Part shown: piece by piece, positions 1-64,000 of the stretch | Layout of the letters: the number at the start of each line of letters is the position of its first letter | How positions within the stretch are numbered: position 1 is the stretch's first letter | Assembly: GCA_001179505.1 (NCBI GenBank) | Contig: CDMY01000308.1 | Span: 63,637 to 127,636 of the forward strand | Source: Vitrella brassicaformis CCMP3155 | Taxonomy: Eukaryota > Protista > Chromerida | Length of the DNA stretch: 64,000 nt | Direction: 5' to 3' | Notes under the pieces: model-generated | Seen by the model: the letters and a program-made list of their open reading frames with translations, nothing else | Databases searched by the model: none | Told to the model about the DNA's origin: nothing | Position numbers and translations under genes: made by a program

Positions 1-13
1 GGGCGGGGTGCAG

Positions 14-3000
14 CCTGATTTCACTGGTATGCGCGACGACACCCATCCATCCATTCATTCGTCCACAGAATCCTTTTGTGGACCTGTGTGTGGCTGTGCG
101 TGTGTCCATGTGTGTGTGTGTGTGTCATCAGGGAGCTACCGCAAGGCCCGCGGTATGCTGGTGGCCAGCCCCAACAGAGCACCCATCGGCACCGGAGAGA
201 TGAAGGTACCCACCCACACATAGCAGAGAGACATGTGTGTGTGAGTGTCTGTGTGTGTCGGTGGCGCAGGGCATCAACGCGTTGAATTTGGAGCCCGCGC
301 TGCCCAAGCTGGATGACATCACACGGAACGAGTGGATTCAGTTCAAGCAGAACCAGACCAGGGTAAATCCTCACCCCCCCAACACATGCCCACACACACC
401 CACACGCACACACAAATGCATTCTAGCTCCCCTCTCTGCGTGTGTGTTGTGCCTGTCTGGTAGGCTGCCCGCGGAGCCACGCTGCCGGCCGATCGCAACA
501 ACGAGAAGAAAGAGTTCTTCAACTCGCTGGGACAGATCGACGCGCGACTCCAGTAGGCACCGCACACACACACACATCACTCTCCCCTCCCATATACACA
601 CACAGCTGCATCGCTCCCACTATGTGTGGTGTGCCCAGAAGTCTCTCCAAGGGGAGCAAGGCCGAACCGACGCCTCGATCAGCGGCACCCAGAGAGCCGC
701 CAAGACGACCTCCGCCCAACCAACTCAACGGGTGCACACACACACCCATCCCTCCCACACACCCCCAACACCCACACCCACACCCACACACCCATACACA
801 ACCACACCCACGCGCATGCAATCTTCTGTGTGCATCCATCGATCAGGCCGCCCAACGTTTCTGCTCACGGTGTGGGGATTTTGGGGTCGGGCCCCGACGA
901 CCCGCAGAGCGCGTCATACCTGCAGGCGGGGGCGGCCGGTGCAGGTGGCGTGGGCGGGGTGACCATGACACCCGCCCGCCACACCAAGGCGTCGACCAAC
1001 ATGGGAGTGCCGCCCTCACCGCTGCCTGGTGCGTCTTCGTGCGTGTGGGTGTGGGTGTGGGTGTAGATGAAGACATCTCTTTCTCTCTCTCTCTCTCTTT
1101 CTGTGTGTGTGTGTGTGTGTGTGAAGGTGCTATGCGCAACCCCCCTGGCGAGACGCCCGAGGGGCAGGAGGGCCTGCTGGCTGCTCCTGAGAGCGGTGAG
1201 AGTGTCCACATGCGGCAAGACACGGGCAGAGACACACACAAATTGACGCACGTCTCTCCTTTGTGTGTGTGTGTGTGTGTGTGTGATTGTAGTGAACGCG
1301 ACGATATCTCCGATGTTGAGTGTGGCCCTCAACCAGATGAGGGACCAGGCTGTGGTGCAGCAGGTGGGCGGTGCTCAGGTATGCTCCCCCACCCACCACC
1401 CACGTGTCTTCACACCTGGGCAACTGGTTTTGTGTGTTGGTGCGTGTGTGCGTGTGCAGATTCACGCGTTCCCTGACGCTGCTGCTGCTGCTGCTGCTGC
1501 TGCCGCGGCTGCTGCCGCTGCTGCCGCAAGTGGTCCGGCATCGCCCGACGCACCATTGCTCACACACCCGCCAAGTGCACAGGTACGAAGCGGACACTTT
1601 TACACACACACACCCACACACACGGACACATTGTGTGTTTTTGTGTGTGTGCACAGGCACAGCCACAGGGGGTGACGCTGCACCACCAGCTGACCAAGGT
1701 ACGTACGTGCCGACGTGCCGATGCAGCTCTCCTTCTCCTCCTTCTGTGTCGATGTGTCCATGTGTCTCTGTCTCTCTCTTGCCCTCCTCTCCCGATTGGA
1801 TTGCAGCAAGACTCATCCAGTGCGTTCAAGTTCAACCCCAACGCCAACGCCTTCACGCCCACGAACCACGCGGGCAACCCGATGCAGCAACAGGGTCAGT
1901 GGTGCACACAACACACAAACACACACACACGGGGGGGCTTGTAAATGCTCATCGATGGTGTGTGTCTTGTGTGTGGGTGTGTGGGTGTGTGCAGGGAGGG
2001 GTTCGTCGGACAGTTTGGCTGCCGCTGCGGCCTTCGAGGGGGTGCCGGCAGCTGCTGCTGGTACACACACACACGCACACACACACACATGGAGCCAAGC
2101 AACACACATTCACTATCTCTCCCTCTGTGTGCGGTGTGTTGTGCAGGCGGGCCGCCGCCCATGGCGGCTCAGCCGGGCGACCTGCAGCCAGCACAGACAG
2201 CCGCCATGATACAACAGGTGGGTGGCTTCTTGCGTCATGTACTTGCACCTGTGCGCCTACACGTCTGCTCGTATGTGTGTGTGTGTGTGTGGATGGGTCA
2301 ATCAGTGGTTGGCACAAACGGGCGGCGGGGCGGTGGGGATGCCACCGGGCGGCATTCCACACCCAAATATATTCCAACTCGCTCAGGTACAGACTCACAC
2401 ACACACACACAGAGAGAGAGAGAGCTTTCATATGTGTATGTCTGCGTGTGTGCAGATCTTGAACCCCGCAGGCATCCCGATGCCGCAAGCCCCGCAGGGG
2501 CCACCGCCCAACCTGCCACCCAAACCCGAGAGATACGAGAGCCTCATTGAGGTATGCACGCACGTGTGGATTGCTGCAGACACGCCCACAGACGTGTGTG
2601 TGTCTTCGTGTGTGTGTAATGTGTGTGTGTGTGGACAGGGAGAGGGCGGTGAGGGCCGCCCTGCTCGCGGGCGTAAGGTGCTGGAAGAGTTCCTGGAGCC
2701 TTCTTTTTCGGTATAGGTGTATATCGATCCATCCATCCACACATCATTCTTCGTGCGCGTGTGTGTGTGTGTGTGTGTGTGCAGAGGGCATTGACTGAGT
2801 CGTGTGAGAAGACCTCGTCGTGGACTGTCAACGAGCAGCTCTCATACAAGACCATCCTCGGCGAGATCCCACCTACCAACAGTACCCACACACGCACAGA
2901 CGCACAGACGCCAGACACACAACATGCCCATGCCCATGCACCTTGTCGCATTCACGTGGACGTATGCGCCAGATGCGAGTCTGATCCCGGGTTTCCACGG

Positions 3001-3355
3001 GCTGCCATTCCCAATACCGAGCCTATACCAGGTACCCTCNNNNNNNNNNNNNNNNNNNNNNNNNNNNNNNNNNNNNNNNNNNNNNNNNNNNNNNNNNNNN
3101 NNNNNNNNNNNNNNNNNNNNNNNNNNNNNNNNNNNNNNNNNNNNNNNNNNNNNNNNNNNNNNNNNNNNNNNNNNNNNNNNNNNNNNNNNNNNNNNNNNNN
3201 NNNNNNNNNNNNNNNNNNNNNNNNNNNNNNNNNNNNNNNNNNNNNNNNNNNNNNNNNNNNNNNNNNNNNNNNNNNNNNNNNNNNNNNNNNNNNNNNNNNN
3301 NNNNNNNNNNNNNNNNNNNNNNNNNNNNNNNNNNNNNNNTCATTGGCCGTATTCC

Positions 3356-3388
<33 letters not shown>

Positions 3389-5031
3389 TGTGAATGTCAC
3401 AGATGCACGCTGCGGCAGGTCAGCTGCCCGGGTTCTACCCTGTGCCAGCCCCGGGCCACCCCGGAGGAGTGCCGCCCACGGCCATCCCCAACCCTCCGGC
3501 GCACATGCCGCCCAACGCGCCAATGACAAACCCACCGACGCACCCACAACGTACCGATCCATCACACACGAACGCGCCGCCATTTTGTCCATGTGTGCGT
3601 CTCTCTCTCTCTCTCTCTCTCTGTGTTGGTTTGTGTGTGGCATCAACTCGCAGCACGTCCCATGACCATGAACCAGCCGCCGCCCACGCCGAGCAGCACC
3701 AGCGCGTCGCTCGGGGGTCCTCCGTCGATGCCCAGCATGCCGCCGCCACACGCGGGACACAATCCCTACGCCCAGGCGCAGCAGGCGCACATGCACATGG
3801 CGGGCCAACAGGTGTGTGCTTCCACTCACACACAGACAGATGCATCATTCACTGTGTGTGTGTGTGTGTGTGTGTGATGTGGGATGGTTGTCCGTCTGTC
3901 TGTCTGTCAGCCACACGCGCCCACGCAGGTCGGAGCGAGCAACCCCCACGCACCCCACCCCGGGTCACACCAGCCTCACGGCGGGCATGGCGGCACCGGT
4001 GCCGGCCATCACAGCACGCCCTCGCAGGGAGTGCAGGGGGGCGTCCTGCCCACCCCTCCGGTATCCTGTGCACCTGCACACGACACAACACCTCCTCTCT
4101 CACCCTTCTGTGTGTGTGTGCAGATGTCGTCTCCGAGCAAGCATGGCGGTCCGGGGTATGGGCAGCACGGGGGGCCGCCTGCGCACACGCCTCCCCCACA
4201 CAGCCATCCGCCGGCACACCCACCGGCGCACTCGCCACCGCCCAGCCACCCGCCACCGAGTCACCCGGGGCACCACCATGGGCATCATCCTGGCACGTAT
4301 AGCGGCCACACCAACATGATGATGGGCGGTCCTCCGCATCCTGCCTCAACACAGGTACCCATACACACACACACACACCCTCTCGCACCATCACCAGGAC
4401 CACCACTTCTGTGTGTGTGTGTGTGTGTTGTGTGTCAGGGCGCCCCGACGGGCAGCAGTCAGTCGAGTCCGTTCCCGTCGACGCCGTCCCTCTCTGCGCC
4501 GATGTACCCGCCACACTCGCAGCCGACGCACCACCCCGGGCCGCCCATGCACGCCCAGCAGCAGCAGCCGTCACAGCAGCACGGCGGTGGACACCACCAG
4601 GGGCACCACATGCACCCCCACCAGCAGCAGGGCGGACACGTAAGCCCTCCCTGATAGAGACACACCACAACCACCACCACCACCACCCAAACACCCACCA
4701 TCTGTCCCTCTCTCTCTGTGTTTCTCTGCATCACCAGTACAACGGTCGTGACTCGGGCAGCATCCCCTCGCGCACCCTGCAAATGGGCGGCGGGCCTCCC
4801 GTGCCGACTCACGCAACCCACCCGTCACAACACCCAGCAGCCATGGTGGGGCACAATGCCATGGGCGGCCCTGTGGCCCCGAGAGGCCGTGGGGACGACA
4901 GGGGCGACAGGGACAGGGACAGGGAGAGAGATCGCCCGGAGGGCTCTGGGCGACACGACTCCCGCGGCGGCCAGGGGGGTGGCGGCGGGGGGTACCAGCA
5001 GCAGCAGCAGGGGGGGCCTGGCCATGACTGA
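14..5031 (+). CDS. ATXN2: Ataxin-2/PBP1-like protein, 3' part (multi-exon, 5' end outside window, one gap at 3040-3339)
   Basis: Exons join in frame via GT..AG (e.g. 132-205; introns 2061-2146, 2387-2455, 4355-4438). PAM2 motif SSAFKFNPNANAFTP at about 1816-1860. Long Pro/His/Gln/Gly-rich low-complexity C-terminus ends GPGHD-TGA at 5029-5031. Lsm/LsmAD domains not seen (would be upstream), so the name rests on PAM2 plus architecture. Confidence 0.7.
3040..3339. other. Assembly gap (300 N); others at 5636-5935, 6624-6923, 7804-8103, 20700-20999, 60803-61102
   Basis: All are uniform 300-N runs, mostly next to poly-G/C or microsatellite tracts, so they are placeholders of unknown true size. Confidence 0.95.
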
Positions 5032-6137
5032 GATGGAGAGAGGGAGAGGGAGAGGGAGAGGGGGGTGGTTGCGTGTTTGGGGGAATGGTGTTTGTGGGAA
5101 AGGGCGAATGGCGGCAGAAATGTCTCCATTATTCAGTGTGGTTGGTGTGGTTGGTGGTGGGGAGGGAGAGGCTCGTGTGTGCGTCTGTGTGTGAGTGCCC
5201 GTCTGCCTGTCTGCCTGGCTGTCTGTCTCCCCGTGTGTGTGCGTGTGTTGCGTGCCTGAGTGAGTGTTTGTGTATGGGATGCGTGGCGACACACAGGATG
5301 GCTCGCTGGTATTGGTCTCTATGTGCTATGACGTGGGGAAACCTGCAAGGGGAGAGAGAGCGAGAGGGAGAGAGAGAGACTGTTTCCACACACACACACA
5401 CACACGCACAATCACGTCACACACACACACACACCCGGCGTCCGTTGTCTGAGTGATGTCTGCCTGCCTTTGAAGCGAGGGTCCGTCAATCGTTGCCTGC
5501 CTGCCTGCCTGCGTGCGTGCCTGCGTCGTCCGTGCGTGAGGGCGTGTGCGCGTGTATTGCCTTCCTGTGCAGTGTTGTGTGGGAGAATGTATGCCTGCAG
5601 TCAGTGTGCATGGAGCGCCGAATACCCACCCCCGCNNNNNNNNNNNNNNNNNNNNNNNNNNNNNNNNNNNNNNNNNNNNNNNNNNNNNNNNNNNNNNNNN
5701 NNNNNNNNNNNNNNNNNNNNNNNNNNNNNNNNNNNNNNNNNNNNNNNNNNNNNNNNNNNNNNNNNNNNNNNNNNNNNNNNNNNNNNNNNNNNNNNNNNNN
5801 NNNNNNNNNNNNNNNNNNNNNNNNNNNNNNNNNNNNNNNNNNNNNNNNNNNNNNNNNNNNNNNNNNNNNNNNNNNNNNNNNNNNNNNNNNNNNNNNNNNN
5901 NNNNNNNNNNNNNNNNNNNNNNNNNNNNNNNNNNNTCTGTAGCAGTAAGGACGTCGTCTCTTTGTATCAAGGACCGCACACACGCCCATCGGGTGAATGG
6001 ATGGATGGATGGATGGATGGACGATGGACACACGGACACACTGGCGGATACAAGCTTGAACCAACATGCAACCATCGAGTCAGTCGGGCCGTCTTCGTTC
6101 GTTAGTCCGTTTGTTTCCACGCATCACTCCCTGTTAA

Positions 6138-8104
6138 TCACGGCGGTGTGAGTGTGAGGTTCTGCTGCTGTCTGAGAGAGAGCGGCAGATCGAGGTCAAA
6201 CAGCACCTGACCCTTGGCCTCGCGCATATTCTGCACCAACACACACAGACACCCACACACCCACACACCCACACACCCACACACATCCACAGACGACCAG
6301 CAGCCCCCCACACACCACTCTTACCGATAGCCACTGGTAGGCGAGCAGCTGGCTGATGTTGCCATACCCCAAAGTCGTCTGAATGGCCCCACCACCACCA
6401 CACACACACAGGTGACACGCACATAGCAGTCAGTGTCTGTCTGTCTGTCTGTCCAGGGATGCGCACCCACCTGTACACTGCCGAGCGCCTCGGCCTGTTT
6501 CTGCAGTACGGTGGTGGTGGCCCGTGCTGAGTTGTTGGCCGTCAGGTAGGCACTCTCGCCCTCTGCTGTGGCCTGCACACCCACACATACACACACGTGT
6601 GTGTGGGGGGGGGGGGGGGGGGGNNNNNNNNNNNNNNNNNNNNNNNNNNNNNNNNNNNNNNNNNNNNNNNNNNNNNNNNNNNNNNNNNNNNNNNNNNNNN
6701 NNNNNNNNNNNNNNNNNNNNNNNNNNNNNNNNNNNNNNNNNNNNNNNNNNNNNNNNNNNNNNNNNNNNNNNNNNNNNNNNNNNNNNNNNNNNNNNNNNNN
6801 NNNNNNNNNNNNNNNNNNNNNNNNNNNNNNNNNNNNNNNNNNNNNNNNNNNNNNNNNNNNNNNNNNNNNNNNNNNNNNNNNNNNNNNNNNNNNNNNNNNN
6901 NNNNNNNNNNNNNNNNNNNNNNNGGGGGGGGGGGGGGGGGGGGCTCTCTCCCTCCCTCCCTCTCTCTCTCTCTCTCTTATGTGCTGGCGGTTTGCGTACT
7001 TCGATGATTCTTTGCTCTGCGTTGGTGGCCGACACGAGGGTCTCGGTCTCGGCGTTGATCAACAAGGCGCCACGGCGGTAGCTGACACACACACACACGT
7101 ATGGATGGATGGATGGATGGATAGAAGAAATCCCCTTCAGTGGTTACAGCGCCTCTTGCTGCTCCTGTCTTCTTATTTCCAGCTCCTGGAGGAGAAGAAG
7201 AGACACACACGCACGAGACATACTCACACCACACACACATACACGGATGGGCGGAGAGACCTACCTGGATGGCGTCTTCCAGCTCTTCAGGGAACTGCAC
7301 ATTGATGACCTGCACCACAACACACACCCACACCCGGAATACGTCACTCACACTCATACACAAATGGACAACCACATGCGCACGTGTGCCTCCTTGCAGC
7401 GCATCTCGACTGACTCAAACATCCGCTTCAACGCCTGTGGGATGTCGGTGTGGACGCACTCATCAAGGAGACCTTCCACATGTGCACCGTGTGTAACCAC
7501 ATCATCCTCACGTACGTCGGTGAGAGTGTTGCCGATGCGCTGTCTGTCCGAGTAGAACTCGGTGGCGTTGTAGGTGGCCGCCACGTCGCGAATCGTCGAC
7601 AGAGACACACTGACGGCCGGCACATTAGCGACAGTTACATGTGTGTGTGTGTCTTGCCCAGCCATCGTGAGTGAGTGTTGCCTACGCCCTGACGAGGCCC
7701 TTCCAGTTTTCAGTGCCGATAAGCCGGTACAGCCTGCAACCATAGTGTGTCCACTAGTTGTTGCCGGGCTGTGATGTGGTTGGGTATCAGTGAGTGCCCC
7801 CCCNNNNNNNNNNNNNNNNNNNNNNNNNNNNNNNNNNNNNNNNNNNNNNNNNNNNNNNNNNNNNNNNNNNNNNNNNNNNNNNNNNNNNNNNNNNNNNNNN
7901 NNNNNNNNNNNNNNNNNNNNNNNNNNNNNNNNNNNNNNNNNNNNNNNNNNNNNNNNNNNNNNNNNNNNNNNNNNNNNNNNNNNNNNNNNNNNNNNNNNNN
8001 NNNNNNNNNNNNNNNNNNNNNNNNNNNNNNNNNNNNNNNNNNNNNNNNNNNNNNNNNNNNNNNNNNNNNNNNNNNNNNNNNNNNNNNNNNNNNNNNNNNN
8101 NNNA

Positions 8105-8136
<32 letters not shown>

Positions 8137-9085
8137 TTCTCGGCTTACCTGGTGAAGGATTCGATGGTGTCGTCGAGCCCCAGGCGCATCTGTACCACCA
8201 CCCCCATGACCATCGAGAGGCCATCCCTGTACACATACCACACACACGCACACACGAGTTCAGGCATTCTGTGTAGCATGTGTGTGTGAGTGAGTGAGTG
8301 AGGAGGGGGTCACCATGTGCGCACTGTGACATCCCCCTCAAACAGGGCCGGCACTTCGTCGCCTGCACACAAGCCATCCATCCATCCATCCGTCCACCGG
8401 GGCGGTGAGCACTCTCTACCTATGTGTGTGTGTGTGCGTGTGCATATGTACCGCTCTGCTGTCTCCTTCGGTATGCATCCTCGGCAAACAGCAGCAGATA
8501 GTCTGTAGCAGGGTAGCTGCACATGTGTGCGCACGCAGGCCAACACACAACAATTGCCAGGTGGGCAGCTTTTTCTGCTCTTTCTTCCAGGCCGGCAGGC
8601 CGGCACAGGCGGGGGCACTTACGTGAGGAACTCATGCCCAATCCCCACCAGGTTGCGCCCGCCGCGGAACAGCTTGTCGATGCTGACATCAGACGCAATG
8701 AACACCGTCGGTGATGGGTGTCTGTCTGTTTGGGTGGCATCTTACTTGAGCTGCTGTGTGTTGCGATTCACCTCTATGCCAAACTCATTCTGACAAAGGC
8801 ACACGCACAAACACACAGAAGGACAAAGGATGCCCCTCATCGTCGTGGCCATCCATTCTTTCTGGCCGGCTGCAAATCAAATCACCAGACCGGTTCAAGC
8901 GTGACAAAGCAGGCGCCCAGCAGCGACACGCCCACGATCAGAAACGGGCAGAACTGCAGATAGTCAATGGATGGAACACACACACGCATCCATGTGCAGC
9001 ACCGAGATCTCTCTGGCCGCCCGCCCGCTTGGCTTACGCATCCCAGCCCGATGAGGAGAAGCCGGTTTCGCTCCTCTGGCGTCAT
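6138..9085 (-). CDS. SPFH/band-7 (stomatin/prohibitin/flotillin) family membrane protein, multi-exon, spans two gaps
   Basis: Spliced: MTPEERNRLLLIGLGC|FCPFLIVGVSLLGACFVTLEP|NEFGIEVNRNTQQL (N-terminal TM), then ...TIRDVAATYNATEFYSDRQRIGNTL...VINVQFPEELEDAIQ...AETETLVSATNAEQRIIE...ATAEGESAYLTANNSARA... and a last exon ending LTLTPP-TGA (6138-6140). Typical SPFH core followed by an Ala/Glu-rich coiled coil. Confidence 0.8.
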
Positions 9086-9239
9086 TGCAGATCTGTCAGA
9101 CTGCAATCATGTGCCATCAACAGGAGGCCCGGCTACCCAACATGCTCGTCACGGTCACCTCTTCTCAGAGCTCGCACCCATTGGCTCGCACTTTTCGAGA
9201 GGATATTCGAAAAATCATGGAAACCGACAGGTTCAGGCG

Positions 9240-9980
9240 ATGATGTCATCCCCGACCCATTCATCGCCCACCCGGCACAAAGAGGAGATGGCCTCTGCGT
9301 CATCCATCTCGTAAGCACGCCGCAAGGACGAACAGAACAGACCGTTCTCTCTCCCTCTTGCTGTGCGTGTGTGCATGGTGGATGCGCGTGCACCAATCAG
9401 GGCGCCTTGTGTGGGTGTGGACTACTACGAGGACAAGCGCCAGGTGTCGGGGCGGCATGTGGGCGTCCCGCTCGGCACCGCTGTCAGGAGGGAGAGCTCC
9501 TGGTGGCCCATCATGGTCGCACTAAAGGTATTGACGCACATGGACTCATGGATGTGACGCTGAATGGGAGAAGGGAACAACCCATTTGCTGATTTGTGCG
9601 TGTGTGCTGTGTGTGTGGGGGTCTGTGTGTGTGTGTGTGTGTGAGACATGCAGGTGGTGTTGGCGGCAATCCTGATGCTTTGCCTGTTGACGGTGGTGTT
9701 CTCGTCCAATATAGTAGAGGCGTGGACAGAGCAGTTCCTCCTGTGGGTCAGTCAGGCTGGCACACGCAGACATCACATGTATACCACGACTATGGCCCAT
9801 GTGGGTGGGTGGGTGGGTGCGAGTGTGTGTGTGCAGGTCAAGAGGCGGCGGTGGATGGGCGCGCTGGTGTTCACTCTCACCTACTCATTCACCACTGTGT
9901 TCTTCGTGCCCGCAGAGGCACTGGTACAGACACTCGCACTCACACATACCAGATGGGTGTCTGCACGTGTGTGAGGGTTC

Positions 9981-10017
<37 letters not shown>

Positions 10018-11395
10018 GGCAGACGATCGGCGGCGGCTACATCTTTACTCGGGTGTTCGGAGGGAAAGGTACGTGCATTGCGGTGCACAACGGAAGGCGT
10101 GTGTGGATCGGACATTACGTGTGTGTGTCTGTGGGTCCATGTGGTCGATCGATCCCTCATCAGGAGGCTTTGTGGTGGCTTTCGTGCTATGCTTCATCGG
10201 TGCCTATATCTGTACGAACCCATACAGTCACTCGCGCCCACCTACACAACACGTTTTCATGCGCCTTCCCTGTCTGTCTGCCTGCCTGTCTCTGCAGCGA
10301 TGTTCATATGTTTCGTGATCTCTCGTTACCTGCTGTACAACTTCGTCCACGGCCTCCTGGCGCGATATCGAACATTCAGAGCCGTCAACGACGGCATCAA
10401 ACAAGGTGAGCGGGGTGGGCAGGGTCGGCAGCAAGCACCTGTGTATCTTTTTTCTCTCTATGTGTGCAGCTGGTATAAAGGTTGTCGCGCTATTGAGGCT
10501 GGCGCCAGTGGTGCCCTTCACAGTACGCATGGCATCCACACACCACACGCACCTGCGCGGATGCACCTCTACTTGCGCGTATTTTGTGTTCGCGGTGTGT
10601 GTGTGTGCAGTTGCTAAATTACGTGTTGGGCACCACGAGCGTTTCGCTGAAGCACTACCTAATAGGCAGCATATTCTACTCGCCCAGTGAGAATGCAGTC
10701 GTGATGCACACATGGCAGACGCAACCAATACCCATACACACACGCGCTTCTTCGTTGTGTGGCTGTGCGTGTGTGCGTGATCAGTTCTGGGCGTTTACAT
10801 ATACGTGGGCTCCACCATGGCGAGAATATCCGACGCATCAAAATGTAACACACAGCACAGCAGCACAGCAAAGACAGAGAGGGGGACGGTCTCACGCACG
10901 AGTGCCATGTGTGTATGTCACGCGTGCAGCCACGGGGCAGTTCTCGCACGGGCCATATTTCTGGGTCACTATCGGCGTCGGCTGTATCGTCTTTGTGGTA
11001 ACAACAACAACAACCACACACACACACACAAAAACACATGGACGCCTCGCACACACACTCACTCACTCACACGCCCCTCTCTGGATGGATGGATGGATGT
11101 GTGGTCTCTCTCAGTGTGCGGTGGTGTACATAGTCAATCTGACCCGGCAGCAGCTGCGGCTGTACGACCAGCCCGACACTGAGAGGCTGCTCCCATCGGG
11201 AAGCGACCAGCGTACGCACACGCACGCTGATATGCAGCCATGCCCACACACATGCATCCCCCTCTCTGTGTGTATGTGTGCGCGTCAGCTGCTATCGCCA
11301 TTCAGGAGTATGGCGGCCCCTATACCGAGCCGCTGTCGGCATCACGCAAGGAGCCGGCATACCCCGGGCAGCCGGACGTCAAGCGGCAATCGTAG
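9240..11395 (+). CDS. VTT / SNARE-associated Golgi protein (TVP38/TMEM64-like), multi-exon
   Basis: Exons give GALVFTLTYSFTTVFFVPAEAL, TIGGGYIF, GGFVVAFVLCFIGAYI, AAMFICFVISRYLL, IKVVALLRLAPVVPFT, LLNYVLGTTSVSLKHYLIGS, matching the family motif LRLxPxxPFxxxNYxxG. Stop TAG at 11393-11395. Start codon uncertain. Confidence 0.85.
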
Positions 11396-11786
11396 CTCCC
11401 AGCTCCTCGCTGATGTCTGCCTAGTGCGTGTGCGTGTTCTTTCTCGTCCCTCTTGTTTGTTGTGCAGCTTCCTGTCTGTGTGTGGTGCGTGGCGTGGGTG
11501 AATGGCCGCCGGGTTTTGACTTTTGCCCCCCCTTGGCTGCACACGTGTGCGTGTCTCTCAAGTGCGTAGGCGCGCGTGTGGGTTCGTCGTACGTACAATG
11601 ATCCATGCACAGCACGCTGCTCTGTGTGCACGGGAGATATCTCTTGTCTGGGTGAGCGAGAAGCGACATTAGCACCATGGCCTGATGCATGAACACCCCC
11701 GAGCAAGAACACACGTCCACACAGCTATTTGTTTTATGTCGCTCAATCAGATCAGCCATGAGATCAGCTGAGTAGTTGACAGACGC

Positions 11787-12590
11787 GTGTTTGCTGAAAG
11801 CAGATGCATCAACCAGATTTGTACCGCACAAACCATGACAAAAGTCGCGCACACGCACCATGTGAGCCAACCCCGCGCGGCCTCCCGGGCTCCAAAGCGA
11901 TTGGCCCGCTCCTCGTTTACAGTTTGGCCGGGAGGAGAAGTCGAGAATTGCGGAGAAAGCACGCATATCGCAACTGTCTCCTCAACTCACGTGGCCAGGT
12001 TTGGTGAAGATGTGCCGTATGTGGAGGATTTTCTCACCGCGGGCATCGCCAAGGCCGCCGTTGAGTGCTAGCACTGCCGTCTTCTCTGCGCAGCATGTGA
12101 AGCTCAGCCACAATCGCAATCATCAACCGCAAACAGCACAAGAAGGTCCGGCCTGCGGGTTGCTGGAACTGTGGGGATTTCCTGGTCTACAAGGCTTTGC
12201 GTGGATAAGCGTCTGCGATGGAGGGTTATATGGCTGACGCTGCTGGGAATCCTGGCGCTATATGGTCTTGCAGCTGCCATTTGGTTCGGGCTCGCTTTGA
12301 AGGAGCCCGAGGGCGAGCATCACCGTGAGACAGCTATGAGATGGCCTTCAACCATTCGTTTTCTTACGGTGATCTCCTCTTTTTGTGTGTCACTGCCAGC
12401 CACGGTCATCGATTTGTTTGCTGTCCGGCTCCTTAACACCTACCTCTATATTGCGGCGGCGCCACGGCACTTCGGCATGCAGAGACAAAACCAACAGAGC
12501 AGGGACACCTTAACTACACAATCGAGGTCCGTGCTGCTCGGACAATTTAGGAGGGAGAAGAACTGCTCATCTGGTACCCGCTTGCTTTGA
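11787..12590 (+). pseudogene. Possible decayed ORF encoding a hypothetical two-TM protein
   Basis: ORFs 11787-12071 and 12171-12590 share one frame and are separated only by TAG at 12069-12071. No microsatellites; two hydrophobic stretches; no family recognised. Confidence 0.25.
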
Positions 12591-13094
12591 CGACATGCCA
12601 TATGCGCTGCATGCGCAGCCCTCTTCCAAGGAAGTGACAATTACATGGTACAGCCATGTGGAGGCAGGTCATACCTGGTGCAGCACACCGGAGAACACAA
12701 GTGCTCTGGTACATTCGTAGGTGACGAGAGTGAGGGGAGAGCATTGTAATCTTCAGTTTCCCTAATTGCCTTGCTTGCCTGCAGGATTGAAAGACGGACG
12801 AGTCCCTGCCATCGGTCAAATTCTCAGCCGCCACACTTTTGGGCACGTCCCTTCCCCACCACTTGCGAGGACGTCCGTGGCGTTCCATGCCCCATGCGTC
12901 ACGGCCTCTACCACCAGCGAACCTGTCCCAGGGCCCGCAAGCCTATCGATCACATTCTCAGCCGCCACCACGATCACCACCCCCACAATCACACTCTTTC
13001 GTCGCCCCGCAGAGCTGCATTGGTCAACTCGTTGTCTTCCTTGTCGCTGCCCAAAGAACCTGTCGAGGTCAAACAGCGTCTCCTTGTGAGCTGG

Positions 13095-14036
13095 TGAAGA
13101 AGAAGGTGGTGGTTTGGGGTAAAGAGGAGAAGCCCGTCAAGGAGCTGGATCCCGTCTCTTTGTGGTCGTTCCTCGAGGAGAAGGGCTACTTGTGCATAGC
13201 GTCTCGTTGAGGCTGACGCTAAGGTGGCCAAGCTGAACGAGGTATTCGCAGCCACGGTGGCGGCAAAAACAGAGGCCAAGGTGAAGCTGGCGGCTCGAGA
13301 GGCAGCCACCGAGGCTGTCAATTCCGCTCGTCCTGTAGCCAACGAAGAGGCCAAGGGTGACGATCGAATTGTTCAGCAGCACTGTTAGCAACAGCGCTTG
13401 GAGGCGAATTTTTACCAGTTCATGCGCACTGCTGCCAACGACAATGCCGAGATGTTGGCGGTCATCCGCGATGCTCAACAGCAAGGACTGGGAGCTCGTG
13501 CGATGTACTTAAGTGTGCACTATACCTTCGCCAGCTTCCCCGTCAAGAAGGTAAGAACAATTGGGTAAGAAGCAATCAATCCATGCAGCCCTGCCTTGTA
13601 TATGCGTACGCCTGTCGTTTCGACAGAGACGGTGTCGGTGACTCGACGAGAGCACAAGTTTGTCGTCAGAGACAGCCCACAGAGGACACTCAGCTTTACC
13701 GGGGCCTTCCTGAAGTAGAGACACACACCGCCAAGTGAGGGCCAGACACGAGCTGCTACGTGGAATGGATACCATCCGAGACAGATAAAGAGCCATTGTG
13801 GATGGCATGCTATCAACAACGTGTGTGCGGCGAAAACAAACTTTCTCTGGACGACATGCAGGACATCGCCAGTGCGTGCTTTGTCCAATTTTGTTTGGAT
13901 CATGGAATGGGAGAGGAGAAGTGGTTCTTCACTCGCGATCCTGTGCATGGAGACATCAATGGCAACTACCATGATCAAGTGCTCGATGAGGTGTTCTTCA
14001 GCAATTCAAAGTCGCCAGAAGGACTCAGCAGAGAGG
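13095..14036 (+). pseudogene. Josephin (ataxin-3/JOSD-like) deubiquitinase pseudogene
   Basis: 13770-13826 reads YHPRQIKSHCGWHAINNVC. After a frameshift at about 13821-13828 (extra TG) it continues GENKLSLDDMQDIA...HGDINGNYHDQVLDEVF. In-frame TAGs upstream at 13386-13388 and 13716-13718; donors at 13551 and 14037. Confidence 0.65.
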
Positions 14037-15559
14037 TCGGTGCAGCACATACGAACACACACAGATACACATACAGACACATCGTTACAGGTCTATAATT
14101 GTTATAGGTGGTTGTTGACACGTGTGTGTGTGTGTGTGTGTGTGTGCAGTGGTCAAACAGGGTGACACCGACGGCGTCATGCAACTGGAGCTTAAAAAAG
14201 CCAGCGTCAACAAAAAGTATTCATCACAGACAGACCCCGACGAGCTTTCGACGCCCCTCTCTCTCCTCTCTCTGTGTGTGTGTGTGTGTGCGTGTCTGTG
14301 TGGGTGGGTTGGGTGCTCTGTCTGCGTGTCTGTGCGGATGGGTTGGGTGTGTGTGCAGGACGCTACAACAGCCTACAGCGACACACAGCTCAGAGACAGG
14401 TGCATTTGCACTACTCCGACGCTCCGCAAGGCGTCACGACACCGACTCTGTGTCGAGTCAGAGCGTCGTCAAGCATACATGTACAATGTACGCCGCCCTC
14501 TATACATACACACAACAAGGAATCCATCACATGTCTCTCTGACTTGTGTCGATCTGCTCTCAGGCCACCGCGTTTCTGCGGGTAGGGGTGAGTCGTTTGG
14601 TGCGTGGGCGTTGGTGGATGGTGAGGTTGCCTCGCAACTTCACGACGACGCTTCGGTAATGTGTCGAGCTGGCCGTTGAGGAGCAGATCGACAATGAGCT
14701 TACAGCTCACCGTTCGCCGTCCGTCGGGCAAACTGCACATCGACCTTCACTTGAGCATCAACAGGGTGCCGCCACCAAGGTTCGACGACACCGACGAAGA
14801 GAGATGGTTTGTGTCATGGGCAGAGGAAGCATTATGAGAAGAGCAAAGGACAGGTGCACATTCTTTTAAACGCCCCACGGTTACCTTCAAGTGTTCTCTC
14901 TCTCTTCGCTTTGCTGCTGGATGTGTGTCTCTTTCTGTGTTTTCCCACAGGATGATGTCCACGGACATGGCCGTTGTCGAGTCTATCAAGGGGGAGACCA
15001 CGTGCTATGGGCTGTCGGCAGTTCGGAGGCTTTGCAATGTTTCAGAGCCGGCATGATTTAATGCAATTCGGTAGAGACACGCACACGCAGCCTCACCTGC
15101 CAGTTGCCATGTTGTCTATTGCTTGCGTTACATCTGTAATATCAGTTGTCGAGCCTGCGGCTTTTTGGTTGCATCAACCGACAGCCCCCTCACGGACAGC
15201 ATCAGGCTGCAGTCCGTCTACCGGTATGTGTGCAGCCAACAAACACACGCAGAGACACAGAGACAGAGAGAGAAGGAGAGAGCATTGTCTGTCTGTACGT
15301 CAGAACATGGCGGGACGGCCCCATTGTGGCCGATCTGTTGCGTTGTGTCGGCGACAGGCGGCGTCTGGTGTTTGTGATATGCAATGACCACCACGTCTTC
15401 GGCGCCTCCGTCGTCCATTGTCACTTTTCTGATGACACTGCCGGGCTTCGGACTCAAGTTGACGTCCATGCTGGTGCAGGTCGGTCAGTCTGGTTTATCA
15501 ATTTGAGATAATCTATTGGTGTCTTTTTTTGACTGTTCGTTCCTGCATAGTTATTTCTG

Positions 15560-16439
15560 TACGATTTGGCTGATCTGAAGCCTTCGGTCGAAGTCATGGG
15601 GGACGTCGAAGAGGATGAGATGATCGAGCCCCCTGCATGGGTCGACACCAACGTGAAGAAATTCATGGGGCATGTGTCGGGCGACTTTGTTCGCAATCCG
15701 GACACCGTTTCCCGCAGGATGAGCTCGTAAGGGGCATTACCTATTATTAACCCCCCTCGTGCTTTTTTTCGCTGGTCTCTGTCTTCGTTTTGTGGCAGGA
15801 CCATGAAAGGTCCCGACGCAGAGGAGACCTACAAGCGGACAACACACGTGGGGACGGTGGGTATGTGGATGTACCAGAATCTCTGCAACGAGAAATCGTG
15901 CAATACCTGTCCGCTGGGCGTAGCCATCCCGTCCTTCTATCGTCTCGATGACCGCCGAAGCGTGGCAGATCTCGACGGTGCCGAGGATGGCAATGGAGAG
16001 ACAATGGAGAGCGAGGTCTGGAGCCGCCCCACCAGCCTGGGAATAGCCTAGGCTGGCAGCTGCAATGGACCGACTTGACCCAGGATACGTCAGCCCCGCA
16101 GTTTTCGACCAGCTCGAGGATGCGTTCAACGACTTCGTCCGGCAGCAGCGCCTGTTGGTGTTGGGATGGACCAAAGGAGGGCTCTCCCGCACGAACACAG
16201 CGACGCTCGTCACATCCACCTGGTATTGTGTACGTCAAGCGATAAGCCATATGCATTCTTGTGTGTGTGTGCACCTCTGTGTGTGTGTGTGTGTGTTTGT
16301 GAGTGCAGCCCCCGCCGTCTGCTGCCTATCTCAATCCAGCGCAAGGACGCACAAAGAAGACCGACACCTTCGTCTCCTTTCCTCACCGCATGCTGCTGAC
16401 CACGGCTATGGACCACGGGGGCGTGACGCGCTAGAATAA
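15560..16439 (+). pseudogene. Decayed hypothetical gene fragments
   Basis: Codon-like segments (LKPSVEVMGDVEEDEMIEPPAW...; DVPESLQREIVQYLS; MDRLDPGYVSPAVFDQLEDAFNDFVRQQRLLVLGW) bounded by splice sites but broken by TAG at 16044-16046 and frame changes. Confidence 0.3.
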
Positions 16440-17253
16440 AATACATCCGCTACTAATAGGCATCCATTCCAAGTAGATTCATTTCGCAGGACAGGACACA
16501 CAGCTTTTATTAAATTGAAGACACATACGTGTTCACTGCCTGCTTATTCAATTGTGCTTACTCATTCATCCACTATTTACAGCGGTACGTCCGTCTTTTA
16601 AAGCACAAAGCCATTCACACCATGACACCCTCACATACAAATCGACCCCATAATCAAGCATATGCCAACTAAGCCCACCCTCACACACGCAGTGGCACAC
16701 CCTCAATCAATGCATCCTTGATGCACAATACAACTCTTGATGACTCTCTCTCAGCGCATTGCCAGTCGTGCAACTGCACACACACATAAAATCCACATTC
16801 ATATCTCGAAGCTGGTAGTAATTGAGCCCTCTGTTGATCGACATACCCGATACAGTCCGCTCATCTCCACATGAGGGCGGTTGGCCGCTGTCTTCGTCCG
16901 TGTCATCCTGCAGACACACACACGCAGAGACAGACGGAGTGTGCGTGTCTGTGTGTGTGTGTGAGACAGAGAGAGCATATCTACGTAGCACTCCCAACTC
17001 ACGCACACGTCAGTCAGATTTATACATGCGTCCATCCGATGGATCAATCGCTCAGAGATCTCGGTGGTGTATTTTTCATCCCCACTGGCCAGTGGGTCGA
17101 AAGTAGCAAATATTCACATTCTCATCACAGCAAGCTGGATGGACGGACGGACTGACGGCGGACGGCCACCCACTCACTCACTCACTCGCATGTCTACACG
17201 TTACCTTTGTGAGCAATCAGCGGCTGCACACGTCTGTTGGTTCACTGGACGAA

Positions 17254-20200
17254 TCAGTAGAGTCCGCCTCGCCACCATGGCGGCCCCGCCTCGATGCGAG
17301 TGCCGTTCAGCTCTAGTACAGCCGCGTGCAGACCTGCACAAGACACACACACACACACACAAACACACACAGGCACACACGTACACACACCCCTCTGCAC
17401 ACGCCCATCTGTGCGAGTATCGTACCGATCGGTATTTCCGGCTCTGCTGCCGTGTCCATCAGCCGCTTGGCCGCCATGGGTCCGTTGGTCGTTGTGGGGG
17501 CGACCTGTTCGTCTTTCTCCGATAGCGTGTGGACGAAAAAGCCGCTCATCGGTGCGTACCTACACCAGACAAAGCACCATTTGCAGGTATGTGACTGTGT
17601 TTGGCGTGTGTGTGTGTGTGCTGCGTACATGGTGTCCCCGACGATCGGCGCCCCCATTGCTGCAAACTGTGCCCGCAGCTGGTGTGTACGGCCTGATGAT
17701 GAAAAGCACACACGCATTCATGGACTGATCGGTGTGCGCAGGTGTGCCACATACACCATGGCACATACCAGTGATGAGCTCAACTTGTAGCTCATAGTAG
17801 GGAGATGCCCCGTCCTGACGACACAGCAGCATAAGTGCATCCATGTGTGGCTGGCTGGATACATGCTTCCCTTCCCATCTCTCTCTCCCTCTCCCTCTCC
17901 CTCTCTCTGTGTGTGTGTGTGTGTGTGCGTGCGTGTGTGTGTGTGTACCTGCAGCAGCCCTTCCAGCCTCTGCTGCATTCTCGCCTCGTTTTGAGAACTG
18001 CCGACACACACAGGAGTCACACAGATATACACCTTCCCAAACACAGACGGATCTACTTCCGCTCACTCACATGGTTCTGTCCCATTCTGCGTCGATCGCA
18101 AAGGCAGGCCACTCATCAGAGGGGGGCGGGGCGGACCGGTCGCTGGCTGACATCTGCACAAGTACACACACACACAAAGAGAGAGATGGAAATGTGAGCA
18201 TACAGATCCGTGTGTACGCGGACCGTCAGCTGGTCGGTGACATCAGTGCACGAGAGCACCACACACTTGCAGTCCTTCCAGCCGTCGATAGGCGACTCGC
18301 TCACGAGACGGGGCGCCTGCGTGTTGAGGTTCAATGCTGGACCTGCACCCATCCAGCGTGAATGCATTGTGTGGACGAGTGCATGGGTGTTGGGGTGAGG
18401 GAACCTGGTGGCATGTAGTGCTGGATGACGCCGTTGTCGAATGGCTTCCGCACCAGGACACGGTACACCTTGCGCATCTCGCCGATCGCCCGCTCTGCGT
18501 CTGCATGAAGGTGGGCCATATGCCCATCCAATGGGCGAGACGGTCACCCACCTACCTGCAGCTGAGCCATCGGCTGACTGCTCCTCCCTGAATCACACAC
18601 CAGACACCAGACACACACCACACACACGACGGGAAGATACACACGCACATACAGCTGTCCTTGAGCCCGCATAGACGGACGTACACGTGTGTGGCTTTGC
18701 CGTTGAGAGATCTGTGTTCCATCCACCGCGTGAAGTGCCGCGCGGCCTTCTTGCGGCGGGCCACGCACACCAGCCCGGTGGTCGCTATGTCCAGCCGATG
18801 CAGCGCTATGAGATCTGCAGCCAGTCCCACAACGCGCACCGATGGATGGATGGATGGATGTGTTGTGTGTGCCTGTGTCTGTGTCTGTGTCTGTGACTGT
18901 GTGTGAGTGTGTGTATGCTTGCGTGCGTACTGTCTTCCTGCAGGCCTCGTTCAGCGGCACCGTGCAAACACTCCCTATGCAGGATACACACGTATGCCTC
19001 CTCAATGTCAACGCGTGTGTGTGACTGTGTGTGTACCTGTAGTTGGACACATGTGGCTGGCAGGGCAGCCCAAAGGGCTTCTCGAGCACCACAAAATGCT
19101 CACACGAATGGCGCACACGCGACGGCCAGTCCACATGCACACCTACACACACACAGAGACACACTAATGTATCCACCCGGATGTGCCGCGTGTGTACGTC
19201 CCTCCTGCGCACACAACGCACCTCTCTGTCGCTTGGGTTTGAGGTGCACTCTGATGAGAAACCGCTCGTTGCCTTTGATGCTTATGGCCCCGTCTATCCG
19301 GTTGCGCCGGTAGTGGCTCTTCAGCTGGGCTCGCAATGTGGCGGCGGGAACTGCGTGCACACACATGGACTGTCAGGACGGTGTGTGTGCTGTCTGTGTG
19401 CGTACCGTTGTCAGCAGGTGGGTTCTCTGATATGTACACGCAGCCAAGGTCGATGAGCCACAAGGCGCCCTCCCTGTCAGGCACCTGCGCAGACGCAAAA
19501 GCCCACACGCACAGACAGACACTCATGGAACCGGCATCCTCTCTACATGCGCACACACCTGTGGCAGTGCCTCCATAATGACGTCTGAGAGCCGATACTC
19601 ACCCTCATGCTGACAGATGACAACACACAGACAGACAGAGAGACAGACAGAGAGACAGACAGACAGACAGACAGCTCTACACAGGAGTCCGTCTTGTCCC
19701 TCCTCACACACACACATACCGTCTCATCTTTGAGTTTCATCTCGATGACGTAGACGTCCTGCCACTGGTGCCCCAGGGTGCTGGTGTACCCACTGCGCGT
19801 CCACGTGAGGTTGCGCATCACCTGCTGCCGACAGGAGGACGGGGGAAACGGGTGCAGAAAATCTCGCTCGTCGCCCTGAAACACAGGCAGACAGATGACC
19901 CACAGACGGACAGATTGATTCACCATCATCCACATGGTTGCTTGTGTCCCGTATGCGTGTGTGTGCGTCATTCTCTCACTTTGAAAGGCGTCAGGGCTGC
20001 ATGTTTTCTTCTCCTGCCTTCTGCTGGGGCAGGGTTGAACTTGGAGTAGGGCAGAGATGGGTCGCTGACACAACATTCATCGCACCAACACAGACAGACA
20101 GACAGACAATACAGCCAAAGCAGGCAGGAATCATCCGTTCAGATCTGTGCATAGTCGTGTGCGCTGATCTGTCCATCCATTCACCGACCTGATTAATCGG

Positions 20201-20262
20201 AAAGATCCAGCCTGGAATAGACCAAAGGCAAGCAACACAACAGCACAGACGAGCGCTAGCAT
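17254..20262 (-). CDS. RluA-family RNA pseudouridine synthase with signal peptide + transit-like leader (probably plastid-targeted)
   Basis: Motifs VVLEKPFGLPCQP, catalytic HRLDIATTGL (about 18770-18800), GRTHQLRAQFAAMGAPIVGDTMY (about 17630-17692) and GLHAAVLEL; stop at 17254-17256. Exon 1 (20189-20262) MLALVCAVVLLAFGLFQAGSFRLIS joins in phase to DPSLPYSKFNPAPAEGRRRKHAALTPFK. Confidence 0.9.
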
Positions 20263-20607
20263 CCGCCGGAAAACGCCGCGTTCTGCAACCCCGGGTCAGC
20301 ATCTTCAAGCTCGCAAAAATCACGCCAGCATCTCCTCTCCTCGCATCTCCCGCCATTCTCCGTCCTCTGCGTGTGTGAGCACTCCCTCGTGTGAACGGCA
20401 ACAGCAGATATGGCGTTGCTTGCAGTTTCATGATACTGAGATGAGGACCGGCGAGATGAGCTGATCTGCGGCATTGGTGAGTGAGAGAGTGAGGCTGACA
20501 GTGATGCTTCTGTCAGACTGTCTTGTGTGTGTGTTTGTGTGTCGTGTTGCAGGCTTCTCGTGCAGATTTTGGTACTTCTGACTGTCTGTCTGTCGGTTGG
20601 TTGATTG

Positions 20608-21933
20608 ATGTCCAATCCTCGCGAGGAGGTGCAGAAGCTGAAATGGCAGGCGGCAGCCATCAGCGGCGCATGTGCAGGTACGTCACTCCCCCCCCCCCCN
20701 NNNNNNNNNNNNNNNNNNNNNNNNNNNNNNNNNNNNNNNNNNNNNNNNNNNNNNNNNNNNNNNNNNNNNNNNNNNNNNNNNNNNNNNNNNNNNNNNNNNN
20801 NNNNNNNNNNNNNNNNNNNNNNNNNNNNNNNNNNNNNNNNNNNNNNNNNNNNNNNNNNNNNNNNNNNNNNNNNNNNNNNNNNNNNNNNNNNNNNNNNNNN
20901 NNNNNNNNNNNNNNNNNNNNNNNNNNNNNNNNNNNNNNNNNNNNNNNNNNNNNNNNNNNNNNNNNNNNNNNNNNNNNNNNNNNNNNNNNNNNNNNNNNNG
21001 TACGTCACTCCCCCCCCCCCCACACACACACACAGATCAATCTGGGAGTCCATCTGAGTGCCTCACTCATTGGCTGCGTTCTCTCTCACTCACTCCCTCA
21101 TTCATTCAGGGATTGTGGGCAGCGTGCTTCTGCAGCCACTGGACCTGATCAAAACAAGACAGGTGGGTGCAAAATACATACACACGCACACTCACACTCA
21201 CACTCACACGGTGACCATTGCATGGTCGTGTGTATGTATGTATGTGTTTCCATCAATGTGGTCCTATCTGCAGCAACAGCCCAACAAGGCTCCCGAGGAG
21301 ACCCGTTTCCTCCGCGTGGCCGCCCAGACACTCAAGGCAAACGGACTCAGGGGACTCTGGCGGGGAGTCGTCCCCACCGTGTAAGTATCCCCCCCTCTCA
21401 TACCCTTCTCTGTTGACACGTGAACATGCCTATGTGTGTGGTGGGGATTGTCAGGTTTCGTGTTGGGCCTGGCGCGGCGCTTTACTTCACCTGTCTGCAC
21501 CTGCTGCAGACCAACTGCCCCGCAAAATGGTGAGGGTCGTCAGGGAAGGAGATTGACTGTGTGTGTCCATCCTTGCGGAGCATCCTTGCGGATGTGTGTG
21601 TGTGTGTGTGTGTGTAACATGGATGTTGATTGACCAGGCGCCAGAAGCCGCGGGAAGGTGTGCATATCGGCGACTATTTCAAGAGCACGTTCAAGAAGAA
21701 AGAGGAGAGGCGGAAAGAGGCACTGGGAAAAAAAGACCAGAACGGTACTCAGACACCACCCATATCCACCACGAGCACAGACACACCTACATAGGCGCCG
21801 TGTGTGTGTGTGCAGGTCTGTCTGAGGGGTTGGGTGTCAAGGGCGGTTGCCCCCACGCGCCTACACCACCACCAGCAATAGGTACTCCCACATGTGCACG
21901 TGAATGTCAACGTGGATGTGTGTTTTCACGTGC

Positions 21934-21964
<31 letters not shown>

Positions 21965-23339
21965 GGAGCACCACCGAGCGGCGGCGCGACCCGTCAGAGG
22001 GCACCCCCGCCAGCTGGTACAACCTGCTCGCAGGTGCCACGTCGAGGACCTTCTCAGCCACTGTCCTGTAAGCCACACGCTTCCGCGAATCTCAATAGAG
22101 AAGAGGACGTACATGCACAACTGTGTGGTATGCATCCGTGCAGGTCTCCTGTGGCTGTGGTCAAGACGCGCATGGAGAGCACGGTGGCCTACGGCGAGCA
22201 GGCCGCCGCCAGGGCGAAGGGCGTCACCATGAGAGGTCGGCACGCGCGCAGATGTCCATCCATCCATCCATCCGAGTGTGTGTCTGTCCATGATTCAGGT
22301 GTGTTTCTGTACATATGGCGTCACGAGGGCGTGTTGGGTTTCTACCGGGGTCTACTGCCCACATTGGCGCGTGACGTGCCGTACAGCTCCATCTACTACA
22401 TGGTCTACCAGAAGATCAAACACACAATCGGACTCAACAACAAACACGAAAAGGGATATGTCGTCAAGTACGTGGCACCATGTATCTGCACACATGTGTG
22501 TGGGTGACATGTGTCAATGTCTTCCTCTGTGTGTGGGTGCAGGAACTTCGCGTGCAGTGCGTCGGCAGGTGCATTCGCCGCGTTTGTGACACACCCACCG
22601 GACATCGTCAGGACACGACTGCAGCTGCAAATGGCGGTATGGATGACACACACACGCACACACGCACACACTGCACAAACCCCATCTGCACACATACACA
22701 CTTGTCTGTGTGCATGTGTGCAGATGCAGCCCCCCTCCCCCTCCCCCTCTCCCGCCCCCTCCCCTCCCCCCATGGCTGCCCCCGCTGCTGCTGCTGCTGC
22801 TGCTGCTGCGGGTGTTCCCGCTGCTGCGCCTGCTGGTCAGCCGGCCTGTGTGCACGTGTTTGGCGGTCGTGTGAAGCTGGGCAGGGCGCTCAGCGAGGCC
22901 TACAGGATCGTCATGCAGGAGGGGGTCTGGGCTCTATTCAGAGGGTACGCCCATATGGAAGTGGATACGAGCATGTGATGTACCTGTGTTTGTGTGTGCG
23001 TGAGTGTGTGTGCAGGATAGAGTCGCGGTTGCTGAAGCGCACTTTGGCGGCCGCCCTGACCTGGTGAGTGAGACGATGGCATGGCTCTGCATGTCAATGT
23101 GTGTGTCTATGTGCAGGACGATATTCGATGAGATATCGAAGTTCGCCAACAAGTGCGTCACGATCGGCTCCACAATCCCATGTCAGCACCGCCAACACAC
23201 ACATGATGCACATTTGCGGAGGCTCACGCCCTTCGTCCTTCTTTGCTTTGTGTGTGCAGACACGGTGACCAAGGCGCCCTCCCCCGCCCCCATCGTGTCC
23301 GCCGACGGACCGCTGTCACTCGCCAAAGACAAGTCATGA
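20608..23339 (+). CDS. SLC25A38: Mitochondrial carrier, SLC25A38/Hem25-like glycine transporter, multi-exon
   Basis: Carrier signatures QPLDLIKTR and HPPDIVRTR, plus GLWRGVVPTV..RVGPGAALYF, GFYRGLLPTLARDVPYSSIYY and RLLKRTLAAALTW, which are characteristic of SLC25A38/Hem25. Stop at 23337-23339. Confidence 0.8.
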
Positions 23340-23675
23340 CCACACAGAAGGCCGACAATCGCGTGTTTTGCTTTTGTGAGTTGCGCGTCTCGCTGAGGTT
23401 TCGCATTCAGTGCGTGCAGTGATTGACCGATTGCACTGCATGTAGAGAGACGGACGGATGCATCGATGGAGATGCGGCGGCTCACTTGTTGTGTGTATGA
23501 TTTTTCAACTCTCTTTTCCTCGCCTTGTCTCGTCTCTTCTCGTCTTGTATAGCTGTTTCTGTGTGGGTGTGATGACTGTACATGCCGTCTGCATGCGTGT
23601 CTGTAACACTGTTTTGCTAGTGACGCACAAAAGAATATATCAGGGCTTAGGAGCACAACACAGCAAACACACGGG

Positions 23676-24560
23676 TCAGTGCTGCCCCCTCCCCCGCACA
23701 GAGAGGGATGGCTTGACCATGTAGACCTCCTTCAGTCTCTCCAGCTTCACCCACTGACGCACATAAGGGTCACCCATACTCTCGAGTGCGTCAAGAGTCA
23801 CATGCTCACCGCCACGCGGCCTCTGTCTGTCTCTCTCCCTGTCTCTGTCTCTGTCTCGTGGCTTTCCATCCTTTGGATCCGACCCCCCCTCCCCCCCATG
23901 TAGGTATATCCGCATAAAGGCCGAGTAGTCGCTTCCGCAGTCGACGAAAGTGGGCAACACTTGACCCTCACAAGCCATCGCTGTCGCAGCAGACACCGGC
24001 GGGCTCCCCGCCCTCTGCTGCATGTTCTTCAGCACACGGGCCTTCTGCCTGCACACAAAGCGCACAGACACACTCACATGAGTAAATGCATTCTCACCGT
24101 CTGAGTGGAGGGATCACCACACTGACTTGAAATGGTTTGCGAGTGCGGGAGAGGTCGATGGGAATGGGGCCTTCGGAGAGAGCTCGTCATGGTGCTCGTT
24201 GACGTACCCCTGGGCGAAGGCCATCTCCAACTCGCCGTTCTCGTCCACGGGTGCCGCCGCAAAGAGGCTCTTGAAGTCATGCTTATCGGTTCGTGACTGA
24301 GTGTGCCTGCTGTCCTCTCGTCCGTCTTGTAGGCTGAATGTGAGAGATGGCCTGGCAGCAGCGGCAACAGGGCTCCTTGGCCGCCTCTGATGCGTCATCT
24401 TTCGGCGACAAGGTTTGTTGTCGAGACTGGGGGCCGATGGGGGGGTGAGAGGATCGCATCTGTTCAACCAACGAATCAAGCCACCCTGCCTTGAGCTCAT
24501 CCGAGGAGTCGACGTGGTCGGCAATTCCATTGCTTCATACGACAGCAGCGCCGTTTCCAT
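23676..24560 (-). CDS. Hypothetical protein or fragment
   Basis: Codon-like segments (KHDFKSLFAAAPVDENGELEMAFAQGYVNEHHDEL; QKARVLKNMQQRAGSPP) with splice-like boundaries; frame across the junction unresolved. Confidence 0.25.
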
Positions 24561-24710
24561 TGGTCACCGTGGCCAAGAGGACATTGTCGGCTACCTCACC
24601 GGTGTGAGGATTCGAGAGGACATGGGTGGCTGAGATCTAACCACCCCATCGGAACACGCAATCAGACCGTGGTTTCCATAACATGACGTCCAACTTGACT
24701 GCAGCTGCAG

Positions 24711-26593
24711 GTGATTGATGCGATGGGGGGCAGCTGTTCGGTTTGGTCAGATGTCAGCTGCCTGCGGCTCGAGGACATCGAAATCGTGCATGAGTACGAA
24801 ACCACTGAGGCGACCCGGCGGCTGACTGAGGGAATTGTCCGTCGCACCTTCACTTACCAGCAGCAAGTCACGGAACTCATCCAACGGCAAGAGGCCGACG
24901 CGGATCATGTGCTCATGCTGCGTGTGCATGGTCTCGAACCGGACAATATAGCGTGCCCCTGGCCGTATCGGCTTCTGGCGCTTGTCATCGAGAACCTGAG
25001 CGACCACACAGTGCCGACCATGGGAGCCCTGTGCAGCGAATCGGATTGGCGTGTACGTCGTGTTTGTTTCCCTCCCTGGCCGTCTCGTCAGCTGGAGGCG
25101 GCCATAATGAACGCTCTGGTTAGCAGCAGAGAGGCACATGCGAACTTACAGACATCATCCTGCTGTCTCTCTGTCTCTCTGTCTGTCTGTCTCTCTGTCT
25201 GTGTCTTTCTGTACGTCAGATCGACGGCGGGGCCAACATCGACAGCGTTGCCACCGGGGACGACGACACGCCACTTCGTGTGGCCATTCGTGGGGTCAAC
25301 CAGAGTGCCTTGAGAGTCCTTCTGGTGCGCAACGCTGCGGTGCATAGTCCTTATGGCCCCTTTGTCTTGGACCTGCCCGTGCCCCGCAGCGGCGAGCATC
25401 GTGACAATCCAGTGTGCCGCGACTACGAAAAAGGGCTCTTGTCGATCTATCGGCTGCTTATCCAGCATGATGCCACACTTGCAACCGAACAAGACCAGCA
25501 GCGCTGCAATCTGGTTCGAGCAGCCAAATACGAGCACGGGCACTATTCCCAGGCCTTCATCGATGAGTACATAGACTTGCTGGCGGCAAACGGGGCTGAT
25601 GTGAAAGCACAGAACAGCAATGGGTTGACGCCTCTGCACAATGCGGCATCGCTCGGCTCCACCTGTATGGTCGCCTCCCTGGGCCGCCATCTGACCGCTG
25701 CGGACGTCAACAGTGGGACCCGAGGCGATCCCAACAAGACGCCCCTAGCTTTAGCCGCAAGTGGCCTCGAATCAGCGATTTGGACATCGGAGAACGACAC
25801 AGAAAATCAAGAACAAAAGGACAAAGCGCTCAGCGAGATTCCCCGCTTCTGGGCGACGATCCGCGCGTTGCTGAGAATGGGGGCCGACATCGACCGCATG
25901 CCCACAAACACCACTGACCAGATCGGTCGTCAACAGCTGGTGCTGCCCGACTACATGATCGTCCTGAACGAGTTGCCCACTGCGGCGATGTCAGCTGTCA
26001 ATGCGGCCCTGCGACCTCAACGCAGCCTCGCTGCCTTCCTCATGAAATCCCTCCCCACCCTGCTCGCCCACCTGCAGTGTCTCTCTGGCGCCTCTGTGGC
26101 CATCCCGCCTCCTATCCCCGCCTCCCATGGATATGGCCCACTCGAGGGAGAGGCCATTGGCTGGAAGATCGCCGCCATGTGCTTCGACTGGGATGCTGCT
26201 GCCACGATGATCAGTCATACTCTGCCATTCCGCAACAGCACCGTCGCTCGTCGCGTGACGGCCGCAGCGGATCACTTTGTCAAGTCGGCTGTCTTCGAGG
26301 CCAGCTGCAACAAGGAGGTGGTGGGCAGGACGACTAATGTCGGCGGCGAAACGGTGCGTGTCCCGCTGCAGTGCTTCGCCATCACGGCTGACAGCCGCCC
26401 GAATGAGGTCGTGCACACGCATGGCCGTCTAGGGCTGCGTGAGGTGGTGCACAGGGCCCGGCTGGACGAGGCGGCCCGGTATGACCTGGTGGGCGTAGTC
26501 AAGGGCTTCAATGAGCATTTGGGCATTGACGACTGCCAGCTGTCGTGGCGCATCGACGATAGGGGGCAGTGGGTGTCGCTCGAGATCGACTGA
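24711..26593 (+). CDS. Ankyrin-repeat protein of a lineage-expanded family
   Basis: Exon 24711-25118 (...RQLEAAIMNAL) splices across intron 25119-25219 to IDGGANIDSVATGDDDTPLRVAIRGVNQSALRVLL. Further ANK repeats GADVKAQNSNGLTPLHNAASLG and KTPLALAA; stop at 26591-26593. An acceptor at 24710 implies an upstream exon. Confidence 0.85.
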
Positions 26594-26967
26594 GCGGCTG
26601 CTGAAGTGGAGAGGGATATTAGACAGATTGGCCGAGTGATTTGTGAGGTGTAGTCGATCAGGACTGAGCTGCTTTAGCAAGCTGCAGAGAGACAGCTTGG
26701 TGAATCTCATGACTGCGAGCCATATGTCAGTGGCAGACACTTCAATACGTCTGCGTGTGTACGAATGCCGTGACCTGTCTCGAGTGAGCCTCATCGGCTC
26801 ACAGTGAAGTAGTTCACACACACAATGGTACACACACGCACAGGTGAGAAGGTAGACAAGCAGAGACAGACGTGTTGAGTGCGTGGCCACAACACAAACG
26901 CCATACACATACACCCACAGAGGCAGCACGGGCATATGTGTGTGTCGTTCCTTTGTGTGTGTTGCAG

Positions 26968-27046
26968 GTACGGTCATCGCCCGGGTGAGAGCAGCCACCG
27001 CCCCGAGTTGGCCTGGGTCTATGTCGGCAGCCACAACCTCAGCAAA
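26968..27046 (+). pseudogene. Orphan duplicated TDP1 exon (YGHRPGESSHRPELAWVYVGSHNLSK) with flanking intron sequence
   Basis: 79-nt exon of the same length and phase as TDP1 exon 62412-62490 and close in sequence; intact AG/GT; homologous intron flanks; no other TDP1 exon recognised nearby. Confidence 0.85.
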
Positions 27047-27103
27047 GTCAGTGAGCCAACAGACAAACAACCAGTACTGTGTGGTCTCTCTCGCACCATC
27101 CTC

Positions 27104-27340
27104 ATGTAACCGAATACACGACGTGTAATCAACACGTCCATGTGCATGTGCATGTCCATGTACCCAGCCGGATCGGGTGCATGTCGTATGTGCTTACAGT
27201 CGGGTCGATCGGGTGTTGTGTTGTGTTGTGTGTGATACTAGGTGCACACATCATACACGCGGCTATGCACATCTCATTGGCCGCTTTTTTATGACTGACT
27301 CGGTCATCGGAAGGCCTTACTTGGGTGCATACAGACATTT
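27104..27340. repeat. Dispersed non-coding repeat, copy 1 (copy 2 at about 37125-37300)
   Basis: atgtaaccgaatacacgacgtgtaatcaacacgtcca vs atgtaaccgtgtacgcgacgtgtaattgacgcgtcta, then collinear blocks cagccggatc/cagcccgatc, tggccgctt and gcatacagacattt/gcacagagacattt. Confidence 0.6.
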
Positions 27341-27988
27341 CTTAGAGGCAAGTGATGAGGTGGCTGGAAGATGGGATATGAGGGCGCACCGGTGTTGTAG
27401 CTGCCTTAGATAGATGCGGGGATCAAGGTGTCAGCTTGGTGTCTCTCGTGATGTGGGAGTGGCAGGGGGAGGGGAGGGGTGAGGTATGGGTGGCAGCCAG
27501 CTCAGTATGTCTGCGTGGCGTCTGAGTGATGACATTGATGCGATTCCAAGGGAAAGCAGCGATTGGAGATGCAACAACAACAAAAAGTGTCTATCATCTG
27601 TCCATCCATCCATCCATCAACGCAGGCAGGCCAGGCAGCAGCAAACGACCCACGCACCACACCACACAAGAGTGCATGCAGTGAAGTGAGTGCCCGATGG
27701 CCGCCATGGGAGTCGTGCTGGTGGCCATCAGGCACTCATCTCTCATGCGCCTGTCTGTCTGTCTGTCTGTCTACGCACCCCATATATTTACACACACCCA
27801 GCCGAAGTGGTCAATTTCCCACCCAGCCGCCTCAAACACACCGCAGCTAGCCATCGCTATCCCTCTATGAGACCTGCTTATAGAATCAACCGCCGCCCGA
27901 AAACATAGCCAATCTGACCATAGACACAGATAGACAGGCAGCTGCATCAACGCAGACCCTGTGGTGGGTTTCGGTGTGTCGCACCTGT

Positions 27989-30116
27989 CTACTGTGAGCC
28001 ACGGGAGGCTGTCAATGTGATTAGGCCCCCCACCGGCCAATCATCCGCCCAGCTCTCCACCGTCACGGGGAAGTGTCCGATCGTCGAGCCGTCGGGGAAG
28101 ACGGCACGGATGGACGCGCGAGCTGGGTCTGATGCTCCGGCTGAGAGGCTCACAGACTGCGGCCCGGGGACGTGGTCGAACAGGGCCGACAGGAGGGCGG
28201 GGGTGAAGGCGGCACGAATGCGGTTGCCAGCACCCTCCGCAGACACTGAACACGCACACACGAGACGGCAGTGAGAAAGAGATATGGATCGCATCTTTGT
28301 CTTTGCTCACCCTGATAGACGTAGAAGCACAGCTTGTCTATCCTCGGCAGATTAGTGCGATTGACAGCAGCTACCATCTCCTCAGTCCCCAGCTCATCTA
28401 GAGCCCCCTCGCTCAGCCAAATCATCACCTTCCGCACCTCCCTCCCGCCGCCCAGAACTCCCAACACGCCCAGCGCATCAACAGACAACCTCCTGGTGAC
28501 GACCTCGGCCACCTGGTTGGCCATCTTGTCAGCCAGGAGATGACCGACACTCGCACACAGCCAGCCACAGATCCACAGCTGACCCGCTCTCGGGAATCGC
28601 TGCAGGTGCTCGATGATGGTGGGGTGCGGCAAGGGTGTGTGGGGTGGAGGCGGTGGGTCGATGTGGCCCCGCACAGACACCTTCTCAGCGCGATCGAATG
28701 AGAGGCTGGATGCGACGTCGACGGCCGCGTCGCTGGGGCTGTCGATAGGGTGGGTGAGGTCGTGCTGAGTGATGGCGTAGACCACACATCTCGCCCGCCG
28801 CGCGAGCTGGTGCATGATGGCCTTGAAGAGGGGGGAAGGATTGGGGGGGAAATCGTCGCTGTAGAACAGGGACAACTCGAAGTGCTGGACGAAAGGCGAG
28901 CTGCTGAATGCGACTTGGGCGTCGGGTCGGCAGCATGCCCTGCGGAGCGACTCGACCGACTCCACGAGGGGAAGGATGCTGCCGTCGATGGAGCGAATCT
29001 CCATCCACAGGGTGAGCCGGGTGAGTGTCTGGCGGCATCCACGCGACCACAGCGCTGCCTGAAACGGACACACGAGTGAGAGGCCATGAGAGAACAACAC
29101 ACCCGTCATCCTTCCCATGTGTTGGTAGGTCACCTGCAGTCGGTCCACCGCTGCACGAGCAGCGTCAGGACTGCCGCGAAGGACGACGGTGCCGATGCGT
29201 TCCAGATGTCCCAGAGGCCCCGGCTGCCCGGCCGCTGCCACCGGCATGTACTCAAACACACCCGCCCACTCGTCAGCCTCAAATTCCCCATCCACATGCC
29301 GCAGCGAACGAGACGAGCCGACGAACTGTCCCACATCACTCGCATCCCACCCCTGCTGGGCAAGGCGCTCGAATGACGGCATCAGCCAGCCCCTGTTGGC
29401 CAGGCCGGAATGAGCGAGAGTGACGCCACTGACAGTCTCGAGGGCGCCAAGGGAGGGGGGCGGCTGCACGATGGACGGGAGGGGCGGGTCACGTCGCTGC
29501 AGTGACTGCATCTCCCTCCTGGTCAGCTGGGCGCCCTCCAACGTGATTGTCCTCAGCGTGCTGCCCTGCATGTTGGCTGCCCGCCGGCCGGCAACGTGCC
29601 CCTCGATCGTCTTGATGAAGACATCAAAGCACCAGCAAACGGCGCCCATGGGATAGCGCAAGACGATAGCTGTCAGCCGTGTGAGCCGGGCCGCCCATTT
29701 GGTGACCAGATCTAGAGGGACTCGCTGCCAGATGCGCCGCTCCGCGCTGTCGGATGAGCTTATGATGAGGTTGCGGTGCTTCGGCAATGAGTGCTGCGAG
29801 GTGTTGTCCGACAGCTGGACGAGTAGACAGAGGGGGAGGAAGGCCGTGATGCAGGTGAGCAGGCCAGGCTGCACAAGATGAAGACAAAGAGCGACAGTGA
29901 GCCATCATCTCTCCATTGCGTCTGCCGTGATTTCCTCACCGTGTCTGATATCTGCTGCCTCAGTTCCCTCTCCCTCTCCTCCCTCTGTGCCTGTCGCCCC
30001 TCCTCATCGCTCGCAGCAGCAGAAGATGACGGCTCGGTGGCGGCCTCGCGTGGCCTGCAACGACACGCACATACAGTGGACGATGATCCAGCACACATTA
30101 AAGGCACGGCGTCCAT
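27989..30116 (-). CDS. Lineage-specific hypothetical protein (expanded family, possible F-box-like N-terminus), multi-exon
   Basis: Long GC3-rich frame 28150-29874 with short introns (e.g. about 29062-29132). First exon MDAVPL...RERELRQQISDT splices to PGLLTCITAFLPLCLLVQLS; last exon ends TASRGSQ-stop at 27989. Confidence 0.7.
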
Positions 30117-30679
30117 CCATCGTGCAGCAATGCAGCCCCACCTGACGGCCGTCATCGGCAGCAGCAGCAGCAGCAGCAGCGTCAGACATGACTGTCCGTC
30201 ACCCAATGAAGCAAGCACCAGACATCGCTGTGGATGAAGCGCCTGAAACACGCCAAGCAGTGAATGTGGTGCTATTGTCGGCCGAGCTGTCGGCGCGTTG
30301 CTGTTCGTCTTTGCTTCGCGGCACTCACTCGTGTCGTTCATCGTTCATCGATTTATCATCGATGTTTCGATGGAATGCCTTGCATCCCGATCAGCGAGCC
30401 ACGAAAAGGGCAACATCGAAGTGAATAAGCTCATCATACGGGTCGAGCTCTTTGAGCTCGCATCCCCAGGGCACGCAGTGGGCGCGCTGGCGGTGCGTCG
30501 TGAAGTGGACCTTCTTCTGCTTCGCTCAAAGATATCGGCTCTGCTGTGTTGTCTCATCTTCCTTTTGCCCTTCAATTCGGGGGATTCGAAGGTGGGAGGC
30601 AGGGCAAGGGCGGGAAGCACAAGGGAGGCAGGGAGTGATGCATGCAAGAATGCTTCGATGCATTGCTGTCCTTTCACAG

Positions 30680-32517
30680 GCATTTGGCGTGAGCCGTTGC
30701 CGTTTCATCACCGCCTGCAGGCCGCCAGACAGGCTCAGCCGGGTGCGAGAGGAACACATGAGAGCAAGCCATCATGTAGGCAGCTTTCTCCTGTATCCTG
30801 CCTTTCTGGGTGTGCTGCTTTACAGACCCTATGTCGTTGCAGCAGCTCTACGAGACGAGCCGGCGCGACAACACGGCAGACTGCTGGTGGGAGGAGGAGG
30901 GGGGCAACGACAGCCTCGGCCACCGGCTCTTCTTCGGGGTGAGCATTCTTCCCCCACTAGCGTCGCTGAAGTTCAGCGAGCAGACACCCGACCCGACGGA
31001 TGGGTCCTACACCCAGGAGTGCGGCCTTCATGCGTGCAACATCGCCCTGCAGTACCCCGCGTTGCCACACGAGAAGGCGTACTTCAAGCGGACAACCAAC
31101 GACGCCTTGACGGCCGACGGGGTGCGGCGCGAGGAGGACTGGCACCGACTGTGCCTGGGGGACATCGGCCGATTCATCAGCAACAAGCGGAGAGACGACA
31201 AGGAGCCAGGCGTGGGCGAGGGCGAGAGGACGTCGAAAGGGGCGAAACCTACCACCTCACTCAAGGGGGTGAGTGATGAGGGAGGGAGAGCGATATGGTG
31301 ATATCCGTTTGGCTCCTTCGTTGTGTGTGTGTGTGTGTGTATGGATGGATGTGTGTGTGTAGGTGAAGGGCGACGATAATGCGCTGTGTTCGAAGGTCGG
31401 TCTGCTCACGGACCTGAATGAGGAGAGGGCGGGGGCGGTGATCGCTATCATGCTACGTGAGGATGAACACCTGCTGACCTTCAAGCCGCTGCGAGAGGGA
31501 TTTTGGGCTGACGGCGACTCCATCGTCGCCAACAACCGCAGCCGCCGCCTGATGACTAAGAGGGACACCGCAGAGAGGGTGACCAAGGTGCGCTCTCACA
31601 TATGACACACATCACGCGACCAGCGACTTTTGTACTCTCATTTCGGTCCATTCAGGACTCCATCGTGGTGTTTGGGGACGAGAAGGCTTACAATGCGGCG
31701 AAGAAGCAACAGCAGGACAACCGAGATGCGCCCATCGCATTAGACGATGACGACGAGCTGCAGCCCCCGGCTCCAGCAGCAGCAGCCGCGGCAGACCACC
31801 CACCTCCCATCGACATGGAAGCCGAGGTTGGGGACAGCCATGCGCCCCAGCACCCTCACCCCGCACCGCATTCGAAACAGCAGGCTGACCGACATGACGA
31901 TGAGGGTATGGAGGTCGAGGTAGGGGGAGGCGGGGACGCTGCGTTGGCCGTGGGCATCGGGGGCGGCGGTGACGCTGTTGGGGGCGGCGAGGCACGGGCG
32001 GCTGCCCATGATATGGACATCGACAATGGCCATGGTGAGTGAGTCAAGCAGTGAACAGACAGATCGACAGACAGGGAATAGGGAGGGGGAGGGAGGGAGT
32101 GTTCTTCGGATACACGCCTCAACATGTTTGTTGTGCGTGCCTTCACTGCAGAAGGGCGCGGCGCGCAGCAAGACGATGAGTACGCAGTCACACACACACA
32201 CACACACACACACAACACGCAGCCCGACCGGTCCTCATGCACCTGTGTGGTCGATGACTGGTGACTCATTCAGGTTGTCCCTCGCCGAGCGTCTCAAGGC
32301 CAAGAAGAACAACAAGAGGAAGGCCGCGGAGGGAGAAGAGAGAGAGCGCCAGGAGGGGCCCCCGCCGCCCAAGAAGTCTCGCTTGCTGGAAGAGATGGCC
32401 GACACGGACAGCTGGCAGGCTAAGAAGGGGCGCATCGACCTCAATGGCGGGTACCGACTCCGCCGCACAAGAGTGCGCGCCAGGCGGTGTGTGGACGCTA
32501 CACGTGCCCTCAGCTAG
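30680..32517 (+). CDS. Divergent Josephin-family deubiquitinase with acidic and basic low-complexity tail
   Basis: GSYTQECGLHACNIALQ (Cys 31020-31022); intron 31269-31362; IMLREDEHLLTFKPLREGFWADGDSI (His 31468-31470, Asp 31516-31518). Tail has DDDDELQ, poly-Ala and KAKKNNKRKAA..PPPPKKSRL; stop at 32515-32517. 5' exon(s) uncertain. Confidence 0.65.
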
Positions 32518-33149
32518 TCCGGCCACATCTGTATAGTCCGATTAGCTGTGATGGCCGTCTAGAGAGGAGATTGGGGCCATCTGTATGTCTGCGTAGTCGG
32601 TGTTCGTGCGGGCGTCTGGTCGGTCTTTTTCTTTTCACACGACTTACTCACTCGTTGCAGTGTGGCATAGGTCCAGTCAGACATGGCCATCACACACACC
32701 CATACAAGGAGCCATGTTGATTCGTTCACTCCGGTGCCCGCCTCCCTGTGTGCCTGCCTGCCTGCCTGCCGCTGAGAGTCATGGGGGAAGGTCTGTCTGT
32801 CTGTTTTCCAAATGGTCTGTGATATGTGACGTCGATGGGTGCGGTGCCCCGCTCTCTGTTTCTGTTCATTCTTCACGAGCGGGAATGGGGGCGGGGGCAA
32901 CGGCATGACTGGCGAGCGTTGGTGTTGCTGGCTATGGGACGGAATATGAGTGCGAGGTGCCCTACTCCTATGACATCTGGCAGGCCCTGGCCACCCTCAG
33001 GTAGGTACCTAAAGCGGCTGGTCGGTGTATGTCTGTGTGCACTTGTATGTTTGTCTGTCTCTGTCTGTCTGTCTGTCTGTCTGTCTGTGTATGTGTTGTC
33101 TTCAGTGTGCGGCTGACTAGGCGTACGTGGCTGATTGGCTGACGCGCAC

Positions 33150-35585
33150 CGTCACCCAGATGCCCTTGTTCTTCGAGCGCCGCGACAACCTCTGTCTGGC
33201 AAGGGAAGGAGACCAACAAAGACGGCACAAGTAAGTCCACTACATGCAGCTGGATGCTGCAGAGAGGGCTCGATACACAGACACGCACGCCATATGGATG
33301 TGTTCCTCCCTCGTTGTTGGGCATGTCTGGAGGCCTTCAGGTCATCATCATCCCAATCTTGGCGATAATCGTCGAGCACCAGGCCTTCCCCGCGCCCACC
33401 GACGCAGCAGCCGTGATGCAGTGCGCCGACCAGCCTGTGTTTCCTGGAGCCGACCTGATTCGGAAGGTCATGAGCGACATGCTTCAGCAGAAGGACCAGC
33501 AGGGCAAGCAGTACACACCTGCTGAGGACGCGCTCAAGTGAGGGAAAATGGGGGTGGGGGCGGGGTGGGTCGATGAGCAGACGCATGTGTGTATTCGTGT
33601 TTTGTTCTTTCTCAGGGTGGAGTTGCTGCGTCTGGCCACCAACCATTCTGGCTCAGTCGGTACGCGCACAACGGGCGTAGAGCCACCTGCGGAGCGAGCT
33701 CAAGACCGTCTAGCCAGCTGTGGGGCTAAATCACCATCTGCAGGTTCGCCGACGCATACGACACGCCCTCCAAGATCACCGTCCAGGCCTTCTATGTGGC
33801 GCTGCTGAAGCAGCACGAGGACGACACCGCGCGCGCCCTGGACATAATGACCCCGCGGATCGGCGACTCGGGTGTGCCCAATTGGGTGCGGTGCGCACTG
33901 CGGACTCTCATTGACGAGGGGCAGGCACAACGTCAGCCAAACCGTCTACATATGGGAGCTGGTCAGTCAGCTGGCACACACACGCATGTGGATCCATCCA
34001 TGCGCTCTGTTGGTGGTTGTGTGAATATGTGTGCGTGTCAGATAATTCGCCACGCCGAAGGCCAAGTTCACCGCCTCGGCCTCGGCATCAGAACACAGAC
34101 GCGTCGCACTAGACACGGCAGCGCTCGTCGTCTTGGAAGTGGCAGAGCGTCCCGTCTCAAGTGGAGAGAGATACTCCAGCCAAGGAGGGCCTTGCTGTTT
34201 GCTCCTTTCCCTTCGCGAGCAGCAGACGGCCCGCCCTTCTCGAAAGAGAGTCTGGCAAGGCAGCAGCACTGCGGCGGCAGCAGCGGGTGAATGGTGCACA
34301 CAGGCAAGGCAGCTTCAAGCGGGGATTGACTCTTCGGTTCGCCAGCTTCAAGCGACGGGCTTGACCGATTCTAACCCACACGTAAGCCATCAAAAGGACA
34401 ATCCATGCACGCATACAAAGGCACCTCTGTGTGTGTGTGTGTCGGTGTGCGTCGCTCAGTTGGCGGCGATGACGGTGACGAGACGGCCATAGACGAGAGC
34501 GACATCCGCACGCCGGCCGATCTGCTGATGCAGCGCCGCGACAAGCTCGACTTCGGCATTCTCGTCAACTTCCTCATGCGCACCGCTCTCCATCTCAGCG
34601 TCAAGGACGACTTCAATCTGAGGAAGCGCGCTTTCGACCTTTTCTGAACGTATGCCAGCACTAATAGAACAACACACAAAAGCCATGTGTGTGCCGGGGT
34701 GTGTGTTTGTGTGTGTGGCAGGTCGCTTGCGTTGTGGCGATGATCAACTACCTCGCTGCCTCACAAGAAGCTGCAGAATCTGTCGCCATACGACCAAAGT
34801 ACTTACTGGACTGGTACGTTGACCTGTCAGACACGCGCCCACAACACATACGATCTGCTGTGTGTGTGTTTTCTGTGTGGTGTAGACGGCGCTGATATTG
34901 ACGGGCAAGATGCTGGAACAAGAGCGGAACGTCCGCCGTCGCCACTCCCCTGGCTGTGGCCATGGGACCATTCAGAAGCGAAGGCGTCCCCAACAGCGTC
35001 ATTCTGGTGCATGCATCAATCAGCGAGCTCGTGCAGATGGCCGCCTGCCGGCTCTCGACTACCTCCCCACCTGCGAGTTCCTTGACGGCATGGTCGGCGG
35101 GTGCAGCACCGTTGGCGACGTCCTGCGGAATGAGGACTATGCCGCGGCCCTCTGGCGGGAGCTCTTCGCCCAGCTGTGGGCGACCTTCAGGGGCGGCGAG
35201 AGAGAGCGCATCGCTGAGGCGCTCGTCAATTTCCTCGGCAGGAGCTCCACACGCAGCCAGGAGCGGTTCGTGCCGAGAGTACATCAAGTGGTGCTGGGGG
35301 GCGCTTTAGGGTGCTCGCCCGACATTTGCAAGTGGTCGCCCCACCAGCTGGACGGATCGCGGAACCTGACAAGGGATGGCAGCCTCCACAGGTATGTATC
35401 GGCAAGCACACAGAAATTACTCCTTTCACCTGTCTCTGTGGGTGTGTGCAGTGTCTGAACATGATGTACCTACCGTGATCTAGAGGACGACTATCGATCG
35501 CGATGGCCTCTGCTGCCGCACCCGCGTCAAGTAGTTGGAGACCAAGCAGGCGACTTCCCTAATGCGGCACATCCACGGCCACTAG
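33150..35585 (+). pseudogene. TRRAP: TRRAP/Tra1-like (PIKK pseudokinase scaffold) internal fragment, degenerate
   Basis: Collinear TRRAP-like segments: VELLRLAT; KITVQAFYVALLKQHEDDTARALDIMTPRI..NWVR|IIRHAEGQ; FLMRTALHLSVKDDFNLRKRAFDLF; MINYLAASQ; EFLDGM..LWRELFAQLWATF..RERIAEALVNFLGRSSTRSQERFVP..CSPDI; EDD..RTRVK*LETKQA. Lesions: TGA after FDLF (34645-34647), frameshift near 35050, TAG near 35531. Confidence 0.7.
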
Positions 35586-35923
35586 TGAGACACAGAGAGG
35601 GTCGGCAATTGCACACGCCCCACCACATTGCGTGTGTGTGTCTGTGTGTGTGTGTGTGTGTGTCTGTGTGTGTGTCAGAGTTGGTTGAGGGCGTGAGTTC
35701 CCCCTGCCCAACCTCCGACGCCACCCTAGGATACGCAAGCAGGCTTGCGCGAGAAACCGCTCAAACAATGGTGAGTGAGTGAGTGGGTTCACACACCTGG
35801 GTGAGACGAGCCTGCCTGCCTGCCTGCCTCTGTGTGTTTGTTCAGCCGCAATGTCCTTCAGCAGTGGCGTGCCTAGAGTGCTGGTTCGGGGTGACCATCC
35901 CCGACGCGCAGAGAGAACTGTTT

Positions 35924-36257
35924 GCTGGCCGGCCTCTCCATGGGCGCATGTGGGGATCACTGCGGGGGGGCGGGACCTCATATCCCGACCCTTCACAAGT
36001 GGCCTCACCGTGTCAACTGGGGATGTGCCGGCCGGCCAGCCAGCCACGGAAGCACGCACACTTTCAGTCGCACCCACCGTCTGCTCTGTTTTTCTTACCT
36101 TTGTGTGGTGGTTGGGTGGGTGTAATGGAGCTGTTTCTCTTGGCGTGGCTGCGTCTGCATGGCTGTCGACCGCTTGTTCTCTTGTCTGGCCGGCCGGCCT
36201 CTCCACGGGCGCGTGTGTGGCGGTCGCTGCGTGGGGGCGGGACCTGATATCCCGACC
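35924..36257. repeat. Pair of about 70-bp GC-rich direct repeats (35924-35990 and 36190-36257)
   Basis: ggccggcctctccatgggcgcatgtggggatcactgcggggggcgggacctcatatcccgacc vs ggccggcctctccacgggcgcgtgtgtggcggtcgctgcgtgggggcgggacctgatatcccgacc. Confidence 0.8.
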
Positions 36258-37124
36258 TCCACGTTTGTGTCGTTGCCGCGTGAACGTGGAGATGCGCCGG
36301 TCGTGTCGCGCCAACACCACCACCCCTTGTCATTTTGCTGTTTGTTTTTCTCACCACTCATTTCTTTCGCACCATCTGGGACTCGGTGTCCACGTTGATT
36401 GATTCGACGAGTGCGTGGATGATCATGAAGGCGTTGCCGGCCGATGGACGCACGCATCTGTGTGCGTGTTTCCATGCGGACTTACGCGACATAAGTGCTA
36501 TTTGTAACACGTGTGCCTGCTCATGGTATGTAAGTACTACCTACTACCTGATCTGTGTCTCGTGTGGTCGGTCACCGGCAGGCAGGCAGGCAGGCAGGCA
36601 GGCAGACTTGCGCACACAGCAGCGATTTCGACCGATAGGCAGGCATAGTGGCTGTGATTTAAGTATAGGTGTAGCTAATAGACGGGCACTGACTGCACCA
36701 TGGCTGTCTCCTGCACACTCACTGGATTGGGTGCAGTTGGCCGCTGCTCACCTACTGCATATTTGTGCCAATTTTGTCGTCTTTTTGTCGTCTTTTGTTC
36801 GCCCGCTGCTTTGTGATTCGGTTCGCATCACACGCACGCATTCGCCCGGGTGGTCGCTTTGGGGCGGGGTGGCGGTGGCCATGTGGAAGTGACAATTCAG
36901 TCATTCTATGAATCAAGACACACGCACATGGTGGCGTGCCCCTTTGGGTGGTTTGTGTGTCCGCCAGCTGTGTGTGCATCGGTCGTGTGTCGCGTGGGAA
37001 AGACGTTTTGTCGCGTGGAGAAAGGGGCAGAGAGCGGGGCGTCTGTCGGTTTGCCAAGAGAGCTGAATGTCTGTGTGTGTGGTCTGGTATTGTGACTGAT
37101 CGTAGTCGTGTGTGGCCTTTGTTT

Positions 37125-37300
37125 ATGTAACCGTGTACGCGACGTGTAATTGACGCGTCTAAGTGCTGGTGGCTGCATGCACACACATCTGCACAGCCCG
37201 ATCCATCGATGGGGTGTAGTAGGCGATGGGCTGGCCATGAACATACGTGCGCCCCTGTGGCCGCTTCGGATAACTAGATTGGTCGCACAGAGACATTTAT
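37125..37300. repeat. Dispersed non-coding repeat, copy 2 (copy 1 at 27104-27340)
   Basis: See copy 1; differences in the aligned start are mostly transitions. Confidence 0.6.
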
Positions 37301-37959
37301 GCTATTCACGTAGGTAAACAGAGAGAGGGTCAGGTGTATGGGATGTGATGTGTCATGAATTGGGCGAAAGAGTCGGGGTGTTCTGACAGACTGCCCATGT
37401 GTGTCTGTGCGTCACAGTTTCCCAGATGGACAAATGCAGTGGACATCCACCCAAGTCAACCAGACAAGGCAGCTGAGTGAGTGAATGCCGTCAAGAAGTC
37501 AGGTGGATTTCTGAGCAGATTATGGAGTAAGTTACATGGACCCTCATCGATCTGTTCGCCTTCGTCTGATTGACTCAATCCACCAGCCATCATGATCAAT
37601 CCGACGGTTCGTACGAAGGGATCGTGTGTGCACGTGGCCCTTCCGATCAAATGACTCAACCCTTCACCAGTTGTTGGTAAACCAAGCTGATCCAACTCAT
37701 GCACAGAGAGAGAGAGAGAGCCGACACAGCCGGGCGATAAAAGGACGATCTGTGTCTATCGTATGTCCGGCCAATCATCCCACATACGAGGATCAATCAC
37801 AGTGAATAAAGTATCGTACATCATACAGACAGACAGACGGATATGTCTGGCGTCCGTGATTGCAGAAGCTGATGACAACGATAAAACACCACACACATAA
37901 AGTGCTCACGGAAGATACACATCGAGCAGGCCACACACGGACGGAAAATCAATTTCTCT

Positions 37960-40129
37960 TCAAACGGCTGAAGACGTCTTGAAGAAAGCGGCGAAACAAT
38001 CCCTTTGCACCACGCTGCGGGGTACCAGTCTACATAACATGAAGCAACCATCGTTTCCTCCGCCTTCCCCGCCTTCACATGACTGACTGCCCCTACTTAC
38101 CGGATCAGCGCTGATCTCCTCCAGCGCTCGCCCAGGAGGAAGCTCAAAGACGTATTCCTGGAACAGCAGCCGGTCCTTGATGTCCTCGCGTGTGGTCGGG
38201 TCCTTGGACCAGAGCGGCTTGATCGAGCCGCCTTGTGGGATGGCCCACACGATGCGCCAGGTCTTCTTGCCATCCCCGATCGCTGGGCTTGTCCTCAAGT
38301 TTGTGATCAATGATTGGTCAAATCCACTGGCTGAGTGCTCGCTGTTGGCGGTGACTTGGATGAGGTAGACGACGTCCTCAGCGCTGTCGATGTACAGCGA
38401 GTCGATGACCGCCCAGTTCTTGGCCGCGGGCACCCAGAAGCCAGGCTCGCGCACGTTGGCAAAGGGTCTTGTCTTGATTCTGCTCCGAATAAACACACGG
38501 GGCTTGTTGTCCTGCTGCGTGGTGTCCAGCGAAACCCGGATCACACCATTCAGCTTGTCCTGCTGCGTCTGCATCCTTGATGCTTGAGAGGTCTTGTTCA
38601 CACGTTCCATATGGTGGTTGAGCGGCTCCAGACTTATCGGGCGCTTGGTCACTCTCAGAAACTCGTTGACAAGGCCCTCAAGCAGCGCCCCTTGCTGGCC
38701 GGCGATCTTTCTGGGGTCCATGATGATATCGAGCTCATTACTCAACTGCTGCTGGGTCAGATTTCGGATGAACGTGCCGAGGATGTAAGGCGAGCGCCAG
38801 ACGACCTTCCCAAAGGTGTAGGTGCCGTTGGTCGTGGGATCGAGCGACATGAGAAGGCTCTGAGGGACATTGTCAGCTGGGACACCCCTTGGAACTTCTC
38901 CGCCCCATCGTCGAATATCGTCATACTTGACGGACTCAATGACACTGTCCACATCGGCCTTGAGCTGAGACAGAGGCGTCAGGTAATCGCGGATGATGCC
39001 ACCCGCATAGAGGCGCTTGTCATCCATCTGGTCGAACCACTCGGTTCCCTCAAGGGCTGCAGCAACCTCATCCTCAGTCCAGGTGGGCATGAGCAGATTG
39101 AGTGTGAGCTCTTTCTTGAAATCGTTGTAGTTATCCTTCCTCGACGACGCAGCCAGCAAGACGCTGCCCCGCCAAATACCAAAAAGGGCACCTTCCAAGC
39201 CTGCACCACACACACACACACACACACAAAGAGAGAGAGAGAGTGTGTCACTCTCACACAGGCAGGCGTGCAGCCCCTCTCCCTTCCGCCCTGAACTAAC
39301 CGTCGATCAGCAGCCAGTCGCGTTGTGATGAGTCCAGCGGCTGCGTCTTTTGTAACTGGAACAACGTCTCTAGCGGGTCGCGGAGTCTGACAAAGCCGTC
39401 CTTCGACAGCTCATACACCTGCTGGTCGACACTCGATGACCTGAATGAAAACCAGAAGGAGCGGGCAGGTCACATCACGTCTGGCCGCCAGCAAATCTGT
39501 GCTCACTGACCTCTTGGAGTTGTCCACGAACCAGATCTTGAAGTTCTTGCCTCGGTGCATCTCGCCTTTCAGCACGGCCAAGAAAAAGAGAAGAAACCAA
39601 GACTTGCCGACGCCCGGTGAGCCACGCAGCAGAACGTTGAAGTAATTCGGATATGAAGGCGTCTTCCTGTTCAAGTTCTTCTGCCTGTCCATAATGATCT
39701 TGGCGATGTCAACATAGGCCTTGCGGACCAACAACTTCTGACCCCCCGTGAGTGGCAGCGTGATTGGTGCTGCCTCGAGGTTGATGGGATCCACTGACTC
39801 CCAGTATGGTTCAAGTTCGAGTCCGACCCTGAAAATCGGCGGCATGGCTTCGGCGAAGGCCTGCAAGTCAGACAGACAGACAGACAAGACGAATGAATCC
39901 ACGAAATGCACTCACTCATCATGCCCAGCTGTGTCGGTCACTTGTGCACCTTCTCATCTGGCTCCTCTGCGTGAAGGGCAGTCGCCCTCTGCACGGGGCG
40001 ATGCGTCGGGCGCTCCAGGCGAGTCGGCAAGGGAGCAAGAAAGGTGAGACGAGCGGATTGGCGCACGCCAGCCACCGTATGAGCGGAGGCAAGGGACGCA
40101 GTCAGGAAAAGGGAAAGCGCAGATGCCAT
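37960..40129 (-). CDS. Crinkler/RHS-type P-loop NTPase + restriction-endonuclease-fold protein with N-terminal signal + transit-like peptide
   Basis: Exon 1 (39950-40129, 60 aa) MASALSLFLTASLASA..RATALHAEEPDEK. Exon 2 (39511-39860) has Walker A LLRGSPGVGKSWF; exon 3 has Walker B-like WLLIDG; exon 4 has LMPTWTEDEV, YAGGIIRDYL and WVPAAKNWAVIDSLY..YLIQVTANSEH (about 38335-38435). All junctions in phase. The 3' end may be spliced at 38098. Confidence 0.8.
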
Positions 40130-40689
40130 AGCGGTGACCTGTGAATGAATGCAGAGAAAGCGCACAACACGACATCTGGCATGAGATGTCATTCATCAAC
40201 GTCGTAGATCTCCTCACGAAGAAAAAAGCTCCGCGAGCTCGAGCTCGCGGCAGTTCCAACGGGAGAAGAGCCTTCCCGATCTCCCATCTCCCTTTCACCA
40301 GGTGGATGACGCAGGTGTGCACAGATCTGCTCTTGACCCATCCACTTCATCTCATTCATCCATCTCTCTGTGCTGTGAGCAGGTGTGTGGTTTCTTTCAC
40401 TCTGACGACTGGGAGGCCTGACGAGGGATGAATCAGAGGATCCTCATCCGTCAGCCCGCTGCAGCAAGGTCTCTCTGTGGCAAGAGCTCTTGACGCAGAC
40501 AATTCATGGGATCGGTTTGGTGTGGTGTGCCTTCAGGTGACGGCGGAATCGATTGCTGCTGGACGGCTATAGGCTGGCGGTGAGGAACGAGGCTGCGTAT
40601 ACGTGGACCCGCCGGCCATTGTTCATTGTCCTGGTCATGTGCTTGTGGTGTGGTGTGTGCAGTGAGCCCCTGGTTGATTGTGTGGCCTG

Positions 40690-43600
40690 ATGGACACCGA
40701 TGACGGAGGTGCTGCAGGCGGGCGGCCGTGTGTCGATGGCAGTGGCTGCCGCGACGTCCTGCACAAGATACACTCGGTGAGGGACGAGGGGAAGAGGAGG
40801 GCTCACCAGGTCCATCGCTGTGTTGGGATTGCCTGGCAGGTCGCCTCTCAGATTGCCTCTGATGCTGAGAGGGCAGAGCACATCATAGCCACACACGCCG
40901 ACGACAAATCACAGGTCCGCACGGAGACACCACAGTCAGCCGAGCTGCACAACTTGCTGGGCGTCTGTTTCGGTGGTGCAGGATGTTGCATCGCTGGCCG
41001 GCAGCCTATCCACCATACTGGACACCCTCACCGACGCCCAGTCGGCCCTCGGCAACGAGTTGGCACAGATGTCCAGTGACCGCGACACACACGTGAGGAT
41101 TGCATGGGAAGACCGATAATGGCTCACAAAGGCCGACAAGCAGTGACGTCCATCTCTCTCTCCTCTGTGCGTGTTTGGGTCAATGTCAGCGGATGGAAGG
41201 CGACGGCAGGCTGTTTCGCTGTATCCACCGGGTGGGCGGTGCAGTAGGAGGACGGGCGGCAGAGCCAGCAATGCCGGTCGGTGTGCACATGGATACACAG
41301 ACAGACAGACAGACAGACAGATGGATGGACCAGCATCTATCTGTGATGCTTTCTTGGTGTCCATCCAGGTGCCTGTTGGCGACGGAGGTAAGCGCGCGTG
41401 TGTAGCTATCAGCCCGGCTGCCGCTGCTGCAACTGCGAATAGCAAAAGTACACCAACCACACAGAGGTGAAAGTACTGAGAATCCCATGTTGTGCTGTCT
41501 TGTGTTTTGCCTTTGCCGGGTGGGTCGGTTGGTGTCTGCGGTGCTGCAGCAGCGACACCAAGGCCGATGAACAAACCAAAGGTGACACTAAAAGTGGCAA
41601 CCACTATGACTGCCTTCACCAGTGTGCACATGTGTGGGTGTCAGAAGTACGGCCGTCCGAGTCTGTCTGGTCTGCCTGAGGACGTCTTCAGCCACCTGGA
41701 CTCCTTCGTCACCAGCATCGTCGTCTCCCGGCTGGCCAAGGTCAACAAGGAGACTCACCAGAAGGCCACCGACCAGAACCTCGGCATGTTCCGGCACTTC
41801 ACCCTGACGAGCGACGAGGAAGAGACCTACAGAAAGGTCAAGGGCGTCAGGGAGATGCAGCACATGGTGAGAGGGCTGGGATTGGGAGGGACACATGGGT
41901 GGGTGGGTGGATGGATGGATGCTTTCTGGTCTGTGCGTGTGGATGCAGGGGAAGATCCAGACGGCCCACATCGAGAGCTCCAGTGTGCCCGCGTGTCTGT
42001 CGAGGTGCCTGGAGGCGTCGAGGCTGACGCTCACCCGGCTGACCGTGATAGCCCCTGACCAGCCGCGCTCTGCCCCGCGGGCCCCCATCGATATGCGTCG
42101 TGCGCCTGCCCTGCCCACCCACTTCCCAAACATCACACACATGACCATCCAGTCGGCTGCATGGCTCAGCCACCTCAGGTGAGTATGAGGCGTGTGTGTG
42201 TGTGTGTGTGTCTTTCCAAGCACCGTCACTCTTTCTTTCTGTGTGAATGCGTTTAGGTATCGTCAATGGACTTTTCCCAACTTGAGGGCCCTTCGGGTGG
42301 GCAGCATCTACGAGTCGGCCGACCTGATGGCACTGCTCGACGCGATGCCCATGATCGAGCGGCTGGAGGCAGCGTGCATCGGCTTCTACGACGAGGAACA
42401 GGAGGCATTTCTCGCCCTTCTCGGTGGCCGCCCCCACCTGACCACCGTCACCGGCCTGCAGACCTACATGGAAGAATGCTACCCCAGCTACAGATTCGGC
42501 TGTGAAAACGAGGTCAAGAAGGCCGTCGATGCCAACTGGAGCAAACAGGACAACGAAGGTGACTCGAACCGAACGAACAAATGATGCGTGAAGCGGATGA
42601 AATCTCGGTGCCGTGTGCGCCCTTCCTCCCTCTCTCGGATGAATGAGTGCAGGTGTGCCCAAGAAGCTGGGGTTCGTCGTGCCGCGTTTGTGGATCGGTG
42701 TGGACTACGGCCAACAAAAGGCGGCCGATGTGGAGGCCTTCAGAAAGTGGGCCGAGGAGGTCAACTGTGAGGTCAAGTGGGAGCTGGGCGAAGACGGCGG
42801 CATGAACATCGACTGCAGCAGCAGCGGTGCCACTGCCCTCCCAGCGCCCGGCGGATTCTTCGGCGATTTCGCGACGCAGATGGCCGCCAAAGCAAAAACG
42901 GTGAGCAAGCAAGAAAGCTATGAAGGCCGAGCGCATCTGTTCATGTCTGTGTCATGTAGGTGTGTTTGTATGTGGGTGGCTCTCCGCTGCACGAGAGCTG
43001 GCGCGACAAGCTGGCCTTCCCCAATGCCAAGAAGCTCTTCATCGAAGACCATGAAATGGGCGTGAGCGCCTCAGAAGCGGAGGACAGCATACCCACCTGG
43101 CTCGCCAACGATGACGCAGACGGAGAGAGGGCGGCGTGTAGTGGGTTCCCCTCTGTAGAGCACCTGAGTGTCGGTTTCCTGTCATACCTCTCTGTCGATG
43201 AGATGTGTGAGCATCCGAGCAAGCTGAGCCTGCTGCTGGGGGGCCTCAGGTCAGTCAGGCAAGTCAGCTTCTCTTCTCCCATCTGGTGCCTCTCGGCTGC
43301 CTGTGAGCTGCTGTCCTACCTGCCTGTCACACACCTGGATGAGGTCACCTTCCTCGACACACCTGAAGAGAGCACCGGGGTGCACATAGAGGGGGGCCTG
43401 GGGTGTCCACGCATTCAGTGCATGTGCAGTGGGAGGATGAGTTTTGACAGAAAGGCGCGTGTGCAGTCGTTTCTGCGGCTGGTGCTCACACTGCGGCCAG
43501 TCAGTGTGCGTCTCTCTCTCCGTGCTGATAGGAGCGATCTGCAGGGGGCCGATGAGGCCCCTAGAATACGCGATCTGCGCGGCTTTGCGTGTGAGTGTTT

Positions 43601-43700
43601 CGAGGAGGTCGAGGCACACTACAGCGTGACGGGGGGAAAGATTGAGGACACGAGGGGCGGGTACTATTACACGCTGAATGTGCAGCTGGCGGCCAAGTGA
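40690..43700 (+). CDS. Lineage-specific F-box-like/LRR-like protein, paralogue B1 (multi-exon)
   Basis: Small 5' exons (VASQIASDAERAEHIIATHADDKSQ; DVASLAGSLSTILDTLTD) precede PSLSGLPEDVFSHLDSFVTSIVVSRLAKVNK (F-box-like) and LRR-like strands (FPNITHMTI, FPNLRALRV, FPSVEHLSV). Stop at 43698-43700. Exon-by-exon homology with 46094-49378. Confidence 0.75.
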
Positions 43701-44048
43701 GTGAGCCGATGGTGCACAGTGGTGTGGGCGGGACTGACCTGTTGTGTGTCAGTGAGGGATTGATAATGGTGTGTTAGAGTGTTTGGACGAGGGGATGGCT
43801 GCTGTGTATGAGGCTGGCCTCGCCCTTATGGCCCTGACTGGTGTGTGCTCGATGGACACATGTGATTGATGCGCGGGATGGATGTCGGTGAATGTTTGTG
43901 TGTGGTGGGAGACAATGACCACTGCATCTTCACATTGATTGAGAAATTCCGCCACGCACACAAACACACACATTCACACACACTGCAGTCCGTCTGTGTC
44001 AATCCACTCCAGCCCCTCACCCTTGGCACCCCTTCACCCCAGCCCATT

Positions 44049-44408
44049 CAGGCAGCCACACCATCCACAGTGCATCCACCAACTTATCTGTCTGTCGGTC
44101 TCTCAAACAGCCGTCCTTCCTGCATCCCGTCTGCTCTCGCGTGGCCAGACAGGCAGGAAGACAAACTCTCTGTACACTCGAGAGTTGAGAAACGAGTCAG
44201 TCAGTCTACGGCTACGGCTGGCTGATTGCAGGCAGCCACACCACCCACAGTGCATCCGTCAACCTGTCTGTCGGTCTCTCGCACACACCTGCCTGCCTGC
44301 CTGCCATCTGCTCGCGATGGACAGACAGACAGACAGACAGACAGGCCGTCTGTACACGCGAGAGTTGAGAGCTCAATGAATTAGCCTATGGCTACGTCTA
44401 GTTGGTTG
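44049..44408. repeat. Tandem duplication, about 180-bp unit x2, overlapping the stop codon and 3' flank of gene A1
   Basis: caggcagccacacca(t/c)ccacagtgcatcc starts at 44049 and 44229; shared ctgtctgtcggtctctc and ctgtacac(t/g)cgagagttgaga. Confidence 0.8.
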
Positions 44409-45730
44409 CCAAACGCCACCTGTGCGTCGTCCCCCATGACCCGCTGCGCCACCCTCACTGTCTGGGGGATCCTGGCCGCACCCTCCTTGCCCGCCACCTG
44501 ACGCTCCGTCGTCCAGAGGATGGCGCGGGCAAAGTCGGGGTAGCTGATGATGGCGATGGATGCCTCGAATGGCTGGTCGCCATGCAGCACTATCATGCGG
44601 TCGCGGCCTCCTCCCGCCGCATTGTGGCTGGTGCCGACAGTGTGGCAGTGCCACACGGGCGGCTGCTGCCTGGCGAGCTGCCGCTGCAGAGAAAGTGAGA
44701 TGTGACAATGAGGGAGTGGGGCAGCTGGTGAGGCGCTACTTTGTGTGTGGGTGTGTGAGACTGACCAGTCGGTCGTAGCTTGGGGCATTGTTCTGCTGAT
44801 GGACAGTCTGGTCCGCGACGAATCGTCCCCAACGCATCCTGATGGATCATACACATCATGGCGGAGCGGCGCAGCCAATGTCTTTATGTGTTCGTGTGTG
44901 TCATTCTGCTCATTTTGCTCACTGATACAACACAGCGCTGCGAACTGAAGCATAGTCGGCACCTGCACACAGACAAAGACACGCCACCAAATGGTCCCTC
45001 TCCCATAGCTTTCCTGCCCCTCTCTCGCTCACCGTCAATGTGACACACGGGGTTGGCCTCGTCGAACATGTTGCGGAATGGGCTGTTGGCCGGCAGCGTC
45101 TGCAGTGAGCGGATGGTCACCTGATACCTACCCAGCCGCTCCTCGCCGTCGACGCGCTCGAGCGCCACACCGAGGTGGCGGCCGATGAGGGACAGCTGGC
45201 GCAGCGCCTCACACCGCTCGTGGTAGACTGCCCGGCTGCCCACCGCCTCCACAGCAGCACTGCCCAGCTCTATCGGCAACCGCCCCACCAGCCCCCGATG
45301 CTTCGCCACCCTGACGATGGCCTCCCACCCCGCCCACTCGCCGCTCTTCTCGATGGTGTACTGCCACATACACAAATGACACATAAAATGTGAGAGTCGG
45401 AGTGCGTCCAAGTGTGTACCAGCAGCCGCAGCAGGAAGTCCATCGGCGCATCCGCGCCCGCCGCGGCACCCGATAGCTAACGACATTCTGGATGGCCTTG
45501 GCGACAATCAGGCGCTCGATTTGCGATTTGATGTAGTCCTCCGACACACGATGGCTGCCGAGGGGGCATGTGTGCCGAAAGAGACTGAGGCCGTCAGCGC
45601 CCATTGAGAAAAACAGCTCCCGCTCGACGTCTTGCGGTAAGCGGAACAAACGGAGCGGCTGATTGGCCGAACCAGCAGCGCTGGAGGCGGCGGCTGAGGC
45701 CGCCACCGGGCCCTTCTGCCGCTTCCTCAT
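44381..45730 (-). pseudogene. Lineage-specific hypothetical protein, paralogue A1, frameshifted
   Basis: MRKRQKGPVAASAAASS..LFRLPQDVERELFFSM; three exons homologous to 54872-56271. Net 10-nt deletion at about 45445-45452 relative to A2 shifts the frame before PMDFLLRLL. Confidence 0.7.
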
Positions 45731-46093
45731 CCCATTCACTGCTCCTTCCGTTTACGCTGCGAGCTCTAGCGATAAGGCAAGTGCTCGTGCACTTGAGGCG
45801 ATTGACACATCGCAGAGAAATCTATATCGCTGGACTTATGCGGGGCGATGTTTTGATCACTGTCATCTCATCTGAGCGGCGCTGACCATCGGCCAAACAG
45901 GCAAGCAAACAGAGAGGCTGAGGAAGGCAGACACCCTCAGGCAGTCAGGCAGTCAGCAGGGCAGACGAGATGCAGAGAAACAAACAAACAAACAAAGAGA
46001 ACGACGTTTGGAACTGCGGCTGTGTTTGCTTGGTGTGTTTGTCAGTGGTGGTGAGCTGTCAGGTTTTGAAGCGACTTAGTAGCGACAGCGCAG

Positions 46094-49000
46094 ATGGCTG
46101 ACGGCGGATTGATGGACTTAGACAAACATGACGGCCCGGCCGCCTCTGCTGCAGGTCACCACACCACCACCTCCACACACACTCGCCGGGTGTGATTGAC
46201 CGGCCTCACCTTTATGTTGCTGGCGTGCTGTGCTGCAGGTGGGCAGGGCAGCGGGCCGAATTGCGGCGGTAGCTGCTCTCGAGATCTTCTGCAGAAGATA
46301 CGTTTGATGCGTTCGGTAAGACGGGAGAGAGGAGAGAGGTCTACACATCACATGCAGCAAGGAGTGCCATTCGTTGTGTTGTATTGGCTTGCAGCTCGTG
46401 CCTCAGTTGGCGTCTGGTCTTGAGCGGGCAGAGAACATCATAGCCACACACACCGACAACGAATCACAGGTCCGCACGGAAATACCACACACACAGCCGA
46501 AAAACAGCGGCACTCACTCTTCTGTCTATGGCCCGCAGGATGGTGCATCGCTGGCCGGCAGCCTGTCGTCCATTCTGGACACCCTCACCGACGCCCACTC
46601 GGCCTTGACCGAGCAGCTGACACAGCCGTCGACTGACCACATAACCCATAAAACACATGTACGACTGCGACGACAAGTGGAGGGCTCACACAGGCCGACT
46701 TAGACAGACAGACTTTCCCTGTCTGTCTGTCTGTCTGTGTCAGGGCAACTCGAACGACATTGGGGCGTTGGTATCTGAGGGGCTGGATCGGACCGATGAT
46801 GGCGCACAGCACAGCAAGGCGGTACACACAGACTCACAAACAAGCCGAACCACACATATGGGGGGACGACGTCACGGTATGTGTTCAGGTGGCTGTTGGT
46901 GGCGGCAAGCGTGCACGTGTAGCTATCGAAGCGGCTGCTGAAGGTACCCACACACACACAGACAGATGGACGACGGCACGTATCTGGTGTTGTGTGGTGC
47001 CTTCAGCTGGTTCGGTTGGCGTGTGTGTTGGTGCAGTAGCGACACAGCAGCAGGGCGCCAGCTCGAGGGTGACACACACGCACGCGAAAGCTTACATGGC
47101 GATCGCTGCTCTCACGTTTCTCAACCTGTATGTCAGAAGGACCACGGCCGGCCGTGTCTGTCGGGTCTGCCTGCAGCCGTCATGGGCCACATGGGCTCCT
47201 TCCTCACAACGATCGATAACATCGGCCGCCTCTCGCGCGTCAACAGGGAGACCCACATGAAGGCCACCGACAAGACGTACGGCGTCTTTCGCAACTTCAC
47301 CATGACGCGTCGTGAGGAGGACACCTACCGCAAGCTCAAGACGCTGCAGAACTTGAAAGATGAGGTCAGATGAGAGTGGAGGGTCGTTTGGCGGAGCCGT
47401 GATGTGTGAGCTTATCGTCTAATGCAGGCTAGGACCCACACGAGGGCCGTCGAGACGACGCTTGGCCTCTTCGGCAACTTCGCGGACGTCTCTGTGGTAG
47501 ATGACGCCTCCACAGTCAAGAAGATGCCGCACACAGCGGTAAGAGACCTCACACGGAGACACATTGAAGGACAGACAGACAGACAGACAGACAGAGGCTC
47601 TGTGTATACGCAGCGCTCTGTCGATGTGTGTGTGTGTGCAGGGCAAGATCCAGGCGGCTCATGTGGAGGCCAGAGAGGTGCCGCCTGTGGTGTCGGAGCT
47701 GCTGGAGGCCAACAAGGACAAGCTCAAGAAGATCACCCTGGACGTCGAGTACTGCTACTTACGGAGGTCGGATGCCGAGCCCATCGTATTCTCATCCGTT
47801 ACACACCTGGACGTCCGTCGCTCAGCAGGTCTTGAGTTCATAAGGTATACACAGAGGGGAGTCAGAGTTGACGCGACCGCGCAGTCATTCTTGTCTTGGG
47901 TCGACGTCTGTTTGTCTGCAGTGCTCGTCGATGGAAGTTCCCGGCAGTCACCACCCTCCGACTCGGTCGCATCGGCAATAGGGATGCCGCCTCTTTGGTG
48001 CGTCTGCTCCGCGAATCGCCCAAGATCGAGTGGCTGGAGGCTGACCGCATCACGTTCGACCGCACGCAATTGACCAACTTCCGCGATGCCCTCGCCCGCT
48101 GCCCCAACCTCACCGCCATCAGCAGCTTCCGGGTCTGCTTCGAGCAGCTCGGCCACATCAGCCAGCTCAAGGACACCCTCAGCCAGCACTGGATCAAGTC
48201 GGACAAGAAAGGTACAGGACCGGCGCACCAAAGCACTTCATTCAGGGGGCCGAGTGATCTGTCTGTCTCACCCATTGCAGAAGTGCCGAAGACGCTGGGC
48301 ATCGTGGTGGAGGGCATTTCGTTGATCGGTGTGGACTACGGGCGGGGGAAGGGGGCGGCCGACATAGCGGGCGTCAGCGAATGGGCGACGGACGTCAACT
48401 GCCAGATTGTGTGCTGGCCAGTCTGCTTGGGCAAGCTGACCATCGATTGCGGCAGCAGCGATGCCATTGCCACTCCTGCGCCCGGCGGCCTCTACGGACA
48501 GATCGCCACGCGGCTGGCGGCCAATGCGACCGATGTAGGGAACGCACAGACGGGAGGGAGGGAGGAACTGCATCCGACTGGGCACCATGTGTGTGTCTGC
48601 ATCTGCCCTGTGTGTATGCAGGTTCAGTTATGGCTTGGTGGCACTCCGCTGGACGAGTCGTGGCGTCACAAGCTCATCTTCCACAAGGCCAAGAAGCTCA
48701 CTATCAACATCAAGCGTGGCGCAAGCGCAGCAGAGGTGGTCGACAGCATCCCCACATGGCTGACCGAGAGGCAGGGAGAGTCGCAGGGGGCGACCAGCCG
48801 ATGCTTCCCCGCTGTCGAGCACCTGACGGTGTCCTCTTTCTCGCTGTCTTTGGCTGACGTGCGTGCCGCCAGCAGCAAGCTTAGCCCGCTTTTGTGCGGG
48901 CTGACGACACTCAAGCGCGTCGAGCTCTATGGTGTGTCTAGCTTCGCTGCTGCACATGAGCTTCTCTCTTTTCTCACTGTAGACAAGCTAGACTCACCTG

Positions 49001-49378
49001 TGAGCTTGTCTGTTACCTCACTGTAGGAAAGCTAGATGGGGTCCGTGGGATGGGCGTGTGGTGTGCGAGTGGCCGGCGGACGCCCCTACCATATGGGGTG
49101 TCCGCTGCGCTCTCATCCACCATCTGACCTCTCCACACCTATGCAGCAAGGCAGGCGTGAGGGACTTCTTCGAGCTAGCTTCTGCTGTGCGGCCAGTGAG
49201 GGTCCGCTTGTTTGCTGAGTTGGTTGATAGTGAGTTGACGGGGGACAGTCGCACCTCCAGACTGGCGGACCTCCGCTCGTTCATGGAGGACTGCCTCAGG
49301 CAGGTCGCAACACACTACACAATCGACTCAGAGGATAGCAAGTGCGAGTGTGCCAATCGGTATTGGGGTGGGAGGTGA
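46094..49378 (+). CDS. Lineage-specific F-box-like/LRR-like protein, paralogue B2 (3' end possibly frame-disrupted)
   Basis: Same exon series as B1 (LVPQLASGLERAENIIATHTDNESQ; DGASLAGSLSSILDTLTD; PCLSGLPAAVMGHMGSFLTTIDNIGRLSRVNR; FPAVTTLRL; ESWRHKLIF). Frame break at about 49000-49060. Confidence 0.7.
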
Positions 49379-50148
49379 CGCCCCACACTCAAATTGATGG
49401 CCAAGTGAGGCGCGGCAAGACAGACAAGCTAGGCTATTCTTGTGTGGACAGCATGCGCCACATGGGGGGGTTGGAGAGGGGGAGAGGCGAGGGTCTGGCC
49501 TGCTTGTCGTCTTGATTGATGCATCCTCGTCTGCGTGGCATTGTGTGTGTGTGCCTCTGCCTATCGACACTCTGCCGACTGTGATGTCCATGACTGTCCA
49601 TGCGGCGTTGCATCGGTCGCTCTTGCCCGCTCTGTCTCTCTTGTCCTTCATCCATCGCCCCCCTCCTCTCGACTGACCAGCCGACTTTCCAGCAGCAGTG
49701 AGTGCATCCATTCACACACCCACTGTATGTGTCGGTGGTCACCGGTCGAGTGAGGGCGGCTGAAGGCAAGGACGAGAGGAGAGCGGCACACAGTGAGCGG
49801 AATGTCATGGCCCTGACATGGATGATGGAGTGGATGCCGTGTGACTGCCAAGACACCGTGATGAGTGATGATGAGACTACTTCTTAAGTGATCGCTGCAT
49901 TCAGAGGTCTTTTCTCTATCGGCCCATCCCAAGCAAGCACGTGTGCATCCCCCGATGTGACCCAAGCTGCCACCCTCCCAACTGTGCGCATGCATCACTC
50001 AGTCACACACAGGCCATCCCGTTGGTGACATGTATGTCTCCCACCCGACAACCACGGCACAAACCACAAATCCCTGTCTCACACACCCCACAAATCCATC
50101 TAGTCCATGACCTGGCTGGTCTCGACAGTCTACACCCAGCGCTCCAGT

Positions 50149-53100
50149 TCAGGCGATGGTCCAGTCGATCTTGTGCGGCTCGGGTGTGGTTTGTGCACAC
50201 GGACGGCACCACTTGTTGTACGTCCACAACTCCCACCGCACGCGGCACGTCTTCGCAACATCTATGGGAGTTTTGCCCTGTTGCGAGAAGAATGACAGGC
50301 AGAAGGACAGGCATCGAACTCTCCATCGATGTGCCATCCACCCACGCCTGCATACCGTCCCGTTCTTGACTCGCACCAGATCCGAAGCGCCCCATCTCAG
50401 CAGCAACTTGACGGCCTCAAGACGATCGTAGAATGACGCCCAGTGCAACGCGGTGTTCATACCCATGAACTGCACACCATAGAAGTCTTTTTGTGTGTGT
50501 GTGTCTCTCTCTCTCGTTGTCTGTGTGTGTCTCTCTCTTTGTGTGTGTGTCTGCCTGTCTGCCTCCTGTTTGTCAATATATTCATCAGCGCACATCGAAT
50601 TGTGTGAGGGCGTCAGGGCCTCTCCAGCTGTAGAGGACTTTCATCGGCTCGATGGCGCCCGTAGACGCAGCCCGCATGAACGGCGTCTTGCCGTTCTGCA
50701 TAGGTCATCAAGGAACACACGACACATCGAAGACAGCCGTATGGATCGCTTCCCCGCTCACGATGTCTCTAGCGTCGAGCAGCTGCAACGGCCCTAGCAC
50801 GAGGGACCCCCACCCCAAAAGCTGTCTCACAACTCCTGCGGCCGGATCGCCATGCTCCTTCGCGGCTATGTGGAGCGCCGTCTCGCCAAGCTGCATGCAT
50901 AATTAGTTGTGACCATTACATGCAGACGAATCAGATGTGTAAGGGATGTTACACGTACTGCGTCTTGTTGTGTGAGAAGCGCTGGCGTGCCGTAGTCGTT
51001 GTAGATGACGTTCAAGACGGCATACTTGCCGTTCTGGGCAGCGAGACTCGCTGCTATGTGCCACAAGGTGTAGCCTTCGGCATCTGGGACCTGATGCAAA
51101 CACCTCATGTTCGCATGCACCGTCATTGACTTGACTTGATCTCTGTAGAAGTTTGCACTGTACCTCGAGTATGTGCTTGCCGTGAAAGTCGATCCAGTTC
51201 TTCACTTTGTTCAATCGACCTGCTTCACTCTCGTCGGACGTAATAGCCGCAACAATCCGCCCAATGTCTCTCTGCACCCATGGACAGAAAACAATAGGGC
51301 ACACGTATGCAGCATCTTATGGCGTGTCACAGCTCGCTATCTATCTCTCAGAAAGACACACCTGCGCCTGGCTCTCCATCGCATTTCGGACGTCCATGTT
51401 CTGAGCCAGATCCATCGGTGTTTTGTCCTGCATAAGATAATGGGGTGGACAGTGGCGTGTCTCCTTTTGTCCAGCTTCTCAGCTCACCAGTACGTTCTTG
51501 ATGTACAGGAGAGAAACCGTAAGGTCGGCCCACTGAAGCAGGAGTTTGACTGCCTCAAGCCTGCCCATCACTGCAGCCTTGTGGAGAGCGGTATTGTGTT
51601 CCTGCAGACACACAGACACAGAGGGAAGCCGGTTGGAGTGCATGTCTCTCTCCAGCTGCCTATACGGACGGACTGTTCTATGTCTATACGTACATCGTTT
51701 TGCTGAATGAGGAGCTCCTTGCGCTTCTCCTCGGCTGTTTTGTTATAGAGCAGCCGCATGACGTCAATTTTGCCGCTCAACACAGCATACTGGAACGGGG
51801 TGTCGTTCATCTGCGTGCATGCGTACATTAAGGCAGACGGGCCGATCTGTACTGACGTGTCTTCCCGTCTACATACTCGCGATCGGGCGTCGATGAGGTC
51901 AGCTGACCACTCCAATATCTGCTCGACAACCGGAAGATGTCCGTGAAACGCCGCGTAGTGGATTGCCCTCTGACCAGCCTGCATACAGATACATGCACAT
52001 GCACATGCACATGCAGATCTATAGGTCCATTCACGCCTCGTGCAGCCATCTGTGTGTCTCCCATCCCGTTTGGATGTGGTGTTCACTCACGCTGTCTGCC
52101 TGTTCCAAAATCGACGGCCCATACGCATCGTACATCACTTTGAGCAGCTCACAATGGCCGGCAATCGCGCCTTGTAGAAACGCAGTTCCCTGGCATACAA
52201 ATGATCAATCATCGACCATAGAGAGAATGACGGTATTGTATCCATGGATACGCTCTGCGAATCTCTTTGGTCGAGGATATCCTTGCCATGCAACTCTATC
52301 ATTCTCTTGACGGTCTCCACATCGCCAGCCTTGGCCGCAGTAGACATCGTCTCGATGTCTTTCTGCGCACGATTGGTCAGGCAAGCAATGGAGCAGCCAG
52401 CTGTTACGATGAAGAAGCAACCCTCAGTGCGTGTCTGACTTGTTGAGGTTCCTTGCGGAAGACTCCCGGTGGCTTGACAGTGCTGGGCGGCCCGGTAATG
52501 GTGGATCCCATGCTCTGCGGGGACGGACCGATGGGAGACACACCGATCGGCGAAATTGGGGCAGGCACAGGCGAAACATACACAGGTCCTGCATGCGGAC
52601 AGGAAGCAAGCAATTCACATCCTTGTGTGTGATTCTTAATCGTCTTCATCGTGGGACAGACCTGGCGGAAGACGCAGCTTCTCCAAAAGCTACCAGAGGA
52701 AGAAACAACATGTGGAAGGGAGCAAGCTAAGCACATGTAGATCACCTGTTCCGCTGTGGGTCTGTCAGCGGGATTGTAGGCAAAGCAACTCTGACGGACG
52801 GACACAAGGCAAAGACAAAGAAGCGACCGATACACAAGATACGAAAGAAACACGCCTCTTCTTGTTGTCCTTTACCTTGATTGCTTTCTGCACGTGCTCA
52901 GAGAGCGTTGTCGGAACCTCTGGGATCTGACAGAGGGAAGCGAGGGCGTCAAATAGAGATGTCACAAAGGACTGTGCGGACACCTCGGCACGAACAACGT
53001 GTGGAGCGCGTACCTTCTTGTTGACCACAACGTCAGTCATTATTCTCACTCCGGGCTTGCCGTCAAATGGGGGTGGACCTCCATGAACTTCCGTGAGAAT

Positions 53101-54258
53101 GCCCCCGAGAGACCAGATATCACTTGCCGCTGTCAGATCGCCCACTGAGATGCCATGGAGACAAAAGAAATTACCCACGGATCGTTGACGAAATGCTGCA
53201 CTGCAGCTATCCTCTGATTGGTCGCTTACATTTTTCGTCATACGCTTCAGGGCCCATGTACGCATGTGTCCCGCCTCCTGCACGTGTGAGCACATCAAGA
53301 ATTGGAAGCTAATGCTGGTCCCTACAACGTGATGTGCGTACTTGTTGACGTCTTCGTTGTCCTTTGGGTGTTTCTAGTCATGCCGAAGTCACTTATCTTC
53401 ACAACCAGGCCCTCGCCCAGCTGCGAGTAGGATTAATGAATATGACACCGATAGAAAAGGCATGCCATCCTGATTGTCGTGACTCACCAACAGGTTGCCC
53501 GGCTTTAGGTCACGGTGTATGATTCCCATTCGGTGAAGATACTGAACGCCCTCACATATCTGACACACAACGGCAGGCAACGACAGGTAGACAAATTGAT
53601 AAGAGAGCATTGGCTCGCCTACTTCTCTGGCAAACTTGCCGCGAAGTTCAGGCGACAGGGGCTTGTGTTTGGCAAGATATGAGGCCAGAGAGCCCCCCTC
53701 ACATAACTCTGCACAGGAAGAAAAGGGCAATCGATGCCGTACAAATGAGACATAAAGCTGACCTGTGACAATCAACAGTCCACGCTGATCAGAACAAATG
53801 CCCAAGAAACGGACGATGTTGGGATGGTTTAGATGCATCTTAGAAATCCAAAGACAAAGAGAGACACTGTTCAGGAAGGGCAAAACGCCGGCGACGCAAC
53901 CGCTTACAAAATGTCCGGCCTCGCTCAGCACCTCCTCCATCACCTCCTGGGGCCCAGGCAGACAGATGCCATTGTACGTGATCGCTATGAGAGCTGTGTG
54001 TCATCTGTGTACATGTCTGGCGAGCTCGTTGCTGATTTCCTCGTTAGCGACCTTGACAGCCACTGGCCGTCCCTTCCACAAGCCCCGTCCCGAAGGCTCC
54101 CCGCCCTGTGGAACAAGCGAACACAACAAAGACCGAGGGACTGAAACTGCTGATTCTCCCTGGGCCCACCGACCGATCTTGTCGTCCTCGCTGAAGGTGA
54201 GATCCTTTTGCTTGATCACCAAGTTTGGTTGTGACATGCTGCATGGGACAGAATCCAT
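50149..54258 (-). CDS. TKL-like protein kinase followed by two blocks of ankyrin repeats; apparent frameshift in the Gly-rich loop
   Basis: IGRGAFGT / LWKGRPVAVK, HLNHPNIVRFLG, ELCEGGSL, YLHRMGIIHRDLKPGNLL, VKISDFGMTR, GTHAYMGPE, SDIWSLG, CFAYNPADRPTAEQ. ANK repeats RAIHYAAFHGHLPVV, DTPFQYAVLSGKIDV, NTALHKAAVMGRLEAV, ETALHIAAKEHG, KTPFMRAASTG, NTALHWASFYDRLEAV. Stop at 50149. Confidence 0.85.
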
Positions 54259-54871
54259 ACACGGAAAGGGGTGCCATGGTCATTCCTTTCGCCCTTTCGG
54301 CGCGGGGGGGTTACCTGACTGCAACTGGCGTTTGCCCAGCGTCGGGGCTTGCCGCTTGCCCGATCGTTCCCTGGGCGTTACTGACTCTCTGGCCCGCTTT
54401 GCTGGAGGAGCTTCCCATTTCCAAACAGGCACAAACGGGGAGGGAAGGGAAGGTTGGGGCCGCCTGGCCCCAACCCTTCGGCGCGGTGATCAGAATGCAC
54501 CGCCTCGCATTGACATATCAATTGTCGACCTGGTGGTACACATCACGTATTCACATTGGCAGAGAATCCATTCGTCATGCAGGCCATGAGTGACTCAGTC
54601 AGTCAGGCAGTCAGTCGAATCGTTCATTCAACCATGCCACCAACAATCTCACCACACGCACTCCACAGAGAACACAGCATGCATCCACCCCTCCATCCAT
54701 CCATTTCCACCCATCAGTCCGTCCATCTCAAGCATCCCCACCGCCGGCTGCCGTAGGCTGCCGTGGCCACGGACAAGCAGTGAGCCTCACTGTACACGCA
54801 GATGAGAGAGATGGACATATCAGTCCGTTAGTCTACATCTGCGGGTAGATCATAGTCGAAAGATGAGTGAA

Positions 54872-56271
54872 TCACTCTACGTCCAGCTTGTTGCCGAACA
54901 GCCTCTGTGCGTCGGCCCCCATGACCTGCCGCGCCACCTGCACCGTCAGCGGGAACCTGGCGGCCCCCTCCCTGCCAGCCACAGGGCGCTCCGTGGTGAA
55001 CAGGTAGACGGAGGCGCTGATTACGTAGACGTAGGCCTGGAATGTGTGTCCCGGCTGGTCGCCGTGGATCACTATCACACTGTGGAAGCCTTCTGCTGCC
55101 CACGGCTGGTGGACCGTGCTGGTGGTGTGGCAGTTCCACACGGGCGGCGGCTGCCTGGTGAGTTCCCGCTGAAGAGAAAAGGAGAGAGGAAATGGTTGAG
55201 CCGCGCATCTCGTGAGGCATCCGTGTGTAGATGTGTGTCTAACTTACTGACCAGCCGCGCATGGCGTACGGCATTCTCGTGCGGTAACGCGAACTGCGAG
55301 GCGGCCATCTGAACCTGATGGACTGACTCCCATACACATACTGAGGAGACACACCATGAAAGAGAATTCTAGCGAATTGTGTGTATGTTAGTTATGCTCC
55401 TCTTATGATCCTGTTACTTCTGCACGACGGCATCGCGAACTGAGGCATAGTCATGGCCTGCAACAAGACATACACACATGCAACCACATGATGAATCATC
55501 CACCGCTATTTCCCCATCCATTCTCCCTTTCTCACCCTGATGACCACACACGGGGTTGTTCGGGTCAAATCTATCGCGGAATGGGTGGTTGGCCGTCAGC
55601 GTCTGCAGTGTGACGATGGTCAGCTGACTGCCGTCAAGCCACTCCTCGCCATTCACGCGCTCGAGCGTCGCGTCACCACGATGGCTGATGCGCCGCCCGA
55701 TAAACGACAGCTGCCGCAGCGCCTCACACCGCCCGTCGAACACCGCCCGGCTGCCTACCGCCTCCACGTCAGCACTATGCAGCTCTATCGGCCATTTCCC
55801 CGGCCCATGCCCCAGATGCTCCGCCATCCTCACTATGGCCTCCCACCCCACCCACGCGCCGCCATTCTCGATGACATACTGCCGACACACACAGACATGA
55901 CAACAGACACAGCAAACGTGAAAGCCGGAGTGCGTCCAACTGAGTACCAGCAGCCGCAGCAGGAAGTCCATCGGCCGCAGCTGGTCCCTCCGCGCCCGCC
56001 GCGGCACCCGATAGCTGACGACATTCTGGATGGCCTTGGCGACAATCAGGCGGTCTATCTGCGATTTGAGGTAGTCATCCGACACACGCTGGCTGCCGAG
56101 GGGGCATGTGTGCCGAAAGAGAGCGAGGCCGTCAGCGCCAATTGCGAAAAACAGCTCCCGCTCGATGTCCTGCGGCAGGCGGAACAAACAGGGCGGCTGA
56201 TTGGCCGAATCAGCAGCAGCGCTGGAGGCGGCTGCTGAGGCCGCCACCGGGGCCTTCTGTCGTTTCCTCAT
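54872..56271 (-). CDS. Lineage-specific hypothetical protein, paralogue A2 (F-box-like N-terminal motif)
   Basis: MRKRQKAPVAASAAASS..CLFRLPQDIERELFFAIG; three exons in frame; ends FGNKLDVE-TGA at 54872-54874; homologous to A1. Confidence 0.75.
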
Positions 56272-56383
56272 CCCTACACTGCAGCAGCTGATCCCTCCAC
56301 AGCAGCGGTTTCAAGTCCCCTGTCGGTCTGTAACATGGTCCCCGCGATTTGGCCAAGCTCGCCGCGAAACCCGAAAGGGTGCG

Positions 56384-56391
56384 AAACCCTA
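56384..56391 (+). promoter_or_regulatory. Telo-box-like AAACCCTA in the 144-bp gap between A2 and TMCO1 starts
   Basis: gcgaaaccctaggg at 56381-56394; exact match to the plant telo-box; function inferred. Confidence 0.3.
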
Positions 56392-56415
56392 GGGCTGCGT
56401 TTTCTCCGCGTACAG

Positions 56416-57390
56416 ATGATAAGTGACATTCACAAGACGGACACTCTCTGGGTGCCATTCTACGCACTCATCGTGGCTGTTGTCAGTGAATGTGAGTGAG
56501 CACGAGAAGAGCCGGGACGCACAGATCTCTGTGGTTCTCTTGTGTTGTGTGCTTGTGTCTGCAGTTCTGAGCTGGCTTTTGATCTATCGGACGTCGCAGT
56601 ACAAGAAGATCAAGAACGACGTCGACAGAGCCGTCAAGAAACGTAAGCCGAAATGACACGGGACCGATCGCTGGCTGATGCCGTGACTGTGTGTGTGTGC
56701 CTGTGTGTGCGGTGCCTCCCTCCCTGATGCGTCAATCACTCACTGCGTCACTGACGTCAGTGAGCAGGAGTAAGGATGCAGTGGTGGGTATCCTCAACAA
56801 GAAGGCCCAGAGTAAGAAGATCAAGGACGACGAGAGGGAGCTGCAGAAACTCAACCGCGACATGTACTCCATGCGCATGAAGGGGCAGTTCTTCCTCATG
56901 TTGATCATGGGCGCCTTCTACGCTATCTCAGCTTCTTCGTAAGAAGCTGTCAGCCAGCCAGCCAGCCAGCGGGGGTCAAACAAGCGACCGACCTCACTCA
57001 CACACACGCCGGCCGACCGGCCGGAATGTGGACCTCTGTGTGAGTGTGTCTGCAGGTTCGAGGGCATTGTGGTGGCGAAGCTGCCCTTCGAGCCGCCCTG
57101 GTTCCTCCACGGCCTCACACACAGGGGGCTGGTGGGGCAGGACTACACCGACTGCTCATATTCCTTCTTGTACGTCATCTCGACCATCTGCCTACGCATC
57201 AACCTTCAAAAGCTCCTCGGTCGGTGGGCGGTGGGGGGCAGTGCACACCCACACATATGGGATGGGTCCCTTGAATGCTCTGTGTGTGTGTGTGTGTGTG
57301 TGTGCTGCAGGGACGGCGCCGTCCGCCGCTCAGGCTCAGATGATGCCAAGCGGGTTCCAGTTGCCCGACCAAGCCGCCGCAATGAGATGA
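56416..57390 (+). CDS. TMCO1: TMCO1 (EMC3/TMCO1 family ER membrane protein)
   Basis: MISDIHKTDTLWVPFYALIVAVVSE|FLSWLLIYRTSQYKKIKNDVDRAVKK..KLNRDMYSMRMKGQFF..FEGIVVAKLPFEPPWFLHGLTHRGLVGQDYTDCSYSFLYVISTICLRINLQKLL; stop at 57388-57390. Confidence 0.92.
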
Positions 57391-58101
57391 ATGAATGAAT
57401 GACGCTCTCTCTGATGATGGGATGCAGGCGGACGGCCGGACACCAATCAACAGAGACAGACAGACAGACAGAGAGGGAGGGATGGAGGCGTCAATGGCTC
57501 TCTGTGAGGCGACTGGCTCTCTCTGTGAGTGCGAATGACTGCATGGATTTTGTGCCCATTCGTTAAGACTTCAACGAGCAGACAGGGACTCTTGGCGCCA
57601 ACTGCATGAGCCTCCACCTGTCGGTCAGTCAGTCAGTCAGTCTGACACTCATTCATCCCTCCATTTATGTGTGTGTCCGCGCGCGTGTGTGTGTGTGTGT
57701 GCCACACAAGATGCGCTCCCAATCTTCAAGCTTGCAGATTGGGAGCCATTATGGACACATCAAAATTGTTGAACGGACAGGCAAAATCGGTACATGCAAG
57801 ATGAGACAGGGACCAAAAATACACATGCACCATCCCGTCCCCGCGCACATATCGACACCATCAAGGGAGACAGGCAGCGGCACAGCAAGTGTCCGGACCA
57901 TCTTGACCACACACACTTACGGCAGTCAGACAGTCAGGCTGTCAGCTATCGACAAGAGATCGGAATATCTCCATCTGTCCACCCGACCGTGTGTGTGTGT
58001 GTGTGTGTGCATTGTCTACCTTTCTCGGCCGACCGGGTCTGATGGATGAGTGTGGCCGTCTCATCTATTATCTACTGTCTGTCTATGTGTCTATGTGTCA
58101 G

Positions 58102-59736
58102 TCAGAAGTCTTCGTTGAGCGAGAAGTAGTCCTTGGGGTGGGTGTCTGAGCCCGACAGGCACACCCGGATGTGCCGCGAACCGGTGCTGGGCTGCACCTC
58201 CTGGCCCTCACACTGCATCAACCAACCACACCATACACACGTTGATGGTGTTGAAAAGTCCTCCTCCCATCTGTTCTGTGTGGCGTGTGTACCTTGCTGG
58301 TCATCTCTTGTGTCATGGCTGTGTATGGGTTGGGGGTCATGAAGGCCTTGCCGTGGGACAGCGACTCCAACACGCTGTCGGCACACCACTTGTGGTACCC
58401 CACCAACTCATCTAGAGAACAGATGACACCACACACCACACATATATCGGTGCACTCGTGTGTGCGAGCACACACCGACCTCTGTTGATGCCCATGCTTT
58501 GGTAGTCGACGAGGGCGTCCATCGCCGCAACGCTCTTCTCAACCGCATCCTTGGCCATGCACACAACCTGGCACACACACATAACAACACATCCATACAC
58601 ACGCATCCACGTGCATCCAGATGTGTGTGTGTGTGTACCAAGTCGTTAGGGAGTTTGTGTGTGAGCATTCGGTAGAGGAGTGCGGCGAAGTCGCTGTGGG
58701 CCCGCTCGTCACGGCCGATCAGCGACTGCACCTGCACCAGCCCCGGCAGCAACTTGCGCCCCTTCAACACGTACGCTACCACATCGGTGCCTTGTCGACC
58801 GATCATCACAAAGAGAATCAACACATGGGTGCCGGCCTAGTGGGATGTGTCAATATGCACGCGCTCACCGGCTGAGAAGAGTCGCTTCATGAGTGCGCAC
58901 CCGGCGGCCTTCTCGGCGAATGGTGTGTCGGTGCTGCAGTGCTCCTTGACGTACGCACCCAACCCCTGCACGGCCGGCATGCACAGCAACTCCTGCACCA
59001 CACACACACACACACACACACACTGCACTTGCCCATCGATGGGCACGTGTGTGTTTGTGACCTTGATGTCGGCCTCCCTCTGTGTGGGGTCCGGCATGAG
59101 TGTTTCTGCGAGGTAGGTCTGCGCCTCCCGGTGTATGTTCTCCATGGCCACCTGCATGCCGTAGAAGGCGCGCGCCTCGGGGATCGTCACGTCACACAGC
59201 AGCCGACACGACAACACCGACAGATTCCCATACACACTACCATTGCTGCACACCCCCACACGTCCACACACGAGTGTGTGTGTGTTTGTTGTGTGGGGGC
59301 TGATGTGGTCCCCCACCTGGCTGAGTTGAGGAGTGTGAGTTTCTTGACGCTAGTGATGGCCTTGTCGGGGAGCGTGGCGAGGCCGCCGGCGTCCTGCGCG
59401 AAGTCGATCTCCTCGGCCGTCCAGAAACACGCCTCGTGCTTCTTGAACATGTCCTGAGCAAACGATGCCATCCACAGAGAGCCATGCAGCAGATGGCAGA
59501 TCATCATGCAGATCAGATCAGCTCACCCAAACTTGAGGGTACGCGATGGGCAACACTACCTACACCCACATCACACGGCATACCCACACACATCCATCCA
59601 TCCATCCATCCATCCATCTCCCCTTGTGAAGGTTTCGTTGGTCCACACTCACCCATCTACCGGGGTTGTCCTTCAAGATCTGCTCCTCCGCCTCGTGGCC
59701 TCGCAGCGCCGCACGGCAAGAGGACACGTCCATCAT
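58102..59736 (-). CDS. RRM2: Ribonucleotide reductase small subunit (R2)-like paralogue lacking key catalytic residues
   Basis: In-frame exons: EQILKDNPGRW|VVLPIAYPQVW|DMFKKHEACFWTAEEIDF..SNGSVYGNL..IPEARAFYGMQVAMENIHREAQTY..PFAEKAAGCALMKRLFS..LLPGL..IGRDERAHSDFAALLY..WCADSVLESL..TPNPY..KDYFSLNEDF-TGA. The symbol denotes the family; this is a divergent paralogue. Confidence 0.85.
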
Positions 59737-59924
59737 CCCAACACTACACCTGAAAGTCGCCTCAATCCGCCGCTACGGTGCCAGTGGCTGTGCGGCTTGC
59801 GTCCTCAGCTGCACACAGCGGCTGAAACGAGGCGAAAACACATCAGTTCGACCGGATGACATGAGCTCGCAAGTGAGGTGGGCGGCGCGGAGCGGGTTTG
59901 CAGCTTGTAGATTGATGTGTAACG

Positions 59925-62900
59925 ATGGGCCGGGGACACACGCGTTGGTCCACGGCACGAACGAACACGAACAGTCTGAAGCGCGGTGTGATTGACCTGA
60001 CGCAAGATGACGCACACGACGGCACTGCCGAGAATCCTCAAGACCTCACTCAAGACGCCGACGAGGCCCTGGCCAAGCGAGCAGAGCCCGCCCGCAAGAA
60101 GGGAAGGGTGAGTGAGACCGCCTGGCTATGGCGGTGCCAGCCCTTCTACCTCAATGCGATAGTGGACTATGGGCGCGATGGCGAGGGCAGCGAGGGCTGC
60201 TTGAGCATTCGGGACGTCATCGATGGGCCTGTGCAGGAGGTGAGTGAGTGGGTGGGTGGGAAGATGCGGTCTGAGGGAGCCTTTGACGTGTTTGTTGTGT
60301 TGTGCAGATGTTGCTCGCCAGCATGAGGTTTGACCTAGTCGGTGAGATGACGACAGGCAGTCTGTCTGTCGGCCACACACACACACATTGGTTCTTGCCG
60401 TCTTGTTGTGTCAGCCGTGGTTGGTGGATGAGTGTCCCGTCATGAAGACAATGAGGCGCATCACCATACTCACTGGAGACCCTCGCCACCAACCCCAAAG
60501 GAAAGGTGGTGAACTGACGAAGTGAGGCAAACGCGTCCGTGTGTGAATGGCTGGCTGTCTGTGTGTGTGTGCAGTAGACAGAGTGGAGGAGCTTCGACAG
60601 GATGCTACTAATCTCCAATCGCATGGGCCGAAGGTGCCGGTGGAAGTTTGCCCTCTGAGAGACGCCTACGCCTCGTTTCACCCCAAGCTGATCATCCTGA
60701 CGTACGCCGACCACATCCGGGTGTGCATCGCGTCAGCCAACTTCACATACAGCAACTGGTGGGCGGGGAGGGAGGAAGAGGCTTCATGGGGGGGGGGGGG
60801 GGNNNNNNNNNNNNNNNNNNNNNNNNNNNNNNNNNNNNNNNNNNNNNNNNNNNNNNNNNNNNNNNNNNNNNNNNNNNNNNNNNNNNNNNNNNNNNNNNNN
60901 NNNNNNNNNNNNNNNNNNNNNNNNNNNNNNNNNNNNNNNNNNNNNNNNNNNNNNNNNNNNNNNNNNNNNNNNNNNNNNNNNNNNNNNNNNNNNNNNNNNN
61001 NNNNNNNNNNNNNNNNNNNNNNNNNNNNNNNNNNNNNNNNNNNNNNNNNNNNNNNNNNNNNNNNNNNNNNNNNNNNNNNNNNNNNNNNNNNNNNNNNNNN
61101 NNGGGGGTGGGACGTCACCTGTGTGTGTGGTGTTGATAGGTGGCGGAGGAACCAGGCCATCTATGTGCAGGACTTCCCCCGCAAGAAGCAGCAGCAGCAG
61201 CAGCAGCAACAGGGCAGCCAGCCATCAACAGACGACATGGAGAGTGAGGCGGACAAAATGAGTCCGGCCATCCTTGTGTGTCTTAAGTTGGCTTGTGTGT
61301 CAGATCATCTGGCGGACTTCCTTCACGCCACGACGAAGGCGGGCGATTGGTGCAACAAGGTCCGCGAATTCGACTACTCGACAGCCATCGGCAAAATAGT
61401 CGCGTCTGTGCCGGTCAGCCGAACACATAGGGAGGGGGAGGGCCATGACAGCATTCACTCATACGACAGACGCGTTCCTGCTGTGTGGATGTCTGTGCGT
61501 GTCACGTGCCTGCAGGGCAGCCACCAGGCTCCCGATGTCAACCGGTGGGGCCACATGAGAATGCGGGAGCTGCTCAAGAACCAGCCGGACCCCCAAGACT
61601 GGACAAGGTGAGCACGTGACGGCCGCACCGTCTTCGTCATGTGCTCCTTCCGCCCGCCGGATCTCTGTCTGTCTGTCTGTCTGCGCTTATTTCTTCATGT
61701 GTTTGTTTGCATCAGGTCCCACTTGGTGTGTCAGGTGCCGTCGGTCGGCAGCCTCGACGAAGACTTCATAGAAGACCTCATCGGTGAGGGCTCAAAATGG
61801 CCGATGTGGGGCCACTTGACGCTCCTGATGGATGGATCGCAGGTGGTCTGTGTGTGAGCCCATCCCATCCCGAGATAGCAGAAGGCACGCACCTGACGTG
61901 GCAGCTCATCCTCCCGACCGTAGACGAAGTCAGCACCGCACATTCACACCAAAGAGGGCTGTAGACATGCCTGGGGACACTCTCAGTGTGCTGTCCGTCG
62001 TCCCTTGTGTGCAGGTTCGGAACTCATTGGAGGGATGGGTGGCGGGCGAGTAAGAATGACGTCGACACACACACTGCACACACAACGCCGATATCGCACC
62101 ACATGGCTGTCTGTGTGGTTCTTCCCTCTCGCTCTCAGGGCCATTCACGTCACGAAGGACCGTCTGCTGGTCGCCGACAAGCGGGAGCCCGGCAAGAGGG
62201 AAGACCTACCCCCAGATGTTTTCCACAGATGGGGCTACCACAAACCCAACGGCGAGCCGGCGTGCCGCGGTGCCGCCCTCCCCCACCCGCCCAACAGGAC
62301 GTCGGCGTGCCCCCACCTCAAGACGTTCCTCAAGTGAGCCACAGACACACAGACACAGACATGCACAACCACGGAGGCATATGTGTGTGCCGTCCGCTGT
62401 GTGTGTTGCAGGTACGGTCATCGTGCGGGCGACAGCAGCAAGCGGCCCGAGCTGGCCTGGGTCTATGTCGGCAGCCACAATCTCAGCAAAGTGAGTGAGC
62501 CGACAAACAGTGACACATCTGTGGTTCCTCTCTCACGATCCTCGTGTGTGTTGTGTGCCACACACATGCAGGCGGCGTGGGGCGAGCTGCAGGACAACGA
62601 CAACAAGCTGTCCATCCGGTCATATGAGCTGGGTATCCTCATCTCACCACACACACTCCGCGGCCGCACCCCGCCCCCACCACACACCACCCCCCACACA
62701 CAGCTGGCCGGCTCATCGTCATCCAGCAGCAGCAGCAGCGGTGCCGCCACGCAGATGCGGTCATTCATGTGGCGCAAGAGCAATCACACAGGTCGGTCGA
62801 TCGACACAGACAGACGGCACACATGCAGCCCACATCCACGCGTCTTGTGTGGGTGATGGGCTGTGTGCACTGCACGGCCCTCTCCCCTGCCCCGCCTCTA

Positions 62901-63114
62901 CGCGGCCACTTCTCGGTGCCCGAGCGGTCCACCTGATGTGCCGCTGATCGGTGTGCCTCTGCCCTATCCCCTGCCGCCGGTGCCCTACGGCCATTGCCAC
63001 GTGGTGTGGACGACAAACGGCGCACACACTGGGCCGGACAGCCTTGGCAAGGAGGCCGGGGGTGACGGCGCGAGCAAGAGTGTTCAGGTCAGTTCCTCGC
63101 GGGCTGACTTCTGA
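59925..63114 (+). CDS. TDP1: Tyrosyl-DNA phosphodiesterase 1, multi-exon, spans a gap
   Basis: Two HxK motifs: ASFHPKLIILTY..RVCIASANF and ACPHLKTFLKY..AWVYVGSHNLSKAAWG..IRSYELGILI; also KIVASVPG, CQVPSVGSL and VPLPYPLPPVPY. Stop at 63112-63114. Confidence 0.95.
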
Positions 63115-63477
63115 TGTGGAGTGTGAGCGGGGGAAAGGGAGTTGTGGGTTGGTGTAGATAGATACAGTACACGATAGCCTTCTCGTCGATGTGTGCGCAC
63201 CGACTGGAACTCATGCAAATGCCCTCATGAATGCATTGGAATGAATGGGCGAAGAGCGCACGCAACTTAGAGGCAGGCAGGCAGGCATGAACACACACAC
63301 ACACACACACGCACGCACACAGAGAGAGAGAGAGAGAGAGGCCCATGCGCAGTGCACGCCCCCTCCCTCCCTCCCTCTCTGCACACACAGCCCCCCCCCC
63401 ACTGCGCACATCCGTGTGTGGCAAGGCGCCTGCCTGCGTGCTGCGCACTCCTGCACAACCGCATTCACGAAATTCAC

Positions 63478-63526
63478 AAACCCTACACAGCATAATTAGG
63501 GTTTAGGGTGTGGGGTTCCAAACCCT
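63478..63526. promoter_or_regulatory. Cluster of telo-box/telomere-like motifs upstream of a probable gene start
   Basis: aaacccta (63478-63485) and its reverse complement tagggttt (63497-63504), continuing as agggt, plus aaaccct at 63520-63526. Confidence 0.35.
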
Positions 63527-63551
63527 GCAAGCTTAGAGGTGCTGGGGGGAA

Positions 63552-64000
63552 ATGCACACCGCACAGACCGCCGCAGATCAGATCTCCGCAGAGAGGCTCA
63601 CAGGAAGGCCACACACGCAGTCAGGAGCAGCCAGAAGGACAAGTAAGCTGACATATCTCTCTGTTTCTTTGTCTGTCTGTGTGTGCAGGTCGAGATGGCG
63701 TGCTGCGCCAAGACTCCGAGGCTCAATTTGGATGCCAGAGGATTGCTCTCGATGAAGGCTGTGCTATGCGCCGACCAATCGGCCTCTGCGGAACTTCTCG
63801 CTGACCCCTCAATGCCTCTCCCATTTTTGTCCATCTCTGCAGGCCCGTGTTTGGCTCTGTGGGTGCGGCCCGGTCCATCCGACGCATGCTTCAGGTGCAT
63901 CAGCTCATGGGCGACACAGGTGCCAAAGGAGAGGGCAGCAGCACACACACAGCCAGAGCACCGACGCTGGCGGGATTTTCACCTTTCTGACTGTAGGGTT
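63552..64000 (+). CDS. Possible 5' exons of an unidentified gene running out of the window
   Basis: Splice-like donor gtaag (63642) and TG-rich acceptor (63688); no recognisable motif; frame unresolved. Confidence 0.2.

What the first reader, a model, noticed from the sequence alone, without database searches (positions are those of the whole stretch)
30826..32517. Apparently intact, highly divergent Josephin-like deubiquitinase with a complete Cys-His-Asp triad
Seen: TQECGLHACNIALQ and, in the next exon in phase, IMLREDEHLLTFKPLREGFWADGDSI. Established: ataxin-3 has Q..SLCAQHCLNNLLQ and CNYKEHWFTVRKLGKQWFNLNSL, and JOSD proteins use Asp as the third residue. Spacing matches, but HWF is HLL and NN is NI, so it may escape standard annotation and have altered specificity. 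The N-terminal extension and basic NLS-like tail are unlike ATXN3/JOSD. With the pseudogene at 13.7 kb this suggests a lineage-specific Josephin radiation.
Basis: partly seen in the sequence, partly recalled or inferred. Interest (0 to 1): 0.75.

Follow-up and report, generated by a model that had tools for sequence, protein, structure and literature searches.

The report
Divergent Josephin-like protease gene, Vitrella
This is an intact, spliced gene of the alga Vitrella brassicaformis. Its protein carries a very diverged copy of the Josephin (ataxin-3-type) ubiquitin-removing protease domain, and it belongs to a family of at least 15 copies, some of them decayed, seen so far only in this species.

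Summary
Both quoted peptides are present, in phase across a GT-AG intron, in a gene already annotated only as "unnamed protein product" of Vitrella brassicaformis (P0001, 488 aa).

Standard tools see nothing. Pfam, PDB sequence searches, a HMMER scan of 1.84 billion proteins, and viral and metagenome scans found only Vitrella paralogues. Two AlphaFold2 runs failed (pLDDT 37 and 47).

The Josephin reading is nevertheless supported by four results:
- **Profile-profile:** a family profile against 30 Pfam-verified Josephins gives hhalign probability 89%, P 2.3e-6. It puts His233, Asp249 and Ser250 on the Josephin His, Asn/Asp and Ser. Controls stayed at noise: USP P 0.69, C39 P 0.07, reversed P 0.63, shuffled maximum 18.7 against a real score of 47.8.
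- **Cys motif:** it falls on the Josephin Cys motif only weakly (P 0.055).
- **Josephin HMM:** it ranks four family His exons directly after the genome's true Josephin exons.
- **ESM Atlas:** 22 of the 30 nearest clusters are Josephin.

The gene differs from known Josephins by an 8-residue insert between the oxyanion Gln and the Cys, a SIM-like acidic motif where ataxin-3 has UIMs, and a basic tail. The 13.7 kb locus is a frameshifted Josephin-like relic.

The scan noted this family before on other Vitrella DNA, without confirmation. Enzyme activity is untested.

The parts
30826..31268 (+). Exon with the probable start ATG (30831) and the Cys half of the domain: FSEQ motif, an 8-residue insert, the Cys helix and a variable helical region.
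   Evidence: Translation. It matches P0001 residues 50-197. DNA similarity to the C91 paralogue begins at about 30789-30807, just before this ATG.
30981..30983 (+). Gln102, the predicted oxyanion-hole Gln. It lies 13 residues before the Cys, against 5 in Josephins.
   Evidence: The extended hhalign path puts the family's conserved F-x-[EH]-Q Gln on the invariant Josephin Gln, followed by an insert. Posterior confidence there is low, so this is an inference.
31020..31022 (+). Cys115, the predicted nucleophile, within C-G-L-H-A-C-N-I-A-L-Q. His is at +3, Asn at +6 and Gln at +10, the same offsets as in the aligned Josephin row (C-A-Q-H-A-L-N-N-L-L-Q).
   Evidence: Invariant in all Cys exons of the family. 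hhalign of the Cys exons against Josephin aligns Cys to Cys at P 0.055. AlphaFold2 puts it at the start of helix 113-124.
31269..31362 (+). Intron, GT...(TG)n...AG, phase 0.
   Evidence: It is 86% identical to the intron of the C91 copy.
31363..31587 (+). Exon with the His/Asp half: strand GAVIAIML, His strand, Asp strand and the following helix.
   Evidence: Translation. hhalign against Josephin covers this block at probability 89%, P 2.3e-6.
31468..31470 (+). His233, the predicted general base.
   Evidence: Invariant in all His exons. Aligned to the invariant Josephin His.
31510..31521 (+). Asp247-Gly-Asp249-Ser250. Asp249 is the predicted third triad residue, and Ser250 corresponds to the invariant Josephin Ser.
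   Evidence: The family pattern is [WF]-x-[DN]-x-[DN]-[SP]. It is aligned to Josephin W/Y-x-[ND]-L-[ND]-S.
31656..32034 (+). Exon holding the last strand of the domain (SIVVF, 31659-31673), a helix, a SIM-like motif and an acidic/Gly-rich low-complexity stretch.
   Evidence: SIVVF aligns to Josephin SIFVV only on the extended, low-confidence path.
31731..31757 (+). PIALDDDDE, a hydrophobic core followed by an acidic run that resembles a SUMO-interacting motif.
   Evidence: The same kind of motif lies in the same place in paralogues: PMVIDDEE, AMAVDDDD, AIVMNLDDDD, IAMIADD. The SIM reading is an inference from the known consensus and was not tested.
32152..32179 (+). 28-nt mini-exon (EGRGAQQDDE).
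   Evidence: P0001 mapping and flanking AG/GT sites.
32274..32517 (+). Last exon: a basic, NLS-like tail (KAKKNNKRK ... PKKSRLL ... GRIDLNGGYRLRRTRVRA) and the TAG stop.
   Evidence: It is about 73% identical to the tail exon of the otherwise divergent C405 paralogue and is also recognisable on C255.
13719..14162 (+). Frameshifted Josephin-like relic (YHPRQIKSHCGWHAINNV, then a shift of frame). This is a separate locus and not part of the gene.

Best explanation
The gene encodes a nuclear-targeted protein whose core (about residues 95-280 of P0001) is a very diverged Josephin-type, papain-fold cysteine isopeptidase domain.

Inferred mechanism:
- Cys115, at the start of a helix, is the nucleophile.
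- His233, on a beta-strand, is the general base.
- Asp249, on the next strand, orients the His, as Asn134 does in ataxin-3 and Asp does in JOSD proteins.
- Gln102 probably supplies the oxyanion hole across a family-specific insert.

Downstream lie a conserved hydrophobic-acidic SIM-like motif, in the place where ataxin-3 has UIMs, and a conserved basic tail. These would recruit a ubiquitin-like-modified substrate and send the protein to the nucleus.

The gene is one member of a Vitrella-only family of at least 15 loci that arose by duplication and includes several decayed copies.

Shown: gene structure, conservation, family size, and remote homology to Josephin. Inferred: fold, catalysis, substrate and localisation.
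For: - **Gene model and identity:**
- **Conservation:** the Cys, His and Asp/Asn motifs are kept across paralogues. dN/dS is 0.32.
- **hhalign, tool run:** family alignment A8 against A9 gives P 3.8e-4 on the His block. A9 is 30 ORFs that all match PF02099.
- **hhalign, enriched profile:** with the intronless C501 member added, probability is 89%, P 2.3e-6, score 47.8, 49 columns. Against that, 50 column shuffles gave mean 11.7, maximum 18.7.
- **Specificity controls:** reversed Josephin P 0.63, USP P 0.69, C39 P 0.071 at a non-homologous place. For scale, Josephin against USP itself gives only P 0.009.
- **Cys block:** aligned to the Josephin Cys block at P 0.055. The extended path is collinear over the whole domain.
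- **Josephin HMM, unfiltered:** after the true Josephin exons it ranks family His exons 7th, 9th, 10th and 11th of 4263 ORFs, all on HMM positions 96-153.
- **ESM Atlas, residues 95-300:** 22 of 30 nearest clusters are Josephin, top score 0.92. The Atlas's own model has TM 0.55-0.57 to Josephin clusters.
- **Secondary structure in both AlphaFold2 runs:** Cys at a helix start, His and Asp on consecutive strands.
Against: - Pfam Josephin does not hit any member, even at E 10.
- The family's own HMMs do not find the genome's canonical Josephin exons.
- No PDB chain matches by sequence.
- Both AlphaFold2 models are unconfident (pLDDT 36.7 and 47.5). Foldseek and VIA-align found nothing, so the fold and the triad geometry are unverified.
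- The significant profile signal rests mainly on one block of about 50 columns.
- The Cys block matches C39 as well as it matches Josephin (P 0.042 against 0.055).
- The oxyanion Gln is displaced by 8 residues.
- The second Asn of the Josephin NN motif is Ile in this gene.
- The enriched alignment was built in my own script and contains a few misplaced fragments.
- There is no expression or activity data.
Confidence: 0.68

Rival explanations
1. It is a papain-fold (clan CA) cysteine peptidase, but not specifically a Josephin. It would be an independent branch nearer to USP-, UCH- or C39-like enzymes, and the His-block similarity would reflect features common to the whole clan.
For: - The Cys motif aligns to the C39 Cys motif as well as to the Josephin one (P 0.042 against 0.055).
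- The ESM Atlas structure search also lists USP and C39 clusters at TM 0.47-0.54.
- No HMMER-level Josephin hit exists.
Against: - The His/Asp block is specific. P is 2.3e-6 against Josephin, 0.69 against USP, and 0.071 at a wrong position against C39.
- 22 of the 30 nearest ESM feature clusters are Josephin, and C39 first appears at rank 24.
- The alignment with Josephin is collinear over the whole domain.
- UCH and OTU were not tested; the UCH pattern scan gave no usable sequences.
Confidence: 0.15
2. The domain is Josephin-derived but no longer an enzyme. The family would be a fast-evolving, partly decaying set of pseudo-enzymes or binding modules.
For: - Several copies are broken: C86 carries a stop, C887 is mis-modelled or has a shifted frame, and the 13.7 kb and C602 relics are decayed.
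- The oxyanion Gln is displaced.
- Constraint is only moderate: dN/dS is 0.32, and the introns are more similar than synonymous sites.
- AlphaFold2 cannot fold the domain.
Against: Cys, His and the Asp/Asn pair are the most conserved positions in all intact copies, across about 30% identity. That is what selection for catalysis predicts.
Confidence: 0.12
3. It is a circularly permuted relative of the Ulp/SENP (clan CE, C48) SUMO proteases. The DCG-type Cys motif and the H...DS motif fit, and so does the SIM-like motif.
For: - The ESM Atlas on exon 1 alone gave weak C48 and ElaD/SseL leads, all below 0.9.
- By eye, the motifs resemble the C48 motifs.
- A SIM-like motif is conserved.
Against: - The order of catalytic residues is Cys-His-Asp, not His-Asp-Cys.
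- With the whole domain, the ESM neighbours are Josephin, and no C48 cluster is among those shown.
- There is no Pfam C48 hit.
Confidence: 0.03
4. It is not a real protein-coding gene, and the motifs are a chance pattern in an over-predicted model.
For: - There are no homologues outside Vitrella.
- The upstream annotated exons (30264-30741) look doubtful and are not shared with the C91 copy.
Against: - All five exons from 30826 to 32517 have canonical splice sites, and no in-frame stop lies in them.
- Conservation is exon-specific in 15 or more paralogous loci, including an intronless copy with the same domain order.
- dN/dS is below 1.
- The profile match to Josephin is significant.
Confidence: 0.02

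Closest known systems
Josephin domain proteases (ataxin-3, ATXN3L, JOSD1/2; Pfam PF02099, MEROPS family C86)
   Same: - The order Gln ... Cys ... His ... Asn/Asp.
- The Cys-helix motif with His at +3, Asn at +6 and Gln at +10.
- The His strand, followed 16 residues later (15 in Josephins) by [ND]-Ser.
- A helix, then a final hydrophobic strand (SIVVF against SIFVV).
- A short ubiquitin-like-binding-type motif after the domain.
- hhalign probability 89%.
   Different: - No Pfam hit.
- An 8-residue insert between the Gln and the Cys.
- Gly in place of Ala after the Cys.
- NI in place of NN, although paralogues on C501 and C581 keep ALNNLL.
- HLL in place of HWF.
- A longer helical region between the Cys and the His.
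- A SIM-like acidic motif instead of UIMs, and a basic tail.
- 15 or more copies, against 0-2 Pfam-detected Josephins per apicomplexan genome (PMC2408969).
The canonical Josephin gene of Vitrella itself (contig C366, about 253.7-254.4 kb; a second, weaker one on C911)
   Same: It is in the same genome and has the same domain order. It served as a positive control for my Josephin HMM.
   Different: It is detected by Pfam above the cut-off. It has the normal QxxxxC spacing and the HWF and NLDS motifs. The family's HMMs do not detect it, so the family is not a recent duplicate of it.
Giant-virus Josephin-like ORFs (for example L040, contig GVMAG-S-1074334-30)
   Same: These are short, diverged Josephin domains. 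The top two ESM Atlas feature neighbours of the Vitrella domain are clusters with mainly Nucleocytoviricota members. L040 passes Pfam only narrowly, at 27.6 bits.
   Different: There is no pairwise similarity to P0001. No viral relative of the family turned up. A viral origin of the family is untested.
USP (C19) and bacteriocin-processing C39 peptidases
   Same: Both are clan CA with a Cys-His-Asp/Asn order. The Cys motif ECG..AC resembles the C39 motif.
   Different: Profile-profile scores are at noise level: USP P 0.39-0.69, C39 P 0.07-0.17.

Membership tests
Josephin (Pfam PF02099 / MEROPS C86) | A match to the curated family HMM at or above the gathering score. | tested here: not met
   There is no PF02099 hit at E up to 10 for the exons, for P0001-P0004, for 22 family pieces or for the intronless C501 ORF. 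The PF02099 scan of the genome finds C366 and C911 but not this locus.
Josephin (Pfam PF02099 / MEROPS C86) | Catalytic His on a strand, followed about 15 residues later by [ND]-x-[ND]-Ser (third triad residue plus an invariant Ser). | tested here: met
   His233, Asp249 and Ser250 align to the invariant Josephin His, Asn/Asp and Ser. hhalign gives P 3.8e-4 with the tool's alignment and P 2.3e-6, probability 89%, with the enriched profile. Controls were negative.
Josephin (Pfam PF02099 / MEROPS C86) | Nucleophile Cys in the helix motif C-A-x-H-x-x-N-N-x-x-Q. | tested here: inconclusive
   Cys115, His118, Asn121 and Gln125 have the same spacing and align Cys to Cys. However, P is only 0.055, and the C39 motif scores equally. 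The second Asn is Ile in this gene, and NN is kept in the C501 and C581 paralogues.
Josephin (Pfam PF02099 / MEROPS C86) | Oxyanion-hole Gln five residues before the Cys. | tested here: not met
   The conserved Gln102 lies 13 residues before the Cys. The extended hhalign path pairs it with the Josephin Gln across an insert, at low confidence. The residue at -5 is Ser.
Josephin (Pfam PF02099 / MEROPS C86) | A papain-like fold with the triad residues adjacent in 3D. | tested here: inconclusive
   AlphaFold2 gave pLDDT 36.7 and 47.5, and the fold searches were empty. The ESM Atlas's own low-confidence model (pLDDT 0.46) has TM 0.55-0.57 to Josephin clusters.
Josephin (Pfam PF02099 / MEROPS C86) | Deubiquitinating (isopeptidase) activity. 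| not testable with these tools
   This needs probe labelling and cleavage assays.
USP (Pfam PF00443, C19) | Profile similarity to the Cys box and His box. | tested here: not met
   hhalign against 40 giant-virus USP ORFs gives P 0.39 (A8) and 0.69 (enriched profile).
Peptidase C39 (Pfam PF03412) | Profile similarity over both the Cys and the His/Asp motifs. | tested here: not met
   Only the Cys motif aligns (P 0.042-0.17). The His block does not.

The most novel reading that the evidence does not exclude
Vitrella has evolved its own large family (15 or more loci) of ultra-diverged Josephin-type isopeptidases. They have exchanged ubiquitin-interacting motifs for a SUMO-interacting-type motif plus a nuclear tail. 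On this reading they are nuclear proteases aimed at SUMO or mixed SUMO-ubiquitin conjugates, or at another ubiquitin-like modifier. Their rapid birth and death would reflect a genetic conflict, for example with viruses or mobile elements. The nearest feature neighbours being giant-virus Josephins, and an earlier scan note of a Josephin next to a hAT transposase, hint in that direction.
Probability: 0.15. Interest if true: 0.65.

Novelty: new variant of a known kind. Interest (0 to 1): 0.45.

Why it matters
Josephins are usually a small, well-conserved deubiquitinase family. Pfam detected 0-2 per apicomplexan genome and 6 in man (PMC2408969).

Here a free-living relative of the apicomplexan parasites carries a hidden expansion of 15 or more loci that routine domain annotation misses completely. 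Three consequences follow:
- Deubiquitinase inventories based on Pfam undercount in alveolates.
- The family gives a natural series of extreme sequence variants of the Josephin active site: a moved oxyanion Gln, NN changed to NI, HWF changed to HLL.
- It offers a testable case of a Josephin core joined to a SIM-like motif rather than to UIMs.

The interest is moderate. The kind of enzyme is known, and no activity has been shown.

Tried and rejected
**Searches that found nothing**
- Pfam, exon by exon and on the full proteins: no family.
- Word-indexed protein search with exon 1, and with P0001 residues 53-310: only the protein itself and one paralogue.
- Exhaustive HMMER of the exon-1 profile against 1.84e9 representatives: four hits, all Vitrella.
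- PDB sequence searches with the protein and with three profiles: nothing relevant.
- Viral, metagenome and genome locus searches: no relatives, or the alignment was too diverged to search with.

**Structure**
- AlphaFold2 with 4 rows gave pLDDT 36.7, and with 22 rows (exon pieces kept as separate rows) 47.5.
- Foldseek against the PDB and VIA-align wide found nothing above noise.

**Other negative tests**
- The family HMMs against the genome's canonical Josephin exons scored at noise.
- BLASTP of P0001 against a viral Josephin ORF found nothing.
- The word search seeded with that viral ORF returned nothing.

**Building the control alignments**
- A DNA pattern for the Josephin C-terminal motifs in viral contigs gave two chance hits.
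- A UCH pattern scan gave two chance ORFs, so UCH was not tested.

**Ideas rejected**
- Transposon association: the only DNA shared with the C91 copy is about 1 kb of the gene itself. Neighbouring ORFs show only ankyrin repeats and no transposase.
- A permuted clan CE protease: rejected on residue order and on the whole-domain ESM result.

**Method and exclusions**
Full-length work used the database's own protein P0001, or single uninterrupted frames. In my scripts, each exon piece of the other paralogues stayed a separate alignment row.
- One metagenome locus (L131) looked vertebrate and JOSD2-like. It was left out and not examined further.
Full report
**Where we are.** The window is contig C308 of a 72.7 Mb, 1064-contig eukaryotic genome. 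The public databases hold the product of this gene as an "unnamed protein product / uncharacterized protein" of Vitrella brassicaformis CCMP3155 (P0001, 488 aa). The sequence is not human.

**Observation.** Both quoted peptides are present.
- TQECGLHACNIALQ is encoded at 31011-31052. IMLREDEHLLTFKPLREGFWADGDSI is encoded at 31447-31524.
- They lie in neighbouring exons joined in phase by a GT...AG intron.
- Mapping P0001 onto the window gives these exons: 30264-88, about 30532-93, 30682-741, 30826-31268, 31363-31587, 31656-32034, 32152-32179 and 32274-32517. From 30826 on, the splice sites are canonical.
- The three upstream annotated exons are doubtful. Similarity to the closest paralogue starts just before the ATG at 30831, so that ATG is the likely start.

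**The family.**
- Six-frame searches of the genome with exons, with P0004 and with exon profiles find relatives on at least 15 contigs. These are C91, C339, C676 (two places), C887 (two), C86, C624 (two), C405, C206, C452, C255, C113 (two), C399, C581, C501, C460 and C982.
- They fall into sub-groups only 30-40% identical.
- The invariant or nearly invariant positions are Y-x3-C-G-x-[HK]-A-x-N-[IM] and H-x11-[WF]-x-[DN]-x-[DN]-[SP]-I.
- Some copies are broken. C86 has a stop. The database model of the C887 gene, P0004, runs through a wrong frame.
- One copy, on C501, carries the whole domain in a single 387-aa open frame without introns. It reads C-P-Y-K-A-L-N-N-L-L, which is the Josephin ALNNLL motif.
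- The window gene and the C91 copy share about 1 kb of DNA, exons and introns, at 84% identity, and nothing beyond that.
- Their dN/dS is 0.32. Oddly, the introns are more alike (about 86%) than the synonymous sites (about 74%).
- Two features outside the domain are conserved. One is a hydrophobic-acidic motif about 45 residues after the Asp strand: PIALDDDDE, PMVIDDEE, AMAVDDDD, AIVMNLDDDD, IAMIADD. The other is a basic tail that is about 73% identical in the otherwise divergent C405 gene.

**Relatives elsewhere: none found.**
- Pfam finds no domain in any member.
- An exhaustive HMMER search of 1.84 billion representative proteins with an exon-1 profile returned four proteins, all from Vitrella.
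- Word-indexed searches, PDB sequence searches, and viral and metagenome scans added nothing.
- The genome has an ordinary Josephin gene on C366 and a weaker one on C911. Pfam detects both.
- The family's HMMs score those exons at noise level.
- So at ordinary sensitivity the Josephin reading fails, and the family looks like an orphan.

**Structure.** The full-length sequence used was the database's own P0001, and the other paralogues entered the alignments as separate exon pieces, by reference.
- AlphaFold2 gave pLDDT 36.7 with 4 rows and 47.5 with 22 rows.
- Foldseek and VIA-align found nothing above noise.
- The only structural information from these runs is the order of elements: a helix starting at Cys115, two long helices, then three strands that carry GAVIAIML, His233 and Asp247/249, then helices. 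This order is compatible with a papain-like domain but is not a test of one.

**Evidence that does point to Josephin.**

1. *ESM Atlas.* On residues 95-300 of P0001, 22 of the 30 nearest clusters by language-model features are Josephin (top score 0.92, 162 of 256 shared features). The Atlas's own low-confidence model has TM 0.55-0.57 to two Josephin clusters. USP and C39 clusters, also papain-fold, come slightly lower. By the tool's own calibration this is a lead, not proof.

2. *Profile-profile comparison.*
   - I collected natural Josephin sequences by scanning metagenome and viral contigs for the DNA pattern of the QxxxLCAxHxxNNxxQ motif.
   - I kept 30 uninterrupted open frames as alignment A9. 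All 30 match PF02099.
   - hhalign of the family alignment A8 against A9 gives one hit. P0001 residues 233-270 fall on the Josephin His/Asn block, with His on His, Asp249 on Asn/Asp and Ser250 on the invariant Ser. P is 3.8e-4 and the score 34.6.
   - Controls for A8 were a reversed Josephin alignment (score 12.9) and 60 column shuffles (mean 11.5, sd 1.8, maximum 17.2).
   - The Cys exons alone align Cys on Cys, His on His, Asn on Asn and Gln on Gln, at P 0.055.
   - I then built an enriched profile in a script: a core of P0001, P0002 and the intronless C501 frame, with 24 exon pieces added as fragments. With it the hit rises to probability 89%, P 2.3e-6, score 47.8 over 49 columns. It now includes the strand before the His.
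   - Fifty shuffles against the enriched profile gave mean 11.7, sd 2.0, maximum 18.7.
   - Specificity controls against the enriched profile were 40 giant-virus USP ORFs (P 0.69), 45 bacterial C39 domains (P 0.071, at a non-homologous place) and reversed Josephin (P 0.63).
   - For scale, Josephin against USP, a true clan-level relationship, gives P 0.009 here.
   - Extending the best path gives one collinear alignment over the whole domain: FSEQ on YHEkQ, an insert, the Cys helix, GAVIAIML on fIlN, the His and Asp strands, and SIVVF on SIFVV. Confidence outside the His block is low.

3. *Josephin HMM.* An HMM built from A9 was run without filters on 4263 ORFs from the window and the family loci.
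   - It ranks the true Josephin exons of C911 and C366 first.
   - Next comes the 13.7 kb open frame (E 0.002).
   - Family His exons take ranks 7, 9, 10 and 11: C676 at E 0.008, then C255, C405 and the window's own exon. All of them align to HMM positions 96-153.

**The 13.7 kb locus.** The frame 13719-14162 reads YHPRQIKSHCGWHAINNV. This has Josephin's Q-x4-C spacing and NN together with the family's CG. After that the coding sense moves to another frame. A copy on C602 shows that the window copy has lost one base right after AAC AAC. The C602 copy itself carries TAG and TAA stops. By tblastn the relic is not similar to the gene at 30.8 kb.

**Interpretation.** The gene most likely encodes a diverged Josephin-type cysteine isopeptidase. 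The predicted catalytic residues are Cys115, His233 and Asp249. Gln102 is the likely oxyanion residue, across an 8-residue insert.
- The conserved SIM-like motif stands where ataxin-3 has UIMs, and the basic tail looks like a nuclear localisation signal. Together they suggest a nuclear enzyme recruited to ubiquitin-like conjugates.
- The fold, the activity, the substrate and the localisation are all inferences.
- Rivals are another clan CA branch (0.15), a Josephin-derived pseudo-enzyme (0.12), a permuted clan CE protease (0.03) and a false gene (0.02).

**Membership.** The curated Pfam test and the Gln-to-Cys spacing are not met. The His/Asn-Ser block is met. The Cys motif and the 3D test are inconclusive. 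I therefore describe it as a new, very diverged variant of the Josephin kind, not as an ordinary member.

**Context and novelty.** Pfam-based counts give 0-2 Josephins per apicomplexan genome, and the family is described there as well conserved (PMC2408969). No paper in the searchable library mentions Josephin together with Vitrella. Earlier notes of this scan had flagged the same family on other Vitrella DNA, and a follow-up there could not confirm the protease reading. The profile-profile result here is what is added.

**Housekeeping.** One metagenome locus (L131) looked vertebrate and was left out.

Noticed in passing
window 13719-14162; L407 (G000:C602:10037-13216): A frameshifted Josephin-like relic. 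The window copy has a 1-nt deletion after ...ATCAACAAC. A second copy on C602 keeps the frame there but has TAG and TAA stops. The motif combines Josephin's QxxxxC and NN with the family's CG.
   Followed up: partly
L410:1264-2424 (G000:C501): An intronless family member with the whole domain in one 387-aa open frame. It has the Josephin-like ALNNLL motif and WADMET in place of WADGDS. Near-copies on C581 and C460 appear split or decayed. It may be a retrocopy or an ancestral intron-less form.
   Followed up: partly
window 31269-31362 and 31588-31655, against L016 (C91): The introns of the two closest paralogues are about 86% identical, while synonymous sites in the flanking exons are only about 74% identical. 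This is the opposite of the usual pattern. Possible causes are constraint on the introns, gene conversion, or diversifying change in the exons.
   Followed up: no
window 32274-32517; L033:4904-5095 (C405); L019:6204-6314 (C255): The basic C-terminal tail exon (KRKAAEG...K[KR]SRL...GRxxLxGG.R.RRTRVR) is about 73% identical between genes whose protease domains are only about 30% identical. This suggests exon exchange or strong selection on the tail.
   Followed up: no
P0004 / G000:C887:102.6-104.9 kb: The database model P0004 fuses two Cys-motif exons (YDLSCGFKATNM and YKADCGKHATNI). It also contains a stretch (ELRAMASRGSRGPSGRPL...) that is the wrong-frame reading of the paralogous exon. This is either a mis-annotation or a damaged tandem pair.
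   Followed up: partly
window 31300-31362 and 32180-32273: The introns carry long (TG)n runs before the acceptor and (CA)n runs after the donor. This fits the earlier scan note on this window about (CA)n...(TG)n introns.
   Followed up: no
window 25280-26593 (+) and 28150-29874 (-): Two long open frames lie upstream of the gene. The first has ankyrin repeats (Pfam E 4.6e-7). The second, 574 aa, has no Pfam match.
   Followed up: partly
L040:500-1198 (IMG/VR GVMAG-S-1074334-30): A giant-virus contig encodes a diverged Josephin ORF that barely passes Pfam (27.6 bits against a cut-off of 26). The word-indexed protein search found no relatives for it.
   Followed up: partly

Follow-up and report, generated by a model that had tools for sequence, protein, structure and literature searches.

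A header-less Crinkler/RHS-type NTPase and nuclease-fold core with a presequence-like leader exon in the chromerid Vitrella brassicaformis

CR proteins are regarded as toxins that a ubiquitin-like (Ubl) header brings into the cells of other organisms, where they act on nuclear DNA; their CR-NTPase and CR-REase families were reportedly defined by Zhang et al. 2016. Why free-living eukaryotes retain such proteins is the question at stake at a locus of Vitrella brassicaformis CCMP3155, which lies within the 64-kb stretch of DNA analyzed here (64,000 nucleotides, hereafter the window). A sequence-only reading had proposed that this locus encodes a CR-type nuclease redirected to the complex plastid, or secreted, by the addition of a new leader. 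Among the papers searched, none names Crinkler together with Vitrella.

The gene consists of five exons on the minus strand, with a coding sequence of 616 codons (40129..37949) whose product is identical to the annotated V. brassicaformis protein P0001. All the motifs from which the sequence-only reading started (GSPGVGKS, WLLIDG, MPTWTEDE, GGIIRDY, and KNWAVIDS..IQVT..SEH) are present in phase on this strand, whereas the gene end that it placed at 37960 has to be moved to 37949, inside the fifth exon. RNA-derived contigs from two runs contain all four coding junctions (39950|39860, 39511|39440, ∼39301|39200, and 38101|38029), each with GT..AG splice sites on the minus strand. The joint between the first two exons, which the earlier reading had singled out for checking (39950>39860), is carried by contigs of both runs, showing that exon 1 is joined to exon 2. 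As had been suggested, the leader is therefore a separate 60-aa piece on its own exon that is spliced onto the core. Intron 1 contains a (CTGT)n microsatellite, the tail encoded by exon 5 forms a helix at residues 598–615 in the AlphaFold model, and the 3'-UTR reaches at least to 37647. The P0001 gene is transcribed, correctly spliced, and has an open frame, and no second copy of it was found within the 64-kb window.

Table 1. Features of the P0001 gene and its product, in positions of the window.
Feature	Position	Strand	Remarks
Intron-like segment (GTGAGG ... CAG), 5'-UTR or 5' intron	40139..40214	-	directly 5' of start codon
Exon 1 (E1)	39950..40129	-	60-aa leader
Intron 1, phase 0	39861..39949	-	joint 39859/39949 (cut +1), runs X1 and X2
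Exon 2 (E2)	39511..39860	-	CR core start (YWESV, LLVRKAYVDI) and Walker A
Exon 3 (E3)	39301..39440	-	ends in Walker B WLLIDG; joints in RNA contigs
Exon 4 (E4)	38101..39200	-	
Intron 4, phase 0	38030..38100	-	joint 38029/38101, runs X1 and X2
Exon 5 (E5)	37949..38029	-	26-aa basic amphipathic C-terminal tail and stop codon
P-loop NTPase domain, residues ∼100-300	38971..39743	-	exons 2-4; model pLDDT mostly >85
Walker A GSPGVGKS	39623..39600	-	K146 at 39605..39603
Walker B WLLIDG	39316..39302 + split Gly	-	D223 at 39304..39302
Middle helical region and beta-hairpin, residues ∼301-389	38704..38970	-	model secondary structure
Restriction-endonuclease-fold-like domain, residues ∼390-590	38101..38703	-	domain model pLDDT 89
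E398	38679..38677	-	C-terminal domain
D490	38403..38401	-	in KNWAVIDS
Q505	38358..38356	-	Q505-x-T507
T507	38352..38350	-	Q505-x-T507; H512 farther on

The P-loop NTPase domain includes ASSRKDNYNDFKK, MPTWTEDE, and GGIIRDY (R294). Twelve of its residues are near-invariant in 104–110 homologues (R106, G140, G143, G145, K146, D223, S242, P262, W264, E268, G290, and R294), and P0001 has all of them. The motif set of CR NTPases comprises R.CY..L, G.PGIGKS, W.L.DG, SP....Y..F.K, MP.W...E, and GG.PR. A profile search of 1.8 billion proteins using hmmsearch gave 148 matches at E ≤1e-3, which share R.CY..L, G.PGIGKS, W.L.DG, MP.W...E, GG.PR, and D...Q.T....H. A homologue also exists in the colpodellid Voromonas. 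Among them are the Crinkler-header proteins P0071 (Phytophthora fragariae), P0085, P0101, and P0141, matched at E 2e-5 to 7e-4, which carry the Pfam Crinkler header PF20147 at E 2e-23 to 3e-5. When compared with the Crinkler-header proteins by hhalign, the match was 99.4% (E 4e-21), with 340 columns aligned across the two domains. As assessed by Foldseek against AFDB, query residues ∼77–580 match Crinkler and RHS models at E 1e-24 to 1e-16, with named Crinkler family proteins at 7e-24 and RHS at 7e-17. These three methods bear out the proposed CR core, i.e. the two-domain core common to Crinkler and trypanosome RHS proteins.

Scanning whole P0001 and its exon pieces with Pfam and NCBIfam returned nothing above noise. 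Neither exon 1 nor the whole protein matched PF20147 (the Ubl/LFLAK/DWL header) even at E 10, in agreement with the earlier view that this header is missing. The core begins ∼15 residues past the leader. In the model, its middle region appears winged-helix-like and sits at the HTH position of the NTPase+HTH+REase architecture that PMC5289972 reports for most Phytophthora CRN C termini. The core of P0001, composed of a P-loop NTPase, a winged-helix-like linker, and an REase-fold-like domain, is homologous to the Crinkler/RHS C-terminal toxin module, and a 60-aa leader, encoded by a 5' exon of its own, stands where the Ubl translocation header would be. P0001 is thus very probably a CR-family NTPase and nuclease-fold core without a header.

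Because Foldseek comparison of the whole model with the PDB gave generic STAND/AAA+ NTPases alone (such as NLRP9, Avs4, and NSF), a separate model of the C-terminal domain was needed. VIA-align of this domain gave top matches that are almost all PD-(D/E)xK nucleases, with Z of at most 5.2, and Foldseek against the PDB showed a similar nuclease flavour at E ≥0.2. Compared by itself with the Crinkler and RHS models of AFDB, the C-terminal domain gave matches at E 5e-7 to 4e-5, and a search of PDB sequences with the C-terminal profile returned chance matches only. The C-terminal E, P, D, Q, and T are near-invariant in 77 homologues, and in the domain model, E398, D490, and Q505 lie on the helix and strands where the motif would be expected to place them. 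Throughout the family, a Thr takes the position of the canonical (D/E)xK Lys. P0001 keeps all the family-conserved residues, and its catalytic residues are predicted to be intact; given the Thr in place of Lys and the Z values with solved nucleases, nuclease activity of the modelled domain is not assured.

At the 5' end, there are two candidate start codons, 40129 and an in-frame ATG at 40192. The latter is one of two upstream ATGs held by the intron-like segment (the other, at 40196, is out of frame), which is ∼90% conserved across all four leader-bearing paralogue loci, with similarity dropping sharply farther upstream. A splice acceptor that had been noticed at about 40140 is indeed present and is used in the paralogue gene models, which remove the equivalent segment by splicing, but in the P0001 gene the MMETSP transcript ORF P0164 runs unspliced through it. 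A paralogue RNA contig (40050–40207) is also unspliced across this segment, and the RNA contig of the P0001 gene terminates at 40121 on its 5' side. P0164 begins at ATG 40192, which places 21 extra residues ahead of the 40129 start. This upstream-ATG frame is preserved in two of the four leader-bearing loci, having been lost in the others because of 4-nt indels; only the start codon of MASALS is in frame at every one of the four. An upstream coding exon burying the leader was rejected as a conserved feature because the four loci do not agree in their upstream frames.

The leader itself has a composite character. Hydrophobicity is weak over residues 1–16, which close with AxA (residues 14–16), and no charged residue occurs in the hydrophobic first 22 positions, the first Arg being residue 23. 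Behind AxA, residues 17–54 form a transit-peptide-like region that is basic (net charge +5), hydroxylated, Ser/Thr/Pro/Ala-rich, and acid-poor (six Ser/Thr, six Ala, four Pro, and one Glu), followed by an acidic stretch. The AlphaFold model predicts a helix at residues 2–19 and disorder at residues 20–58. The hydrophobic segment described by the sequence-only reading is present but weaker than implied. By script, its best 10-residue stretch falls short of the Kyte-Doolittle mean of 2.0 used as cut-off (∼1.9 by hand), against values of 2.1–2.9 in the paralogues. No Phe or other aromatic residue occupies position +1 (ASAFAP-type motif), where all four paralogues have a His after ASA; because conservation of this motif is reportedly lower in Vitrella than in Chromera (PMC6668581), the His is weak evidence against a plastid signal. 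The nearest language-model neighbours of the P0001 and P0002 leaders are plastid precursors (CP12, RbcS, PsbW, HHL1-like, and phycoerythrin alpha), with scores of 0.43–0.52 against a lead threshold of 0.9 and using a method not validated on protein parts. The control, leaderless P0152, returned RHS and Crinkler clusters and no plastid precursors. The supplementary tables of PMC6668581, which give predictor scores for reference proteins only, do not include the P0001 gene. The marginal hydrophobic core, the absence of a +1 Phe, and the in-frame upstream ATG in the transcript are points against plastid routing.

Among proteins of 339–1078 aa, the leader was found only in four recent Vitrella paralogues (P0001, P0002, P0003, and P0165). 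A 44%-identical Vitrella paralogue, P0152, is without it. In the same size range, the leader turned up in no further protein family, nor was a donor gene found, so that the exon shuffling originally proposed is not demonstrated. P0002, P0003, and P0165 have a Leu in place of the Walker A Lys, and two of these three also have a stop codon or frameshift; among the leader-bearing copies, P0001 alone retains K146, D223, E398, D490, Q505, and T507. Core dN/dS among the paralogues is 0.75–0.95. Diversifying selection, considered in view of this high ratio, was dropped on account of the stop codon or frameshift seen in two of these paralogues. The leader has the lowest dN of all segments, and its rate of non-synonymous changes per site lies below that of the core (Fisher p 0.01, 0.05, and 3e-5), in a comparison that included two paralogues that look like pseudogenes. 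Among the paralogues, conservation is as high or higher in the 5' flank and in some introns, and the lower dN of the leader may stem from gene conversion. The duplication units are gene-sized (∼2.4 kb) and dispersed, and the family shows birth-and-death evolution. The idea of a mobile cassette was rejected: the flanks yielded microsatellites only, and neither flanking direct or inverted repeats nor other mobile-element ends were found at the locus.

We read P0001 as the one transcribed copy that is still wholly intact in a small Vitrella family of header-less CR proteins, a family that arose by recent duplication. In the explanation built on this reading, to which we give a probability of about 0.4, its NTPase would gate or load the nuclease-fold domain on nucleic acid, in which an active site would be assembled from E398, D490, and Q505, with T507 and H512. 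The leader would act as a functional N-terminal sorting signal leading to co-translational ER entry, from where, given the basic and hydroxylated residues that come after AxA, P0001 would most likely proceed to the four-membrane plastid. Plastid DNA or RNA could then be its substrate for cutting or processing, with genome copy control, uniparental elimination, and organelle defence as possible roles. It is, on balance, probable that the leader does work as a sorting signal, of whatever kind. A plastid destination, suggested by the resemblance of leader composition and language-model features to transit peptides, is a tentative proposal, and the entire scenario, in which a conflict-type CR NTPase-nuclease has been re-addressed via a bipartite leader exon to the chromerid plastid and acts on organellar nucleic acid, is rather unlikely.

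The AxA site at residues 14–16 would also suit a simple ER signal peptide with a linker or pro-region behind it, which would make P0001 a secreted or secretory-organelle toxin, exported or stored in extrusive organelles and directed at competitors, grazers, or parasites, in line with the classical Crinkler paradigm. CR proteins are conflict effectors, some of which have a signal peptide before the header (PMC6131194 and PMC5289972), and the metagenomic homologues P0026, P0105, and P0118 have hydrophobic N termini abutting the core with no header; the birth-and-death evolution of the family is also consistent with such a toxin. However, no route into a target cell is known without a Ubl header, the hydrophobic core of the leader is weak, and the 38-residue basic, acid-poor, and hydroxylated stretch after AxA is transit-peptide-like and would be superfluous for secretion, which leaves this explanation improbable. 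Mitochondrial or dual-organelle targeting, with the whole 55-residue Ala/Leu/Ser/Arg-rich, acid-poor N terminus serving as a matrix-targeting peptide, we consider very doubtful. Although this N terminus counts six Arg to one acidic residue and is predicted to start with a helix, and presequence composition overlaps between mitochondria and plastids (PMC6668581), the 22 uncharged hydrophobic residues preceding Arg23 are more typical of signal peptides. In addition, a start at 40192 would place a basic n-region ahead of the hydrophobic stretch, as in signal peptides, and the language-model neighbours of the leaders are plastid, not mitochondrial, precursors.

It is also conceivable, though clearly less likely than not, that the leader has no sorting function and is a fortuitous 5' exon fixed in a subclade of a decaying, transposon-derived selfish family. 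P0001, if made, would then remain cytosolic or nuclear like other CR proteins. The loss of the Walker A Lys in three of the four leader-bearing copies, the stop codon or frameshift in two, the core dN/dS, and the dispersed gene-sized duplication units of ∼2.4 kb all point in this direction, as do the upstream ATGs in the transcript and the marginal hydrophobic core, and header degeneration is documented for CRN-like genes of free-living eukaryotes (PMC12957317). On the other hand, P0001 has all the conserved catalytic residues, an open frame, transcription, and correct splicing, MASALS is the only start in frame across the four loci, and leader dN is the lowest of all segments. Flanking direct repeats or other mobile-element ends were not found at the locus.

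P0001 is a concrete and testable variant of a CR protein, transcribed, predicted to be catalytically intact, and with a presequence-like leader instead of a header. Its sister copies in the same genome are leaderless or have lost catalytic residues, and a reporter system is tractable via relatives. If delivered to the plastid, P0001 would be a conflict nuclease recruited into organelle biology and, should the plastid-targeted reading be true, the first organelle-targeted CR protein. If the leader is a secretion signal only, it would represent a header-independent delivery route, and if it does nothing, the family would be a clear-cut case of a selfish module decaying by birth and death.

Among known systems, oomycete/fungal Crinkler (CRN) proteins have the same domain order as P0001, i.e. 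a P-loop NTPase, a helical/winged-helix linker, and a C-terminal nuclease-fold domain, and PMC5289972, in its summary of the CR proteins of Zhang et al. 2016, gives their C-terminal module as NTPase, HTH, and REase. CRN effectors share motifs with P0001 throughout, with an hhalign value of 99.4%, but sequence identity is only ∼20%. They have a signal-peptide-plus-LFLAK/DWL (Ubl) header where P0001 has a presequence-like 60-aa leader on its own exon, and their hosts are pathogens or symbionts, whereas P0001 comes from a free-living photosynthetic chromerid. The trypanosomatid RHS models F9WKD4, Q4CXQ1, and Q4DD28 match P0001 structurally in both the NTPase and the C-terminal domain, and both families are multigene with many pseudogenes. 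However, P0001 is without the RHS_N region, and the retroelement insertion hot spot and subtelomeric features of RHS are absent at its locus. Pfam RHSP PF07999 did not match P0001 to P0004 at E 10, and among distant homologues it gave weak matches in 4 of 80 (best E 4.7e-6), two inspected members being below cut-off. Judging from the models, the likeness of P0001 to trypanosomatid RHS itself is structural only.

In prokaryotes, the NTPase-coupled nuclease logic of P0001 recurs in Avs3/Avs4, McrBC, and Hachiman HamA. Avs4 and NLR-type STAND proteins match its NTPase domain, and the PD-(D/E)xK nuclease domains of McrC, Avs3, and HamA are among the best solved matches of its C-terminal domain. 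The likeness to these defence proteins is at the level of the fold only (Z ≤5.2, 6–13% identity), and domain order and sensor parts differ. Finally, AACRNL, a Crinkler-like protein of free-living animals whose header has degenerated, shares with P0001 the retention of a CR-derived toxin module in a free-living eukaryote without a translocation header (PMC12957317). The two lineages are unrelated, and the effector of AACRNL is an ADP-ribosyltransferase, whereas that of P0001 is an NTPase-REase. While the header of AACRNL has degenerated, in P0001 a presequence-like leader stands in its place.

The minus-strand gene in the window is expressed and correctly spliced, and it encodes an intact 616-aa Crinkler/RHS-type (CR) NTPase/nuclease-fold protein, P0001, that has no ubiquitin-like (Ubl) header. 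Inspection of the minus strand (40500..37700) together with the ORF list yielded five in-phase exons totaling 616 codons. Exon 4, used as a query, retrieved a 616-aa Vitrella brassicaformis CCMP3155 protein with 100% identity, and the P0001 sequence is the exact concatenation of the five exons. All the motifs quoted in the sequence-only reading are present in this gene; the sole coordinate to be corrected was the end of the CDS, which had been placed at 37960 and lies at 37949, inside a small fifth exon. Spliced contigs were found in two RNA-labeled sequencing runs (X1 and X2). One, of 1614 nt, aligns at 38249-39198 / 39300-39436 / 39507-39859 / 39949-40121, the last position being its 5' limit, and another aligns at 37647-38029 / 38101-38193, extending the 3'-UTR to at least 37647. 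All four coding introns are thus excised as predicted and, at the predicted 39950>39860 junction, exon 1 is joined to exon 2. Runs X3 and X4, in which the introns are retained, resemble DNA. At 37702-37835 and 39846-39979, where (GACA)n and (GA)n microsatellites lie, irregular joints and peaks of depth are assembly noise. (CTGT)n, (CT)n(GT)n, and (GA)n microsatellites occur in introns 1 (39861-39949) and 3 (39201-39300) and in the 3' flank (37700-37860), and account for 10-40 fold depth spikes, many false joints, and loose ends in the comparison with the runs. Upstream of the gene, X2 coverage at 40780-41300 and spliced joints (40915/41052 and 41092/41190) mark a neighboring transcript.

Features of the P0001 gene and protein
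Feature	Position	Strand	Basis
Intron-like segment, GTGAGG (~40214) to CAG (40139)	40139-40214	minus	alignment of four paralog loci
Exon 1 (leader, 60 codons)	40129..39950	minus	phase 0 end, then GTGCAC
Exon 2	39860..39511	minus	in-phase reading + ORF list
Exon 3	39440..39301	minus	in-phase reading + ORF list
Exon 4	39200..38101	minus	in-phase reading + ORF list
Exon 5	38029..37949, including TGA stop	minus	in-phase reading + ORF list
NTPase	residues ~100-300	minus	PDB fold likeness to STAND/AAA+ (NLRP9, Avs4, NSF)
Middle region	residues ~301-389	minus	helical + beta-hairpin

P0001 has no match in Pfam or NCBIfam. A profile built from Vitrella sequences and searched against 1.8 billion representatives matched 148 proteins at E≤1e-3, mostly eukaryotic and 400-650 aa long. 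Homologs share the motifs R.CY..L, G.PGIGKS, W.L.DG, SP....Y..F.K, MP.W...E, and GG.PR, followed in the C-terminal part by P...NF..ID ... LFQ.T....H. The Pfam Crinkler N-terminal header is present in four of 80 scanned homologs (best E 2e-23), and the RHSP model is weakly matched by four; one header bearer is a Phytophthora fragariae Crinkler, and others belong to Physarum and to Voromonas, a colpodellid related to Vitrella. When the Vitrella clade was compared profile to profile with six of these homologs (Crinkler header significant in four, marginal in one, and none in one), the probability was 99.4% (E 4e-21) over 340 columns, spanning LLVRKAYVDI, Walker A and B, up to FWVPAAKNWAVIDS...LIQVT...H. 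An AlphaFold model of P0001 (104 homologs, pLDDT 82.8, pTM 0.80) matched AFDB cluster representatives over residues ~77-580, including "Crinkler family protein" (E 7e-24), "Crinkler (CRN) family protein" (E 4e-18), and "RHS" (E 7e-17), as well as Trypanosoma cruzi entries. These motifs and matches place the two-domain core in the CR family, a well-supported assignment that agrees with what had been proposed from the sequence.

The NTPase keeps all nearly invariant family residues, including K146 and D223. Most Phytophthora CRN C termini are reported to have an NTPase + HTH + REase architecture (PMC5289972), in which the middle region of P0001 may represent the HTH. The C-terminal domain, modeled by itself (pLDDT 89.2), resembles the corresponding domains of those Crinkler and RHS models (E 5e-7 to 4e-5). 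Against solved structures, the best Foldseek E value was 0.2 and the maximum VIA-align Z score was 5.2, under the safe level of that tool; nearly all of the best 35 VIA-align rows are PD-(D/E)xK nuclease domains, including N.BspD6I, McrC, the Avs3 N-terminal nuclease, HamA, SdaI, LlaBIII, Cap4, CdiA-CT, FokI, MspJI, SgrAI, and others. In the model, the first long helix contains E398, one strand begins at D490, and the strand after it ends in Q505-x-T507. These nearly invariant residues occupy the positions expected for the PD-(D/E)xK motif, the canonical Lys of which is Thr family-wide. According to the literature, CR proteins have a restriction endonuclease fold, which the modeled C-terminal domain of P0001 probably adopts; the domain may be catalytically competent, and the NTPase would control the nuclease. 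Exon 5 contributes a basic amphipathic helix (residues 598-615, 37952-38008; KGLFRRFLQDVFSRLKRN) conserved in the paralogs P0003 and P0165, which could be a membrane-binding or nucleic acid-binding tail, or a localization signal.

At its N terminus, P0001 carries a lineage-specific, presequence-like leader encoded on a separate exon. A search with residues 1-62, covering proteins of 339-1078 aa, found it only in P0001 and the Vitrella paralogs P0002, P0003, and P0165 (the last 76% identical overall), and retrieved neither other protein families bearing it nor, in that size range, a donor gene. The 44%-identical paralog P0152, in which Walker A is intact, has no such leader; it displays an intron just upstream of the core, and its short 5' exon is a different one, indicating that the 5' exon has been exchanged within the Vitrella family. 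The proposed exon shuffling is unproven as the origin of the leader. In a few distant metagenome/transcriptome homologs (P0026, P0105, and P0118), a strongly hydrophobic, signal peptide-like N terminus lies directly before the point (FW..L) at which the core starts, and a Ubl header is absent, so header-less, signal-led CR cores exist beyond Vitrella.

Translation most likely starts at the 40129 ATG (MASALS...), the sole start codon kept in frame at all four leader-bearing loci. The ORF of an MMETSP transcript of the gene, P0164 (637 aa), adds 21 N-terminal residues from an in-frame ATG at 40192, so that splicing has not occurred in this transcript at the acceptor-like CAG (40141-40139). The acceptor suspected near 40140 does exist and is used in the paralog models, but it is read through here. 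The intron-like segment ending there adjoins the start codon on its 5' side and holds two upstream ATGs; it is ~90% conserved across the four loci, similarity collapsing just upstream of its GT, and is an annotated intron spliced out in the paralog models. Indels of 4 nt leave the upstream ATG in frame at only two of the four loci, and reading frames also differ in exons further upstream. A basic 21-residue extension is possible. It would supply a positively charged n-region ahead of the hydrophobic segment and leave that segment unburied, contrary to the concern that an upstream coding exon might bury the signal.

The four leader-bearing copies lie on three contigs, one of which has two. The duplicated unit (~37850-40230, versus L001, L002, and L004) spans ~2.4 kb, introns and ~100 nt of flank per side included, with introns conserved as much as exons; no flanking repeats, terminal repeats, or element ends were found around it. 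Pairwise dS is ~0.18-0.22 and core dN/dS is 0.75-0.95, which reflects decay rather than diversifying selection. Given exon borders homologous to those of the P0001 gene, exon 3 of P0002 (L001:10001-12311) is broken by an in-frame stop and exon 4 of P0003 (L002:6001-8318) by a 1-nt deletion, defects that the annotated models mask by skipping 24 and ~28 residues, respectively; the two genes are probably pseudogenes, unless the defects are assembly errors. The Walker A Lys is Leu in P0002, P0003, and P0165 (GS.GVGL[ST]), and P0165 has further changes (Q505K and H512Y). Among these Vitrella copies, GKS is kept only by P0001 and P0152, and the P0001 gene is consequently the sole leader-bearing copy with an open frame and every conserved residue. 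Relative to the core, non-synonymous differences per site are significantly fewer in the leader (Fisher p 0.01, 0.05, and 3e-5, in comparisons that are not independent). Patchy gene conversion is a plausible alternative, given that two of the loci share some introns at an identity of 0.99.

The leader would act as a sorting signal. Residues 1-16 (MASALSLFLTASLASA) are uncharged and end with AxA, and residues 17-54 have a net charge of +5 (six Ser/Thr, six Ala, four Pro, and one Glu). An acidic stretch follows residue 54, and the CR core starts ~15 residues further on. AlphaFold predicts a helix (2-19) and disorder (20-58). Using the leaders of P0001 and P0002 alone, an ESM-Atlas feature search returned small nuclear-encoded plastid proteins (CP12, RbcS, PsbW, diatom HHL1-like, cryptophyte phycoerythrin alpha, and DUF3611), whereas the control, the leaderless P0152 N terminus, returned RHS and Crinkler clusters. 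With scores of 0.43-0.52, far under the lead threshold of a tool unvalidated on fragments, these neighbors hint at transit peptide-like residues. The signal plus transit-like leader put forward earlier retains its basic, acid-poor stretch and AxA site, but the best 10-residue hydropathy is below the 2.0 cut-off (~1.9 by hand; 2.1-2.9 in paralog leaders) and the +1 residue is His, not Phe. According to PMC6668581, Phe at +1 is conserved less strongly in Vitrella than in Chromera. Plastid targeting is unproven, and we give it a probability of about 0.3. That the leader has no sorting function is a serious possibility; a destination limited to the secretory route is unlikely, and a mitochondrial one quite improbable.

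In the literature, leaving aside Zhang et al. 2016, our search turned up neither a CR core placed after an organelle-type presequence nor a paper that connects Crinkler with Vitrella. CRN homologs of free-living eukaryotes and degeneration of the header are already known (PMC5289972; PMC12957317), and some CRNs carry signal peptides (PMC6131194). Unlike Crinklers, which are defined by their header, P0001 is a header-less CR protein in a free-living photosynthetic alveolate.
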